Of a DNA stretch of 64,000 bases, positions 1-64,000 are shown piece by piece (position 1 is the stretch's first letter; the number at the start of each line of letters is the position of its first letter). The notes under the pieces were generated by a model, which did no database searches, was not told the DNA's origin, and saw only the letters and a program-made list of their open reading frames with translations. The translations under genes and the position numbers were made by a program. The DNA is from Candidatus Hermodarchaeota archaeon (GTDB lineage: Archaea; Asgardarchaeota; Lokiarchaeia; Sigyniarchaeales; SOKP01), in NCBI GenBank assembly GCA_048885925.1, contig JBHLLG010000008.1:1-64000 (forward strand), given 5' to 3'.

Positions 1-609
1 AACAGAAGTGCTCCAAAAACTCAAGCAGCTCTTTTGGAGGCTATGGCTGAGCGACAGGTAACTATTGAAGGTCAAACTCTGGCACTTGATAAGCCATTTA
101 TTGTTCTTGCAACTGAGAACCCTGTAGAAATGGAGGGTACTTATCCTTTACCAGAGGCACAAGTTGATCGCTTTTTATTTAAACTCTGGCTTGATTATCC
201 AGAACAAGATGAAGAAGTAGAAATTATGAGAAGGCAGATTTCAGGAGAATCTCCTTCTGTCGAAGCTATAACTAATGGTGAAGAAATTCTTGCAGCTCAA
301 AAGATCGTGAATTTGGTGTATATTGATGATCGAATTTTAAAATATATCAGAGATCTTGTTTTGAAGACTCGTAATCATCCTCAAATTGCTCTTGGATGTG
401 GACCTAGAGCTTCACTCACTTTAATGAAATGCGCAAAAGCAAGAGCAGCTATACTTGGACGAAATTATGTGACTCCTGATGATGTGCGTGCTTTAATTGT
501 TCCTGCACTAAATCATCGAATTCTATTAAAACCAGAAGCAGAACTGGAAGGTCTTGATACAAAAGCGGTGTTAAAATCAATAGTTGAAGATATCCCAATT
601 CCAATTTAA
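1..609 (+). CDS. moxR: MoxR-family AAA+ ATPase, 5'-truncated by window edge
   Basis: Frame open from base 1: [49 protein letters not shown], typical of MoxR. Confidence 0.92.
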
Positions 610-688
610 AAAATTCAATTTTTTAATTGGTAGTAAATTTAAATCATAATATAAAATGTAAATGTTTAAAAGACAACGGTGTTAAAAT

Positions 689-2017
689 ATTTTAGGAGGA
701 AAAGGAAGAACTTTAGTTTTATTTGCAGTATTTTTTCTTACTGCTGGATTTGCATTTGAAAATTATTTCTTACTTTATTTTGGGATTTTATTATTATTTA
801 GTACAATTATTAGTTTACCTGTATTCTATTATAAGATGAATGCAGAAGAATTACGAGTCCATAGAGAACTTGAAAAGGAAAAAGTATTTAAAGATGATTT
901 CGTTCACGTAAAAGTCGTAATTGAAAATATAGGACGAAATAGCTTTGATTTTATCGAAATACGGGATAATTACAATCCACAACTTTTTAGATTAATTTTA
1001 GGTGAAAATTTTATTTCTACTCGGATCGGACCTAAAGCAACAATTAAATTCTCGTATGTTCTTGAACCTAAAGTAAGGGGTGAATATGCACTAGGACCTT
1101 TATCAATTATTGTTAAGGATAGATTAGGATTTAACTCAATAGAAAGAATTGTTCCAGATAGTATTACTGATATTTTAATTTATCCTCCATATGAAGATAT
1201 TAAGAGGATTGAAATACTAGGTTCTAAGCGTTCATTACAGCTTAATTATGGTATACAACGATCAAAGCAAAAAGGACTTGGTTCAGAATTTTATGGAATG
1301 AGAAAATATGTTTTTGGAGATCAGTTTCGATTGATTGATTGGAAAGCAAGTGCTCGCTCGCAAACCTTAATTGTAAAAGAATACGAGAGTGAAAGAGATG
1401 TAACCGTTATGATTTTAGTAGATTCTTCAGATACTATGGCAGGAGGTGCTATTGAAAACACAAAATTCGAATACTCAATAAGAGCTTGTATGCTTTTAAC
1501 AAAAGTTGCCTTAACAAGAAGAGATAATGTTGGGGTATTCACATTTTCAGATAAGAAAAATCTTAATTTCTTAAAACCTGATAGTGGTGAGGATCATTTT
1601 TATCAGGTTTTAGATTTTGTTGCCCGGATTAAACCACAAGGAAAGTGTAAAATTAATGAAGCAATGGAGCATTTTACAAGACGTTTTCAAAAACGAAGCT
1701 TAATTTTCATTATTTCCGATTTAGAAGCAAATCCTAAAGATATTACTCAAGCTATTAAAAAATTAGTTCCTTTCAATCACACAATCATTGTTATTAACCC
1801 ATTTAGTCCTTGGTTTGAAATTCATGAAATTGATTTATCTTCAACGGATAAAGCCTTAGCGGAAGCTATTAGTGAAGAAATGATGGAACATATTTTGCTC
1901 ATAAAACAAGATCTAAGGAATCTGGGCATTAATATAATAACTTGTGGACCCGATGATATGATGAACCAAGTTTTAAGTAATTATATGGAAGCAAAGAAAA
2001 AGGGGAAGGCGTATTAA
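689..2017 (+). CDS. DUF58/vWA-like protein with N-terminal TM hairpin; probable ATT start at 689 (first ATG at 836)
   Basis: G.GSEFYGMRKY..GD..R.IDWKASAR and LVDSSDTM motifs; reading frame open upstream to 686 and encodes a hydrophobic segment; follows moxR. Confidence 0.85.
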   Translation: MLGGKGRTLVLFAVFFLTAGFAFENYFLLYFGILLLFSTIISLPVFYYKMNAEELRVHRELEKEKVFKDDFVHVKVVIENIGRNSFDFIEIRDNYNPQLFRLILGENFISTRIGPKATIKFSYVLEPKVRGEYALGPLSIIVKDRLGFNSIERIVPDSITDILIYPPYEDIKRIEILGSKRSLQLNYGIQRSKQKGLGSEFYGMRKYVFGDQFRLIDWKASARSQTLIVKEYESERDVTVMILVDSSDTMAGGAIENTKFEYSIRACMLLTKVALTRRDNVGVFTFSDKKNLNFLKPDSGEDHFYQVLDFVARIKPQGKCKINEAMEHFTRRFQKRSLIFIISDLEANPKDITQAIKKLVPFNHTIIVINPFSPWFEIHEIDLSSTDKALAEAISEEMMEHILLIKQDLRNLGINIITCGPDDMMNQVLSNYMEAKKKGKAY

Positions 2018-2020
2018 AAA

Positions 2021-3454
2021 ATGACTCGTTATTATTTATTAACTTTAAAAATTATCAATCTTGTAATATTTTCTTTTATATATATTACATTTTTAGTGTC
2101 AATTTTTGATTTTGATGCGGTAATCACTACTGCTGATAATGAATTAGTGATAATTGCTTTTTTTAAAGCGGTTAAAAATGTTTTTTCATATATAATCTAT
2201 GGTGTCAGTTTACTTATCGCTTTGGGATGCGCGGTCGCAACTGCTGGTGTATATAGCAGCTCAATGACTCGATTTATTGAAGTTTTTTTTAGAAACTATT
2301 TGAGTAAGTGGTTTTCAATTCCTCAGCCTAGCCTAAAAGATATTCCTTCTTTAATGTTAAATGAAGTAGAAGTGCTTTTTAATGATCTATACTTATTCAT
2401 TTTTCAAATTTTATTTGTGATATCAGTTATATATGCAATTAGGGCATTTTTTAAACCTGATCCAAAAAATTCAATAATAGCTATTGGGTCAATCATTCTC
2501 ATGATTATTGTCCCTTTAATGGTGGTTGGATTAAGAGATATGTTGAACTTATTTGGATTACATTTTACTTACTTAGATGAAATGGCTAATCCGCTCAATT
2601 CTCAACTATTTGACATACCTATTGATAATTTCTTTCTTTTTATTGTAAGTCCAGTTATATTATTTAGTATAAATTCTTATATTTTTTTAGAAATTGCATT
2701 CCAAATAAATTATGCAGATACTGTTACTAAACCATCATTAGAGAGAAGCGATAGATTAGAAGCCCAATTGAATGTTTTAGCACGGGAATCACACTATATT
2801 ACTGCTAATATTGATAAGATAAAAGAAGAAGCTAAAGAGAGAATGCGAGAAATTGAATCAGAACAGAAAGAAGGATTAGCTATTGGAAAGTTCTTTGCAA
2901 AAACAACTAAAAGATTTTCATATGTAAAAGAAATGATTGAACGGAGAAAATTAGAGGAAGAAGAAAAAAAATTGGTTACCGCAGCATCTAAGACAAGAAG
3001 ACTTGGTAGATACATAGATCGCCTTTTTCGGGAAGATACAGAATCTAGAAGTACATTAACAGCAAGTTCATCAGCACCAAGAGCTAGAAATTTAGTAACT
3101 TCAACTGTTATTAATTTCACTTATCGTCTTGGTTTACTTTTAATTATAAGTTATGTAATAATACACCCTGAATGGTTTTTAGATAGAGTAATCCAATTAC
3201 CTGACTCAATTACTGAAAGTGTTGTATTGTATTCTCCCGAAGTTATAATAATTATATTATTACCAATCATGTTAATCTTTCCCGTAATTTCAAAACTAAT
3301 TTCATTTATTAAACATCGAAATTTAATAATTCGATTACAACAAGAAGGGCGTATTAAGGAACTTCTAACATCGGTTGGGGATTATGTTAAAAAAGAAGAA
3401 CCTGAAATACCATCAGATAAAAAAGTCGAGGAAGTAGTAGCCGAATCTGCTTAA
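2021..3454 (+). CDS. Multi-pass membrane protein with central charged coiled-coil loop, unknown function
   Basis: 477 aa ORF 3 bp after DUF58; about 7 hydrophobic segments and an E/K/R-rich middle. Confidence 0.75.
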   Translation: MTRYYLLTLKIINLVIFSFIYITFLVSIFDFDAVITTADNELVIIAFFKAVKNVFSYIIYGVSLLIALGCAVATAGVYSSSMTRFIEVFFRNYLSKWFSIPQPSLKDIPSLMLNEVEVLFNDLYLFIFQILFVISVIYAIRAFFKPDPKNSIIAIGSIILMIIVPLMVVGLRDMLNLFGLHFTYLDEMANPLNSQLFDIPIDNFFLFIVSPVILFSINSYIFLEIAFQINYADTVTKPSLERSDRLEAQLNVLARESHYITANIDKIKEEAKERMREIESEQKEGLAIGKFFAKTTKRFSYVKEMIERRKLEEEEKKLVTAASKTRRLGRYIDRLFREDTESRSTLTASSSAPRARNLVTSTVINFTYRLGLLLIISYVIIHPEWFLDRVIQLPDSITESVVLYSPEVIIIILLPIMLIFPVISKLISFIKHRNLIIRLQQEGRIKELLTSVGDYVKKEEPEIPSDKKVEEVVAESA

Positions 3455-3472
3455 TTTTTAATTTATTGATTT

Positions 3473-4402
3473 TTATAAATTCATTAAAAATCGAGCTAAT
3501 TCTCTTTTCTTCTTTAAATTAGACATTAGTGTATCATAACAATAAGTTTTAATTCCTAATTCTTCAATTTTAGGTTTTAGATCAATGTCTTTATTATCAA
3601 TAATAAAATTTCCTAAAAATTCTTTATATAGATTTGCAACTCCTAAACACGAAATTTCTAACCCTTTAGATTTCATCATTTTATCTGCTGGACCTTTAAC
3701 AGCGGCTCCTTGTACTATTGGGCTTATTCCAATAACTCTATTTTTTACTTCTGAAAGTGCATTTTTTATTCCTTTTACGTTAAGAATAGTTCCTATAGAA
3801 ACAATAGGATTAGAGGGGCAAATAATAATTTTTCTAGCTTTCTGTATATATTCTATAACACCTTCAACTGGTACTGCCTTTTCAATTCCTTTAAATTCAA
3901 TATTTAAGATATCTGGTTGACACTGATATTTTATAAAATATTCTTCAAAATGCATGGATTTTAAAGGGGTTTTTATATATGTTTCAACCGGCTCATTACA
4001 CATAGGAATAAGATGAGATTTTACACCTAAACTTTGACATATCATATTTGTGATTTCTGCTTTATTAAAACCTCGCCTAAATAAATCTGTACGATAAATA
4101 TGAGTAGCTAAATCTTTGTCACCAATATTAAACCATCCAGTATCATAAAATTTCTTCAAAATATTTAAACAATTAAAAGATTCTTCAATAAATCCCCAGC
4201 CTTTTTCTTTATCGACTAAATTAGCTAATGTATATGTAATTATATCTAAATCAGGACAAATTTTAAGCCCAAACAATTCAATATCATCACCTGTATTTAC
4301 AATGATTTTTAGTAATTCTGGCTCTACAATATTTACTAATCCTTCAATTAATTTAGCAGCACCAATTCCACCTGCTAATATGACATAAAAATTCTCTTGC
4401 AT
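3473..4402 (-). CDS. cofD: 2-phospho-L-lactate/PEP transferase (F420 biosynthesis)
   Basis: LAGGIGAAK, VNTGDD, ICPDLD, WFNIGDKDLATH, CPSNPIVSIGTIL, VKGPADKMM. Confidence 0.95.
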   Translation of the reverse strand: MQENFYVILAGGIGAAKLIEGLVNIVEPELLKIIVNTGDDIELFGLKICPDLDIITYTLANLVDKEKGWGFIEESFNCLNILKKFYDTGWFNIGDKDLATHIYRTDLFRRGFNKAEITNMICQSLGVKSHLIPMCNEPVETYIKTPLKSMHFEEYFIKYQCQPDILNIEFKGIEKAVPVEGVIEYIQKARKIIICPSNPIVSIGTILNVKGIKNALSEVKNRVIGISPIVQGAAVKGPADKMMKSKGLEISCLGVANLYKEFLGNFIIDNKDIDLKPKIEELGIKTYCYDTLMSNLKKKRELARFLMNL

Positions 4403-4414
4403 AATATATTTACC

Positions 4415-5821
4415 TTAGAGTGTTGGCTCGAATATTACTTCTTGCAAATTTTTACGATTTGGAGGCTTTATACTTTCAATAGGATATCCCACTGTGAAAA
4501 AAGCCATTGGGATGTAAGATTCAGGAAGATTCAAACATTCTTTAATAATACTTTCAGCAAAAAGTGGAGCACAATACCAACATGCTGCTAATTTCTTCAT
4601 TTCAAAACTAATGAGTAAATAAGTTGCTGAACTACTGATACTTTGAACCCCCATTAAGAATTCTTTTTCTGCTCTTTCATCATCCGAATATTCATTAAAA
4701 TCTGATATATTTAAGCATAGCAATATTAAAATTGGTGCTTCTAGAAAATTATTTCTAGATTTTTCAACTTTAGATCGAATGAATTCTTTAGATTTTCCAT
4801 CTTTTAATAAATCAAATCTTAATTTTTCATTCATTCTATCTATTAAACTTTCACGTAGCTTATCTCTCTTTAAGATTATATATCGCCAAAATTGCCCATT
4901 ATGCGCACTTGGAGCCCATCTCGCTAACTCAATGCATTCTTCAATAATTTTTTTTTCCACGCTTTTAGTAGCAAAACGAGTTTTATAGCTTCTGCGATTT
5001 TTTAGAACTTTTTTTACGATACTTTCTTCATTTGCTAAAAATAAATCAATTTCTTTATTTCTTAAAATTGATTTAATAGTTGACTTTTCATTCAATTCAA
5101 AATTATAACCTCTTATTAATACAATCGGAATACCTTCATCTGATTCACCCATAACTAATTGTGCTGCTGCTGCAAGACTATCCACCTGACCAACAATAGT
5201 CGTTTTGAGTTCATATCCAAATAGATCTTTTTTGCCTCTTAAATCTAAAATGGGATTTATTCCTGAAACTCCTATAGCAGTTCCAATGGCTCCTAATCTA
5301 AAAGCTCTACCAAATGAATCAGAGATGATTATAGCAATTTCTTTTTTAGTTTTATTTTTCAAGCATATTCTTATTTTCTCAGCATCATTATCTGGGTTTT
5401 CAGGTAATAAGGAAACAATTCCTTCACCTTCAACATTAGATTTATCTATTCCAGCATTAGCACAAATAAAACCATGTTTTGTTTCAGTTATTAATACATG
5501 TTCTTCTTTTATAATATCCCTGGATTCATCCAAAATCGCTTGTATTAGTTGAGGATTTTTTTCTGGTAATGCATTAACTACCATTTTCGGATTAATTGAT
5601 CTGTATAATTGAAGTGCTCTCTCAGTTGGTTCGATCACATTCAAATTTCTTATTCTTCCATTGCTTTTTGAAATGATTGTTTGGGCAATAACAATAATAT
5701 CTCCATCTTCTAATAGTAATCTATTTCTATCCAAAGCACTAATTATAATTTCAGGGATGTTATCTCCCTTTTTAATCAATGGAATTCCTTTTAATCCAAT
5801 AATTTTAATTTCATTTTTCAT
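4415..5821 (-). CDS. cofE: F420-0:gamma-glutamyl ligase fused to C-terminal nitroreductase domain (FbiB-like)
   Basis: ICANAGIDKSN, ISDSFGRAFRLG, MGESDEGIP; C-terminal RRS...ARWAPSAHNGQFWRY nitroreductase motifs. Confidence 0.92.
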   Translation of the reverse strand: MKNEIKIIGLKGIPLIKKGDNIPEIIISALDRNRLLLEDGDIIVIAQTIISKSNGRIRNLNVIEPTERALQLYRSINPKMVVNALPEKNPQLIQAILDESRDIIKEEHVLITETKHGFICANAGIDKSNVEGEGIVSLLPENPDNDAEKIRICLKNKTKKEIAIIISDSFGRAFRLGAIGTAIGVSGINPILDLRGKKDLFGYELKTTIVGQVDSLAAAAQLVMGESDEGIPIVLIRGYNFELNEKSTIKSILRNKEIDLFLANEESIVKKVLKNRRSYKTRFATKSVEKKIIEECIELARWAPSAHNGQFWRYIILKRDKLRESLIDRMNEKLRFDLLKDGKSKEFIRSKVEKSRNNFLEAPILILLCLNISDFNEYSDDERAEKEFLMGVQSISSSATYLLISFEMKKLAACWYCAPLFAESIIKECLNLPESYIPMAFFTVGYPIESIKPPNRKNLQEVIFEPTL

Positions 5822-5827
5822 GGTAAT

Positions 5828-6889
5828 TCAATTTTTAATATTATTATATCTTTTAATATCTGATTTTGAACTTTCAGCTATTTCTTCAAACTTATTAGGG
5901 ATAGCACAACATGCTGAAAAAAATTTAAATTGGATTTTAGAATTGTAGTTTTTTAACCATTTTAAAGTATCTTTAGATGGAATTTCAATTCTGTTTATAC
6001 CTGCTTTAATAGCTAATTTCTCAATCTCAATTTTTATTTTTCCACGAGGTCTCATACACCCTAATGAAAGCTCTGTATTAGGAAAAGCAAATCTTAAAAT
6101 TGCAATTACTTTTGCTATATCTTCTGGTTTTGGTAATTCAAATTTAGTCTTAGATTCTTTAGGAGGAATTAGTGCAATGATAACAATTAGGGAAGGATCA
6201 ATTTTAGTTTCTTTTATGAATTTAATCGTTTCTAATTCCTTATTGAGCTTTCCATAGTTTAGACCAATACAAATATGAGGAACAATGTTTAATTTGTATT
6301 TCTTTAATAAATCTATTGCTCTTTTATATTCAATTAATCCAATATCTAAATGATAAATATCTTGAATAACTTCCTCATCCATATTTATATCAAATGATAC
6401 TATATCAACCTTAGCATCAGCAAGTTTCTTTGCAGTCTCTTCATTTAATAATCCAGTGTGTGTATTTATTATTAAATTTGTTTCCCTCTTCACTTTTTTA
6501 ATGGTATCTAAAAAAGTCAATAAAGGAACTGAACCATCTAACTTGCTTCCACCTGATATTAGTGCTCCAACTCCATCTTTTTTATAAAGATCGATTAAAA
6601 ATTTTTCTAGATCTTGATTTTCTAAAATAGGTTTCATTCCTTTCAAATATTTTTTATTACAATGTTCACAATCTAACGAACATTTAGTACCAGTTATACT
6701 AATTGCTGGAAATCTCTTTGTAGGATTATATATTTTCAAAATATTGCCAAAGTTTCTATGGGTGATTTCTTGGGCTAGATTAAAGAAATGATCTAATTCA
6801 TCGTGTTCTAATTTTAAAATTTCAGAAAAATCTAACCATGAGAGGGAATTATATTTAACTTTATCTAATAAAGTTTGAGTATTAGTCAT
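5828..6889 (-). CDS. lipS1: Radical SAM lipoyl synthase subunit LipS1
   Basis: CxxxCxxC (CSLDCEHC), GCMR and C-terminal CC motifs; adjacent to lipoate ligase. Confidence 0.85.
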   Translation of the reverse strand: MTNTQTLLDKVKYNSLSWLDFSEILKLEHDELDHFFNLAQEITHRNFGNILKIYNPTKRFPAISITGTKCSLDCEHCNKKYLKGMKPILENQDLEKFLIDLYKKDGVGALISGGSKLDGSVPLLTFLDTIKKVKRETNLIINTHTGLLNEETAKKLADAKVDIVSFDINMDEEVIQDIYHLDIGLIEYKRAIDLLKKYKLNIVPHICIGLNYGKLNKELETIKFIKETKIDPSLIVIIALIPPKESKTKFELPKPEDIAKVIAILRFAFPNTELSLGCMRPRGKIKIEIEKLAIKAGINRIEIPSKDTLKWLKNYNSKIQFKFFSACCAIPNKFEEIAESSKSDIKRYNNIKN

Positions 6890-7661
6890 ATTTTTTTAAC
6901 CAATTCAAATTTGAATATTTCTCGTTTACCAATCTGTTTGCTAACTCTTTTTCATTCTCAGAGTAAAAACCATCTTCAAAAATAACACCTAGTACATTTT
7001 CAAATCCATTTTTTAGAGAAGATATTAACTTTGCTTCTTGATATTTTTCTATATAATTTTTGATACCTATACACTTTGTTCGAACAGACTTGACCATTCT
7101 AGTTTTTCCTACATTTTTAGGGATTTTCAATATAGAATACATTAATTCAGGATCTAAATCTAATAAAATAGTACCATGTTGGAGTAGATAACCCCTCTTC
7201 CTAACTTGTGCATTCCCCGAAAACTTTTTTCCATTTAATAGAATAGCAGGGCAATGAATAACATCTTTCTCTGGTTCTAATCCAAAAATTGTTAATCCTC
7301 TAATTATTCCCTGGGTGATAATCTCAAATTGCTCTAATACGGTTTTAGCATCTAAATTCTCAAGATATTTTATAGGACATACAATTGAGTATGTAATTTC
7401 TCTAAATTCATCATGAAAAACAGCACCTCCACCAGTAATACGTCGTACTATATTAAATCCTTGTTCCTCAGCGAATTGAATATCAATTTCGTCCAATAAA
7501 CTTTGATTTCTCCCAATACTTGCAGTAGATGGCTTCCATTTATAAAATCTTAGTGTATTTGGAGATTTCCCTTCTATTGCCATTCTTAAGATAGCTTCAT
7601 CTAAAGCCATATTCCAATAACCGTTTCTAACTTCTAAAGGTAAAAATCTCCATATATTCAT
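6882..7661 (-). CDS. lplA: Lipoate/octanoate-protein ligase A family
   Basis: NMALDEA, VRRITGGGAVFHD, KKFSGNAQ, LQHGTIL. Confidence 0.93.
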   Translation of the reverse strand: MNIWRFLPLEVRNGYWNMALDEAILRMAIEGKSPNTLRFYKWKPSTASIGRNQSLLDEIDIQFAEEQGFNIVRRITGGGAVFHDEFREITYSIVCPIKYLENLDAKTVLEQFEIITQGIIRGLTIFGLEPEKDVIHCPAILLNGKKFSGNAQVRKRGYLLQHGTILLDLDPELMYSILKIPKNVGKTRMVKSVRTKCIGIKNYIEKYQEAKLISSLKNGFENVLGVIFEDGFYSENEKELANRLVNEKYSNLNWLKKYD

Positions 7662-7678
7662 TTTTTCCTAATTAGGTG

Positions 7679-8689
7679 TTAATTTACAAAATATTTCAAT
7701 AATTCACTTATTTCTATTTTTTCTTTTTCTGTTAATTCTCTTGGATAGTTATAAATAGGACCAGATGGTTTAGATGTATAAAAAGGACGATTACATCCAG
7801 GGCATCCAGAAGTTAAGAAGGCATCTGTATCATTGATAATCATATTTAATGTATTTCTACTAATATTGATATTGATTATTTCTCCTTTATTATTAAATGT
7901 AAAATCTTTTGATTTTATTTTATTGTTTATGATAAGAAATCTTCCTAATTGTAATTTTCGAAAACTTTTAAGAATAGGAGGTTGCAGGTTTTCAAACTTT
8001 GTGCCTTCTATTGGAGTAAATGCGAAAAACGAAATAAGAATTTTTAAATTATGCAATTTTTGGATAATTTCGATAACTTCTTTTTCTGTTTCCTCAAATC
8101 CAATTATTATATGAGTACTCACAAATCCAGGCGAGAAAATTTTAATAGCTTCCTTTAACTTCTGAAAATGTTCTTCCCATCTATAAGGACCTCCAACATA
8201 ACTACCTTTAATCTTATCAAAAATTTCAGAAGTGGCACCGTCTAAGGCAATTCCTACTCTTTGGACACCTATATTCTTTAATTCCCTCAATTTATCTTCC
8301 GACATAGGTGGGATAGCAACAGATATCGGGATATCAGTATAATTTCTAATCTCATTTATTATTTCTATTAAATCCCTAAAATTTTCTGGATAATTTAATG
8401 TTTGAATACAGATTCGTTTGAATTTTTTTGAATAGTGTATAATTTTTAACCTTGTCAGAAAATCTTTAAACGGAAAAGTTGGCCAAGTAACTCGCGAAAG
8501 TTTTTCTATAGAACTTTTTGATGATCTGGCTTGAGGACAAAAACCACAATTCGCTAAACAATGTCCCTCCTTAAATGTCATAACATAGCACGTAGTAGGG
8601 GGATTTTTGAATTGAGGTAATGACCCGAGACCCAAAACAGAAGCACTTCCAACAGATACTCTTAACTTTTCTATTGTCACTAATCTCAC
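7679..8689 (-). CDS. lipS2: Radical SAM lipoyl synthase subunit LipS2 (GTG start)
   Basis: CLANCGFC and C-terminal TSGCPGCNRP motif. Confidence 0.85.
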   Translation of the reverse strand: MRLVTIEKLRVSVGSASVLGLGSLPQFKNPPTTCYVMTFKEGHCLANCGFCPQARSSKSSIEKLSRVTWPTFPFKDFLTRLKIIHYSKKFKRICIQTLNYPENFRDLIEIINEIRNYTDIPISVAIPPMSEDKLRELKNIGVQRVGIALDGATSEIFDKIKGSYVGGPYRWEEHFQKLKEAIKIFSPGFVSTHIIIGFEETEKEVIEIIQKLHNLKILISFFAFTPIEGTKFENLQPPILKSFRKLQLGRFLIINNKIKSKDFTFNNKGEIININISRNTLNMIINDTDAFLTSGCPGCNRPFYTSKPSGPIYNYPRELTEKEKIEISELLKYFVN

Positions 8690-8880
8690 TAGTAAATTAA
8701 TTAAATTAAGTTTTATTGCTTCATTTGATAAATTTTGAAAATTCTATTTAATAAATTGATTTTAGGGAATTCTAAAAGGTATTAATTAGATAGATCTTAA
8801 CAAAAAAAATTTATTGAATTAATTATTAAAATATTAAATATTGTATTTATCCTCTAATACACAAAACGAGTCAAAATTCT

Positions 8881-11661
8881 ATGGTTGAATATAATGCTCA
8901 GAAAATAGAAAAGAAATGGCAAGAAAAGTGGGAAAAGGATAAAATTTTTGAAACTAAAGAAGATCCAAATAAAAGTAAGTATTATGTACTAGAAATGTAT
9001 CCTTATCCCTCATCAGCCCTTCATATGGGTCATCTTCGTAATTATTCTATCGGTGATTCATATGCGAGATATAAAAGGATGATGGGTTTTAATGTGCTAT
9101 ATCCAATGGGATATGACTCATTTGGATTACCCGCGGAAAATGCTGCAATAGATCATGGAGCTAATCCTGAGGAATGGACTAACTCGAATATAAAAGCAAT
9201 TATTAGTCAGCAAAAACGTTTAGGACTTTCTTACGATTGGACTCGCCTTATATACAGCCATTCTATTAACTACTACAAATGGGATCAATGGTTATTTCTT
9301 AAATTTTTTGAAAAAGGGCTTGCCTATAGAGAAAATAGCTATGTAAATTGGTGTTCTAAGTGTAGCACAGTTTTAGCAAATGAACAAGTATTAGGAGGAA
9401 GATGTTGGCGCTGTAGCGAAGTAGTAGAACAAAGATTCTTAACACAATGGTTTTTAAGAATAAGAGCATATGCAGAAGAGTTACTTGATGGTTTGAGTTT
9501 TCTAGATTGGCCAGAAAAGGTTAAAACTATGCAACAAAATTGGATTGGTCGCTCTGAAGGAAGTATTATTCAATTTCCTATTAAAGGTGAAAAAAGAACT
9601 ATAGACATTTTTACTACAAGACCTGATACTCTTTTTGGTGCTACTTTTATGGTTTTTGCCCCAGAACACCCCTGGGTTAGAGAATGGATAAAAGGAACTG
9701 AATATGAGTTTGAATTTGAGGAATTATATGATGAAGTGATGAAACAAAATAGATTTGAAAGAACTGATATTGAAATAGAGAAGAAAGGCTTGTTTATTGG
9801 CAAATATGCAATAAATCCTATAACAAATGAAGAAATTCCAATTTACATTAGTAATTTTGTGATATATGAATATGGTGCTGGAGCAGTTATGGCGGTTCCT
9901 GCTCATGATCAACGAGATTTTGAATTTGCTAAAAAATTTAATATTCCGATCAGGATTGTAATACAACCATTTAGTTTTGAATTAAAATTGGAAAATATGA
10001 CTAGAGCTTATGAAGGGAATGGCATATTAATTAATTCGGGAGAATTTAATGATATGGAAAGCAGCTCTGCTATCAATGCAATTACTAAAAAATTAGAAGA
10101 GATGGGAATGGGTAAAAAAACAATAAATTATAAATTGAGGGATTGGTTAATTTCTCGCCAACGCTATTGGGGTTGCCCAATTCCAATAATTTATTGTGAT
10201 AAATGTGGAATAGTTCCAGTTCCTTATGAAGATTTGCCAGTAATATTACCTAAAGATGTTAAATTCACAGGTAAAGGAAATCCCTTAGAGACAAGTGATA
10301 ATTTTATAAATACTACATGTCCTATATGTGGGAATTTGAGTAAACGTGAAACAGATACAATGGATACTTTTGTAGATAGTGCTTGGTACTTTTTACGTTT
10401 TGCTGATCCCTTTTCAAAAGAATTACCCTATAGAAAAAAAATTGTCGATTATTGGATGAATGTTGATCAATACATTGGTGGTATTGAACATGCTATATTA
10501 CATTTACTTTATGCAAGATTCTTCACTAAAGTTTCAAGAGATCTTGATCTTCATACAAATGATGAACCATTCCAACGTCTTTTGACACAAGGAATGATAA
10601 ATAAAATTCATCCATATTGTACAACATGTTCAACATTTGCGGTTAAAACAGAAATGAACAATGAAAACTGTAATAGATGCGGCACAAAATATATATTAAA
10701 AAGTGTGAAAATGAGTAAAAGTCTGGGTAATACAGTAGATCCATCTGGAATAATGAAAAATTATGGAGCAGACGCCGCAAGATTTTTTATTTTATTCGGT
10801 GCCAGTCCAGAATCAGGATTAGAATGGTCAGATGAAGGTGTAGATTTTGCTTTCAGATTTATAAAAAATATATTTCACTTGTTAACTGAAACTCCTGAGG
10901 CTGTACGAAAATCATCTAATGTTCAAGATACCTTCATTAAATATTACTTAAACAGAACTATTAAAGATGTAAGTGAAAATATGGAAAAACTAGAGATAAG
11001 GACTGCTGTCAATAGTATTATTCAGTTTACTTCAGAATTAAGTAAGTATAAAAGTGATAATGTTAAAAAAGAAATTTTTGAAGAATGTCAGGAAAAATTA
11101 ACCAAATTACTCCATCCTATAGCACCTCATGTAACCGAGGAAATTTGGGAAATAATTGGCAAAAAAAGGTATATAAGTTTAACTTCATGGCCTACTTATG
11201 ATAATAAATTACTCACAGAAGAATATGAATTCAAATGGAAATTATTAAATAATATTTTAGAAGACATTGGCAATATAAAATTAGCAATGAAAAAAAAATC
11301 GTTGGAGAATATTTCAATAATTATTGCCGATGATTGGAAATTAAAATTCTATAATCAACTTATGAAATTATTAGAAAACACTAAAAATCAAGGTGAAATA
11401 ATGAAAAATCTAACTCAAGATAATGATTTTAAAAGACATGGAAAACTCATCAATCAATTTATTACCAAAATTTTAAAGAATATTGGAAAATATTCAAAGT
11501 TTACAATGATTTCTGAAGCTGAATTTGAATTTTTCAAACAAATTAAACCAATTATCGAAAAGAAATTTCAATCGAAGGTAACAATTATTCTTGAAAAGAA
11601 TTCAACGGAAAAAAAAGCAGGTCAAGCTCTCCCTGGAAGGCCAGCGATCATTATTTCTTAG
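8881..11661 (+). CDS. leuS: Leucyl-tRNA synthetase (bacterial-type core, archaeal-type C-terminus)
   Basis: [45 protein letters not shown]. Confidence 0.96.
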
Positions 11662-11824
11662 ATTATATCTTCTATTAAAAATAAATCATATTATTTTCAA
11701 GTATCAATTTATTCACTGTTTATTAACTTAAGATTAAATAAAATATTATAAATTTGAATACTTTAAATTTGTTAGAAAATGCGTTTAATTAAATTCTAAA
11801 CATAAAATTATAATTCTTAATTAT

Positions 11825-12694
11825 ATGACTATTTACGAAATTAGCATTATCTCTACTACTGGATTTCCATATTTTAATTCATTGATTAAATCTATCCCAG
11901 AAGGTGTAAAACTATTTTTAAGATTCTTTGATTTTTCAGAAAATGTTGCTATTGCTCAAGATCATTTAGATTTAGAATCAAAATTCGATCTTACTGCAGG
12001 ATTGATTTCTGCTCTATTTGAATTTGCGAGAAATATTGACAAAAAAATAGAATTATTACAATTTAAACCTAAAAAAGAAAAAAATTTCATAAAAGTTAAT
12101 GAGGAAAAAATTAAAAATTTCGGAGATGTGTTAATAACCGTTCAGACTGAATCATTTTTGCTTCACAAATCAGTTAAAGAAAAGATAAGACTAATCTATA
12201 ATAATTATATCAATTCTAAACTTCCTCTTGATGCTGCAGAAAATATTTATGAAAATGATGAAAATAAAATAATAGATATTTTAACAGACTTAAAAGCTAA
12301 AGAAAAACTCTCAAAGCATAAAAATGAACTCAAACATATGGCTAACGATTTTTTAAATGAAATGAAAGATTATGGTTTATGGGGTATATGCATATCTTCA
12401 TTTGACCTATCTCCTATTATTTCGTTTGGAAAAAAATATTCATTAGAAAATGTATATGATATTTTAAGGCATATAGGATATATTCCTGAGATACCTCCAT
12501 TGGAATGGATTTATAGGCAATCATTCTTTTCTAATGAATCGATTCAAGTTTGTATCATAAAATCAGATGTGGGACCAACGGTTGAAGATATCTTATTCGA
12601 ACCCTACTTCTATTTACTATTTGCAGATCCTCAGAGTTATTTTGGGGAGTTTCCTTCAAAGCTTACTTCTGCTTTCAATAAGATTCTAAGTTAA
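11825..12694 (+). CDS. Hypothetical protein with probable N-terminal longin-like domain
   Basis: IYEISIISTTGFPYF beta-hairpin followed by DLTAGLISALFEFA helix, a longin-type pattern. Confidence 0.55.
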   Translation: MTIYEISIISTTGFPYFNSLIKSIPEGVKLFLRFFDFSENVAIAQDHLDLESKFDLTAGLISALFEFARNIDKKIELLQFKPKKEKNFIKVNEEKIKNFGDVLITVQTESFLLHKSVKEKIRLIYNNYINSKLPLDAAENIYENDENKIIDILTDLKAKEKLSKHKNELKHMANDFLNEMKDYGLWGICISSFDLSPIISFGKKYSLENVYDILRHIGYIPEIPPLEWIYRQSFFSNESIQVCIIKSDVGPTVEDILFEPYFYLLFADPQSYFGEFPSKLTSAFNKILS

Positions 12695-12763
12695 ATTATA
12701 TAATATACAAAAAAATGGAATTAATTATTTAAATACTAAAATAAAACTAAAAAGAAAAAGAAA

Positions 12764-13534
12764 TTATTTGATTATTTTATCAGCAGCAGTTATTATTTGA
12801 TATAAAGAATTTGCTTGAAGTGAAGCACCTCCAACTAAACCACCATCGATATTCTCCTTTTTAAATAAATCTCCTGCATTATCAGGGTTAATAGATCCTC
12901 CATATTGTATCCTTATATAGTTAGCAGTATCTTTATCGAACTTTTGAATTATAAGATCTCGAATAAAAATATGAATTTCTTCCGCTTGCTCTGGAGTAGC
13001 AGTTTTTCCAGTTCCTATCGCCCAAATAGGTTCATATGCGATAGTAGTTTTCATTATCTGCTCTTTTGTAAGATTTTTAAATGTTAAGTTCATTTGATAT
13101 TCAATAATTTCTTTTGTTTTTCCTGCTACTCTTTCCTCTAAATGCTCTCCAATACATACAATGGGTTTTAAATCCCAAGACAAGGCTTTTATAAGTTTTT
13201 TATTAATTAAAGTATCCGGTTCATTAAATATGTCTCTTCTTTCACTATGACCAAGAATTATATATTCTACACCAATTTCTTTTAAAAATTTAGGTGAAAT
13301 CTCGCCTGTATATGCTCCTTTATCTTCACAATACATATTTTGTGCTCCTAATTTGATGTTGGTATTCTTTAAAATCTCATATACATTAGTTAGAGCTGTA
13401 AAAGGAGGTGCAATCATCATATCAACTTTTTTTATTCTCTCAACAAGGGGAATAAATTTATCTAACATCTCTTTTGATTCATTAGGACTCCCCCTGTTCA
13501 TCTTCCAATTCCCCCCTATTATGAGTTTTCTCAA
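12764..13534 (-). CDS. tpiA: Triosephosphate isomerase, bacterial/eukaryotic type; probable TTG start at 13534
   Basis: GGNWKMN, LGHSERR, AYEPIWAIGTG, YGGSI, GGLVGGASL; GAGGT SD upstream of TTG. Confidence 0.96.
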   Translation of the reverse strand: MRKLIIGGNWKMNRGSPNESKEMLDKFIPLVERIKKVDMMIAPPFTALTNVYEILKNTNIKLGAQNMYCEDKGAYTGEISPKFLKEIGVEYIILGHSERRDIFNEPDTLINKKLIKALSWDLKPIVCIGEHLEERVAGKTKEIIEYQMNLTFKNLTKEQIMKTTIAYEPIWAIGTGKTATPEQAEEIHIFIRDLIIQKFDKDTANYIRIQYGGSINPDNAGDLFKKENIDGGLVGGASLQANSLYQIITAADKIIK

Positions 13535-13668
13535 TTTACATAACCTCAACAATATCATAAATGTGAAATAATTAAATTTTTAGTATAATACTATTATAGA
13601 ATAAGTCCATAAAATTGTAATGAAAATTAATAGAAATGATTAAATATAAAAGATTAATTAAAACAAAA

Positions 13669-14172
13669 TTATTCTATTTTTGGCAGTTTTTGTGATAATT
13701 TTGTTGCTTCTAATAATTTCTGTACTTCATTTGTGTCAGGAGCTATTATTCCTGGTAATCCTAACTGAGTTCGTCTCCTTTCTATCGCAGGTTGCATCGG
13801 TATAGCTTTTCCATGCTCTAAAACAGTTGAGGCTTGACCTGTGTAATGATTTGGGGCTTCTCCACGCTCAACACTCATATTTTTTAGAATTGTAAAGATC
13901 TCTGTAAGTTCAACCTTCTGAGGGCAAACTTCATCACATGTATCACACACAGTGCACCCCCAAATATTAAAAGTATTTTCTGGACCAAATATTTTTTCTT
14001 TTAATCCCAATAATGCATCGAGTATTAATCTTCTTGGATTATACCTACCTTCAGTAACTTGTGCTACAGGACACGCACCACTACAAGTTGCACATTGATA
14101 ACAATATGCAAGTGTAGTACCAATATCATTACCTAGAATTTGGTTTCTGAAATTAAAATCTATAGTTGCCAT
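13669..14172 (-). CDS. hdrC: Heterodisulfide reductase subunit C (2x[4Fe-4S]); start probably MATIDF
   Basis: CYQCATCSGACP, YNPRRLI, IWGCTVCDTCDEVCPQ. Confidence 0.88.
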   Translation of the reverse strand: MATIDFNFRNQILGNDIGTTLAYCYQCATCSGACPVAQVTEGRYNPRRLILDALLGLKEKIFGPENTFNIWGCTVCDTCDEVCPQKVELTEIFTILKNMSVERGEAPNHYTGQASTVLEHGKAIPMQPAIERRRTQLGLPGIIAPDTNEVQKLLEATKLSQKLPKIE

Positions 14173-14415
14173 TTGAAGTGATCGGTTTATCTTTATAATA
14201 TATATATTGTATAACTTATTGTTAATTTTAAAATTATTTCTTTTGATTTTAAGTATTTCAAGAGATATTAATTTTATAATCAAATGTTTTTATATCAAGT
14301 TTTATTAAACCTTTTTTATTGACTAATTGAAATTAATAAAAGTAATTAAATATTTATTCTCACAATAATATTAAAAAAGAATACTCTAAAGTAAATAATT
14401 TAAAATTGAAATGGT

Positions 14416-14772
14416 ATGACAAATATAGAAGAACTTAAAGAGTTTAGTCTCGAAATTTCTGAGGATATGAAAGAAGGGAAAGTAATTGTAGATATTTATA
14501 CAACATGGTGTGGACCTTGTCGAAATTTTAGTCCTATTTTAGAAAAATTAAGTCAGGAAGGATTAATAAAATTATTAAAAGAAGATCTCGAAAAAAATCG
14601 ACCTCTCGGTGAAAAATTTGGAATAACATCAATACCCACTTTACTCTTGTTTAAAAATGGTAAAATGATAAATCACCCTATAGAATGTGAAGGTTATCTT
14701 TATGCAAGAAATGGAATAATGGTCGGGAGCACTAGTGAGCGAATTATGCGAGAAATTATTGAAAAAATGTAA
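14416..14772 (+). CDS. trxA: Thioredoxin
   Basis: WCGPC active site and SIPT cis-Pro loop. Confidence 0.9.
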   Translation: MTNIEELKEFSLEISEDMKEGKVIVDIYTTWCGPCRNFSPILEKLSQEGLIKLLKEDLEKNRPLGEKFGITSIPTLLLFKNGKMINHPIECEGYLYARNGIMVGSTSERIMREIIEKM

Positions 14773-14981
14773 ATAAATTATTTTTATTGAAAAAAAAATT
14801 CTTTTTCCAAAATTCTTTTTTCTTTAAATTGGTTATGTCTGGATTAAGAAATATAGATTGTAAATTTTTACTCTATAAAAATTTGAATTTCATACAAATA
14901 ATCGATGAATTGAAATAAAAATTTTTTATTTAATGAATTTTTTTCAATATTTAATTTAATCTCAGATTTCAAAATAGAAAT

Positions 14982-15494
14982 ATGAAATTTACTAGGAAAG
15001 AATTAATAGAGACGGATGCAACAATGAATCAAATGAGAAATGCCGTCTATATATTAGTAAGATTAATGGAAAAAAATGGAATAAAAGAACTAAAAGAAAA
15101 TTTTAGAAAAATGGGAAGAAATATTGCAAGAACTTACATTAACTATTGGAAACCTATAGAAGTCATTACACTTAAGAATTTGAAGGATGTTATAACAACA
15201 ATATACCAAAAAGTATTAAACAGTACTGTTTCCATAGAAATCAACGAATTAGAAAAAGAAATTAATATACAAGATTACAAATGTGCGCTATGTAAGTATC
15301 ATCATGATGATTTAGAAATTGCTGGATGTGAAATACTATTAGGAATGATATCTGAATTTATTCTTCTTATTAATCAGAAATCTTATAATTCATCATCAAT
15401 TTTCTTAGAACCACATATAATTAAGGAATCCAGAGCTTTTGGCGATAAATCTTGTATTCAAACATTTAAATATAAAACTGGGACGGAGGGATAG
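14982..15494 (+). CDS. V4R/TRAPP(Bet3)-like protein
   Basis: FRKMGRNIA helix, C..C...GCEILLGMI..F...C pattern of the V4R/Bet3 fold. Confidence 0.6.
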   Translation: MKFTRKELIETDATMNQMRNAVYILVRLMEKNGIKELKENFRKMGRNIARTYINYWKPIEVITLKNLKDVITTIYQKVLNSTVSIEINELEKEINIQDYKCALCKYHHDDLEIAGCEILLGMISEFILLINQKSYNSSSIFLEPHIIKESRAFGDKSCIQTFKYKTGTEG

Positions 15495-15496
15495 AT

Positions 15497-16969
15497 CTGG
15501 GGGCATTTCAGTGGTTAATGAAGAAAATTACTAAAGTATTTGGAAGAACTACTAACGCTTTATTTTATACACTTCTTTATAGAGAACTACTCAATGAAGT
15601 TAATAATATTACTAATAATGAAGAGGATAGCCTTATTATTCTAAGGGAAATTGGAAAAAAAGCAGCAATAGAATCATGTGAACGTCATTCAAGTATATTC
15701 AAATTTATGCCTGGAAATCCTAAAAAAGTTTTAGATTATTTCGAAATTCTATGGGTTGTTGTTTTTGGAAGGGAATTAGAGGAATATAGTTATGAAGAGA
15801 TTCCTAAAGAAGGCTCAAAATTTAATGATTACGTTTTAAAAATCAAGAAATGTCCTGTTTGTGCTGGTTATGGTTCTGATAGTGAAGATACTTTTAAATT
15901 TGATAAATTAAAAAATAAGGAAACAGAAGGATTAGCTTGTGGTCTTTGTGGAATGTTGGAAACTGTTGCTAATTATATTTTAAAAATTAAAAGAAATGAC
16001 TACAGAATTCAAATATTTGAGCAAGAATGCATTGCTAAAGGTGGAGATTCTCTACAATTTATTTGCAAAATCCACGATTATAAAGAATGGAAAGAACTGA
16101 TGGACTCAAAAATTAGAAAGAAATCAGTATTAAGTACTTATTTTAAAGAGACAATGGTAGAAGAAGAGATAGTTCAAGAAACCAAACTTGATATTGTAGA
16201 TAAGCTTCAAGATGTTATTTCAATTGACAAATTAGAAGAATATCTTGATGAACCATTAGAAGTTATAAAAGAAAAAGTTTCTGACTTTATTAGAGATAAG
16301 ATGAACATGGAATCCCAACATTTCTTCGACTATTTTAGAAATTATGAAGACGATATGATTAGAATTATCGGATATTTAGGAATTCATCTTTTGAATGAAT
16401 ATGGTGGCTTACTAGGAAAATCTCTTAAGAATGAATGGTTTGCAAAAATTTTTGGATATCTGTTTAAACAATTAAAAGAGATGACATTATTATTTATCCC
16501 ACTTGATGTTATTCGAGATTATAATGAATTATTGGTAAATTTTCTAGAAGGTATCGCACCACCAGAAATGGTTGATAATGTTAAAAGATTTACAGGCAAA
16601 AACACTATAACCTATTTTTTTGAAGGGGCTCAAATTGCCTTGGAAAATCTAGGTATTAATTTTTATGAATTGAAGGAAAATGTTTGGGAAGAACTGAAAA
16701 CAGAACGTGAAAATGGGTTGATATCCTCTGAAACATCTGCTATTGAAAGAACTCGAGAGAAAGTGCCTCAGATTATTAACATCCTTCAACAATTTCTAAT
16801 GATAATCAGCGATATACTTACCTTACCTGTCAGAGTTTTAATATCAGAATCTCATTATGGATTAAAAACAGCCATCAACTCTGTTGTATCGGAAGAAGAA
16901 GGCTTATACGGCTCGATAAAAGAAAGATTTGATACAATCTTTGATCAGATTCAAGAAATAAGGAAATAA
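15497..16969 (+). CDS. Bet3/V4R-like N-terminal domain plus about 290 aa helical C-terminus; probable CTG start at 15497 (first ATG 15518)
   Basis: ALFYTLLYRELL...LREIGKKAA, LWVVVFG, CPVC, ACGLCGML, ECIAKG...C; GGAGGG 6 nt before CTG. Confidence 0.6.
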   Translation: MGAFQWLMKKITKVFGRTTNALFYTLLYRELLNEVNNITNNEEDSLIILREIGKKAAIESCERHSSIFKFMPGNPKKVLDYFEILWVVVFGRELEEYSYEEIPKEGSKFNDYVLKIKKCPVCAGYGSDSEDTFKFDKLKNKETEGLACGLCGMLETVANYILKIKRNDYRIQIFEQECIAKGGDSLQFICKIHDYKEWKELMDSKIRKKSVLSTYFKETMVEEEIVQETKLDIVDKLQDVISIDKLEEYLDEPLEVIKEKVSDFIRDKMNMESQHFFDYFRNYEDDMIRIIGYLGIHLLNEYGGLLGKSLKNEWFAKIFGYLFKQLKEMTLLFIPLDVIRDYNELLVNFLEGIAPPEMVDNVKRFTGKNTITYFFEGAQIALENLGINFYELKENVWEELKTERENGLISSETSAIERTREKVPQIINILQQFLMIISDILTLPVRVLISESHYGLKTAINSVVSEEEGLYGSIKERFDTIFDQIQEIRK

Positions 16970-17004
16970 TATTATTTCTCTCAATCTTTTCTCTAATTAA
17001 GTTA

Positions 17005-18447
17005 TTAAATTGCTTCTATTTTTTCCTTCTTGATTCCTTCATTGATATAGATTTCATAAAACCAATCTACAATGTATTGAAAGAAAAATCGTTCACGAAG
17101 CACATCATAATGCGATTTACCTTTCAAGCTTGTTAATTTTGCGATGTCCTCAGATTTAATTTTATTTTCTACTACTAAATTCATTCTTGTAATAAATTGA
17201 TCCTTTAATTGAATCCTTCTAAGAATGATAGAAATAGCTGCTGAAATCTTATTAATTAAACTATGAAGCTCAGATTTATGATTATACTGAATTTCATCAA
17301 CTTGTTTAAGAAAAGATTTGACCTTTTTTAATATTGGTTCTTTTTTATAATAATTAATTAATTCATTTTGATTGAGAATTGCTGATAGATGTTTTAGAAT
17401 ACTGGTCTTGACTTGCTCATCAATTCTATAATTATTCAATTCTTTTTCTAATTCAATTAAAAACTTTCTTTTTAAATATTGTTTATACTTAATGATAATC
17501 GCCATAGATTCTCTTTGGTCTGAACATATTTCAATCACCTCCCCTTTTGGAGTAGAATATGTAAAACCTAATCCTTGCGGTCCTAAACCTCCAAGTAGAA
17601 CCATTGAAAGACTATAAAAATTATAATTTTTCTCCATTAATATTTTATTTAAATTTTTTATGATGTTGTTCGGTGAAACAAAATGTTTTTTAATCACATA
17701 CTGCTTATGTTCCTCTTCTGTGTAATTATAAAACATACTATAATCGTGAGTCATATTAAATTCGATAAATCCTTTTTCCTTAGTATTTAATAATTCTTCT
17801 TTCTTTAACTGCTCTTCACTATAGGGATAATTTTTTTTAAAAATTTTTATAAATTTGGCAATAGAGCCTAAATTTCTAATAATTAGACCATAAATCGTGT
17901 ATTCGTCAAAAAAAACATTTTTTATATAATATACTAATTTATCTCGATCGGGAAAAAAGGAAATTGGACTTTTAATAAAATAATTGTACAAATCTTTGGG
18001 CATTACATCATAAATATATAATATAAATGAATTCGATACTTTTCCAAATAAATCATTTAAATTTGCTAAAAATAAAGTGTCTTTCTTGAGATTTCTGATT
18101 TTTTTTTTTTCTAAAATGCTTATATCTTTTTCTAATAAATTGTATTTCACACAAAATTTTAAAATTTTAATAATTTCTCCTAATGCTGAAATTTGATATC
18201 CATTAGCTACTCTATCTATACAGTTTAAAAACAATTTTGAAATGATATTAAAACGATTTGGTACTTTTTTAATATCGATAAAAATGTCGAAATCAACTGA
18301 TGCATTAAATAACAATTCAAAAGTTTTGAATTGTCCCGCTTTAAGACATTTCCTAAGTTTTTCGTAATATGAATTCTCAAATACCTTTTTGTTTTTTATC
18401 TTTAATAATTCAGTTTTAAACTCGATAAAAAGTTGATTTTTTTTCAT
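17005..18447 (-). CDS. Conserved-looking hypothetical protein
   Basis: 480 aa ORF with Gly-rich LLGGLGPQGLGFTYSTPKGE segment. Confidence 0.7.
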   Translation of the reverse strand: MKKNQLFIEFKTELLKIKNKKVFENSYYEKLRKCLKAGQFKTFELLFNASVDFDIFIDIKKVPNRFNIISKLFLNCIDRVANGYQISALGEIIKILKFCVKYNLLEKDISILEKKKIRNLKKDTLFLANLNDLFGKVSNSFILYIYDVMPKDLYNYFIKSPISFFPDRDKLVYYIKNVFFDEYTIYGLIIRNLGSIAKFIKIFKKNYPYSEEQLKKEELLNTKEKGFIEFNMTHDYSMFYNYTEEEHKQYVIKKHFVSPNNIIKNLNKILMEKNYNFYSLSMVLLGGLGPQGLGFTYSTPKGEVIEICSDQRESMAIIIKYKQYLKRKFLIELEKELNNYRIDEQVKTSILKHLSAILNQNELINYYKKEPILKKVKSFLKQVDEIQYNHKSELHSLINKISAAISIILRRIQLKDQFITRMNLVVENKIKSEDIAKLTSLKGKSHYDVLRERFFFQYIVDWFYEIYINEGIKKEKIEAI

Positions 18448-18521
18448 AACGTGGTTATCAATTCAAAGGAAATTTTAAAAATCAAAACGATGTACAAAAA
18501 AACCTATACAAGTAAATTAAA

Positions 18522-18893
18522 TTAATCTAATAATTCCGCTATTCTATTCGATACACTTTGAATGTTTAAAAAAACCATACCAAGTGAAGCCTCAGATTTT
18601 GCTAAGGTACATAAAATTGCATTGGAACCCGCTTTTGATAAAATTATTATTCCATCAACGCCCTCAATGAGAATCCGTTTCAGATCTCCACGAGCGAGTT
18701 CTTCCACAGCGCGTTCAGATACACTAAGAATTGCTGCACTCATAGCACTTACTATTCCATCATTAACATCTCTCGATAGAACAGAACAAATAGGAAGACC
18801 TTGCACACTTACTATTGCGGAGCCTTGAATATCAGAGTTAACGGCTTCCATTCGCCTTAAAAGGTCAATGAGTTCACTGATGTTTTCACTCAA
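18522..18893 (-). CDS. Roadblock/LC7 (MglB-like) protein (TTG start)
   Basis: GSAIVSVQGLPICS, VSAMSAAILSVSER, ILIEGVDG, ASLGMVFL. Confidence 0.9.
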   Translation of the reverse strand: MSENISELIDLLRRMEAVNSDIQGSAIVSVQGLPICSVLSRDVNDGIVSAMSAAILSVSERAVEELARGDLKRILIEGVDGIIILSKAGSNAILCTLAKSEASLGMVFLNIQSVSNRIAELLD

Positions 18894-19058
18894 AGATTTA
18901 TCAACTTGAATAAATAGTAGGTTAATGATCTAATAAGATAATAATATTATAATGTTATTTTTATTTTTAATTTTAATCTAAATTTAATTTTAACTTTATT
19001 AATAAAGTTAATACATATTTAAAAAATATTTTTATCAAAAACCGTATTAGTAATTTTA

Positions 19059-20033
19059 ATGACTGAGAATCAAAATTTGGAAACTAACACTAAAAAAGAA
19101 AAAACTAAAGAAGAATCTGAGGAAGAAGAAGAAGAACTAAAAAATGAATCGCTTAAAAAAGCGGGAAAAATTGCTCAAGATGTAAAAAATTATATAAGGC
19201 CTAAAATCAAAATAGGAGCGAATGTATTAGATTTAATAACCGAAGCTGAAGCAAAAATTGAAGATTTAGGTGGACTTTGTGCTTTTCCCGTCAATTTATG
19301 CATAAACAATATTGCAGCGCATTATACATCTCCTATAAAAGATGATGGGTTAGAAATTAATGAGGGAGATTTGGTTAAATTCGATTTAGGAGTTCACTTA
19401 AATGGATATATTGTTGATACCGCTTTTACTGTCAATTTTAATAATGATAAATCTCTTGAAAATATCATTCAAGCAACTGAAGTCGCTCTTGATGCCGCAA
19501 TAATGATGGTTAAACCAAAAATGAATACTAGAAATATTGGTAAAAAAATTGAAGAAATTGTCAAAGGTTTTAATTATAACCCAATTAGAGAACTTGGAGG
19601 CCATCAAATTGAAAGGTGGACTGTCCATGGAAAAAAGCAGATACCTGAATTAGGATCCCAAGGAGGAGATGATATCGAAATTGGTGATGTTTTTTCTATT
19701 GAGATATTTGCAAGTACTGGAGAAGGATCTGTTCATAATACTCAATATTCATACATTTATGAGGTTAATCCCTATGCAGGCAGAGTACCTTTACGTAGAA
19801 AGACTTCTAAACAAATTCTTGGCTATATTAATAAAAAATATAAAACATTACCCTTTGCAGAGAGATGGTTAGCAAAAAAATTTAGATTAGGAATAGCCTT
19901 TGGACTTCAAGAGTTAGTACAACAAGGAAAATTGCATGCACATTATGTTTTAGCGGAAAAAAAAGGTATATATGTTGCCCAATCAGAAGACACCATTATA
20001 ATAACTGAAGATGGATATGAAAAATTAACTTAA
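19059..20033 (+). CDS. map: Type II methionine aminopeptidase with acidic N-terminal extension
   Basis: AFPVN, AAHY, DLGVH, DTA, GHQI, IEIF, QSEDT; metal ligands intact. Confidence 0.93.
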   Translation: MTENQNLETNTKKEKTKEESEEEEEELKNESLKKAGKIAQDVKNYIRPKIKIGANVLDLITEAEAKIEDLGGLCAFPVNLCINNIAAHYTSPIKDDGLEINEGDLVKFDLGVHLNGYIVDTAFTVNFNNDKSLENIIQATEVALDAAIMMVKPKMNTRNIGKKIEEIVKGFNYNPIRELGGHQIERWTVHGKKQIPELGSQGGDDIEIGDVFSIEIFASTGEGSVHNTQYSYIYEVNPYAGRVPLRRKTSKQILGYINKKYKTLPFAERWLAKKFRLGIAFGLQELVQQGKLHAHYVLAEKKGIYVAQSEDTIIITEDGYEKLT

Positions 20034-20076
20034 AACAATTAGGGAATTAAATTCAAACGAAATAACTCGCTTAATC

Positions 20077-21189
20077 ATGGATAAACCAAAAATTTGCCTT
20101 GTTTCTCTTACAATTGCCCCTGACACTCAGGATGGAGCAGCAAAATTTTTTAGTGGTATTTATAATTATTTAAAAACGAAAGGTTATGATGTAAGATTAA
20201 TCACAGGTAAATGGAATATTGCTCTTTCAGATCCAGATATTTTTCAAGTAAAAATAATAAGAAGGCGTTTTTTTTGGTTCCCTCAATTTAATTTGCATGC
20301 AGTAAAGTATCTAAAACAGCATAATTTTGATATTTTACATGGGAATAGCCCTAAAGGAGTTTTGCCTATCATATTAGCAAATCATAAACGATTTATTTCT
20401 ACCATTCATGATTTAGGCCCATTCGAGACACAATTTACTAGGATTCCTATCGAAAAATTTTTAATCAAATACGCGGTTCAGAAATCAACATACATTACAA
20501 CCTGTTCTGACTCTATTAAAAAGGAAATTAAATTTTTTATGCCCAAAGTAAATATTAATAAAATTTTCAATCTATATTCCGCAATTGAGGATAAATATCA
20601 ACCATTTCCTAAAGAAGCGAAAGAGTTAAAAGAAAAACTTGGCATTAAAGGACCAGTTATTTTGTATATAGGCCGTATTGCGAAATATAAAGGCGTAAGT
20701 GATATTATAAAGGCTTATAAAATAGCAAGAAAAGAAATTCATGATCTAAATTTGGTCATGGGAGGCAAACCTGATTTTTTTATGGAACAAATTTACCAAG
20801 AATGGAAAAGAAAATACAAGGATATCTATTTTGTAGGTTTTATTCCTGAAAAAGAAATTCCTACGTATTATTCAATGGGAGATATTTTTGTGACATATTC
20901 TTATGCTTCAGAAGGTTTTGGCTTAACTCCAATTGAAGCTATTGCTTGCGGAACTCCTGTTATTTGTTCATCATTAGGTGCTTATAAAGAAGTTTTAAAC
21001 AATAATGCAATTTTTGTTCCCCCGAAGAATCCTCAACAATTAGCTAAAGAAATTGTAAATTTATTAAAAGATGATAATAAAAGGAAAACTCTAATAGGGA
21101 AAGCTCAAGATTTTATAAAGATGTATACTTGGGATTCAGTTGGAAAGAAACTTGAAGTTGTATATCAGAAAATGCTTGAAAATCTTTAA
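20077..21189 (+). CDS. GT4 glycosyltransferase
   Basis: STIHD, YIGRIAKYKG, EGFGLTPIEAIACGTPVI. Confidence 0.92.
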   Translation: MDKPKICLVSLTIAPDTQDGAAKFFSGIYNYLKTKGYDVRLITGKWNIALSDPDIFQVKIIRRRFFWFPQFNLHAVKYLKQHNFDILHGNSPKGVLPIILANHKRFISTIHDLGPFETQFTRIPIEKFLIKYAVQKSTYITTCSDSIKKEIKFFMPKVNINKIFNLYSAIEDKYQPFPKEAKELKEKLGIKGPVILYIGRIAKYKGVSDIIKAYKIARKEIHDLNLVMGGKPDFFMEQIYQEWKRKYKDIYFVGFIPEKEIPTYYSMGDIFVTYSYASEGFGLTPIEAIACGTPVICSSLGAYKEVLNNNAIFVPPKNPQQLAKEIVNLLKDDNKRKTLIGKAQDFIKMYTWDSVGKKLEVVYQKMLENL

Positions 21190-22295
21190 ACATTTTTAAG
21201 ATTTGCTTTTACAAAGTTAAAACAAATATCAATTGGATTCTCAAATTGGCTGATTTTTTCTTTAAATGAACTTATTTTGAATCGATCTGGAGAGGGACCT
21301 TGATTAAGGAGATTTATAGCTCTTTCAATTAAATATTTTGAATTTTTTATATGCTCGAGAGGAAATCCATTTTCTTTTAAAAATTTCTCTTGAGGTGCTG
21401 ACTCTCCTGGAAAGAATTCTATACTTGGAACATTCAATAAACTTGATTCCCGGACTATGGTTCCACCTCCGCTAATTATTAATGCTCCATAAAAGCATAG
21501 ATCAACTATATTTGGCAAATATTGAACAACTTTAATATTTTTTTCTTTCTTATAATCTTTGAGTTTATGTAACAGAAATTCTTCTTGTTTTTGGGATCGA
21601 ACAAGAAGGAAATATTTATAGTTTGGAAATTCTTTAAAGATCGAAGGAAAAAACTCAATTATTTTAGTCTCTTCTGGCTTGATTTTATCAATTAAATAAG
21701 AAGCATGAGTTGGTTCAGATCTTATTATCAAGAATTCTCCTCTCTCTAAACCAAATTTATCCAAGATTTTAGGATTAGGAATGTATTCTGAAAGCCAAGC
21801 AATCTCATCAAGACCATTGTAACTAACAATTTTTTCTGGATCAGCATAAAGTTGTATGTACCATTCTTTAGGAATACATTCGGGGGTAATAATATTATTT
21901 ATAAATGGATGTATTAATTTACATACTGGGATATTGCGAGGTTCATCATTAAATCCTATTGAAGGAATTTGTAATCCATAAGCGATTCTTGTCCCTTCTA
22001 TTGATAAAAATGTAACAAAATAATCTGGTGAAAACCTAACAACTAGAGGAAATAAATGTTTTAAACGATTTATATACGTTTTCAATTTATTTTCTAATCT
22101 TCCGCCACCATGTGTTCCAATTTGTTTATAATTTACTTGAAAATCGTCTAAAATTTTATAAGTTGAATCATAATCTCTAGCAGTTATTAAAAGTTCAGTC
22201 TGTTCATTTTCAAACCTTTTTATTAAAGAATTAAACATTATGGCAGTTTTAGGCTGTTCAATGTCAATCCAAATCCTTTTACCAGATAAACTCAT
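21186..22295 (-). CDS. DUF354 family GT-B-fold protein
   Basis: RIWIDI, ITARDY, GTHGG, GGGTIVRESSLLNVPSI. Confidence 0.8.
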   Translation of the reverse strand: MSLSGKRIWIDIEQPKTAIMFNSLIKRFENEQTELLITARDYDSTYKILDDFQVNYKQIGTHGGGRLENKLKTYINRLKHLFPLVVRFSPDYFVTFLSIEGTRIAYGLQIPSIGFNDEPRNIPVCKLIHPFINNIITPECIPKEWYIQLYADPEKIVSYNGLDEIAWLSEYIPNPKILDKFGLERGEFLIIRSEPTHASYLIDKIKPEETKIIEFFPSIFKEFPNYKYFLLVRSQKQEEFLLHKLKDYKKEKNIKVVQYLPNIVDLCFYGALIISGGGTIVRESSLLNVPSIEFFPGESAPQEKFLKENGFPLEHIKNSKYLIERAINLLNQGPSPDRFKISSFKEKISQFENPIDICFNFVKANLKNV

Positions 22296-22400
22296 ATTAA
22301 ATAGTGAAAAGAGATTATAATTAAATTCTTTATTATGAATTAAAATATAGTTTCTAGAAATATTGAAAGTTTATAGTATTTTCTTAAAATTATAAATTAT

Positions 22401-22694
22401 TTACTCCTTACAAATACATGGATTTGATTCACATTTAATACAAATGTTTGGATACTTACTTGATAAAGCATATTCAAGATTAATGTCTAATAAATTAGCT
22501 AATGAACTTGTCCAGGCGATTACATCAGCCAATTCCTCCGAAACATGTTTTTTATCAATTTTTTCGCATCTTAAAACCTGTGCTAATTCTCCAATTTCTT
22601 CTATTAACCATAGGAAGGTACCCCTTATACCTCTATTTTTATCTCGAAGCAAATAAAGATCTTTAATTAAATCTTGAAATTCAGAGATTTTCAT
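22401..22694 (-). CDS. MazG-like nucleotide pyrophosphohydrolase
   Basis: WLIEEIGELA, EELADVIAW, C-terminal CxxC..PCxC. Confidence 0.88.
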   Translation of the reverse strand: MKISEFQDLIKDLYLLRDKNRGIRGTFLWLIEEIGELAQVLRCEKIDKKHVSEELADVIAWTSSLANLLDINLEYALSSKYPNICIKCESNPCICKE

Positions 22695-22739
22695 GGAGAT
22701 TAACCTATTAAAATATAATTAAGATTAATAATATTATGC

Positions 22740-22955
22740 TCAACCGGGAGCAAAAAGCCATTCAAAAACACCAACGTGAGCTAATACTACTATTAGGATT
22801 AAGGCAACGGACAAAAGAATAGTGCTTATAGGTCCTATTTTCATTCCAATTGAACTATCTTGGAAGAATCTCATTAATCCTGCTCCAGCTAATGGCATAG
22901 GTGCACTTCCACTTCTTCTTTTTTTTCGTCTTGATTGAGCTCGAGAACTTGACAT
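22740..22955 (-). CDS. secG: Preprotein translocase subunit Sec61beta
   Basis: AGLMRFFQD...KIGP followed by a single C-terminal TM helix; basic N-terminus. Confidence 0.9.
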   Translation of the reverse strand: MSSSRAQSRRKKRRSGSAPMPLAGAGLMRFFQDSSIGMKIGPISTILLSVALILIVVLAHVGVFEWLFAPG

Positions 22956-23110
22956 ACCTAAGAGCAACTTAAAATTATGTAAAAATTATTTATTAAATTA
23001 ATTACTAAAAACATATAAAACTTTATCTTGAATTATAAAAAAAAATATCATAAATCTTTATATTCTTTATTAATTATTCTTAGATAATTTAAGGAATTAA
23101 TTATGGTAGC

Positions 23111-24958
23111 ATGATAAAAAGAGAAAAATTATTGCGGGTATTCATCGGACTTCTATTAATTATATTAGTATTATCATTCATAGGGGATAATTTAACACTA
23201 AAAAATACAAGCTATAACAAAAATAATGATTTAAATTTATCTTCTAGCTTAGAAGGAATTGAAAATGTAGTAATTACAAGAGTTGTAAGACAAGTTAATA
23301 TAAGTGGTTATGGTACTTTAATATTTGAAGATACATTAGATGTTAAAAATTTAAACAACAATCCAATTTCTTCAATTTTTATTTGTCTGCCGTCATATGA
23401 TTATGAAGATCTTACTTTTTTTCAAGCAAAAGGAATAAACCAAAATACGTTATTAGCAGAACGTACCAATATGAAAATGAATGATTTTGAAATGATAATT
23501 GTTTATTTTGATTCCCCATTATTGCCGCATCAAACAAAAACTATTTTATTTAAGTACATATACAAGGACGTTTTAAGTTATTATACAATAGATAAACAAT
23601 ACGTAGGGTTTTTAATGAATGTTTTTCCACTTTTACCCTATAAATTAGACGGAGAAATTACAACAAACATTAAAATCCCTGAAGGAGCTGAGGATGTAAT
23701 TAATGATTGGGGCCAATATCTTCCCGAAGCTTACAGGATAGTCTTTAGATTTGATTATATTAAATTTGAAATTGGAGCTTTTTATGTAAGTCCTTTCTTG
23801 GAGAATTTAGGTGACAGAAAAATAGTTCAAATATCTTTTTCTGACAATATACGAACGAATATAGAAATGAATGAAATAAATCGTGAAATATTCATCTCTC
23901 CTTGGGGAATATTAAGGATTAGAGAAGAATTTTCTGTACATAATTTAGGAGAAATAGATGCCTATACTCTCTCATTACGAGTACCCAAAGATGCAAGGAA
24001 TATCTACATATCTGATTTTTTAGGAGAAATCCAAGGAATTTCATTTTTAGATATCGAAATATTCAACTATAAAAGAGCGGATATTGAATTAATGGAAAAT
24101 CGTGTAAGGTTAACACCTAATTCAACTTATAGTTTTAATGTGGAATATTATTTACCATTTGAAAAATATATTTCCATGAATTGGTTCCAACAATCAATTC
24201 AAATTGATTTATTAACAACTACCTTTGAGTATTTAGGAAGAGATCAAACGACTAAAATAATAATTGAAGGGTGTTATACCATTAGTTCAATTACTGATCC
24301 TCCAGATGCAATTCAAAAGTCTAAAGGGACTACAATAATCATATATAGAGCAGACATTGTTAATCCAACCGAGACTAAAGTAATACAATTAACGTTTACT
24401 CTTGATATTTTTGAATTAATTCTGAGGCCTATTACCTTTATTTTAATTATATCTGTAATCGCCTCTATCTTTGTATTACTTATTAAAACGAGAAAAAAGG
24501 AGCGTGATATCACTATTTTAGAAACAAAATTTATACCTGTTAATGAAATCAGAGAATTTTGCTCACTGACAGAAGAAAAAAATGCTTTAATCTTGGAAAT
24601 TAGACAAGCGGAAGAAGATTCAAAACGTAAAAAAATGGCAAAAAAGAAATATAAAAATATCCTTGACAAAAATACTGCCAAAATCGAAGAGATACAAAAG
24701 GAAGTGATGTCATTCAAAAAAGCTTTGATAGAAGCCGGTGAAACGTTTGAAAGTGTCATAAAAAGGTTAGATGTTCTAGATGCAGAAAGGTTAAGTATTC
24801 AAGATAGTTTATCACTCTTAGAATCTAGATATAAAAGAGGTAGATTACCCTCAAGAGCGGCTTACATTAAATTATCAAATGATTTCAAAAAAAGAAGGAA
24901 AAAAATAGATAGAACTATTGATAGATACATTCAGCAATTAAGGAGTTATCTATTGTAA
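23111..24958 (+). CDS. Ribophorin I (OST1)-like oligosaccharyltransferase subunit
   Basis: Signal anchor; two repeats of the R.(V/I).IS..G motif (REIFISPWGIL.IREEF...N); one TM; cytosolic coiled coil. Confidence 0.8.
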   Translation: MIKREKLLRVFIGLLLIILVLSFIGDNLTLKNTSYNKNNDLNLSSSLEGIENVVITRVVRQVNISGYGTLIFEDTLDVKNLNNNPISSIFICLPSYDYEDLTFFQAKGINQNTLLAERTNMKMNDFEMIIVYFDSPLLPHQTKTILFKYIYKDVLSYYTIDKQYVGFLMNVFPLLPYKLDGEITTNIKIPEGAEDVINDWGQYLPEAYRIVFRFDYIKFEIGAFYVSPFLENLGDRKIVQISFSDNIRTNIEMNEINREIFISPWGILRIREEFSVHNLGEIDAYTLSLRVPKDARNIYISDFLGEIQGISFLDIEIFNYKRADIELMENRVRLTPNSTYSFNVEYYLPFEKYISMNWFQQSIQIDLLTTTFEYLGRDQTTKIIIEGCYTISSITDPPDAIQKSKGTTIIIYRADIVNPTETKVIQLTFTLDIFELILRPITFILIISVIASIFVLLIKTRKKERDITILETKFIPVNEIREFCSLTEEKNALILEIRQAEEDSKRKKMAKKKYKNILDKNTAKIEEIQKEVMSFKKALIEAGETFESVIKRLDVLDAERLSIQDSLSLLESRYKRGRLPSRAAYIKLSNDFKKRRKKIDRTIDRYIQQLRSYLL

Positions 24959-24981
24959 AATCTATTTGTGTGTATAATTTT

Positions 24982-25605
24982 ATGAAACCATGGCTTTTTG
25001 ATTTATTGGCTTGCCCTATAGATAAATATTTTCCTCTAAAATTATACATTTTTTCTTTTGAGAATAAACCAGAAGAAATTCAATCTATTATTAATATTTA
25101 TAAAAACAGAGATATCAATTATATTAAAAGTGAAGAAATGGTTAATATTTCTCAAGAAAATAACGAATTTTTCATAAAAGATAACATAATTATCGAAAAA
25201 ACTAATCTTAACTCCTATCTTGAGCTAGTAATTTCGAGCATAGATGAATTTGAAAATATTTTTGATAAATCTAATAATCCCATTAGTGAAAAATGTATTA
25301 AAATTATGAAATCTGATATTAAATCAAAAATTAAAGGTTTTTCTCCAATATCTGATTTAAATAATTTTGAAAAGATCTTACCTGAATTATTTTTTATAAA
25401 TAAAATCAAATTAGAAATTGAAATCGAAGCTGGAATACTGGTTTGTCCTAAATGTAAACGCTGGTATCCTATTATTGAAACCATCCCACAAATGTTACCT
25501 GATAAATATCGTGATGAAAAAAATGAAATTGAATTTCTAAAAAAGCATAAAAATTTATTAGATGAAAAATTCTTTAATCAAGATCTTAAACCATTTAGGA
25601 TTTAA
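24982..25605 (+). CDS. trm112: Trm112-family methyltransferase activator with large insertion
   Basis: MKPWLFDLLACP...EIEAGILVCPKCKRWYPIIETIPQML. Confidence 0.85.
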   Translation: MKPWLFDLLACPIDKYFPLKLYIFSFENKPEEIQSIINIYKNRDINYIKSEEMVNISQENNEFFIKDNIIIEKTNLNSYLELVISSIDEFENIFDKSNNPISEKCIKIMKSDIKSKIKGFSPISDLNNFEKILPELFFINKIKLEIEIEAGILVCPKCKRWYPIIETIPQMLPDKYRDEKNEIEFLKKHKNLLDEKFFNQDLKPFRI

Positions 25606-25653
25606 AAATAACTCTATAAAGATCTCATAGATTCATCCTAAATTTAACCTATA

Positions 25654-25787
25654 AGCCCGGTGGTGTAGATTAATACATTTTTTTTTGTATTAAGCAAAAT
25701 GGCCAAGCATTTGGGGCTTTGAACCCCGCGACTATACTCCTCCCTGTAAGGTGTATAGCGAACACGGTTCGAATCCGTGCCGGGCTA
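25654..25787 (+). tRNA. tRNA-Gln(UUG) with two introns (25669-25699 and 25733-25762); CCA not encoded
   Basis: Acceptor AGCCCGG/CCGGGCT (A1-U72), D-stem GTGT/GCAT, anticodon arm TGGGG-CTTTGAA-CCCCG, T-arm CACGG-TTCGAAT-CCGTG; removing both inserts gives a canonical cloverleaf. Confidence 0.9.
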
Positions 25788-25903
25788 TTCAATTAATAAA
25801 TTAAATTTAAAAAATAAAAGCTTTAATAAATCACATATTTTAGTTTTTATCTTTAAATTAGTTAATTGAATTAGATTTCTTAAAAAAAAATTAAAAAATT
25901 TCA

Positions 25904-27286
25904 ATGAAATATCTCTCAGACCTAAATTGGAGTATTTTGGAAATTTTCTTTTTAATCATCATATTCATTATTGGATTTTTGGTCACCTACATTATTCTCC
26001 CTTACATAATAAAATTCATGAAAAGAAAAGGATACGTAGGTATTGATATACATAAAAATTCTAAACCTGAAATTTCTGAATCTGGTGGACTTGCAATAGT
26101 AATAGGTTTTACATTTTGTTCTTTTTTTTTAATTTTATTTTTTCCCGCTTTTTTTAACGAAATAATAGTTTTTCTTTTAACAGTTTTGCTAACTGGGCTT
26201 ATAGGATTTATTGATGACCGTAAAAAATTACGTTCACGATATAAAATAGCTTTATCAATATTTTCTGGTGGAATTATATTTTTAGCAAATATATATGGAA
26301 TTATAAACATATCATCTCCAACAATTCCTTTTCTGTATCAGACTAGATTGACAATTATATATCCATTTTTAATTCCAATAATAGTAGCAGTCTTTGCTAA
26401 TACAGTGAATATGTTAGAAGGATATAATGGTGAAGGATCAGGAACTTGTTTGATTGCAGTTTGTTTTTTATTTGTTTGTGGCATATTGTGGAATTCTGCT
26501 GAAGCAATAATTTTTACAGTTCCAGTAATAGCTGTTTTAATTCCTTTTTACTTATTTAATAAGTATCCTGCAAAAACTTTTCCAGGTGATATTGGAACTT
26601 TAAGTATGGGAGTAATGATTGCATGTATTATGCTATTTGGATCATTAGAAGTAGCTACATTTTGTGCATTTTTAATCCATATTTTAAATAGTTTTTATTA
26701 TATATATTCTGTGAAAGGATTTTTTGAAAGTAGTGATATTAGAGAAACTAAAGAGGACATCATTTTATTAGAAGATGATCAGATAAAAGCATCAGATCAG
26801 AAAGATGCTGTATTAACCTTACCTAGATTAATACTAGCTAAAGGACCCTTAAAAGAATCAAAATTGGTGAAAAATTTTTATGCTATCTCCTTAATATGTG
26901 GCTTTTTTTCGATACTCTCTATCTTATTAATACAATTCACATTGGGAATTTTTAATATTTACATCTTAATAATACCTTTCATTATTTTTTTAGCCCCTAC
27001 AATTTTAATTTTATATAAATTCCCCAGAATCAGAGGTATAATTCTTTTAATGATAATATTACTAATTTCTCTTTTATTATTCTTATTATTTATTAAATCT
27101 GTAATAATGCCTATTCCATTTCCTGATATTGACCTTAAAGTAATTCAAATCCCCGTTAATCTATTAATTTCATTAATTTTAGTAATCCCTATCTTATTAC
27201 TTTGGTATCTAATTACTATAAAATATTTCTGGACAGAAATAAATAAAATGAAAAAATTTGAAGCTAGACATAAAACTTTAACTTAA
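25904..27286 (+). CDS. UDP-GlcNAc:polyprenol-phosphate GlcNAc-1-P transferase (AglH/GPT, GT4-MraY family) with extra C-terminal TMs
   Basis: GIDIHK, ESGG, IGFIDD, ANTVNMLEGYNG, NKYPAKTFPGDIGT. Confidence 0.88.
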   Translation: MKYLSDLNWSILEIFFLIIIFIIGFLVTYIILPYIIKFMKRKGYVGIDIHKNSKPEISESGGLAIVIGFTFCSFFLILFFPAFFNEIIVFLLTVLLTGLIGFIDDRKKLRSRYKIALSIFSGGIIFLANIYGIINISSPTIPFLYQTRLTIIYPFLIPIIVAVFANTVNMLEGYNGEGSGTCLIAVCFLFVCGILWNSAEAIIFTVPVIAVLIPFYLFNKYPAKTFPGDIGTLSMGVMIACIMLFGSLEVATFCAFLIHILNSFYYIYSVKGFFESSDIRETKEDIILLEDDQIKASDQKDAVLTLPRLILAKGPLKESKLVKNFYAISLICGFFSILSILLIQFTLGIFNIYILIIPFIIFLAPTILILYKFPRIRGIILLMIILLISLLLFLLFIKSVIMPIPFPDIDLKVIQIPVNLLISLILVIPILLLWYLITIKYFWTEINKMKKFEARHKTLT

Positions 27287-27336
27287 CAACTAATAATCTA
27301 TATTAAAAAAATGTAGGATAATAAAAGGTATTCTCT

Positions 27337-29874
27337 TTGAAAAAAATCATTAGATATTTTCTTTTAATTACATATCTTTTCTGCTCTATTGGACTTTTTT
27401 TTATATTAAATACATTAATTTTTGATTTTAAGTTAGCAACGCTTCTAATTGATTGGACATTTTTAATATCTCTTCTTTTATATTGTTTAACTATTGAAGA
27501 ATTTTATCATTGGGTTAAAAATGGCAAAAGAAGTGAAATGAGTGATATTGTGGCTATAACATTTTTCTTTTTTCTTATATTTTTCTTTTCAAAAGATTTT
27601 TTAACATCAATAATGGGTTCTTTTTCAATATATTTATGGATAGGGATTTTTGAACTGAAAGATTATCCCGTTTTGAATAAAATTTTAATCATCTCTTTAA
27701 TAACTTATAACGTTATTTTTATAGCAGGACTTTTTTCATTTTACCTTGAAGATCCATTTTTTATAAACACAAGTTTTGCTTTTTCTTTTTGGATAATTCT
27801 TCTTCTTGGATTCATGCTATTCGGGAGAAAGTATATTATTATTTGGCGATTTATGAGTCCTGAATATTTAACCTTATTTTTATATATTATTGCTTGGTTA
27901 GCTGTGGTCTTCATTAACCAATATACTCCTTTTACTTTTATTGTAGATAAAAATTTTGGCTCTCCGGGATATTCAATTCTCGATTTTTTTATGAATATTT
28001 ACTTTATCTTAATAATTGTCAATTGGATAACATATTTTTTATCAGGTTTTATTTTGGATAAATTACTGGGAATTAAGAGAGTTAAAGATGAAAATTTATT
28101 AAATATCACATATAAAATAAAAAGTGATATTGGAATCAAAAGTAAAGTGAAATTAGGTTTTGGAAAATATCCAATCTTAAATGCTATGGCTTATGGTTCT
28201 TTTTTTGATAAAAGAATTGCCGTAATAGCTGAAGATATAGATACTATTCCTGAAGATGAGTTAAAAGGGATTATTGCTCATGAATTGGCACATACCAAAG
28301 GAAGACACACGCTTATTTTAACTTTAATCACCTCTGCTGATCTTTTTATAAGAATGCTCTTTGGAATTCCTGCTACTTTTTATGATTATACCTTTGGAAA
28401 TCCTCGGATTCCAATGATAAGTTTTATACTTTTAAATATCATAATTTACATCTTTCTTTTTATATTTGTTAGAGTTTTAGAAGGAAGAGCGGATTTAATA
28501 GTAAAGAAAGTAGGATATGCTAACGAACTGGCCAAAGCACTCTATAACTTAGAAAGCTTTTATGCATCCGGACGCGAAATTGGATTAAATACTATGCTTT
28601 TATGTGATGAAAAAATAACAAAAGACAATCAATTATTAGATTATATAAGCACAGCTTTTTATTTAAATCATTCAATGATAAAACCATCTAAAGCATCACT
28701 TTTAGCCAATTTAATTAATTCACACCCTCCCAGTTATTATAGAATTGCTGCAATTTTAGGTAATGAATTGAAACCTAGTAAAGAAGCTATCCTTCCTTTT
28801 ATTTGTTTAAAGAAATCTAAACAAAAAAAATATGCAGGAAAATTTAAAGATGCACGAGAAAAATTCAAAATTATTGCAAATCAAAAATTTAAAGAATTAT
28901 TTAATGTAAATGATATTTCTTTTTTAATGAATCAATTGAAAAGAAAAGATTTATATCAATTTGACATTCAAAAAACTTTTTTATTTAAAAATTTAATTAC
29001 AAATGAAGTTATTAATGGTAAGTTGAAGGATGTTCAATTTATTGACGATATCACAGATCCTGATCAACTCATTGTTATAAATTTAAAAAATTCTCATATA
29101 CATTATTTAAATTCATCTTTATATTCACGTGTTCAATATGACCTTAATGAACAATACTTTTTGAATAAAAAAATTCCATTAATTTTGAAAGAAATTTATT
29201 TGGATGACAATAATAAAAAGGGATATTATTATTTCAAAGATAAAAATAATAATGATATTAAAAAACCTATTATTAAAACAAAATTACCAAATTCTCTTTC
29301 GGTTATTAAAAATTTCAAAGAACATGAAATATTTTTTAAAATTAAAGGAAATCTAAAAATTTTAACATGTAAAAAAATAATTCCAGCCAATAATTTAAAA
29401 GATTTTAAATTGGAGCTTGTTGATAATGAAAAAGATGATGAAAGAATAATAATATATTCTCTTAACGAGCTAATAATTCGACCGAAAAAAATTTATGTGG
29501 CAATAAGTAAAAGTGATATTTTTCGAGAATCTGAAATAAATGTAATAAATTGGCTTTCTAAGAGATACCTAAAATCATTTATTTATCTCAAAAAACCTGT
29601 AAATAATTTAGAAATTGGATATATTCAGGGTATAGATTTCATTTCACAGGAATTTAAGAAAAAATCTATCAACCAAATGAATATAAATGAGTATTTCATA
29701 AGTGTGCACAATATTTTTGGTAGGAAAATAAGAATTCCTTACAATAAGTTAGAATTAATAAGTTTTGAATACTATGGTGCGATGATTCAACTAAAAGCAT
29801 CGACTAGCTTTTCAAGTCGCTTAGGATATAAGATATTAAAAAGGTCAAAACCAGATAGAGTAATTATAACTTGA
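27337..29874 (+). CDS. M48 (HtpX/Ste24-like) zinc metalloprotease with extended N-terminal TM region and about 350 aa C-terminal domain
   Basis: NAMAYG, HELAH, EGRAD, LAKAL, SHPP..RI. Confidence 0.85.
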   Translation: MKKIIRYFLLITYLFCSIGLFFILNTLIFDFKLATLLIDWTFLISLLLYCLTIEEFYHWVKNGKRSEMSDIVAITFFFFLIFFFSKDFLTSIMGSFSIYLWIGIFELKDYPVLNKILIISLITYNVIFIAGLFSFYLEDPFFINTSFAFSFWIILLLGFMLFGRKYIIIWRFMSPEYLTLFLYIIAWLAVVFINQYTPFTFIVDKNFGSPGYSILDFFMNIYFILIIVNWITYFLSGFILDKLLGIKRVKDENLLNITYKIKSDIGIKSKVKLGFGKYPILNAMAYGSFFDKRIAVIAEDIDTIPEDELKGIIAHELAHTKGRHTLILTLITSADLFIRMLFGIPATFYDYTFGNPRIPMISFILLNIIIYIFLFIFVRVLEGRADLIVKKVGYANELAKALYNLESFYASGREIGLNTMLLCDEKITKDNQLLDYISTAFYLNHSMIKPSKASLLANLINSHPPSYYRIAAILGNELKPSKEAILPFICLKKSKQKKYAGKFKDAREKFKIIANQKFKELFNVNDISFLMNQLKRKDLYQFDIQKTFLFKNLITNEVINGKLKDVQFIDDITDPDQLIVINLKNSHIHYLNSSLYSRVQYDLNEQYFLNKKIPLILKEIYLDDNNKKGYYYFKDKNNNDIKKPIIKTKLPNSLSVIKNFKEHEIFFKIKGNLKILTCKKIIPANNLKDFKLELVDNEKDDERIIIYSLNELIIRPKKIYVAISKSDIFRESEINVINWLSKRYLKSFIYLKKPVNNLEIGYIQGIDFISQEFKKKSINQMNINEYFISVHNIFGRKIRIPYNKLELISFEYYGAMIQLKASTSFSSRLGYKILKRSKPDRVIIT

Positions 29875-29912
29875 AAAAATTTAATAAAAATGTCTTTTTC
29901 AATAAATTTATT

Positions 29913-30845
29913 ATGCCTAGCAAAATTAAAAGTATTTTTCATCTTTTAAGAATTCGGCAATATTATAAAAATGTCATGATTTTTGCTGGAATATTTTTTA
30001 GTCAAAGATTATTTGAAATATCACTTTATTATAATTTAATAATTGGTTTTATCTTACTATGTTGTGCTTCTTCAATTAATTATATAATAAATGATATACG
30101 AGATATTGAAAAAGATAAAAACCATCCAGAAAAAATCAGAAAGAGACCTCTTGCTTCTGGTGAACTTTCGGTTTTTTTTGCAATTATAATTTTACTAATT
30201 TTAACGTTTGTAATTATATTTTGCTTGATTTTTATAATTCCAAATATTGTATTAATCTTTATGATCTGTTTTGTAATCCTTACCGGTCAGCTTTATAATC
30301 ACCTTTTTAAAAATTATGCTTTTATAGATATTTTAGTTTTATCAACAGGATATTTATGGAGAGCATTAGCTGGATGTGCTATAATTAATGAATACGTTTC
30401 CGCTTGGCTCCTCTTAGCAATTTTTGAGATTGCTTTATTTTTAAGTATTGCTAAAAGAAAGGGAGATTTAAATTTGCTAGGAATAGAAAAAGCAATTGAG
30501 CATAAGAAAGTTTATGACCAATACTCTATTAGAATATTAGATCAATTTCATGTATTAATAGCAAGTTCTCTTTTTGTAACCTATTCAATTTATTTGATTC
30601 TTAAATTTAATCTCGATATACCAGGAAGTGATAATTTACATAAATATATCGTTATTTTTACGATACCAATTTTACTCTATATCATCATGAGATTTATGTA
30701 TCTAACTTCATCTAAACCTGAGATTGCTCGCCATGCAGAAAAAGCTTTTTTTGATAAAGGGTTGATGATTGCCATCCTTTTTTTATTAGCAATTCTATTT
30801 TCTACCTTTTATTTTGAAGAAATTGTCGAAATCCTAAATTTGTAG
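29913..30845 (+). CDS. UbiA-family prenyltransferase (decaprenyl-phosphate phosphoribosyltransferase-like)
   Basis: LLR..QYYKN, YIINDIRDIEKDKNHPEK.KRPLASG, LSIAKRKGDL. Confidence 0.85.
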   Translation: MPSKIKSIFHLLRIRQYYKNVMIFAGIFFSQRLFEISLYYNLIIGFILLCCASSINYIINDIRDIEKDKNHPEKIRKRPLASGELSVFFAIIILLILTFVIIFCLIFIIPNIVLIFMICFVILTGQLYNHLFKNYAFIDILVLSTGYLWRALAGCAIINEYVSAWLLLAIFEIALFLSIAKRKGDLNLLGIEKAIEHKKVYDQYSIRILDQFHVLIASSLFVTYSIYLILKFNLDIPGSDNLHKYIVIFTIPILLYIIMRFMYLTSSKPEIARHAEKAFFDKGLMIAILFLLAILFSTFYFEEIVEILNL

Positions 30846-31155
30846 CTTATTTTTCCCATTTTTCTCCCATTTCACTCTGTTTTATTAAATTTTAATTGAA
30901 ATTTTAATAAAGATTTTTAATTAGAATCTTTATAAAAATGACAGATTTAATTACTTAATAAATCTACTTCGAGAAAAAATATAAACCATAGAAAATTTGA
31001 AAATTTAGCACGCTTGAAAAGATCTTTATTAATGTACTTTAATTTCAAAAAATATTAAAAAAAAAAAGATAAAACTTATAAGTTTATGAATTTAAAACAT
31101 AACTTAACTAAAAAATCTAATAAAAATAAAATTAAATTTTATATGTGATAATGAT

Positions 31156-32871
31156 ATGGAAAGAAAAACTTTAGCGATAGGAATAATTGTAATTGTCGCA
31201 ATTGCAGGAGGCGCTATTGGTGCTGTAGTATATTTCATGACAGCTGCACCAGGCGCAGGTGAAATAACTGTTTCTGCTGGTCAGATGTATCTTCCCTTTA
31301 CCATTGATCCACAGGATGGTTGGGACAGCGCTTCTAATAATGTCATGATTAATATTGTAGAAGGGTTGTTTATGTATGATTATTCTGATCCCGCTTTACC
31401 AAAAATACCTATGCTTGCTGCAGGTTTTGGTACTTGGGATGTAACTAATACAGAATATACCGTTAATCTCAAAACGGGCGTTAAATTCCATGATGGTGCT
31501 GATTTTGACGCAGATGCCGTTGTATTTACTTTTGATAGAATGGAATGGTTGTATAACTTTACTGGGCTTAATACAGGATACGTCCCAGACGTATATGAGT
31601 TATATGAATTCCCAGATTATACTCCAATCATAGATGATGTTGTTAAAGTCGATGCCGACACCGTAAGATTTGAATTGAGTGCCCCTTTTGCCCCATTCGA
31701 GGATTTATTATGTTATGTTGCTTCATCAATATTATCACCCGACTATTATAATATAACAGGTGGTATTGTTGAACTTGATGGTGATATCGTTGGAACTGGT
31801 CCTTTTGTATACGATTCCTACGAGGAGGATGTTGAAGTCGTTATGCATGCTTTTGCCAATTATCATAGGGGCAAGGCCCAAATTGATAACTTAATCTATG
31901 TGGGAATTATTACAGCAACCGCTAGAAATGCAGCTTTATTATCCGGTGATATTCAATACTTATATTCTCCTATGGATGAGATGTGGGAGATCTTCAATTT
32001 AACTGCTGGCATTACTCTATGGGCAGAAAGAAGATCCTCAGGTGTTCAATACTTAGCAATGAATAATGTGCAGATAGATAGAGATTGGAGAGAAGTAATT
32101 TCTTATGCTTTTGATTATGACTATCTTATTGATGAAATAAGATATGGTCATGCCTCCAGATTGGATTCTCCTATTGGATACGGTATCAAGTACTACAATG
32201 GCACGCATCCAAAAGCTGTTTATAACCTTACCCATGCAAGATTAAAAATGCAATCAATGGGTTATGGAGGAGGCTTTAATGTAAGCGAAGATGATCAGTG
32301 GCTCCTACAAGCAGCCACTTCTCCATTTAGATCCCTTAACTACTCTTATAATATCGGTAATGAAATTCGAGAAGCGGTGTTCACGATGTTAATTGACAAT
32401 CTCGCAAAGGTTGGAATTAGAGTAACGGATGCTGGGAGCACTTGGAGTATTGTACTCCAAAAAATCTATGAGTTAGGAGGTTATACCAGGAATCATTTGC
32501 AGCTATTATTTGTTGGGTGGGGTGCTGATTATAACGATCCCATGAACTTTATTAATCCATTGTTCACCAATAGATCCGTAGCTTCTAACGGTTGTCAATA
32601 TAACGGGTATACAGAAGCAACAGCTGCGGGTAGAGACCCACTTCTCCTCAACGATAACGTCCAGCTTTTAATGGAAACGGCTTTATCAACACCTGACGGA
32701 CCTGTAAGAGAAGCAATGTATGATAGAATGCAAGAGCTTTTACTTGAGGATATGCCCTGGTGTTTTGCTTATTCCGGTCAAGGACCAGCCTGGGCTCACG
32801 ACTCTAACTTAATGGACATCCCATATAATGTTATGGGCAATTTGTATTTCTATCCTGTACATTATGCGTAA
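31156..32871 (+). CDS. Oligopeptide ABC transporter substrate-binding protein (family 5), N-terminally anchored
   Basis: NIVEGL, LKTGVKFHDGADFDADAVVFTFDR, VGTGPF, GWGADYNDP. Confidence 0.92.
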   Translation: MERKTLAIGIIVIVAIAGGAIGAVVYFMTAAPGAGEITVSAGQMYLPFTIDPQDGWDSASNNVMINIVEGLFMYDYSDPALPKIPMLAAGFGTWDVTNTEYTVNLKTGVKFHDGADFDADAVVFTFDRMEWLYNFTGLNTGYVPDVYELYEFPDYTPIIDDVVKVDADTVRFELSAPFAPFEDLLCYVASSILSPDYYNITGGIVELDGDIVGTGPFVYDSYEEDVEVVMHAFANYHRGKAQIDNLIYVGIITATARNAALLSGDIQYLYSPMDEMWEIFNLTAGITLWAERRSSGVQYLAMNNVQIDRDWREVISYAFDYDYLIDEIRYGHASRLDSPIGYGIKYYNGTHPKAVYNLTHARLKMQSMGYGGGFNVSEDDQWLLQAATSPFRSLNYSYNIGNEIREAVFTMLIDNLAKVGIRVTDAGSTWSIVLQKIYELGGYTRNHLQLLFVGWGADYNDPMNFINPLFTNRSVASNGCQYNGYTEATAAGRDPLLLNDNVQLLMETALSTPDGPVREAMYDRMQELLLEDMPWCFAYSGQGPAWAHDSNLMDIPYNVMGNLYFYPVHYA

Positions 32872-32906
32872 ATAACATCATTGAAAAAATAAATTATTAA
32901 ATCCTA

Positions 32907-32940
32907 TTTTTTTCTTTTTTAATATTTTTCATGTTTTTCT
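32907..32940 (+). terminator. Putative oligo-T archaeal terminator after the SBP gene
   Basis: TTTTTTTCTTTTTT tract about 35 bp after the stop codon. Confidence 0.4.
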
Positions 32941-33642
32941 TAAGGAAATTATGAACTTTCTCAATCTGTAAAATTATTATCGTGCAAATAGTAAAATGCA
33001 TAAGTAAAATTCTATTTTGATCTATTTACAACAATAGTTTTTAAGATTTAATTGGTATGTGTTTTAATGAAAATTATACGAATTAAATTATGAAGAATCG
33101 ATGTCATGACTTTTTTAAAGATTAATTAATTAAAATTATACTTTTGGATAACAGAAATGATTTTTCTATATTTTATTTGAAAAAATCCAGAAATAGCTAA
33201 ATCTTGATCTTATGCATAACAAACCATTTCAATACTCAAAATTCAAAATAGAGAGATATTAAATAGAATAAATTCTTAGAAAAAATTTATTCGGAATAAA
33301 AGTTGAAGGTTAAAATCGGTATTCTATATTTAAAAAAGTTTTAAAAAAATTAAGATTTAATATGGAATTATATTAAAAAATTAGAACATCAAATAAGATA
33401 ATCTCAATAAAAAAGTAAAGAATAATCTCATAAAACCTCTATTATGCTGTAAAATTTAAAGTCACACAGTTAATATTTTTATATATATTTAAAAGACTGT
33501 TTATATGGATGAGTTCAATGTCCCGTTAATTTAACAATATTATTATTCAATAGAATACTTTATAAAGGATCACTCTAGATATTGTTATTAATTGTCTCCC
33601 AAAAACTTTTAAATTACAAGAAATTGGTTTATATAGGGTATT

Positions 33643-34095
33643 ATGAAACTTAAAATTGAATTAAGTAGGCAAGGTAATCTAATTTTAGCAATATTATTGA
33701 TTCATTTTGTATTTTTTGGATATATATGTAATATCTTTGAAAAAGCAGCCGGGGAAAGATTGTTATATTTGCATAAAATTTTATTCGATCCAGATGCATT
33801 TTTAGCACCATTATTTCTTTTTGCTATAGTATTTTTTATGGTCTTTCGAGAAAAATTCTTCGAATATGGAATTAGAAATAGTATTTGGCTTACTCCCATT
33901 GTTATTGGACAATCATGGGTATGGATGTGGTTTATCGTTGGATTTGATATTACTCTAATTGGTGAATTTTTTACCCATCTTGACGGTTATATTACGATTT
34001 TTACGATCTTAGGTTTAAACCTGTTATCTGGGATTTTGGGAGCAATAACTAGACAAAAGTACGAAGAATACCTTCAAGAAATTAAAAAAATCTAA
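33643..34095 (+). CDS. 4-TM membrane protein leading the dppBCDF operon
   Basis: 150 aa hydrophobic ORF ending 25 bp before dppB. Confidence 0.75.
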   Translation: MKLKIELSRQGNLILAILLIHFVFFGYICNIFEKAAGERLLYLHKILFDPDAFLAPLFLFAIVFFMVFREKFFEYGIRNSIWLTPIVIGQSWVWMWFIVGFDITLIGEFFTHLDGYITIFTILGLNLLSGILGAITRQKYEEYLQEIKKI

Positions 34096-34120
34096 AATTA
34101 CATTGGAGAGAAGATAAATT

Positions 34121-35134
34121 ATGAGTATGATTAAATACATCATCAGAAGGACCCTGCAATTATTACCTGTATTGTTTGGTGCAATTACATTAACTTTTAT
34201 TCTTTCAAGATTGTTGCCAGGAGATCCCGTTTTAGCTCATCTTGGTAGGGTTTTTACACAAGAACAGTATGATTATCAGTTGAGATTACTGGGTCTTGAT
34301 AGACCAATTTTGGAGCAATATTTTCTTTACTTGGGGCGGTTATTTACTGGTGATTGGGGAGTATCCAGTCAATATAGAGGTATCCCAGTATGGGATATTG
34401 TTACAGAACGGTTTTTTAGAACTTTTGATATCGCGTTATTCTCAGTTATCATCGCATCTATCTTAGGGATTAAGACGGGTGTAATTTCAGCAACCCACCG
34501 AAATAAGGCTAAAGATACCTTCTTACGGGGATTTGCTCTGGTTGGAGTTTCTATTCCCGTATTTTGGATGGGAATGTTGTTTCAATACCTTCTCACTTGG
34601 CAAATCAAGCTGTTTCCAGCAATTGGCTACAAGACTTCAGGTATAGGAGATCCTCCCAGTATTACTAATTTCAGAATAATTGATTGTCTCTTATCAGGAA
34701 ATATCCATATGCTTATAGATTATATCGAGCATTTAATTTTACCAGTATTATGTTTAACAATTATAACACTGGCATCTATCACGAGACAAACCCGGTCGAG
34801 TATGCTCGAAGTCTTGGAACAGGATTATGTAAGAACTGCTAGGGCAAAAGGATGTAAGGAAAAGGATGTAATCAATACACATGCACGAAAAAATGCGCTC
34901 ATACCAACAATGACGATTATAGGATTAAACTTTGGAGGTTTATTAGGGGGTGCTGTTCTTACGGAATCTACTTTTAATTTGCATGGAATGGGGGAGTTGT
35001 TAATCATTGCCATTACGAATGTCGATTATTGGATATTAAATGGAATTGTATTTATAACAACGCTTGTTTTTATCATTATAAATTTAGGGATTGATGTCCT
35101 GTATGGAATTATTGACCCACGAATAAGGTATTAA
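34121..35134 (+). CDS. dppB: Oligopeptide ABC permease
   Basis: LPGDP, GLDRP...QY, GDWG, RQTRSSMLEVLEQDYVRTARAKG, DPRIRY. Confidence 0.93.
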   Translation: MSMIKYIIRRTLQLLPVLFGAITLTFILSRLLPGDPVLAHLGRVFTQEQYDYQLRLLGLDRPILEQYFLYLGRLFTGDWGVSSQYRGIPVWDIVTERFFRTFDIALFSVIIASILGIKTGVISATHRNKAKDTFLRGFALVGVSIPVFWMGMLFQYLLTWQIKLFPAIGYKTSGIGDPPSITNFRIIDCLLSGNIHMLIDYIEHLILPVLCLTIITLASITRQTRSSMLEVLEQDYVRTARAKGCKEKDVINTHARKNALIPTMTIIGLNFGGLLGGAVLTESTFNLHGMGELLIIAITNVDYWILNGIVFITTLVFIIINLGIDVLYGIIDPRIRY

Positions 35135-35175
35135 TTAATAATTAAAATAGATAAAATGAGATATGTGAAAAAGTT

Positions 35176-36189
35176 ATGAAACAAACAAAAGAACAAGAAT
35201 ATAAAGTAGAATTAGAACTAGAAGAAAGAAAAGAACAAGGTATTATAATTAGTACTCTCTCATGGATTATCCATAATCTGAAATTTCTTTTTATACCGGG
35301 TTATAGGCTAGAAGAATTATCTATTCGGGAATTTGAATATGAAAAAACGATAAGTAAAAGAAAGTTTATACGACGATTAAAATCTCCATTAACCATATTA
35401 GGAATTTTAATTGTTTTTACGATCTCAACTTTTGCCGTGTTCCCGGAATGGCTTTCTCAATATACATTTGAACAAGCTAATGGTGTATTTTATGGTGCAT
35501 GGCAGCCTGCCTCCTCAGGACACCCCCTCGGTACCACGGATTTTGGACGCGACATTTTAGCACGGCTCATTTATGGGGCAAGAGCTTCTTTGACAATTGC
35601 TTTACCGTCTATTGCTTTTAGTGTGGTTATTGGTGTTATCTTTGGAGTTATTTCCGGATATTACGGAGGATGGGTCGATTCATTAATAATGAGAATTATG
35701 GATATCTTCCTTGCGTTTCCGGGTTTGATCCTTGCTCTTGTATTTGTCGCAATTTGGGGCCCAAGGATGGAATATATAATGCTAGCTTTTGGAATTCTTG
35801 GTGTGCCCTATTATTCACGATTAATTCGAGGAGTTGTATTGCAAGCGCGAGAATTACCTTATATTGAAGCCGCAAGAACATCGGGATCAGGAAATTGGAG
35901 AATAATGTTTAGACATATCCTTCCAAATACTATACAACCTATTATTATTTCTCTTACATTTAATATTGGTGGGATCATTTTGAGTTTAGCGGGTCTTGCC
36001 TTCTTGGGTTATAGTGATATCAGATTAATTGAATGGGGAAATGATATAAATGATGCACGGCTCCATTTATATGATGCTCCCTGGGCAGCGCTCTGGCCTG
36101 GTTTTATGATCCTAATTGCTGTACTTGGTTTCATGTTAGTTGGTGATGGATTAAGGGATGCGTTAGATCCGAGATTGAAAAATTTATAA
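35176..36189 (+). CDS. dppC: Oligopeptide ABC permease
   Basis: HPLGTTDFGRD, YIEAAR..G, RHILPN, GDGLRDALDP. Confidence 0.93.
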   Translation: MKQTKEQEYKVELELEERKEQGIIISTLSWIIHNLKFLFIPGYRLEELSIREFEYEKTISKRKFIRRLKSPLTILGILIVFTISTFAVFPEWLSQYTFEQANGVFYGAWQPASSGHPLGTTDFGRDILARLIYGARASLTIALPSIAFSVVIGVIFGVISGYYGGWVDSLIMRIMDIFLAFPGLILALVFVAIWGPRMEYIMLAFGILGVPYYSRLIRGVVLQARELPYIEAARTSGSGNWRIMFRHILPNTIQPIIISLTFNIGGIILSLAGLAFLGYSDIRLIEWGNDINDARLHLYDAPWAALWPGFMILIAVLGFMLVGDGLRDALDPRLKNL

Positions 36190-36254
36190 AAATATTTTTT
36201 TTTAACTATATTTTTTAACTATATATAATTATTACTATTAGTGGAAAGAAGAAA

Positions 36255-37535
36255 ATGAATCTCGCTGAAAAAGAGAAAGTTATGAATCAAAACAATTCAA
36301 ATAACCAAACGGACGCAAGCAAAATGAGTTCTTCAGGAATACTGCTTGAGATTAAAAACCTAAAAACAAATTTTTTTACAGAAGAAGGCGTAGTTAAAGC
36401 AGTAGATGGAATTTCATTTAATTTGTATGAAGATGAAGTTCTTGGTCTTGTTGGTGAAACTGGATGTGGAAAATCTGTTACTGCTTTATCTATTTTACGT
36501 CTAGTAAGAGCACCAGGAAAAATTGTTGATGGAATTATTAAATTTAATGGTATCAATTTGTTGGATTTATCTAAAGAACAAATGAGAGAATATCGTGGTA
36601 ACAATATTACGATGATTTTTCAAGATCCTTTGAATTCTCTTAATCCTGTTCTTCAAGTTGGAAGACAAGTGTCAGAAGTCTTCTTATTGCACCAAAAAGA
36701 CAGGCTTACACAGATTAGAGAAGAACGCCTTTTGGAAAGAGAAAAAATGATTGAAGAATTAAAACAATTAGAGTTAGATTTTAAAGAGAAAAAGGCAAGT
36801 CTTACAGAAGAAGAAAAGGAAAATTTTCAACAAAATCTAAAAGAACGTAAAGAAAAAATACCAGGGAAACCAACTTTAAAAAGAATAGCTTTAGAATTGT
36901 CCGAGGATATCATTAAGGAAGTAGGAATTGCCGATGCTAAAGGCATCTTAAAGAGGTATCCACATGAACTAAGTGGTGGTATGAGACAACGTGTGATGAT
37001 TTCAATGGCACTCTCTTGCAATCCCCAACTTTTAATTTGTGATGAGCCAACAACGGCTTTAGATGTAACTATCCAAGCTCAAATTCTTGATCTAATAAAA
37101 GTTTTAAAGCGGAAGTTTAGAACATCTGTTCTCATGATTACACATGATTTAGGAATTATTGCTGAATTGTGTGATAGAGTAGCTGTTATGTATAGTGGAA
37201 ATATTGTAGAATATGCAACAGCAGAAGAACTATTTAAAAAACCTCGTCACCCCTATACTATTGGACTTATTGGGGCAATTCCTAGTATTGAAAAGAAAAA
37301 TCAAGAATTACAAACAATCCGGGGAATGGTACCAAATTTAATTTATCCTCCATCTGGTTGTAGATTTCACCCGAGATGTGATGAACGTTTGGAAATTTGT
37401 GATAAGGTGAAACCTAGATTTATAGAAATTGAAAATAAATATTTTATAGCATGTCATTTATTTGATAAAAAGTATAAAGATTCTCCAAAATATCAATGGA
37501 AAAAATCTGAGAAAGAAACTACGCTTTTTGTATAA
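36255..37535 (+). CDS. dppD: Oligopeptide ABC ATPase with coiled-coil insertion
   Basis: GETGCGKS, YPHELSGGMRQR, DEPTTALD, GCRFHPRC. Confidence 0.93.
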   Translation: MNLAEKEKVMNQNNSNNQTDASKMSSSGILLEIKNLKTNFFTEEGVVKAVDGISFNLYEDEVLGLVGETGCGKSVTALSILRLVRAPGKIVDGIIKFNGINLLDLSKEQMREYRGNNITMIFQDPLNSLNPVLQVGRQVSEVFLLHQKDRLTQIREERLLEREKMIEELKQLELDFKEKKASLTEEEKENFQQNLKERKEKIPGKPTLKRIALELSEDIIKEVGIADAKGILKRYPHELSGGMRQRVMISMALSCNPQLLICDEPTTALDVTIQAQILDLIKVLKRKFRTSVLMITHDLGIIAELCDRVAVMYSGNIVEYATAEELFKKPRHPYTIGLIGAIPSIEKKNQELQTIRGMVPNLIYPPSGCRFHPRCDERLEICDKVKPRFIEIENKYFIACHLFDKKYKDSPKYQWKKSEKETTLFV

Positions 37536-37604
37536 AATTGGAAAATATATTTATTTAATAAAAAGAAAAATCAAGTAGAAATAAAAAATATAGGTATAAA
37601 AAAC

Positions 37605-38891
37605 ATGATGAAATCTGAGAAAAAGAATCGAGTTGTTCTTAGAGTAAAAAATCTTAAGACATACTACCCTATTTTAGGTGGGCTCTTTAGACGCACAATT
37701 GGATATGTTAAAGCGGTAGATGGAGTTACTTTTAATCTCTATAAGCAAGAAACACTTGGTCTAGTTGGAGAAAGTGGATGTGGTAAAACTTCAATTGGAA
37801 ACACAATTTTAAATATTGTTCCAGCTACTTCAGGAGAAATTACATATGAAAATAGAGTTATTGTTAGTGGAAGCGATCAGAAAAAAGAAAGAATACTACA
37901 TCTAAGAAATGAAAGTAGTTTTAAGCATATTATATTTATACCAATTTATCGCTTTCTGAGTGGGCTAATTAATTACTTAAAACCAGGTATTAAGAAAATT
38001 TATCGAATTACCCGGGATTATCTCGCAAGAAAATATCCATCATTAAAAAATATGTTCATTGAAATAACATCCATATTTAAACAAAATTATCGTAATTACT
38101 TAAAAATTGAACGTCCTTATAATAAAGATTTACATAAAAAGATTCAAGTTGTATTTCAAGATCCTGATGCTTCTTTAAATCCTCGATGGAGAGTGGTTAA
38201 CATAATCGGTGAACCTCTTCGAATTTTGGTAAAAATGAGAAAAAGAAAAAACATTCGTAAACGCGTTCTGGAAGTTTTAGAAACAGTTTCAATGAAATTG
38301 GAACATTTAGATCGATATCCACATGAATTCTCTGGCGGTCAAAAACAAAGAATTGTAATAGCTAGAGCTCTTGCATGTAATCCTGAAATAATTATTTTAG
38401 ATGAACCAACTTCCGCTCTCGATGTATCAGTTCAAGCCCAGATTTTGAATTTATTAAAAAAACTTCAAAAAAAATTTAATTTGTCTTTTCTATTTATTAC
38501 CCATGATCTAAGTGTAATACAACATATAGCAGATAGAATTGCAGTAATGTATCTTGGTAAATTTGTAGAGACTGGAACCATTGAAGAAGTTTTTTACAAT
38601 CCAACACATCCATATACTAAGGCACTGTTATCAGCTCGACCTACATTCGATCCGAGCTCAAAACGAAGTAGAATAATATTAAAAGGCGATGTACCAAGTC
38701 CGATAAATCCTCCAATAGGGTGTCCTTTTAATCCTAGATGTCAAGAAAAAGATAAACACGTTGGATGTGGTATTGACCAACCAAGAAAAATACATCTTGG
38801 GGGAGAACACTACATGTATTGCTTACCGTTAAAAGAAGAAAAACCCTCATATGAAGGAAGAGAATTTATCTCGGATACTTGGCAAACTTAA
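37605..38891 (+). CDS. dppF: Oligopeptide ABC ATPase with basic insertion
   Basis: GESGCGKT, YPHEFSGGQKQR, DEPTSALD, GCPFNPRC. Confidence 0.93.
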   Translation: MMKSEKKNRVVLRVKNLKTYYPILGGLFRRTIGYVKAVDGVTFNLYKQETLGLVGESGCGKTSIGNTILNIVPATSGEITYENRVIVSGSDQKKERILHLRNESSFKHIIFIPIYRFLSGLINYLKPGIKKIYRITRDYLARKYPSLKNMFIEITSIFKQNYRNYLKIERPYNKDLHKKIQVVFQDPDASLNPRWRVVNIIGEPLRILVKMRKRKNIRKRVLEVLETVSMKLEHLDRYPHEFSGGQKQRIVIARALACNPEIIILDEPTSALDVSVQAQILNLLKKLQKKFNLSFLFITHDLSVIQHIADRIAVMYLGKFVETGTIEEVFYNPTHPYTKALLSARPTFDPSSKRSRIILKGDVPSPINPPIGCPFNPRCQEKDKHVGCGIDQPRKIHLGGEHYMYCLPLKEEKPSYEGREFISDTWQT

Positions 38892-39381
38892 TTATTCACA
38901 ATATTTTTGATTTAACTTTTTCTTTTTACATTCGCATTATTAATTCTAGCAAATAAGATATCTCGAAGATTTAATCTTTTTCTATTTTATTAGCTATAGT
39001 TATATTCAATAGCTAAAAAATTCTATCGCCTTAAGAACATTAGTATAAAATTCACAGAATCGGATTATCTTGACTAAATTTAAATTTCTAATAAAGATTT
39101 ATTAAATATAGGAGAATAAAATAAGTGTGAGGTTTAAATTGAGAATTACGTATTTTTTGATGAAGAGATTTATCCTGATAAACATAAAAGAAATTCAGTC
39201 TTTAAACTTAAAGAATGGAATTATTCTAGATCTTTGGGCTTCTAATATCTATAATAGGTTTAGATCTAAAAAAAATTGTATAACAACAAAATGTTCTTTT
39301 TATATATTACAATAATCTTGATATATTATATTAAATTTAGAGAATTAAATTAGGACAACTTTAATAATAAAAAGCAATAGG

Positions 39382-40638
39382 ATGGATATTTCAGATTTAA
39401 AATTACATAATAATAAAGAGACAATAGGACATATAAATTATTTAGTTTTTGAGCGTATAGCAGGAACAAAAGGAGAATCTAAAGCAATCAACTACATTCA
39501 AAAAGAATTAAATAAAGAAAATATAGAAAATAAAGTTGAATCCTTTAATTGGTCTAGTACGATTAATATTTTAGTAAAATCTATAATTATTTTCGTATTT
39601 GGTACATCTGTTCTTTATGAGATATTTATCTGGTTGAAAATTTTATGGTTTATGATTATTCTTGATTTAACTTTTATTGTAATAACATATATTCTTTTCA
39701 TAAATTTTCATGACATGACCCGGTTAATTTTAATTGGTAGAGCCAAAAAATCCAAAAACATCATAACTAATATCTCAGCAGTGGAAAAAAAAAAAAACCG
39801 CCCTGCCATTATTTTTACTGCTCATTATGATTCCTTATCTTCAAATTATCCATATAATGTAAAAAGATATTATTATCTAATAGTAATAATTATTGGTTTT
39901 TCCTATATTACTTCCACACTGATTTTTTCCATTTGGACAGTTCTAACATATTTTTCCGACAATTTTGTTACTGAATTATATACTTTATTATTGGATAAAT
40001 CAATCGATTTTTCCTATGTGTCATTTTTATTTTTGCTTATTTCGAGTGCTATACTTCTATACAATAGGGAACGAAATCAATCGCTTGGTTCAATTGATAA
40101 CGCTAGTGGTATTTCAATCCTAATTGAGCTCGCGAAAATTTTAAACAAAGATCCTCCCAAAAATATAGATATTCTATTCTTATGGTGCGGAGCTGAAGAA
40201 TGGGGTTTATGGGGGTCTAAACAATTCTGTCTAATGCATTTTGACGAATTGAATGAGGAATATGATCTTGATAAATCTTATAACATCAATATTGATATGG
40301 TAGGGACGAATATCGGATTAATAAATAAAACGGGTTTATTTAAGAAAAGAAAAGGAAATGAAAAATTGATTAATGTTATAGAAACTTCAGCAAAAAGATT
40401 AAATATACCTTTAGATAAGCAGAATTTAACTATCGAACCAAGAAGCGATCACAATTCATTTCGATCATTTGCTAAAAAAGAAAAAAAAAAAATGCAGGTT
40501 TGTTGTTTTCTATCAAATAAAGATTCAAAATTCATTCATACATCGCGAGACACTCCAAATAAATGCTCATCCAAAAACCTTAATGGTTGTTTAGCTATTT
40601 GTTATAATACGATTAAAAGTTTAGATTTACAATCATAA
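39382..40638 (+). CDS. Membrane-embedded M28 family peptidase
   Basis: AHYDS, DNASG, GAEEWG, NIDMVG, RSDH, IHT..DT with inserted TM hairpins. Confidence 0.87.
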   Translation: MDISDLKLHNNKETIGHINYLVFERIAGTKGESKAINYIQKELNKENIENKVESFNWSSTINILVKSIIIFVFGTSVLYEIFIWLKILWFMIILDLTFIVITYILFINFHDMTRLILIGRAKKSKNIITNISAVEKKKNRPAIIFTAHYDSLSSNYPYNVKRYYYLIVIIIGFSYITSTLIFSIWTVLTYFSDNFVTELYTLLLDKSIDFSYVSFLFLLISSAILLYNRERNQSLGSIDNASGISILIELAKILNKDPPKNIDILFLWCGAEEWGLWGSKQFCLMHFDELNEEYDLDKSYNINIDMVGTNIGLINKTGLFKKRKGNEKLINVIETSAKRLNIPLDKQNLTIEPRSDHNSFRSFAKKEKKKMQVCCFLSNKDSKFIHTSRDTPNKCSSKNLNGCLAICYNTIKSLDLQS

Positions 40639-40894
40639 TTAAAAGAAAAAAATTTAGAATCTCTAGTATTTAATTTTAGAATTGTTAATTAGATATTTTT
40701 AATAATCTTCCATTTAACTCGTTTATTTTTTAGTCTATAACCCTAATTTAAACTATTTGTAAATCTTAGTTACACAAAGGTAATGTTTTGAATTTTAAAT
40801 ATATGGAACTGAAATAACTTAAATTGAAAAATAATATTAAGAGGCTTTATCTATAATCATTTTTTTATTACTTGAAAAACTGTAAATAATAGGA

Positions 40895-41389
40895 CTACCA
40901 AACCATAGGAACACGATAATCTGGAAAGATAGCTTGGTAAATTGCTAAAAAAGCTATTAAAATCACTATTAATAATATAATAAGAATTATTAATCCTTTA
41001 ATATCGCTTGGAGAAAATCGAACTTTTGTTTTAACTTTATATTTAGGTGTTGCTATTTTTTGAATAAGCCACTTTTTATAAGATTTTGTTGGTTTACCAT
41101 CCTTTAATGGATTTTCACCTGATGAATTTTTAAAATATTCTTGAATTTCAGCTGTATTTACGGCATCACATGCCTTTTTAATTAATATTCTATTGCTAAT
41201 AAAATCAAAACTTGAAAAACAAATAACTATAATAGGTATGGATATATACCAATAAAATACTACAAACAATACAAAACGAATCACATAATAATAATAAAAT
41301 GTAGCTAAAGCGATTAAAAAAATCATTACAGCAATAAAGATAAAACATTTAACATCTTCCTTATTTGGTAAAGGTATGTGATTTAGCAT
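40895..41389 (-). CDS. Small membrane protein, unknown function
   Basis: 164 aa, three hydrophobic segments. Confidence 0.6.
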   Translation of the reverse strand: MLNHIPLPNKEDVKCFIFIAVMIFLIALATFYYYYVIRFVLFVVFYWYISIPIIVICFSSFDFISNRILIKKACDAVNTAEIQEYFKNSSGENPLKDGKPTKSYKKWLIQKIATPKYKVKTKVRFSPSDIKGLIILIILLIVILIAFLAIYQAIFPDYRVPMVW

Positions 41390-41964
41390 TTTCTGAAATT
41401 TCGATTTTTAAATGATTTATATTTAATAATTTTTTATTTAATTATTTATTTTTTTATTTTAAAGAATAAAAAGTTAATCAGTAAAAATACTAATTTTCCC
41501 GATATTATGAATTTAATAAACCAATAAAATTTATTGTCAGCATTCAACAGATATTTATGTTATTTATTTAATGTAATCTTTATTGAGGAAAATAATAAAT
41601 AACATATTAAATACGATTGCCTTGTCTATCTAACGAGACTCAGGATTATTAGTAAGATTTACATTAGATTTCGTTTAAAAATCAACCTTTTTTTTCTTCT
41701 GGATGTAAATTTATTTGATCTTAACAAAATATTGAAAAATTGTAGTTGATATAATTAATAAGGTGAAATCACAACTAGAATTGCAGATTGGTATTTTTTT
41801 ATGAAATAAATACAGCCTGCACTAAACTTCCTATTATATAAGTAGTTTTAGCAATAAACTCCATTCTTTTTATTATTAAAAGGTTATTTATCTCAAATTT
41901 GGTAAAGAAAAAAATTTTAAAGAAAAGGTTATCTTATAGTTTCAAGAAATTAAAATATTATGCG

Positions 41965-43137
41965 ATGATGATAAAAAATTCTCAAGTATATGCAATTAAA
42001 ACCTCTCCAAAAACAGTCTTTACTGACTACAAAAGACTAATGCATTTGGCAAATTATGAGAAATTTTACAAAAAAGAAAATAAAACTATTATTAAGTTAA
42101 ATCTAAGTTGGTCAAAGTTTTTTCCTGCATGTTCTAGCCCTCCATGGCAAGTGGAAGGAGTGCTAAAAACTATGATTGAGGATGGTTTTAACCCTAAAAG
42201 GCTTTTTACAGCTGAAAATAGAACTGTGGTAACTAATATAGAAAAAGGATTAAGAGGAAATAAATGGGGACCGATTCTCAGCAAATATAAAGTTTGGTTT
42301 GTTCCTTTAACTAAAATCCCTTTTATTCCTTATGAATCTTTAAGGTCAAAATTTCTTACATTAAAGAATAAAAAATTATTTGTATTAGATTCTAAAATAT
42401 TTCCAGAAGGTTTTTTTATCCCAAAGTTTTATGTTGGAAAACCAATCATACATCTCCCTACAATGAAAACCCATGGTCATACTGGAGCTATTGGAGGCTC
42501 ACTTAAAAAGACTAATGAAGAAATGAAACATGGGGGCATAACTTGTGCTATGAAAAATGCTTTTGGAGGGCTTTTAACAAAAAGAAGACATTTCTCACAT
42601 CAATATATGTCTGAAGTATTAGTTGATTTACTAATTATACAAAAGCAAATTCACCCCAGTATATTAGCTATTGTAGATGGTACTGTTTGTGGCGACGGCG
42701 CTGGTCCAAGAACAATGGTACCTCGTATTAAAAATTATATTCTTGCGGGTTACGACCAAGTTGCTGTTGATACGGTTGTTGCTAAAATGATGGGTTTTGA
42801 ACCTTTAAAATTACCTTCAATAAACATAGCTCACGATGAAGGTTTGGGATGTGGAGATTTCAACCAAATTGAAATCCTTGGTGAAGATATTCCTAATATT
42901 AATTGGAATTTTAAAGTTAAGCGAAGTCTAGTAATTTGGGGTGATCAAATGGTACGAAAAGGTTTTCTACAATTTCTCTATCCTTTGTTTAGAAATGAAT
43001 TATTCTTCTTAGGACCAACCTTTGCTTCCATGATTTATCATGATATGATATGGTACCCAACTATTGGTAAACGAAGAATTAAGAAATTTTTTCAAACTGA
43101 ATGGGGCAAATTGTTTTTAAGTTACCCTAAAAATTAA
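41965..43137 (+). CDS. DUF362 family protein
   Basis: IIKLNLSW..FFPACS, LPTMKTH, AMKNAFGG, GDGAGP, DQVAVD. Confidence 0.82.
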   Translation: MMIKNSQVYAIKTSPKTVFTDYKRLMHLANYEKFYKKENKTIIKLNLSWSKFFPACSSPPWQVEGVLKTMIEDGFNPKRLFTAENRTVVTNIEKGLRGNKWGPILSKYKVWFVPLTKIPFIPYESLRSKFLTLKNKKLFVLDSKIFPEGFFIPKFYVGKPIIHLPTMKTHGHTGAIGGSLKKTNEEMKHGGITCAMKNAFGGLLTKRRHFSHQYMSEVLVDLLIIQKQIHPSILAIVDGTVCGDGAGPRTMVPRIKNYILAGYDQVAVDTVVAKMMGFEPLKLPSINIAHDEGLGCGDFNQIEILGEDIPNINWNFKVKRSLVIWGDQMVRKGFLQFLYPLFRNELFFLGPTFASMIYHDMIWYPTIGKRRIKKFFQTEWGKLFLSYPKN

Positions 43138-43171
43138 TGCCTCAATTTTTATTAATTCTACATAAAAAACT

Positions 43172-43954
43172 TTATATTAACATATCTCTAATTAATTCTT
43201 TATAATCCAGATCAAAACTAGACTTTTTCAATTTTAAATGAAGAAAAAATTCTTTAGATCCTTTCTTTTCTAACTGGGTTGATTTTGTTATCCCATAGAT
43301 AAAAAAATCATTATGCTTAAGCCATTGAATTAATTCAATAAGAATTTTAGAAAGTTGGTTAGAATTATTTATTCTTCTAAATTTTTCCTGGGTATGAAAA
43401 TCTATTTCGAAAAGGGGTTTTACTAATGCAAGAATATCACCTTCTTTTCTCAATAAATTTTTCACATTAGGTAAAACTTCTCTTAATGATGTAAATGTTA
43501 TATCTATTGTACATAAATCCACTAATTCATCGATTGGTAATGAATTACGAGCATCAACACCCGATATTGGTATAATTTTATCCTGCAATGTTTCATTTAG
43601 TAATGAAGTATGGAGTAAATTAGTAGCTGTGTCAATTGCATATACTTTTAAAGCTCCCTTCTTTATTAAGCAATCTGTAAAACCTCCCACAGAAGCTCCA
43701 ATATCTACACAAACCTTCTTCTTAACATCAATTGAAAAATCCTCTATTGCTTTTTCTAATTTTATTCCCCCACGGCCAACATAAGGAAACTCTTTTAATA
43801 AGCGGATTTCGATAAATTTTTCAAATCTCTTGCTCGGTTTCGAAATAATTTTACTATTGACAAATATATAACCATTTCTTATTAGCCATTGTGCTTTAGT
43901 TCTACTCTCGGCCAATCCTCGTTCTACTAATAGAATATCAATCCTTTCTTTCAT
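43172..43954 (-). CDS. tlyA: TlyA-family rRNA 2'-O-methyltransferase (S4 + FtsJ-like domain)
   Basis: RIDILLVERGLAESR, YVGRGGIKL, DIGASVGGFTDCL, LVKPLFE. Confidence 0.88.
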   Translation of the reverse strand: MKERIDILLVERGLAESRTKAQWLIRNGYIFVNSKIISKPSKRFEKFIEIRLLKEFPYVGRGGIKLEKAIEDFSIDVKKKVCVDIGASVGGFTDCLIKKGALKVYAIDTATNLLHTSLLNETLQDKIIPISGVDARNSLPIDELVDLCTIDITFTSLREVLPNVKNLLRKEGDILALVKPLFEIDFHTQEKFRRINNSNQLSKILIELIQWLKHNDFFIYGITKSTQLEKKGSKEFFLHLKLKKSSFDLDYKELIRDMLI

Positions 43955-45071
43955 TTAATATTAATTTTTCTCTATTTTTTAACATCTCTTCAATTCTACT
44001 TGTTAAACCTAAACTTAATCTACTAATTTGTACTTTTACTGACGCTTTAGCGCCCCATTTTTTATAAATAGCTCGAAATAATAAACCTAAAAAGATAAAC
44101 GTACCTATAGCTGAGAACCAAATAGTTATTAAGTTTAACTGTTTTAAAAATAAAAAATATAAAATATTATGAGAAAGATAAATAGTGAGAGAATAATAAG
44201 AATAATAAAACAAAAATTTATAGCTTTTTTTTGTATCAGTTATTATAAATTCTTCAAATATTAATAAAATTGAAAATAATAGAATATCTATTCCTAGTGA
44301 ATAAATTATCCAAGAGAGACTTATTCTATCTGTAAAATTGGGAAATTTAAGCAGGATCCCCACAATTATTAAAGATATTCCTGTTATTATGGTAGGAATA
44401 ATGAAATTGTTTTTTAGGATTTTTTTATTATTTATATGATTTTTTTGTATATACGCATCGTATAAAAGATCTCCTATAACTGTTCCAAATAAAAAAAATG
44501 GAAAAAATACCAATATGGGATCTTGGTTAATATCATGATATATAAAATGATAAATAACTCCTAAAATGTTCATATCTCCCTTAAAAGGTGATAGAATTAT
44601 TATTAGGAATTCATGGAGCAAAATAATCCCTATTCCAATAAATACTCTAAAAATTTTTGAAGTTCTTAAAAGAGGCCATGCTATAAATAAGGATACTGCG
44701 GCAGTTAATAAAACAAACCATGTCCAAATGTATGAAGGATTGAATAATGTTATTGCTGTTGGAATATTGTAAAATATTGCAATGATGAAAATAAAAAGTG
44801 TCCGAAAAAAGTAAGCATTCTTTATCATTCTAGAATTATAATCTTCAGAAATCTTTGCTTTTAAGAGATTTCTCCTATGAGATATCATAGTGCTTATACC
44901 AGAAATAAATAAAAACCCAGAAGCTCCAATTGGATCTAATATCCTTACTGTGATACTATGTAAAAACATAAATTCGCTTTTCACCCACCAGGCAATTACA
45001 TGATTTAAAACCATCCAACTCATGCATAAACCACGGAAAATGTCAATACTTTTTAATCTTAGGTTTTTCAT
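43938..45071 (-). CDS. DUF1624/HGSNAT-like membrane acyltransferase
   Basis: RLKSIDIFRGL...M...H, FLFISGIS, SLTIYLSH; multi-TM. Confidence 0.75.
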   Translation of the reverse strand: MKNLRLKSIDIFRGLCMSWMVLNHVIAWWVKSEFMFLHSITVRILDPIGASGFLFISGISTMISHRRNLLKAKISEDYNSRMIKNAYFFRTLFIFIIAIFYNIPTAITLFNPSYIWTWFVLLTAAVSLFIAWPLLRTSKIFRVFIGIGIILLHEFLIIILSPFKGDMNILGVIYHFIYHDINQDPILVFFPFFLFGTVIGDLLYDAYIQKNHINNKKILKNNFIIPTIITGISLIIVGILLKFPNFTDRISLSWIIYSLGIDILLFSILLIFEEFIITDTKKSYKFLFYYSYYSLTIYLSHNILYFLFLKQLNLITIWFSAIGTFIFLGLLFRAIYKKWGAKASVKVQISRLSLGLTSRIEEMLKNREKLILNERKD

Positions 45072-45174
45072 AGCAAATACTAATTCAGTTTTCTATATTA
45101 AAATCTCCTAATTTATAATTAAAATCTTTTATGAAAAGCGTTATACAAAAAAGTTAATCCTTTTTTTATTAAAC

Positions 45175-46038
45175 CTATATTAGATTATTTTGTTTATATT
45201 GCCCTATTATTTGACTAGATTTTGTAAGAGAAATTTCATCATTTATCAATCTATCAACAATATCTCTTAATTTAATTTTTAAATCATTAAATTCTTCAGT
45301 ATCTTCTCCAGTTTTCCTAAAACTCTTTGATTTTTGGAATATATGTTGTTTTAATATTTCATAGTAATTATTTTGGTTAATTTTTATTCCATTTCTTAAT
45401 GCTAGAATTAATGCAGCTGTTTCATGTTTCGTTTTAAATCTTTTCTTTTTTGTTAGGTTTTTCATTTTTGATGATTTTGATTCATCTATTAAACTAATAT
45501 CTAGGTTACCTCTATTTTTGTAAGTTACATATAATTCCTCGATCAATTCTTTTATTATTTGTAAAACACCACTTCCGAATTTAAATTCCAACATTATTAA
45601 ATTTGGATTATTCTTTTGAAAGCATTCTACTTTATCTTTTACATATTTGATGAATTCTCTTTTGTCATATATAGTATGCGAAAGTAAGAAAAAATCGTCT
45701 AAAAAAATTACGATTCCTATCTGTTTCGTGCCAGGATCTATAGAAAATAGTAATTTTGAAAAAAATTTCTTATAATCGATTTTATATGCAGCTAACACTT
45801 GTAAAATATAGTGTTCAAAATTCTCCTCATAAGAATATGAAAGAATTCTTAAATTGTCATAAGAATTTGTAAAATTGAGAACATCTTCTGAAGTTGTCAA
45901 TATTAAAGAACTTAGTTTGGGGAATTTTTCTCTTATATTTAAAATTTCAAACTTAATATTTAATCGAATCAGTTCTTTATTTAATCTATAAAAGAAATTT
46001 AAATTCTCTGTACTAATATATAAAGTTTTATTTCTCAA
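45175..46038 (-). CDS. RNase H-fold (YqgF/RuvX-like) putative nuclease (TTG start)
   Basis: SIDPGTKQIGIV, IDESKSS, H..AALILA. Confidence 0.55.
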   Translation of the reverse strand: MRNKTLYISTENLNFFYRLNKELIRLNIKFEILNIREKFPKLSSLILTTSEDVLNFTNSYDNLRILSYSYEENFEHYILQVLAAYKIDYKKFFSKLLFSIDPGTKQIGIVIFLDDFFLLSHTIYDKREFIKYVKDKVECFQKNNPNLIMLEFKFGSGVLQIIKELIEELYVTYKNRGNLDISLIDESKSSKMKNLTKKKRFKTKHETAALILALRNGIKINQNNYYEILKQHIFQKSKSFRKTGEDTEEFNDLKIKLRDIVDRLINDEISLTKSSQIIGQYKQNNLI

Positions 46039-46082
46039 ATTATAATTATAAATATTAGATAAAATTAATAACTTTTAATTGA

Positions 46083-46772
46083 ATGAAATTTCCAATCTTA
46101 GAAATAAATAAACATTTTGCTTCAATAAATACAATACAGGGAATATTTTCGGTATTTGGTGATTTTGGTGTTGGTAAAACTACATTTGCGCTACAAATAG
46201 CCACTGAATCTGCAAAAATAGGTAAAAACGTTATATATATTTATACTAAACATAATTTCCCAGCTGAAAAAATTCTTTTACACAATTATAATTCTAAAGA
46301 GATTTTAAATAATATCATTTTTATTCAGACAACACACTTTGATGAATTAAATAAAATTATTTTTAATCTTGAATTTTTAATTTTAAATCATATAAATAAA
46401 AGAAAAATTAATTATAATTTAATTGTTGTAGATTCAATTACTAATTTATATCAATTAGAATTAAATAAGACTAATAAACAGAAAAATTATGAGTCTAATT
46501 ATAAATTAAATCAAATGCTAGCAAATTTAACCTATTTAAATGAAGCTTATGATATTGAGATCTTGATAATTAATGAAATTAGTAGAAAAAACATTAATAA
46601 TGAAATAATTGAGCTTCAAACTGGAGGAAAAGTTATGGAATATTGGGTAAATTATCAATTAAAAATTGCTAGAACTAAAAAGTTAAATGAAAGAAAGCTA
46701 ATTTTAACCGCATATCCTGAACAGAATACAACTAATTTTTTATCTATTATAAGAAAGAAAGGATTTGAATAA
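46083..46772 (+). CDS. radB: RadB-like RecA-family ATPase
   Basis: Walker A GDFGVGKT, IVVDSI, IINE, GGKVMEYW. Confidence 0.72.
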   Translation: MKFPILEINKHFASINTIQGIFSVFGDFGVGKTTFALQIATESAKIGKNVIYIYTKHNFPAEKILLHNYNSKEILNNIIFIQTTHFDELNKIIFNLEFLILNHINKRKINYNLIVVDSITNLYQLELNKTNKQKNYESNYKLNQMLANLTYLNEAYDIEILIINEISRKNINNEIIELQTGGKVMEYWVNYQLKIARTKKLNERKLILTAYPEQNTTNFLSIIRKKGFE

Positions 46773-46840
46773 GAGAGATTTTCTTACGAAATTGGTATCC
46801 AAATTTATTTCTTATCTTTAAACTTATTTTATTTAGGACA

Positions 46841-48070
46841 ATGAAAAAAAAGAAACTAACACAAATCACAGAAAGTTCAACGAAAATCTTTCTTTATGCA
46901 AATGACAATGGATTGCCTCCTTCAAAGGCTATGAATGTATTTTATAACAAAAGAATGGAACTTAATCGTGATATCTCAAATTTAGCTATTAATGCTTATG
47001 TAAATCTACATAAACCTGATGATCTACTAATTATTGATTCAATGGCCGCATCAGGAATAGGGTCTATTAGAATGTTAAAAGAGTGTCAAAAAATTGCTAA
47101 TATTGTTATTAATGATATCAATCCCGAGGCAGTTAAACTTATTAAAAAGAATTTAAAATTAAATCGTATTAACAAAACCTCAAATCAAATAAAAATTACA
47201 AATAAAGATGCAAATGCTCTTTTTTCTGAAATTACTGATAAGGGGTTAATACTTTCATCTGGGAAAAAAAAAAAGCCAAATGTTATATCAATTGATCCAT
47301 TTGGAACTCCAAATCTTTACATAGATTCTGCTTTTAAAACAATTCAGAAAAGTAATGCTCTGGTATGTATAACTGCCACGGATACAGCAGTTCTATTTGG
47401 AGTACGATCAAAAGCATGTATGAGGAAATATCTCTCTAAACCTCTCCGTAATGAGTACAGTAAAGAAATAGGTGCACGAATTTTAGTACAATTCATTGCA
47501 CGAATAGCAGCTATTAATAAAGTAGGAATCATTCCATTATTAACATTTTATTCAGGACACTTTATTAGGGTCTTCTGTTTAACATTTAAGAATAAACAAA
47601 GGATTTCAAAATTTTTAAAAAAAAACGGATACATTATACACTGCAAAAATTGTGGTTATCGCTCATCACATGGAGATAATATTTTACATTTACCCCTAGA
47701 ATGCCCTATGTGTGGAAATAAGAAATCTCTCGATTATGCCGGCCCTCTATGGGCTGATAAAATCCACGATATTAATTTCATTAATGAAATACTTCTATTA
47801 AATGAAAAATCTAAATTTTTAAATAAAAATAGAATAAGCAAAATCTTAACTTTTGCGAGGCAAGAAATTGATATGCCCATTTCATATTATAATATCCATA
47901 AACTCAGTCAAAACTTAAAACTTTCATCAATTCCAAAAATTTCAAATCTTATAAATATACTTAAAGAAAAAGGATATAAATCTTCAAGGACTCATTTTGA
48001 TTTTTTAGCTATAAAAACTGATATGGATTTAGAAACTCTAAAAAATACTTTAATTGATACAAAAAAATAG
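46841..48070 (+). CDS. trm1: tRNA (guanine26-N2)-dimethyltransferase
   Basis: VFYN.RMELNRD, NDINP, IDPFGTP, TATDTA, GPLW, RTHF. Confidence 0.94.
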   Translation: MKKKKLTQITESSTKIFLYANDNGLPPSKAMNVFYNKRMELNRDISNLAINAYVNLHKPDDLLIIDSMAASGIGSIRMLKECQKIANIVINDINPEAVKLIKKNLKLNRINKTSNQIKITNKDANALFSEITDKGLILSSGKKKKPNVISIDPFGTPNLYIDSAFKTIQKSNALVCITATDTAVLFGVRSKACMRKYLSKPLRNEYSKEIGARILVQFIARIAAINKVGIIPLLTFYSGHFIRVFCLTFKNKQRISKFLKKNGYIIHCKNCGYRSSHGDNILHLPLECPMCGNKKSLDYAGPLWADKIHDINFINEILLLNEKSKFLNKNRISKILTFARQEIDMPISYYNIHKLSQNLKLSSIPKISNLINILKEKGYKSSRTHFDFLAIKTDMDLETLKNTLIDTKK

Positions 48071-48084
48071 TTCTTTTAATAAAC

Positions 48085-48720
48085 ATGTCAAAAAAAAATG
48101 AAATGCATAAAAGAGATTATTATTATAAAAAAGCAAAGAAAGAAGGTTACCGAGCAAGATCAGCATATAAATTATTAGATATTCAAAACAAGTTTAATAT
48201 TTTTAAGAGAGCTTTTTATATCTTAGATTTGGGATGTGCGCCAGGTTCTTGGCTACAAGTTGCTAAAAAATATGGAGAAGAAAATTTAGAAAGATATAAA
48301 GATCAATATTATCACCGGAATCACTATAAGATCATGGGTATAGATATGAAAAAAATCAGCCCTATTGAAAATATTAATTTTATAAAGTTAGATATTACTA
48401 ATCCACAGTTACAAAAAGAAATAAGTAATTATTTTAATAGTGATTTAGATTTAATATTATCAGATGCATCAATTAATAAAATTGGAAACAAATTTGCTGA
48501 TCATTTAAACCAATTAAAGCTTTGTTATTTAATACTTGAAATATCCAAAAGAAATTTAAAACGTAATGGGAATTTAGTTATTAAAATCTTCCAAGGTACT
48601 GATTTTAATAAATTCAAGAATGAAATATTGTCATTATTTAGGATTGTGAAATCATATAAACCAAAATCATCTAAAAAAAGGAGTAATGAAATTTACTTAA
48701 TTGGCTTACAAAAGAAATAA
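48085..48720 (+). CDS. rlmE: 23S rRNA 2'-O-methyltransferase RlmE/FtsJ
   Basis: DYYYKKAKKEGYRARSAYKL, DLGCAPGSW, LSDA, KIFQG, SNEIY. Confidence 0.93.
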   Translation: MSKKNEMHKRDYYYKKAKKEGYRARSAYKLLDIQNKFNIFKRAFYILDLGCAPGSWLQVAKKYGEENLERYKDQYYHRNHYKIMGIDMKKISPIENINFIKLDITNPQLQKEISNYFNSDLDLILSDASINKIGNKFADHLNQLKLCYLILEISKRNLKRNGNLVIKIFQGTDFNKFKNEILSLFRIVKSYKPKSSKKRSNEIYLIGLQKK

Positions 48721-49332
48721 TTAAATATCCTGTAAACGTGCCTCAATCTCATCAAAATTTATATTATATTCTTCTCCTTTTGAAGTGACTTGAATCCATT
48801 CCGTTAACCATGGACAATGTTTTGGATTAAATTGATCTAAATTAGTATCATTACATTTATCTCGAAATGGACAAATAAAGCAGGGTTGTCGAGAAAACAT
48901 ATTCCAAATAAAATCTTTTCTGCTTTCATCGATTTTAAGCTCTTTTACTTTACTATCTATTTCATCAATAGCAAAAATATGTTTTGTCCATGATGCATCA
49001 ACTAATTCTCGTTTCATTTTTATTTTCGATTGTAATTCTAGTAATTCAAGTATTTCTTCTAATTCAATTCTTTTCTTATTACTTTTTTCTATAAGATCAT
49101 TAAAAAATATATCTTTTTCACGATTTATAATATTCAAAATGAATTTTTCATCTTTTCTTAATGTTCGGTTAAATTCTTTCTTCTTCTCTTCTATTCTTTC
49201 AATTCTTCTTTCAACAGTAGATTTTTCTTCAGTGGGACCTTCCACACGTTCTTTTATTTTACATTTATGACGAGATAAATAGGCAAAACCTTTACCACAG
49301 TAAGGACAAACTTCTTTTTTTTTTTTTGCCAT
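48721..49332 (-). CDS. TFEbeta / RNA Pol III C34-like protein (winged helix + Fe-S motif) with N-terminal zinc finger
   Basis: C-terminal PCFICPFRDKC...P.HCPWLTEW; wHTH-like middle; N-terminal CPYC...HKC. Confidence 0.7.
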   Translation of the reverse strand: MAKKKKEVCPYCGKGFAYLSRHKCKIKERVEGPTEEKSTVERRIERIEEKKKEFNRTLRKDEKFILNIINREKDIFFNDLIEKSNKKRIELEEILELLELQSKIKMKRELVDASWTKHIFAIDEIDSKVKELKIDESRKDFIWNMFSRQPCFICPFRDKCNDTNLDQFNPKHCPWLTEWIQVTSKGEEYNINFDEIEARLQDI

Positions 49333-49521
49333 TTTATTAGCTTTATAAATTTATTTTAATTGGTTCATCTAAAATTAAATAATCATAAGAGTTATGATAT
49401 ATTCTTTATGAATAGTTAAAAATTAAATTTTCCTTTTTTTAAGAATTTATATCTTTAATAGCTAAATTTATATTAATAATTTTAAATGATATTTAAACCT
49501 AAAAATCATTATTAACTAATA

Positions 49522-50337
49522 ATGAGAATTAATGAAATATTAGAAATTGATAAAGGGCAAATAATTAAAATTTATAATGTTTTAAGTAAATCAGAGTCCC
49601 TTGAAAGTTCTCTAGCAATTTTAACTTCAGGAGCAAAAAATTTTGATGAAGTTCTAGGTGGAGGTTTTTATAGAGGTAAGAAATATTTAATTTTTGGAGC
49701 GAATAATACAGGTAAAACACAGCTGTGTCATCAATTATGTGTTCAAGCCTACATTCAATTTTCTAAGTTTTCTGAAAAACCAAAAAGAAGTAAATATTTA
49801 GTCTATTATTTTGACACAGAAAATACTTTCCGACCTGAGAGATTAAAGGAAATAATGAGATCATCTCGTTTAAAATCTCACCTAATATTGAAAAACACTT
49901 TAATATCAAAAATTATGAGTAATTCTGCTTTTCTGCTTTCATTAAAAAATCTTGAGACCGTCTTAGAAAAAGATCAACTTAACATATTAATTATAGACAC
50001 TATAAATAATTATTTTAATTCTGAAAAAGATATTTCTTCTTATAAAACTAAGGAATTATTTTTTAGGATTTTAAAGAAAATTAATTCACTCACATTAGAT
50101 TATAATTTAATTACAATAGCTACCGCGCAAGTATCTTCGAATTTTAGTGATGATACATTAATACCATTTTCACCAATAGGCAATCAATTACTAAATCAAT
50201 TTTTTTCAGAATATATTTATTTGGATTATAAAAGTCAAGAACAGAGATATATTCACCTTGTAAATTCTTATAGTCTTCCTGAAAAAAGAATACTCTACAA
50301 AATAACCTCCTCAGGAATAGTAGATTTTAAATATTAA
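49522..50337 (+). CDS. RadA/Rad51 paralog lacking the N-terminal HhH domain
   Basis: LTSG...FDEVLGGG, GANNTGKTQLCHQLCV, YFDTENTFRPERL. Confidence 0.85.
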   Translation: MRINEILEIDKGQIIKIYNVLSKSESLESSLAILTSGAKNFDEVLGGGFYRGKKYLIFGANNTGKTQLCHQLCVQAYIQFSKFSEKPKRSKYLVYYFDTENTFRPERLKEIMRSSRLKSHLILKNTLISKIMSNSAFLLSLKNLETVLEKDQLNILIIDTINNYFNSEKDISSYKTKELFFRILKKINSLTLDYNLITIATAQVSSNFSDDTLIPFSPIGNQLLNQFFSEYIYLDYKSQEQRYIHLVNSYSLPEKRILYKITSSGIVDFKY

Positions 50338-51166
50338 AGAATTTCAAAAAAGTTTCTATTGAAAGGTTTGGAAAATCTCTAGTTTTACACTCAGAATTTA
50401 CTAAGCATATTTTATTATCTATTTTATCACTTATCCATCTTATTAGTTTAATAGCATATTGAAGCTTTTTTAATTTTATAGGACTTGCTTTTTGATTGTG
50501 TATGAGATCTAATTTTGAATATTTACCAATAATAGTTCCAAAGTCCATTCCGATAAGAAATAATTTATGAAATGGTTGTAAAAGGGTGCGTAAGAAATAG
50601 AGGATTCGATCTCCATCCGTAAATCCTCCTGGATTTAATACATTCCGAGTTGGTTCAATTTGGGTAGTTCCTATAATATTTTCAAATTTAATTATCTCAT
50701 TTTTAAACAGATTCAGCTTCTCTCTATTATCACCGTGAGCATGAACAACATTAAACCTTGCATATTTAAATTCATTTTTAGTAATTCCATCTAAGTCTGT
50801 AAATATAGCATCAATTTGAACTCGTTTTTTTCTTAACAGCGTTGATGCACCATCGGCAGTTAAATTAATAAAATTTTTAAAAAAATTCACCCCCTTTCGT
50901 TTTAAAATTATATTAAATGTTTTTTCCAAAGAAGGACCACATCCATAAATTAAGATCATTGGTTTTAAAGAAATAATTTCCTTAAATTGACTTAAAACGG
51001 TTTCTAGATTCCATTTTTGACTTTTTTTTTTAAAAAAAATTTGAGATAAGTAATCTCGAGATTCACATTCTTTTATAAAGTCGAATTTAAAATCCTCTAA
51101 TATTTGAGAGTACCAATCCTTAAATTCATAATAGAAATTTATTTGATCGCTTAGTTTTAAATTCAT
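50327..51166 (-). CDS. mptE: 6-hydroxymethyl-7,8-dihydropterin pyrophosphokinase (DUF115)
   Basis: GCGPSL, ADGA, TDLDG, VHAHGDN, GGFTDGDR, GMDFG. Confidence 0.88.
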   Translation of the reverse strand: MNLKLSDQINFYYEFKDWYSQILEDFKFDFIKECESRDYLSQIFFKKKSQKWNLETVLSQFKEIISLKPMILIYGCGPSLEKTFNIILKRKGVNFFKNFINLTADGASTLLRKKRVQIDAIFTDLDGITKNEFKYARFNVVHAHGDNREKLNLFKNEIIKFENIIGTTQIEPTRNVLNPGGFTDGDRILYFLRTLLQPFHKLFLIGMDFGTIIGKYSKLDLIHNQKASPIKLKKLQYAIKLIRWISDKIDNKICLVNSECKTRDFPNLSIETFLKFFNI

Positions 51167-51294
51167 AATTTCAAAAAATCTACTTCAAAAAATCAATAAT
51201 AAAATTTTAAATTCTTACCTTAATTAATAAAAACATATTATTTAATTCAATATTATTATAATTCATAAATTAATAAAAAAAGAGTAAGATAAAA

Positions 51295-51690
51295 ATGACT
51301 AAATGGTTTACTAAAACACATCAATGGTTTGATGATGCGACAAAAATGGTTGGAATTACACCATATGCCGCAGAACAACTCGGAGAGATTAGTTTTGTCG
51401 ATGTTGAGGGTCTTGAAGATGCTGAACTTAACCAAGTAAAAATGGATGGAGATGAACCATCGAGTGATCCAATAGATTGTACTGTTGAATCAAGTAAAGC
51501 TGTTGGTGATATTTATTCACCAGTAAGTGGAAAAGTAATTGAAATTAATTCGGATTTGATGGATGAGCCAGAAAAAATTAATGAAAATGCTTTTGCGGCT
51601 TGGCTTTTTAAGATTGAACCTTCAAATTGGGATGCCGAAAAAGGTAATTTATTAGACGAAGCATCCTATAATGCATTTGTTGGAAAATAG
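51295..51690 (+). CDS. gcvH: Glycine cleavage H protein (lipoyl carrier)
   Basis: HQW, VGITPYAAEQLG, VESSKAVGDIYSPVSG (lipoyl-Lys), PEKIN. Confidence 0.92.
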   Translation: MTKWFTKTHQWFDDATKMVGITPYAAEQLGEISFVDVEGLEDAELNQVKMDGDEPSSDPIDCTVESSKAVGDIYSPVSGKVIEINSDLMDEPEKINENAFAAWLFKIEPSNWDAEKGNLLDEASYNAFVGK

Positions 51691-51884
51691 ATTTAAAAAT
51701 TAATTAAAATATATTTTTCAAATCTCTTTTTATTTTTTTCTTATTGCAATTTTATTCTATCCAATTTGAATAATACAATCTTAACAGAAATATTTAGAAT
51801 AGGTTAATAAAATTAAATATTATAATCTCAATTATAGTAAACATATAAAATGGATTATAATAAAAAAATTGCTTTAAAAAGTAA

Positions 51885-52379
51885 TCATCGCTGTAGTTTC
51901 ACATTTAACATATACTGAAGCAAGAAGAAAGTTGTAATAATCATTATAACTCCAATTAATAAAATCCAAACTGCCATTTTTTTATTATATACATATTTAG
52001 ATGCTTGATATAATAGTATAAATCCTGTTGAGCAGAAGAAAATTAATATTGAAGCTACAATGCCCTCTATAATATAACTTTCATTAATATCAACAAAAAT
52101 AAATACGGGATCTCCCTCAGAAGTTGCCCCAAGTGCAGGAGGTTCTCTAACTATAAAATAAACCACCCCTGTTTGAAGAATAAATAATATTATTAAAATA
52201 GCTATTACACTTAAAGATCTTGAAGGCATTGGAAAGGAAATTCTTGGAAGTTTGAATTTGGGAAAATTAATCTTGGGTTTCCTTATAGATTTCCCGAACA
52301 GCCAAGGGGTTCTACTTCTAATTTTTTCTATTATTGTTTCAGAACCAATAATTTCCTCTTTATCTAACTTTTCTTTCAT
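51885..52379 (-). CDS. OSTC/DC2 (OST3/OST6 family TM module)-like protein
   Basis: PKFKLP...MPS, TGVVY.IVREPP.LG, YIIEG..ASIL...GFILL; 3 TM; resembles eukaryotic DC2. Confidence 0.75.
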   Translation of the reverse strand: MKEKLDKEEIIGSETIIEKIRSRTPWLFGKSIRKPKINFPKFKLPRISFPMPSRSLSVIAILIILFILQTGVVYFIVREPPALGATSEGDPVFIFVDINESYIIEGIVASILIFFCSTGFILLYQASKYVYNKKMAVWILLIGVIMIITTFFLLQYMLNVKLQR

Positions 52380-52460
52380 AACTATTCGCTTTCAAGTAAG
52401 CTATAGAATAATTATTAACATAAATTTATTAAGTTTTTCAAATAGTTTTCAACAAAATCT

Positions 52461-53954
52461 TTAATTGCAACTTAAGTTTTTTAATAAAGCAATTATAAAT
52501 TTCCAAACTTTTTCAACAGATTTAATAAGCAAACGCTCATCTGGAGAGTGGGCTGCTTCATTTATAGGACCAATTGCTATCATATCCATTTGTGGAAACT
52601 TTTTTTTCAATATTCCACACTCTAACCCAGCATGAATAGCTTTGACTACTATTTTTTCATTAAAAAGATCTTCATAAGTTTCATCGCATTTCGCTAAAAG
52701 ATTTGATTCAAAATTTGGTGTCCATCCTGGATAATCACTATCTATCTTGAAATTAAAATCTAAATTACTCAAATCGAAAAGTGCTTTCACGTTCTCCCAA
52801 ATTACAGTCTTAAAATATTCACTTAAACTTCTTTGACTTATTTTAATTTCAATATCAGAATCTCTAGTCTTTATTGTACCTAAATTGGTAGAATTAAATA
52901 CTAAACCTTTTATCTGAGGGTGCATCGAGAGAGGTCCAAAAGGTATTAAATAAATAATATTTAATATTCTATCTTGAAATTTATTTGAAAAAACTTTTTT
53001 ATTAGAATAATTTTCTAATTTCTTAATTGAAATTTCTAAATTTGGTTCAATTCCTTCAAAAATTACTTTAATATTTCTACTTTGAGTTTCAATAAAGTTC
53101 TTAATCTCAGAAAATTTATCTTTTTCTATATATAATATTGAAGTAGCTTCTCTAGGTATTGCATTAGTTTTATTTCCCCCATCTATTGAGCAAAATTGAA
53201 TTTTGAACTTTTTGTTTAACTTCCATAGAATCTGACTGATAATCTTTAGAGCGTTACCTCTCCCTAAATTAATATCTACTCCCGAATGGCCTCCTAATAA
53301 TCCCGATATAAATATTTTTATTGGAATATATGTTTCCTCAACCTTTATCTTCTCTATTTTAACTTCATAAATGGTTACAATTCCTCCTGCACATCCAATA
53401 GTTACTGCATTATCCTCTTCAGCATCAATATTTATCAGAAAATCTCCGCCTGTAAAATCCTCCTTAATTTCAAATGCACCTCTTAATCCTTGTTCTTCAT
53501 TTACAGTGAAAAGTAAATCTAAACTTAAAGAATCAATATCTATTTCTCCCTTATGGATTTTTTTCATTAAGGTTAAAAGATAACTAATTCCAACACCATT
53601 GTCAGCACCGAGCGTTGTACCATCAGCAGTAAGCCATTTCTCACCATTTAAATTCTTAATCATTAATTTTAGTGGATCTTTGGAAAAATCATGGGTTACA
53701 GCTTCATTTTTTTCACAAACCATATCCATATGACACTGTAACACTCCTTTTAGATAGGGAAGTGATTTCACTGGAATTTTTATTAAAAGATTTCCAGCTT
53801 TATCAACTTTAGTAACATAACCCAAATCATCTGCTTCTTTCTTTATAAAGGACCTAATTTTTTCTTCATGTTCGGAACACCGAGGTATTTTGGAAATTTT
53901 TTCAAAATATTCCCAAAATTCAATAGGTTCTCCTAATTCTTTTAAGTTAAACAA
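52461..53954 (-). CDS. pepD: Aminoacyl-histidine dipeptidase (M20C) (TTG start)
   Basis: QCHMDMVCEK, TTLGADNG, NEEQG, GGHSG, IHAGLECG, HSPDE. Confidence 0.93.
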   Translation of the reverse strand: MFNLKELGEPIEFWEYFEKISKIPRCSEHEEKIRSFIKKEADDLGYVTKVDKAGNLLIKIPVKSLPYLKGVLQCHMDMVCEKNEAVTHDFSKDPLKLMIKNLNGEKWLTADGTTLGADNGVGISYLLTLMKKIHKGEIDIDSLSLDLLFTVNEEQGLRGAFEIKEDFTGGDFLINIDAEEDNAVTIGCAGGIVTIYEVKIEKIKVEETYIPIKIFISGLLGGHSGVDINLGRGNALKIISQILWKLNKKFKIQFCSIDGGNKTNAIPREATSILYIEKDKFSEIKNFIETQSRNIKVIFEGIEPNLEISIKKLENYSNKKVFSNKFQDRILNIIYLIPFGPLSMHPQIKGLVFNSTNLGTIKTRDSDIEIKISQRSLSEYFKTVIWENVKALFDLSNLDFNFKIDSDYPGWTPNFESNLLAKCDETYEDLFNEKIVVKAIHAGLECGILKKKFPQMDMIAIGPINEAAHSPDERLLIKSVEKVWKFIIALLKNLSCN

Positions 53955-54050
53955 TTTTATCTATTCTCGTTAAAATATATATATTAATTCATTTATAATA
54001 ATTATAAAATAACAAAAAATTCCTTATAACTTTATTTAAAGGCTGATGGA

Positions 54051-55178
54051 ATGAGTTGGAAAGATCTTTATTCAGAAGTAAAGAAACGTAAAATGGAAGC
54101 ATTGAATAAAAAAGATGTGGTACAAGCCGTCGAAAAACACGGAAAAATTTTAGCTATTAATGGAAGATATGAAAAACCCAAAAAAGTAATTGAACATATG
54201 TACGCATCATTGAAAAAAGTTATTAAAGAAACTGATATTATGAAAGAAGATATATCTGAATATGATGTAGTTCTTATTGGATGTCCGGGTAGTGATCTTC
54301 CATATGCTTCTCATCCAAAAATTAGAGATTTTGTAATGAATGGTGGATGGTTAATAACAACAGATTGGGCTTTAAAAAGTATTATTGAAAATATTTTTCC
54401 GGGTTTTATTCGTTGGAATCAAGCAAAAACTGCTGATGCTGTTGTTGCTTGTCAAATTATTGAACCAAATCATCCCTTTTTAGAAGGAGTAATAAGTGAA
54501 ATTCAACAAAACAAATGGCAAAAAAAATCAGTTAAAAATACAAAAAAAACTGAATTTCGTTGGTGGTTAGAAACACGTTCTTTTCCAATACAAATTATAA
54601 ATCCTCAAGCTGTTCGTGTATTAATTAGTTCATGGGAAATTCAAAATAAGTGGGGAGAATCACCTGTACTTATAGAATTCGATTATGGAAAAAAGGGTGG
54701 GCGAGTAATTCATATGATTAGCCACACACATTTACAAAAAGGTGGAACTAAAGGTAAATATGCTTCAGCTCTAATACTAACTAATATTTTAGATGAGAAA
54801 GTATCTCTAAAAATGGGTATCTCAAAAAAATCAACCCCCAGTTATGTTTCTGATTTTCAAACACCTCAAACTCAACATCAATCTTATCAAACTCCCTTAG
54901 AAGACCAATGGATATCTCCAAATCAACAGACAGAATATTTAACGCCAACAATTGGGAATAATAAATTAACACAAACCTCTCAAATAATTGAAATAGACGT
55001 TAATAATCCTGATTTTTCATTTGCTAACAAATGCATTTACTGTAACTATGATTTCACTGAATATAAGGGAAAAATATTTGTTTGTGAAGCCTGCAATACT
55101 CCATATCATGAACATTGTATAAATATACAAATTAATGAAGGAATTTGCAAAAATTGTAATAGAATATTATTATGGTAA
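54051..55178 (+). CDS. Alpha/beta (GATase-like) domain, Q/T/P-rich linker and C-terminal C4HC3 PHD/RING-like finger
   Basis: DVVLIGCPG, FV.NGG.LITTDWAL; C-x2-C-x13-C-x2-C-x4-H-x2-C-x9-C-x2-C. Confidence 0.7.
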   Translation: MSWKDLYSEVKKRKMEALNKKDVVQAVEKHGKILAINGRYEKPKKVIEHMYASLKKVIKETDIMKEDISEYDVVLIGCPGSDLPYASHPKIRDFVMNGGWLITTDWALKSIIENIFPGFIRWNQAKTADAVVACQIIEPNHPFLEGVISEIQQNKWQKKSVKNTKKTEFRWWLETRSFPIQIINPQAVRVLISSWEIQNKWGESPVLIEFDYGKKGGRVIHMISHTHLQKGGTKGKYASALILTNILDEKVSLKMGISKKSTPSYVSDFQTPQTQHQSYQTPLEDQWISPNQQTEYLTPTIGNNKLTQTSQIIEIDVNNPDFSFANKCIYCNYDFTEYKGKIFVCEACNTPYHEHCINIQINEGICKNCNRILLW

Positions 55179-55241
55179 TACTATCAATATAAAAATATAA
55201 AAAATAAAAAAAAGAATAGTATACTTTAGATTTCTTTGGAT

Positions 55242-55439
55242 TTAATTCTCAATGATCTCTATTGCCTCTTCTGGACATTGAGTTTCACATGCCCTACAAC
55301 CAACACAATCTTCTCTGTTTTCTTCTATAACATTTACTTTACCTCCCTCAGGTTCATCAAAGCATTCAGAAGGGCATACTTCATAGCATGTACCACAACC
55401 AGTGCATGCATCTAGATCTATCTTTATATCAAAGGACAT
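55242..55439 (-). CDS. 2[4Fe-4S] ferredoxin
   Basis: CTGCGTCYEVCP and CVGCRACETQCP. Confidence 0.93.
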   Translation of the reverse strand: MSFDIKIDLDACTGCGTCYEVCPSECFDEPEGGKVNVIEENREDCVGCRACETQCPEEAIEIIEN

Positions 55440-55610
55440 TTTTTTAACTCCATTATGTTCTTATTTCAAAATTTTTGATTATTTTATAATAATCTTATTT
55501 TTGATAATAAAATAAAAAATTTAAATTTCGTTTTTATTAAGAAAACATATCAATAATTTCTTAACTATTAAATCTAAAAAGAATATTAATCGCAACCTAT
55601 CATCTTCAAA

Positions 55611-56729
55611 ATGAAATTAAGAAAATTTTGGAAATACAAATACAGCGGATCAATCTATGGGATTGAGATAGCTGATATAAATGGTAATGGTAAGGAAGAA
55701 ATTATTGCATATTCTAAAACAGGAGTTCTTATTGTTATTTCACAAAATGGAAAATTGTTATATCATAGGATAATTTCTAAAAATTCACCAATTTGGCATT
55801 CTAAGATATACGATATTGATAATGATGGGAAAAATGAGTTAATATTAGGTGGAATGGATGGAATTTTAAGAATTTTTAAATGTGATTTAAAATATAATTT
55901 AAAATCTTTGTGGAATCATAAATTTGATTCTTCTATTAGTGGAATTCTTATAGATGATATAAATAATGATAATATCGATGAATTAATCGTATTTTCACTT
56001 GATAAATCTTTAAGAGTATTAAATCCTTTAAACGGTGATTTAATATGGGGTCAAGTTTTTGAAGATGGCATAGGAGATGCGATTATCTTTATAGATACAA
56101 AGAATAATAGTAAAAAGGAAATAATTGCTTGTGGAAATGACGGTACAATAAGATGTTTTGATGGGATAGATGGAAGCTTATTATGGTTTAAAACTTTTTC
56201 TAATAAAGTCAGGTGCGTTTCATTTCTAAATTCTGTTAAAGGTATTGTATTATTAGTAGGAGGGGATGATAAAGTATTACATATCCTAGATAAAGCAACA
56301 CAGAAAGAGTTTAAAATAATTAAATTCAAGGATTTCGTTTGGAAATGTATATCATATCCAAAGTGCGTTTTCAATAATGCAATTATAAGTTCTTATTCAT
56401 TTGATTATTTTAAAAATTTAATAGCTATTGAAAAAGTAAAATTCACTTCAAAAATTATATGCTTAAATGAAATTTTTGAGGTTAAATGGGAATTAAAAGG
56501 CTATAATTGCGAGTTTATAAAAATTATTAAGTTTCAAGAAAAATTATTCATATTACTCGGGACTACTAAAGGTGAACTACTCATTGTCGATCCTGAAATA
56601 GGAAAAATTTTATTTAAAATACAACATGATTCATGTATAAATATGATTCAATTCCTTGAGGAACAAAGGATTATTATTAATTGCTATGATGATGGGAGCA
56701 TCTATGCATATAATCTAGAAGATTTTTGA
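55611..56729 (+). CDS. Beta-propeller protein with FG-GAP-like Dx(D/N)xDG repeats
   Basis: ADINGNGKEEII, YDIDNDGKNELI, DDINNDNIDELI; WD-like blades; no signal peptide. Confidence 0.75.
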   Translation: MKLRKFWKYKYSGSIYGIEIADINGNGKEEIIAYSKTGVLIVISQNGKLLYHRIISKNSPIWHSKIYDIDNDGKNELILGGMDGILRIFKCDLKYNLKSLWNHKFDSSISGILIDDINNDNIDELIVFSLDKSLRVLNPLNGDLIWGQVFEDGIGDAIIFIDTKNNSKKEIIACGNDGTIRCFDGIDGSLLWFKTFSNKVRCVSFLNSVKGIVLLVGGDDKVLHILDKATQKEFKIIKFKDFVWKCISYPKCVFNNAIISSYSFDYFKNLIAIEKVKFTSKIICLNEIFEVKWELKGYNCEFIKIIKFQEKLFILLGTTKGELLIVDPEIGKILFKIQHDSCINMIQFLEEQRIIINCYDDGSIYAYNLEDF

Positions 56730-56838
56730 TTTAAGAAGACTCTTTATAAAATTAAAAAGCTCTAATATAAAAAAGTTAAATGTAATTGTAGATTACCTTT
56801 AAAATTAAAAAAAAATAAAATATTTATTTTTTAGCTTT

Positions 56839-57159
56839 TTACTCACTTTCCTCGGCTTCCTCAGCAGCTAATTCCTCCTCAAGTTCTTCAAGAGGAACAG
56901 GTGCTGGCGTAGTTAACATGCTGTAGCCAATCCAAATTGCAATAATTGAGATAAGCAAAACTAGAAGCCACATAGGCGCAACTACAAATAATCTCCAATC
57001 AAGCCAATCAATTCCAAAGAAATTCAACCAACTATCCCAATCTGGGTTATCCCATATAGTGTCAAATAAAAGATCAATAAGTGAACCCATTGTATAAACA
57101 ATAGCAATTAATATACCAACGATCATTACAATTGCGCCAATAACTTTATCCTTAGCCAT
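56839..57159 (-). CDS. 2-TM membrane protein, DPM2-like pattern, acidic tail
   Basis: KDKVIG...IVYT...AP...WIGYSML TTP.P.P. Confidence 0.6.
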   Translation of the reverse strand: MAKDKVIGAIVMIVGILIAIVYTMGSLIDLLFDTIWDNPDWDSWLNFFGIDWLDWRLFVVAPMWLLVLLISIIAIWIGYSMLTTPAPVPLEELEEELAAEEAEESE

Positions 57160-57377
57160 TTTGATAACCATTTAGAATTTGTTTTTTTATTTAATAATAT
57201 TAGTTCTGCATAAAGTTAAGCGTGTAATTTGTGCTTAATATAATTTTTAAAAAATGATTCAATTAAAACCATTCGATCAAGACTATAGGATCGTAAATAA
57301 AATATTATGATGATCCACATATAAACTATATAGAATTATATGAAAAATATCAATAATCAAGATTAAGTACCAGATTT

Positions 57378-58346
57378 ATGTCTAAGGAAAATGATTATGT
57401 ACTAATAATTGGATCAAGCAATATTGATTTGAATGTCTATTCCAAACGTTTTCCAAATCCCGGTGAAACTGTCACAGGAGGAGTTTTTAAACAATTTTTG
57501 GGGGGAAAAGGAGCTAATCAATCTGTTGCCTCAATAAGGTCTGGCGCTAAAACGATTTTTATTGGAAAGATTGGAATGGATCTTTTTGGTGATCAGATGA
57601 TTTCTCAATTAACTAAAGAAGGAATTAACATGAATAACGTTATAAGAGATCCTGAAGAACATAGTGGTGTAGCGTTAATTTTGATTGATGAAAATGGTGA
57701 AAATATGATAAGTGTAGCTCCTGGAGCAAATTTTAAAATGACTCCTCAAGAAATAAGATCTGTCAGCAATATAATAAAAAAGGCTAAATCTTTAGTTGTT
57801 CAAATGGAAATTCCTATAGAAACAATTAGGGAGATTTTTAGAATCGCTTCTGATGGTAATGTGATCAAAATTTTAAATCCCGCCCCATTGAAAAGCATAC
57901 CTATTGAAATTTTAAAAATGGTTGACATTATTGTCCCAAATGAAGGTGAGCTTTATAGATTGCACTCATTTTTTGATTTTAAGGAATTAAATAAGGAAGG
58001 CACTCAAAAAATTATTCAAGCTGCAAAAAATATTTCAAATTTAGGGATAAGATATATTATTACTACATTGGGAAGTAAAGGATGTTTAATTTATGATGGA
58101 ATAGAAGATAAGTCATTCGAAATACCTGCACCTAAAGTTAAAGCTATAGATACTGTAGGTGCAGGTGATTGTTTTATTGGAGTATTAGCAAGTATGTTAA
58201 GTAAAGGTGAAAATATTTTAAGTGCTGTTAAATTTGCTACTGTAGCAGCGTCAATTGCAGTTACTAGAAAAGGAGCTCAAGAATCAATGCCATATCTCTA
58301 TGAAATTGAAAATAGATTAAAAGTGTTAAATTTATACGAAAAATAA
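57378..58346 (+). CDS. rbsK: Ribokinase (PfkB family)
   Basis: IGSSNID, GGKGANQ, LNPAP, PNEGE, DTVGAGDCF. Confidence 0.92.
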   Translation: MSKENDYVLIIGSSNIDLNVYSKRFPNPGETVTGGVFKQFLGGKGANQSVASIRSGAKTIFIGKIGMDLFGDQMISQLTKEGINMNNVIRDPEEHSGVALILIDENGENMISVAPGANFKMTPQEIRSVSNIIKKAKSLVVQMEIPIETIREIFRIASDGNVIKILNPAPLKSIPIEILKMVDIIVPNEGELYRLHSFFDFKELNKEGTQKIIQAAKNISNLGIRYIITTLGSKGCLIYDGIEDKSFEIPAPKVKAIDTVGAGDCFIGVLASMLSKGENILSAVKFATVAASIAVTRKGAQESMPYLYEIENRLKVLNLYEK

Positions 58347-58351
58347 AGAAA

Positions 58352-59035
58352 GTGAGTAAAATAGTAAAAGAAACTATTCCCGCTAAAAGAAGTACTCATT
58401 TACGAAAAACAAATTCTCATGAATTACGAATTCAAATAAATAAAAGTACTCTTGATGATATTTTCATTATAAATGGAACCTCTTTTATCACTAAAAATAT
58501 TTCTAATTCAGATTTAATAATTGAACCAAATACTTACTATATGGTAATCAACCTTGGAAAGGAATCAGTAGAACTCCATTATAATCAGGATATTTCAAAC
58601 CATAAAATAATATATAATCCATATAAGTACGAATTTGCAAAGAAAGTCAACTTTGAACCAGAATTATTTAAAAATTTGTATCATGTTCCCCAAGGGTATA
58701 TTGATACGCTACCAAAATGGTACAGTTTTAAATTTACATATCCAGATTATAATTTAATATTTATCCGTCCAGAATTTGGACTTTCAATTCAAATTCATAA
58801 ATATAGGAATGAATCCTGGGAAGTTTTAGAGGGTAATCCTATAATAATCAGTAAGGATAAAGTTTTTTATTTTGTTGAGAATAAAACAACGTTTAAAAAT
58901 CCTATTAATACTTACCATTCTATTATTAATCCTAATAAAGCAGAAAATAAGTTTGTAATTATAAAAGAAAAATGGGATGGAAAATTCAATGAGAATGATA
59001 TAGAACGGATTTTTAACCCAAATCATTATAATTAA
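58352..59035 (+). CDS. Cupin-domain protein (type II PMI C-terminal-like) (GTG start)
   Basis: LSIQIHKYRNESWEVLEG...YHSI. Confidence 0.6.
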   Translation: MSKIVKETIPAKRSTHLRKTNSHELRIQINKSTLDDIFIINGTSFITKNISNSDLIIEPNTYYMVINLGKESVELHYNQDISNHKIIYNPYKYEFAKKVNFEPELFKNLYHVPQGYIDTLPKWYSFKFTYPDYNLIFIRPEFGLSIQIHKYRNESWEVLEGNPIIISKDKVFYFVENKTTFKNPINTYHSIINPNKAENKFVIIKEKWDGKFNENDIERIFNPNHYN

Positions 59036-59264
59036 TTCTTTTTTATTCATGAAATAAGTAGACAAAAAGAACCTTTTTTTTTAAAATATTATGAAGAGAG
59101 AGCTTCTCTTCAAAATTACATCTAACACTTATAAGTTTTATTATTTTTGCTAACTTAACCTAAAAGTTAAAATTTAATATAATACTACAAACCTTACCGT
59201 GATATATTATATAACAAAAAAAATTATAGAATAAAGTTAATGGAATAAGTAGATTGGTTAAAAA

Positions 59265-59837
59265 ATGGCTCCAAATGAACGTGATGATAAAGAAGAGTTA
59301 GAAGAGTCAGATCAAAAGTTTGATAATGATTCAGAAGAAGATCTAGATTCGGATGAACAACCAGAAACTGATTTAGAGGATGAATTGAAAGAAGAATTAG
59401 AAGAAAAGGATATAGATACTGAATCAGAGTTAGATCGACTACGATTCAAGTATAGGGGTTATACCTTAGAGGAACTAAGAAAAATGAATATGGACCAATT
59501 TATACAGCTATTACCAGCAAGAGCAAGACGTTCTCTGAAGCGTGGATTACCACCGAGACAAAAGAAGCTTCTTGAAAGGTTAAGAAGAGCATATAGAGCA
59601 AAGAAAAGAGGAAAAGATTTGCTCACTCGAACCCATGTAAGGGATATGATAATATTTCCTGAAATGGTTGGTTTAAAAATTGGAGTATACAATGGAAAAG
59701 AATATGTTACAGTTGATATTAAGCCAGATATGATAGCTCATTATCTAGGAGAATTTTCTCTCACAAGAAAAAGAGTTCAACATGGATCTCCTGGGATTGG
59801 AGCCACAAGAAGTTCCAAATATGTTCCATTGAAATAA
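59265..59837 (+). CDS. rps19p: 30S ribosomal protein uS19 with acidic N-terminal extension
   Basis: [37 protein letters not shown]. Confidence 0.96.
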
Positions 59838-59863
59838 AGAAAAATAAAAAAAGTTGATAAAAA

Positions 59864-60343
59864 TTGCCTACTTGGGGATATTCATTTACAGAAGGAAAAT
59901 ACGATGCTGATAGATTAGCAAAAGCATCAGGTCGTGATATTAGAGTTAAACCAAAGCATGCAAGAGAAATTTGTTCTGTAATAAAGGGAATGAAAGTTGA
60001 TCAGGCAAAAGTATTTTTAGAAAAAGTTATTCGCCTTGAACAATCAGTACCTTTCAGACGAGCCAAAAAAAAGACTGCCCATAAACATGATTTAAAACAA
60101 TTTAAATGGTATGCAGGAAGATATCCTCGAAAAACAGCAGCTAGGATCTATGAAATTCTCACATCGGTAGAATCAAATGCAGAATATAAAGGTTTAGATA
60201 TCGACCTTTGCAGAATTATCCATGCTGCCACACATAGGGGAAGAATAATAAAAAGATATATGTCTCGAGCTAGAGGCAGAAGCACATCAAAATTTAAATA
60301 TCTTTCACACATCGAAATCATAATTTATGAATTCCCAAGTTAG
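59864..60343 (+). CDS. rpl22p: 50S ribosomal protein uL22 (TTG start)
   Basis: KHAREIC..IKGM, GRYP.K, NAEYKGL, RARGR. Confidence 0.95.
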   Translation: MPTWGYSFTEGKYDADRLAKASGRDIRVKPKHAREICSVIKGMKVDQAKVFLEKVIRLEQSVPFRRAKKKTAHKHDLKQFKWYAGRYPRKTAARIYEILTSVESNAEYKGLDIDLCRIIHAATHRGRIIKRYMSRARGRSTSKFKYLSHIEIIIYEFPS

Positions 60344-60392
60344 GTAAATATTTGATAAAATCAAGATAATTAATATTAAAAGATTGAGAAAA

Positions 60393-61178
60393 ATGAGTCC
60401 TCTTGTGAAAAATTTTATTGAACAAGGAATTAAATTGATGCAAATAAATGAATATTTACGTTCAGAGTTAGTTCGAGCAGGGTTTGCTGGTGTTGAGTTA
60501 CAACGCACCCCATTAGGCGTAAGAATTACATTAAAAACTTCGCGTCCGGGTTTAGTGATTGGAAAAGGTGGGAAGAGAATTCAGGAGATAACAGATGTAC
60601 TTCAAGATAGATTTGGTTTGGAAATGCCTCAAATTGAAGTTGAAGAGGTCGCTGAGCCAGATTTAGATGCCCAAATTATGGCAGAAAGACTTGCATATTC
60701 ACTAGACAGAGGAAGACACTATAGAAGAGCAGGATATTATATTCTTAGAAAAGTAATGGACGCTGGAGCACGTGGAGTTGAAATTATTATATCTGGAAAA
60801 GTTACTTCACAAAGAGCTAGAACACAAATCTTTCGCGCCGGTACTATGTCTAAAAGTGGTCAACCTGCCCAAGAAGGCGTGGATAAGGGTGTTGCTCAAT
60901 GTATACAGAAATCAGGAGTATTAGGAATAATAGTAAAAATAATGCGAGCCGATACAAAAATGGGAGATGATATTAATATTAAGGAGGATCTTCTAACTAA
61001 GGCACAGGCACAGGCAGTTGCAAAATTAGCGAAAACACTAGTAGATTATGTGATTGAAGAAGAAGAAGGAGTTTTAAGTGAAGAAGATAAAAAATTGCTT
61101 GATGAAGTGAATGAAGAAGAAATTTCTGAAATTTCATTAACTTCTGAAGTTAAAGATGAAAAAAAAGGAAAAAAATAA
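60393..61178 (+). CDS. rps3p: 30S ribosomal protein uS3, acidic C-terminal tail
   Basis: RPGLVIGKGG, GARGVEIIISGK, GVLGIIVKI. Confidence 0.96.
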   Translation: MSPLVKNFIEQGIKLMQINEYLRSELVRAGFAGVELQRTPLGVRITLKTSRPGLVIGKGGKRIQEITDVLQDRFGLEMPQIEVEEVAEPDLDAQIMAERLAYSLDRGRHYRRAGYYILRKVMDAGARGVEIIISGKVTSQRARTQIFRAGTMSKSGQPAQEGVDKGVAQCIQKSGVLGIIVKIMRADTKMGDDINIKEDLLTKAQAQAVAKLAKTLVDYVIEEEEGVLSEEDKKLLDEVNEEEISEISLTSEVKDEKKGKK

Positions 61179-61206
61179 TTTGATTATAATAAAATTGTGA
61201 TAAGTT

Positions 61207-61404
61207 ATGGATATAATAACGGCTGAAAAAATTCGAGAAATGGATGATCGAGAAAGACAAAGAGTTTTAGTTAGTTTAAGAGAGGAATTAATGATGCTTT
61301 ATTCAATGCAAACAGGTGGCGGACTTTCTGACAATCCTGCAAAAGCTAAATTATTACGTAAACAAATAGCAAGAATATTAACTGTTATGAATGAAGAAAG
61401 ATGA
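61207..61404 (+). CDS. rpl29p: 50S ribosomal protein uL29
   Basis: IREM, NP.K...LRKQIARILT; operon position. Confidence 0.92.
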   Translation: MDIITAEKIREMDDRERQRVLVSLREELMMLYSMQTGGGLSDNPAKAKLLRKQIARILTVMNEER

Positions 61405-61718
61405 TGATCGATCCTAAATATTTAATATATCATGACCTCATAGGTTTTGATACTTATGCTAAACCCTTATCAATGTCTTTAAGTACGAAATTCGTGAATA
61501 TCGGTGTTGTAATTGATGAAACACGAAATATGTTAATTACTGAGAAGGATAATAAAATTAAGCGCTATATTAAGAAGAATTATATTTTTAGGTTTAAAAT
61601 ACCAAATTATGAAGATAATGAAGAGGATTATTATTTAGAAGTTAACGGAATCAGGATTATTGGACTTCCTATAAATAGATTGAGAAGCCTAAAGAAGAAG
61701 AGGTGGTTAAAAAAATGA
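61401..61718 (+). CDS. rnp1: Ribonuclease P protein component 1 (Rpp29/Pop4)
   Basis: HDLIG, GVVIDETRNML, V.G.RI.G.P..R; operon position. Confidence 0.88.
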   Translation: MMIDPKYLIYHDLIGFDTYAKPLSMSLSTKFVNIGVVIDETRNMLITEKDNKIKRYIKKNYIFRFKIPNYEDNEEDYYLEVNGIRIIGLPINRLRSLKKKRWLKK

Positions 61719-62068
61719 GTAGAAATATTGGGATCCCCGGAGTGGTTCCTCCTAAGACCAAACCCGAAGATTGTAAAGATCAGTCTTGTCCATTTCATGG
61801 AAATACAAAAATTAGAGGAAAAATCACTAAAGGGGTTGTTGTAAGTAAAAAGTCAAGAAATACTGTAATAATAAGACGAGATTATGTTCAATTTGTTAAA
61901 AAATATCAAAGATATGAGCGTCGAAATACCCGACTTGCCTGTCATTTACCCGATTGTTTAAACAATGAGATTTTGGTTGGAGATTTGGTAAGAGTTGGAG
62001 AATCACGAAAAATATCTAAAATGAAAGCATTTATAGTATTAGAGAAAATTGCAAGTGGGGTGATATAA
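61715..62068 (+). CDS. rps17p: 30S ribosomal protein uS17
   Basis: CPFHG, KKYQRYERR, HLPDC, GESRKISK. Confidence 0.95.
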   Translation: MSRNIGIPGVVPPKTKPEDCKDQSCPFHGNTKIRGKITKGVVVSKKSRNTVIIRRDYVQFVKKYQRYERRNTRLACHLPDCLNNEILVGDLVRVGESRKISKMKAFIVLEKIASGVI

Positions 62069-62494
62069 GTGGGAACAAGAAGAAAATTAGGAAGAAAAAC
62101 ATATGTTAAACCCCGTACTAGCTATGGATTATGTAATGGTTCTAGAATAAATATTGCAGACAATTCTGGAGCAAAAATTGCCAAAATCATAAATGTGGAT
62201 GGTTTTAAGACGAGGTTAAGAAGATTACCAAAAGCAACTGTTGGAAGTGTATGTACGGTTACAATAAAAAAGGGTAAACCAGAATTGCGAGGGAATATAG
62301 TAAAAGCAGTTATTGTTAGGCAAAAAATGATATACAGGCGACTAGATGGAACAAGACTTTGCTTCGAAGATAATGCTGGTGTATTAGTAACAAAAGAAGG
62401 TGATGCAAAAGCAACCGAAATAAGAGGTCCAATTGCACGAGAAGCAGCTGAAATGTTTCCAAGACTCGCATCAATTTCGTCTTTGATAATATAA
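62069..62494 (+). CDS. rpl14p: 50S ribosomal protein uL14 (GTG start)
   Basis: ADNSGAK, KKGKPELR, FEDNAGV, GPIAREAA. Confidence 0.96.
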   Translation: MGTRRKLGRKTYVKPRTSYGLCNGSRINIADNSGAKIAKIINVDGFKTRLRRLPKATVGSVCTVTIKKGKPELRGNIVKAVIVRQKMIYRRLDGTRLCFEDNAGVLVTKEGDAKATEIRGPIAREAAEMFPRLASISSLII

Positions 62495-62508
62495 AAGAGG
62501 GATCTAAA

Positions 62509-62937
62509 ATGAAAATTAAATCAAAACAACCAAGTAAACAAAGAAAAGCTCTCTACACCTACAGAAATCATCAACGCTCAAAATTACTTAGTACACGGGT
62601 AGCTGATTTTCTACGTGATGAATATGGAATTAAAAGACTTCCTCTTAGAGTAGGTGATCATGCAAGAATAACACGAGGAGAATTTTCTGATTTTGAAGGA
62701 GAGGTTATTGAAGTTACCAAAAACCAACGAGCTAAAATTAAAGAAGCTCAATTTGATAAAACAGATGGAACACAATTCCATCCAGCAATTCATATTTCAA
62801 ATTTAGTAATTACAAAATTCGCAAAAGAAAAAAAGATGGATCCATGGCGAGCAAATATGATTGAGAGAAAGGCTTTATTTGGCTTTTACGAAGAAGGATT
62901 AAAAGCTCCAAAGAAAGAAAAAGAGGAGGATAAATAA
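62509..62937 (+). CDS. rpl24p: 50S ribosomal protein uL24
   Basis: SKQPSKQRK, RVGD.ARITRG, IHISNLVI. Confidence 0.93.
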   Translation: MKIKSKQPSKQRKALYTYRNHQRSKLLSTRVADFLRDEYGIKRLPLRVGDHARITRGEFSDFEGEVIEVTKNQRAKIKEAQFDKTDGTQFHPAIHISNLVITKFAKEKKMDPWRANMIERKALFGFYEEGLKAPKKEKEEDK

Positions 62938-62940
62938 GAA

Positions 62941-63699
62941 ATGACTCGACATGGGGCTCAAAAAAGGTTGAAAAGACTTAATACTTCAGCGTTTTTACAG
63001 ATAAAAAGGAAGCATGGAATTTTTTTTGTTAAACCATCTCCTGGGCCGCATTCCAATAGATTTTGCTTACCACTTCTACACATCGTAAGAGATCTACTCA
63101 AAATCGTTGATAATCATAGAGAAGCAAAAAAAATAATTGGTTTAGGTTATATCAAGGTTGATGGTAAAACTATTACTGATGAGTCATTTCCAGTAGGATT
63201 GATGGACGTAGTTTCAATAGAAAAAATGAATAAACACTATAGAATCCTTCCAGATTCTCATCATGGCTTAATCTTACATGAAATTACGGAACAAGAAAGT
63301 ACATTCAAATTGTGCAGGATAACCAATAAAAAAACTCTAAAAGGAGGTCATATTCAGTTAAACCTACATGATGGACGAAATATCTTAATTAGAGTTCAAG
63401 ATCCAAAAAATCCAAAAGAGGATATATATAAACGAATGGATGTATTAAAGATTTCAATTCCAGAACAAGAAATTAATAAAATATTAAAATTTAAAGAAAA
63501 CAATATGGCAATCATCATGTCTGGAAAAAATATAGGACAAATTGGTAAGATTATTAGTATTTTAAAAAGATTTGGCCCCAAAGCAAGTACAGTCTCCATT
63601 CAACATGATGGTGATCATACAGAAACTCTCTATGATTATACATTTATTATAGGAGAAGAAAATTCTGAAATAGATTTACCAAAAATTAAAAGTGTATAA
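62941..63699 (+). CDS. rps4e: 30S ribosomal protein eS4
   Basis: PSPGPH, VDGK, FPVGLMDV, QLNLHDGRN. Confidence 0.96.
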   Translation: MTRHGAQKRLKRLNTSAFLQIKRKHGIFFVKPSPGPHSNRFCLPLLHIVRDLLKIVDNHREAKKIIGLGYIKVDGKTITDESFPVGLMDVVSIEKMNKHYRILPDSHHGLILHEITEQESTFKLCRITNKKTLKGGHIQLNLHDGRNILIRVQDPKNPKEDIYKRMDVLKISIPEQEINKILKFKENNMAIIMSGKNIGQIGKIISILKRFGPKASTVSIQHDGDHTETLYDYTFIIGEENSEIDLPKIKSV

Positions 63700-63728
63700 T
63701 TAAAAAATAAAAATTTTGTGATTAAAGA

Positions 63729-64000
63729 ATGTCATCCAAAACTAAAATAAATAAACTAGATACCCTAACAAAAGAATTTGAAGAAAAATGGAAAAATCCA
63801 ATGAAACGTCCATTTTTAGAAAAATTAACATTAAATATAGGAGTTGGAGCGGGAGGGGAGGAATTAGAAAAAGCAGTTACAGTCTTAGAAACAATAACAA
63901 ATCAAAAAGCAATTAAAACACTATCTAAGAAAAATGTGAAGGAATTTAATTTAAGAAAAGGGCGTCCAATTGGGGCTAAAGTGACTATAAGAGGTCAAAA
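63729..64000 (+). CDS. rpl5p: 50S ribosomal protein uL5, 3'-truncated
   Basis: NPMKRP.LEKLTLNIGVG.GGEELEKA, RKGRPIGAKVTIRG. Confidence 0.94.
   Translation, partial: MSSKTKINKLDTLTKEFEEKWKNPMKRPFLEKLTLNIGVGAGGEELEKAVTVLETITNQKAIKTLSKKNVKEFNLRKGRPIGAKVTIRGQ

Follow-up and report, generated by a model that had tools for sequence, protein, structure and literature searches.

A tRNA-Gln(UUG) gene with two relaxed, non-canonical introns in a Loki-type Asgard archaeon

In the window, the whole stretch of 64,000 nt that was analyzed (positions 1-64000 of contig C8 of genome G000), we identified a tRNA-Gln(UUG) gene of 134 nt with two introns on the forward strand at 25654-25787. This is a real tRNA-Gln gene of an AT-rich Asgard archaeon (Promethearchaeota, Loki-type). 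It is very probably functional and present in a single copy, with two introns of the relaxed bulge-helix-bulge (BHB) type that would be cut out by the endonuclease EndA and whose flanking exons would be joined by RtcB. The G000 assembly comprises 3.9 Mb in 181 contigs with 29% G+C and is 95% complete. The gene lies between two open reading frames on the + strand, 24970..25605 and 25904..27286. Its coordinates were checked against the sequence and by script, and it is arranged as follows:

25600..25611, + strand: TATA-like AT-rich stretch (ATTTAAAAATAA) that shares bases with the stop codon of the preceding reading frame and lies some 45 nt before the 5′ end of the mature tRNA; a candidate promoter element of the archaeal type
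25654..25668, + strand: exon 1, consisting of the acceptor 5′ strand (1-7), positions 8-9, the D-stem 5′ strand (10-13), A14 and G15, as assigned by the ARAGORN cloverleaf after in-script splicing
25669..25699, + strand: intron 1, 31 nt, at 15/16 in the D-loop
25700..25732, + strand: exon 2, consisting of the remainder of the D-loop, the D-stem 3′ strand, the complete anticodon arm and a 4-nt variable loop up to C48
25733..25762, + strand: intron 2, 30 nt, at 48/49
25763..25787, + strand: exon 3, consisting of the T arm (49-65), the acceptor 3′ strand (66-72) and the discriminator A73, as assigned by ARAGORN and by closure of the T arm and acceptor stem

The 3′ end does not encode CCA. The anticodon arm (25712-25728) is intact, with a 5-bp stem and a loop of 7 nt at 25717-25723 that carries the anticodon TTG at 25719-25721; this loop is continuous, hence there is no intron at 37/38. 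The two introns directly follow G15 (25668) and C48 (25732), the bases that form the tertiary Levitt pair in the mature tRNA.

With both segments cut out in script, the remaining 73 nt were recognized by ARAGORN as tRNA-Gln(ttg). Element for element, this spliced product lines up with the tRNA-Gln(CUG) that the genome encodes without introns at C14:52889-52961; both share an A1-U72 acceptor pair, the D stem, a D-loop of 9 nt, a variable loop of 4 nt and a discriminator A. In archaea, A1-U72 and A73 are glutamine identity features. A previous reading of the DNA from its letters alone (the sequence-only reading) had arrived at the same identity, at an uninterrupted 37/38 site and at intron coordinates, hairpins and bulges that all match the sequence and our script. 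It had also cautioned that standard scans may miss this gene, which proved correct: the unspliced stretch gave no ARAGORN call, even in intron mode, and neither ARAGORN nor Rfam at gathering thresholds reported any tRNA in the entire window. When Rfam matches with E-values up to 10 were admitted for 25550-25900, the tRNA model scored just 13.5 bits in a partial match to the 3′ part, next to chance matches. Among these, a 15-bit match of the C/D-box RNA sR4 over intron 1 was discounted because the intron is just 31 nt long.

To place the introns independently of any motif, we compared the gene with its orthologues. BLAST with the 134 nt against 40 related genomes located the orthologous locus in genomes of the same genus, and scanning the GTDB species representatives for the middle-exon pattern added 75 loci, nearly all titled Promethearchaeota or Promethearchaeia (= Asgard). 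The reference spliced in script was then aligned gap-tolerantly to 95 loci, yielding 69 distinct gene sequences; the same upstream gene was found at all 20 loci checked for synteny. By intron content, the distinct sequences are distributed as follows:

D-loop (15/16) and 48/49 introns: 14
D-loop, 48/49 and T-loop introns: 3
D-loop and T-loop introns: 8
D-loop intron only: 5
48/49 intron only: 4 (two re-assigned by eye from the alignment)
T-loop intron only: 27
no intron: 5
truncated: 3

Over the orthologues, intron lengths are 29-31 nt at 15/16, 30 nt at 48/49 and 29 nt in the T-loop. Intron 1 is missing at exactly the predicted junction in L018, L020 and others, and intron 2 likewise in L013-L020 and others. 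In L018 and L020, which lack both, the exons abut as predicted (AG/TGGCC and CGAC/CACGG). Because any shift would alter the mature sequence, both junctions are exact and motif-independent, and the intron-less orthologues thus fix the positions 15/16 and 48/49 that had been proposed from the window alone.

The history of the two-intron form was followed in a maximum-likelihood tree of the protein encoded upstream (19 rows, a single gene, midpoint rooting; L013 was dropped because its reading frame is cut). Eleven of the 12 loci with the 48/49 intron group together with a support of 95/89, G000 being the first to branch, and two loci with the T-loop intron only form another group (99/97). This shows that the two-intron form has been stably inherited within a clade of at least 11 species, while the tree gives no direction of change.

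Some further features of the orthologues were recorded. Many of them (L007, L008, L009, L012-L015, L017, L020 and others) have C33 in place of the near-universal U (CCTTGAA vs CTTTGAA); the gene in the window has the usual T33. Four loci titled Thor-, Odin- or Hodarchaeota (L044, L055, L063 and L084) have gene sequences identical to those of genomes that GTDB places in the genus of the window, and these labels therefore look unreliable; L034, titled Thorarchaeota, has a distinct gene sequence. The locus L042 (DATKTW010000090.1) is titled a Nanopelagicaceae bacterium MAG and bears an Asgard tRNA exon, probably through mis-binning.

Intron 1 possesses a perfect inner hairpin (h′) of 8 bp, formed by 25670-25677 (TTAATACA) and 25686-25693 (TGTATTAA), and 3-nt bulges at 25667-25669 (AG^A) and 25698-25700 (AA^T). 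Its central helix, 25663-25666 with 25694-25697, is paired at three of four positions (U.G, G-C and U-A, followed by a G.A mismatch). The stem of intron 2, ATAC/GTAT, comprises four consecutive base pairs (25734-25737 with 25753-25756) and belongs to a hairpin that extends to 25734-25740 with 25750-25756, with six pairs over seven positions and one U.U mismatch. The bulges here, again of 3 nt each, are at 25731-25733 (AC^T) and 25761-25763 (AA^C), and the central helix, 25727-25730 with 25757-25760, is also paired at three of four positions, the G.A mismatch lying beside the 5′ bulge. Hence, neither intron has the fully paired 4-bp central helix of the strict hBHBh′ motif, nor its outer exon-exon helix h of at least 2 bp: h is 0 bp at both, as it is in all 31 D-loop introns and all 21 introns at 48/49 in the comparison. 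What both introns do have are the elements of the relaxed HBh′ class as defined in a passage of PMC5829648, namely a central helix H, a 3-nt bulge at the cut and an inner helix h′. The description as a relaxed BHB with three of four central pairs, likewise made from the letters alone, is therefore accurate for both.

To estimate how often such structures arise by chance, we drew 200,000 random boundaries, 29-31 nt apart, from this genome. A central helix with three of four pairs alone was found at 17.6% of them, in combination with an inner helix of at least 4 bp at 0.46%, and with one of at least 8 bp at 0.0165%. Taken as a whole, the motifs of the two introns go beyond what would be expected by chance. 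Since 17.6% of random boundaries show it, a three-of-four central helix alone is weak evidence; the weakness of the relaxed class as evidence is also raised in a part of the preprint by Goswami et al. 2026 (bioRxiv 10.64898/2026.10.13.758758).

From these structures we infer the following maturation path. Transcription would give a precursor of 134 nt plus any flanking bases, with one short intron after G15 in the D-loop and another after C48, where the variable loop meets the T stem. Each intron would fold into its own hairpin h′, and the four intron bases preceding the last two would pair with four exon bases located two bases upstream of the 5′ cut, that is, with the D-stem 5′ strand in the case of intron 1 and with bases 42-45 in the case of intron 2. 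Both cuts of each intron would thereby fall within 3-nt bulges of a relaxed bulge-helix-bulge (HBh′), and EndA would cleave after the second base of each bulge. In this genus, the enzyme would be built from a crenarchaeal-type catalytic subunit with the specific loop and a second, probably structural, paralogue. The acceptor stem (exons 1 and 3) and the D stem (exons 1 and 2) would keep the exons together until RtcB ligates them, and CCA would be added afterwards.

A serious alternative, which we nevertheless consider unlikely, is that splicing is real but the enzyme reads the inner hairpin and one bulge (HBh′ or bulge-helix-loop), or that intron 2 is presented in a shifted register that spares the anticodon stem. 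This reading draws on the consistently missing outer helix, on the outermost central pair of intron 1, which is unpaired in 21 of 30 sequences, and on the innermost central pair of intron 2, unpaired in 15 of 20. Moreover, the A. pernix EndA with its specific loop cleaves HBh′ and hBH substrates, according to a section of PMC5829648. It also draws on the minimum free energy (MFE) fold (-48.3 kcal/mol, z = -3.82). There the acceptor, anticodon and T arms are preserved along with the hairpins of both introns, but intron 1 has no central helix and the 3′ end of intron 2 is paired in another register. The MFE fold and RNAalifold both pair C25729:G25760, G25730:C25759 and C25732:G25758, and RNAalifold likewise leaves out the central helix of intron 1. 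Because the thermodynamic fold departs from the BHB register, the pairing register seen by the enzyme is a model. Against this reading, all four central pairs are formed in the BHB register in several orthologues (L010, L015, L017, L034, L088 and L091 for intron 1; L004, L032, L068 and L093 for intron 2), and the orthologues retain the bulges AG^N, AC^N and, in most cases, AA^N. In L033, C25729:G25758 is replaced by U-A, a change that agrees better with the BHB register than with that of the MFE fold. We favor the relaxed BHB with its central helix as the substrate.

The components for such a reaction were sought in the genome. A homologue of the EndA alpha subunit is encoded at C22:7621-8214 (198 aa; PF01974 with 101 bits, and PF02778). 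Among PDB structures it matches the A. pernix catalytic subunit 3p1z_B best (E 5.5e-38), and other close structures are S. tokodaii 2cv8 and P. aerophilum 2zyz_B, which are catalytic subunits of crenarchaeal heterotetramers. The alignment to 3p1z_B starts from residue 18 and spans the Crenarchaea-specific (L1) loop, where ‘INKPR’ is opposite ‘VEKPR’ and a Lys is opposite A. pernix K44, which a figure legend of PMC5829648 singles out as the key residue. By these alignments, the EndA of G000 is a crenarchaeal-type catalytic subunit with the specific-loop lysine. Of 23 genomes of the same genus, 19 encode a second EndA paralogue of about 205 aa, as do 14 of 16 genomes of the same order. In a relative, it is 34% identical to alpha and has a Ser opposite the His that we take to be the catalytic His of EndA; this paralogue is probably structural (beta-like). 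Searches of the G000 assembly with the Pfam models and with the relative's paralogue as the query returned C22:7621-8214 only, without the second paralogue, for which a gap in the 95% complete assembly is the simplest reading. The typing of EndA that the sequence-only reading had suggested as a check thus succeeded for the alpha subunit, with its specific-loop lysine, while the second paralogue was not found in this assembly. RtcB is encoded at C12:26362-27669.

Within the 14 distinct two-intron orthologues, the introns vary and the exons are invariant except for positions 16 and 33, with exon 1 unchanged in all 14. Despite this variation, the intron helices are maintained. Counted on the structure that we had specified, 91.9% of the cells in the helices of intron 1 are paired (31 sequences, 30 distinct), compared to 28-60% in slid controls, and 85.4% in those of intron 2 (21 sequences, 20 distinct), compared to 16-53%. 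Changes on both sides occurred in seven of eight pairs of h′ in intron 1 and in five of eight in intron 2, and in neither case was the observed covariation score reached by any of 500 shuffles. Because the sequences are related, the shuffles overstate covariation, and the slid controls and compensatory pairs are the sounder measures. Judged from this pattern, the tRNA-Gln(UUG) copy is under purifying selection across species.

The demand for this tRNA was estimated from codon usage. Of the 16,183 Gln codons in the 952 open frames that reach 400 codons or more, 13,400 (83%) are CAA. A scan of G000 for UUG anticodon arms returned no credible arm other than that of the window gene, and BLAST of the 134 nt against G000 gave no other exon match apart from tRNA-Gln(CUG). 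Together with the share of CAA codons, this indicates that the gene is needed. A second, intact tRNA-Gln(UUG), which in the sequence-only reading would have pointed to a pseudogene here, was thus not found in the 95%-complete assembly by BLAST, tRNA census or UUG-arm scan. None other having been found, we regard the gene as probably single-copy in G000, with the provision that the census recovered just 39 tRNA genes, which leaves room for a second Gln(UUG) with an interrupted anticodon loop. Two other candidates were rejected: a ‘tRNA-Gln(ttg)’ called by ARAGORN at C10:49886-50014 results from the wrong parsing of a different two-intron tRNA, probably Arg(GCG), and a match of the UUG-arm scan at C9:42573 is a T arm read on the opposite strand.

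The census also allowed us to ask how common such interruptions are in this genome. ARAGORN found 12 compact tRNA genes in G000. Scanning for T arms closed by an acceptor stem gave 41 candidates, of which those on C57, C77 and C171 were judged false; the remaining 38 comprise 11 compact genes and 27 that are longer than a compact tRNA. Including the compact gene on C112, which was found by ARAGORN only, about 27 of 39 tRNA genes are interrupted, which makes the window gene typical of its genome. At least eight genes need two or more insertions and there are about 0.9-1.0 insertions per tRNA gene, both figures being rough, since the motif-free cloverleaf parser behind them gives approximate insertion boundaries (it misplaced those of the window gene) and was used for rough counts only. 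Two of its parses are:

C3:15256-15386: tRNA-Thr(UGU) with introns in the D-arm and T-loop and none at 37/38
C24, about 33096-33257 (reverse-complement coordinates), reverse strand: tRNA-Asn(GUU) with three insertions

In two tRNA genes outside the window, the insertion lies just behind the acceptor strand and this 7-nt strand is preceded at a short distance by a second copy: at C106:731-750 the acceptor strand GCAGACG is present twice, 13 nt apart, and at C59:15661-15694 GCTCACA lies 27 nt before GCCCACA. The tRNA-Gln(UUG) gene has no upstream second copy of its 7-nt acceptor strand. Beyond the window, C8:83692-83811 contains a candidate tRNA-Sec with the anticodon TCA in a perfect arm, a long variable region and about 34 extra bases near its 5′ part, which ARAGORN mis-parsed as tRNA-Pro with a 1335-nt intron.

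These results bear on the possibility that 25654-25787 is a decaying tRNA pseudogene that received two insertions and lost its processing, which we consider very improbable. It would explain why standard tools fail to recognize the gene, why a search of sequencing runs listed no RNA run containing the locus and why no spliced RNA appeared when four sequencing runs (X20, taken as RNA by guess, and X2, X5 and X10) were assembled at the locus. A single low-depth contig (25641-25787) came from X20. It represents the unspliced gene of a relative and has its end precisely on the discriminator base, 25787; it could stem from a precursor or from carried-over DNA, and no use can be made of so weak a signal. 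In contigs from X2 and X10, which are DNA, exon 1 lies directly before 25700; these derive from relatives lacking intron 1 and do not reflect splicing. However, a pseudogene is difficult to reconcile with exons that are near-invariant across species next to introns that drift with compensatory changes, with the role as the sole UUG decoder found for the prevailing Gln codon, with a genome in which most tRNA genes are interrupted in the same way, and with the well-supported clade in which the two-intron form was kept. A functional gene with two spliced introns accounts for all of these. That a GC-rich intergenic stretch mimics a cloverleaf once two arbitrary pieces are removed can practically be dismissed: two freely chosen deletions do often yield some cloverleaf-like sequence, and the motif-free parser gave a slightly different, lower-quality parse of the window gene, but the junctions are set by intron-less orthologues instead of being freely chosen and the product is colinear with the second tRNA-Gln of the genome.

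The sequence-only reading had described multi-intron tRNAs as best known from Thermoproteales. Reportedly, multiple non-canonical BHB introns in the tRNA genes of this order were described by Sugahara in 2008 and by Fujishima in 2010. The window gene resembles these in having several introns per tRNA gene, spliced by EndA there and presumably here, in the relaxed motifs and, probably, in the dependence on an (alpha-beta)2 EndA with the Crenarchaea-specific loop. It differs in belonging to another phylum, and in Thermoproteales the introns of different tRNAs are often similar in sequence (transposition). Such similarity is rare in Asgard archaea, as stated in a passage of bioRxiv 10.64898/2026.10.13.758758. 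The background given in the sequence-only reading is outdated, as multi-intron tRNAs have been described for Asgard archaea as well in parts of three publications (PMC11291895; bioRxiv 10.64898/2026.10.13.758758; PMC5829648). For Asgard archaea, sections of Kaneta et al. 2018 (PMC5829648) describe both disrupted tRNA genes and an (alpha-beta)2 EndA that carries the L1 loop, and an excerpt of Valentin-Alvarado et al. 2024 (PMC11291895) gives introns in 92-95% of the tRNA genes of Atabey-/Freyarchaeia, often non-canonical and multiple. Goswami et al. 2026 (bioRxiv 10.64898/2026.10.13.758758) state in their main text that 30% of intervening sequences, mostly those in the D-arm, escape annotators and that gains were repeated, with 0.91 insertions per gene in non-focal Asgard families; the rough 0.9-1.0 of G000 is close to this value.

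As far as these portions of the literature go, the published Asgard introns are alike to those of the window gene in phylum, in length (about 20-30 nt), in non-canonical positions, many of them in the D-arm, and in the occurrence of several per gene; they too are missed by standard annotators and show repeated presence and absence among close relatives. The published work, by the same portions, centers on Atabeyarchaeia, Freyr- and Jordiarchaeaceae, whereas the window gene is Loki-type, and the main text of Goswami et al. 2026 (bioRxiv 10.64898/2026.10.13.758758) names neither Loki-/Promethearchaeia nor tRNA-Gln. A single-intron parallel is found in a passage of PMC5829648 on the Methanopyrus kandleri pre-tRNA-Glu(UUC), which has an HBh′ intron at 20b/21 in the D-loop in addition to a canonical intron. 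Both cases share a relaxed D-loop HBh′ intron, a substrate class for which cleavage has been demonstrated experimentally; the window gene differs in having its introns at 15/16 and 48/49 and no canonical intron. The same design recurs in the T-loop intron at 59/60 of the same tRNA-Gln gene in related species: its 29 nt comprise a single base, a hairpin, four bases that pair and two that belong to the bulge. In contrast to the relaxed introns of the window gene, which lacks the T-loop intron, it has a strict hBHBh′ with all four central pairs in 35 of 38 cases and the 5-bp T stem as outer helix. Heavy interruption of tRNA genes in Asgard archaea is thus already published, the window gene is a further case, and it reveals no new mechanism.

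We tentatively suggest, as possible but somewhat doubtful, that one Loki-type genus maintains a single-copy essential tRNA-Gln(UUG) with three introns of near-identical format (29-31 nt, at 15/16, 48/49 and 59/60) in seven of eight presence/absence combinations, and that the two in the window represent a minimal class without outer helix and usually with three central pairs, stable in a clade of at least 11 species. If this is true, the Asgard EndA must accept a substrate defined essentially by an inner hairpin and two bulges, and the gene would offer a natural series from which the substrate range of EndA could be measured and the loss and gain of introns dated.

Among the by-products, the orthologue series with its motif-independent junctions is the most useful: intron callers could be benchmarked on these junctions, and substrates for probing the specificity of Asgard EndA could be designed from them. 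Because the gene is invisible to ARAGORN and to Rfam at the gathering threshold, automatic annotation would miss the main Gln decoder and list the organism as lacking tRNA-Gln(UUG), although CAA is by far its most frequent Gln codon. The gene is a well-documented addition to the picture that Asgard archaea tolerate many relaxed, non-canonical tRNA introns.
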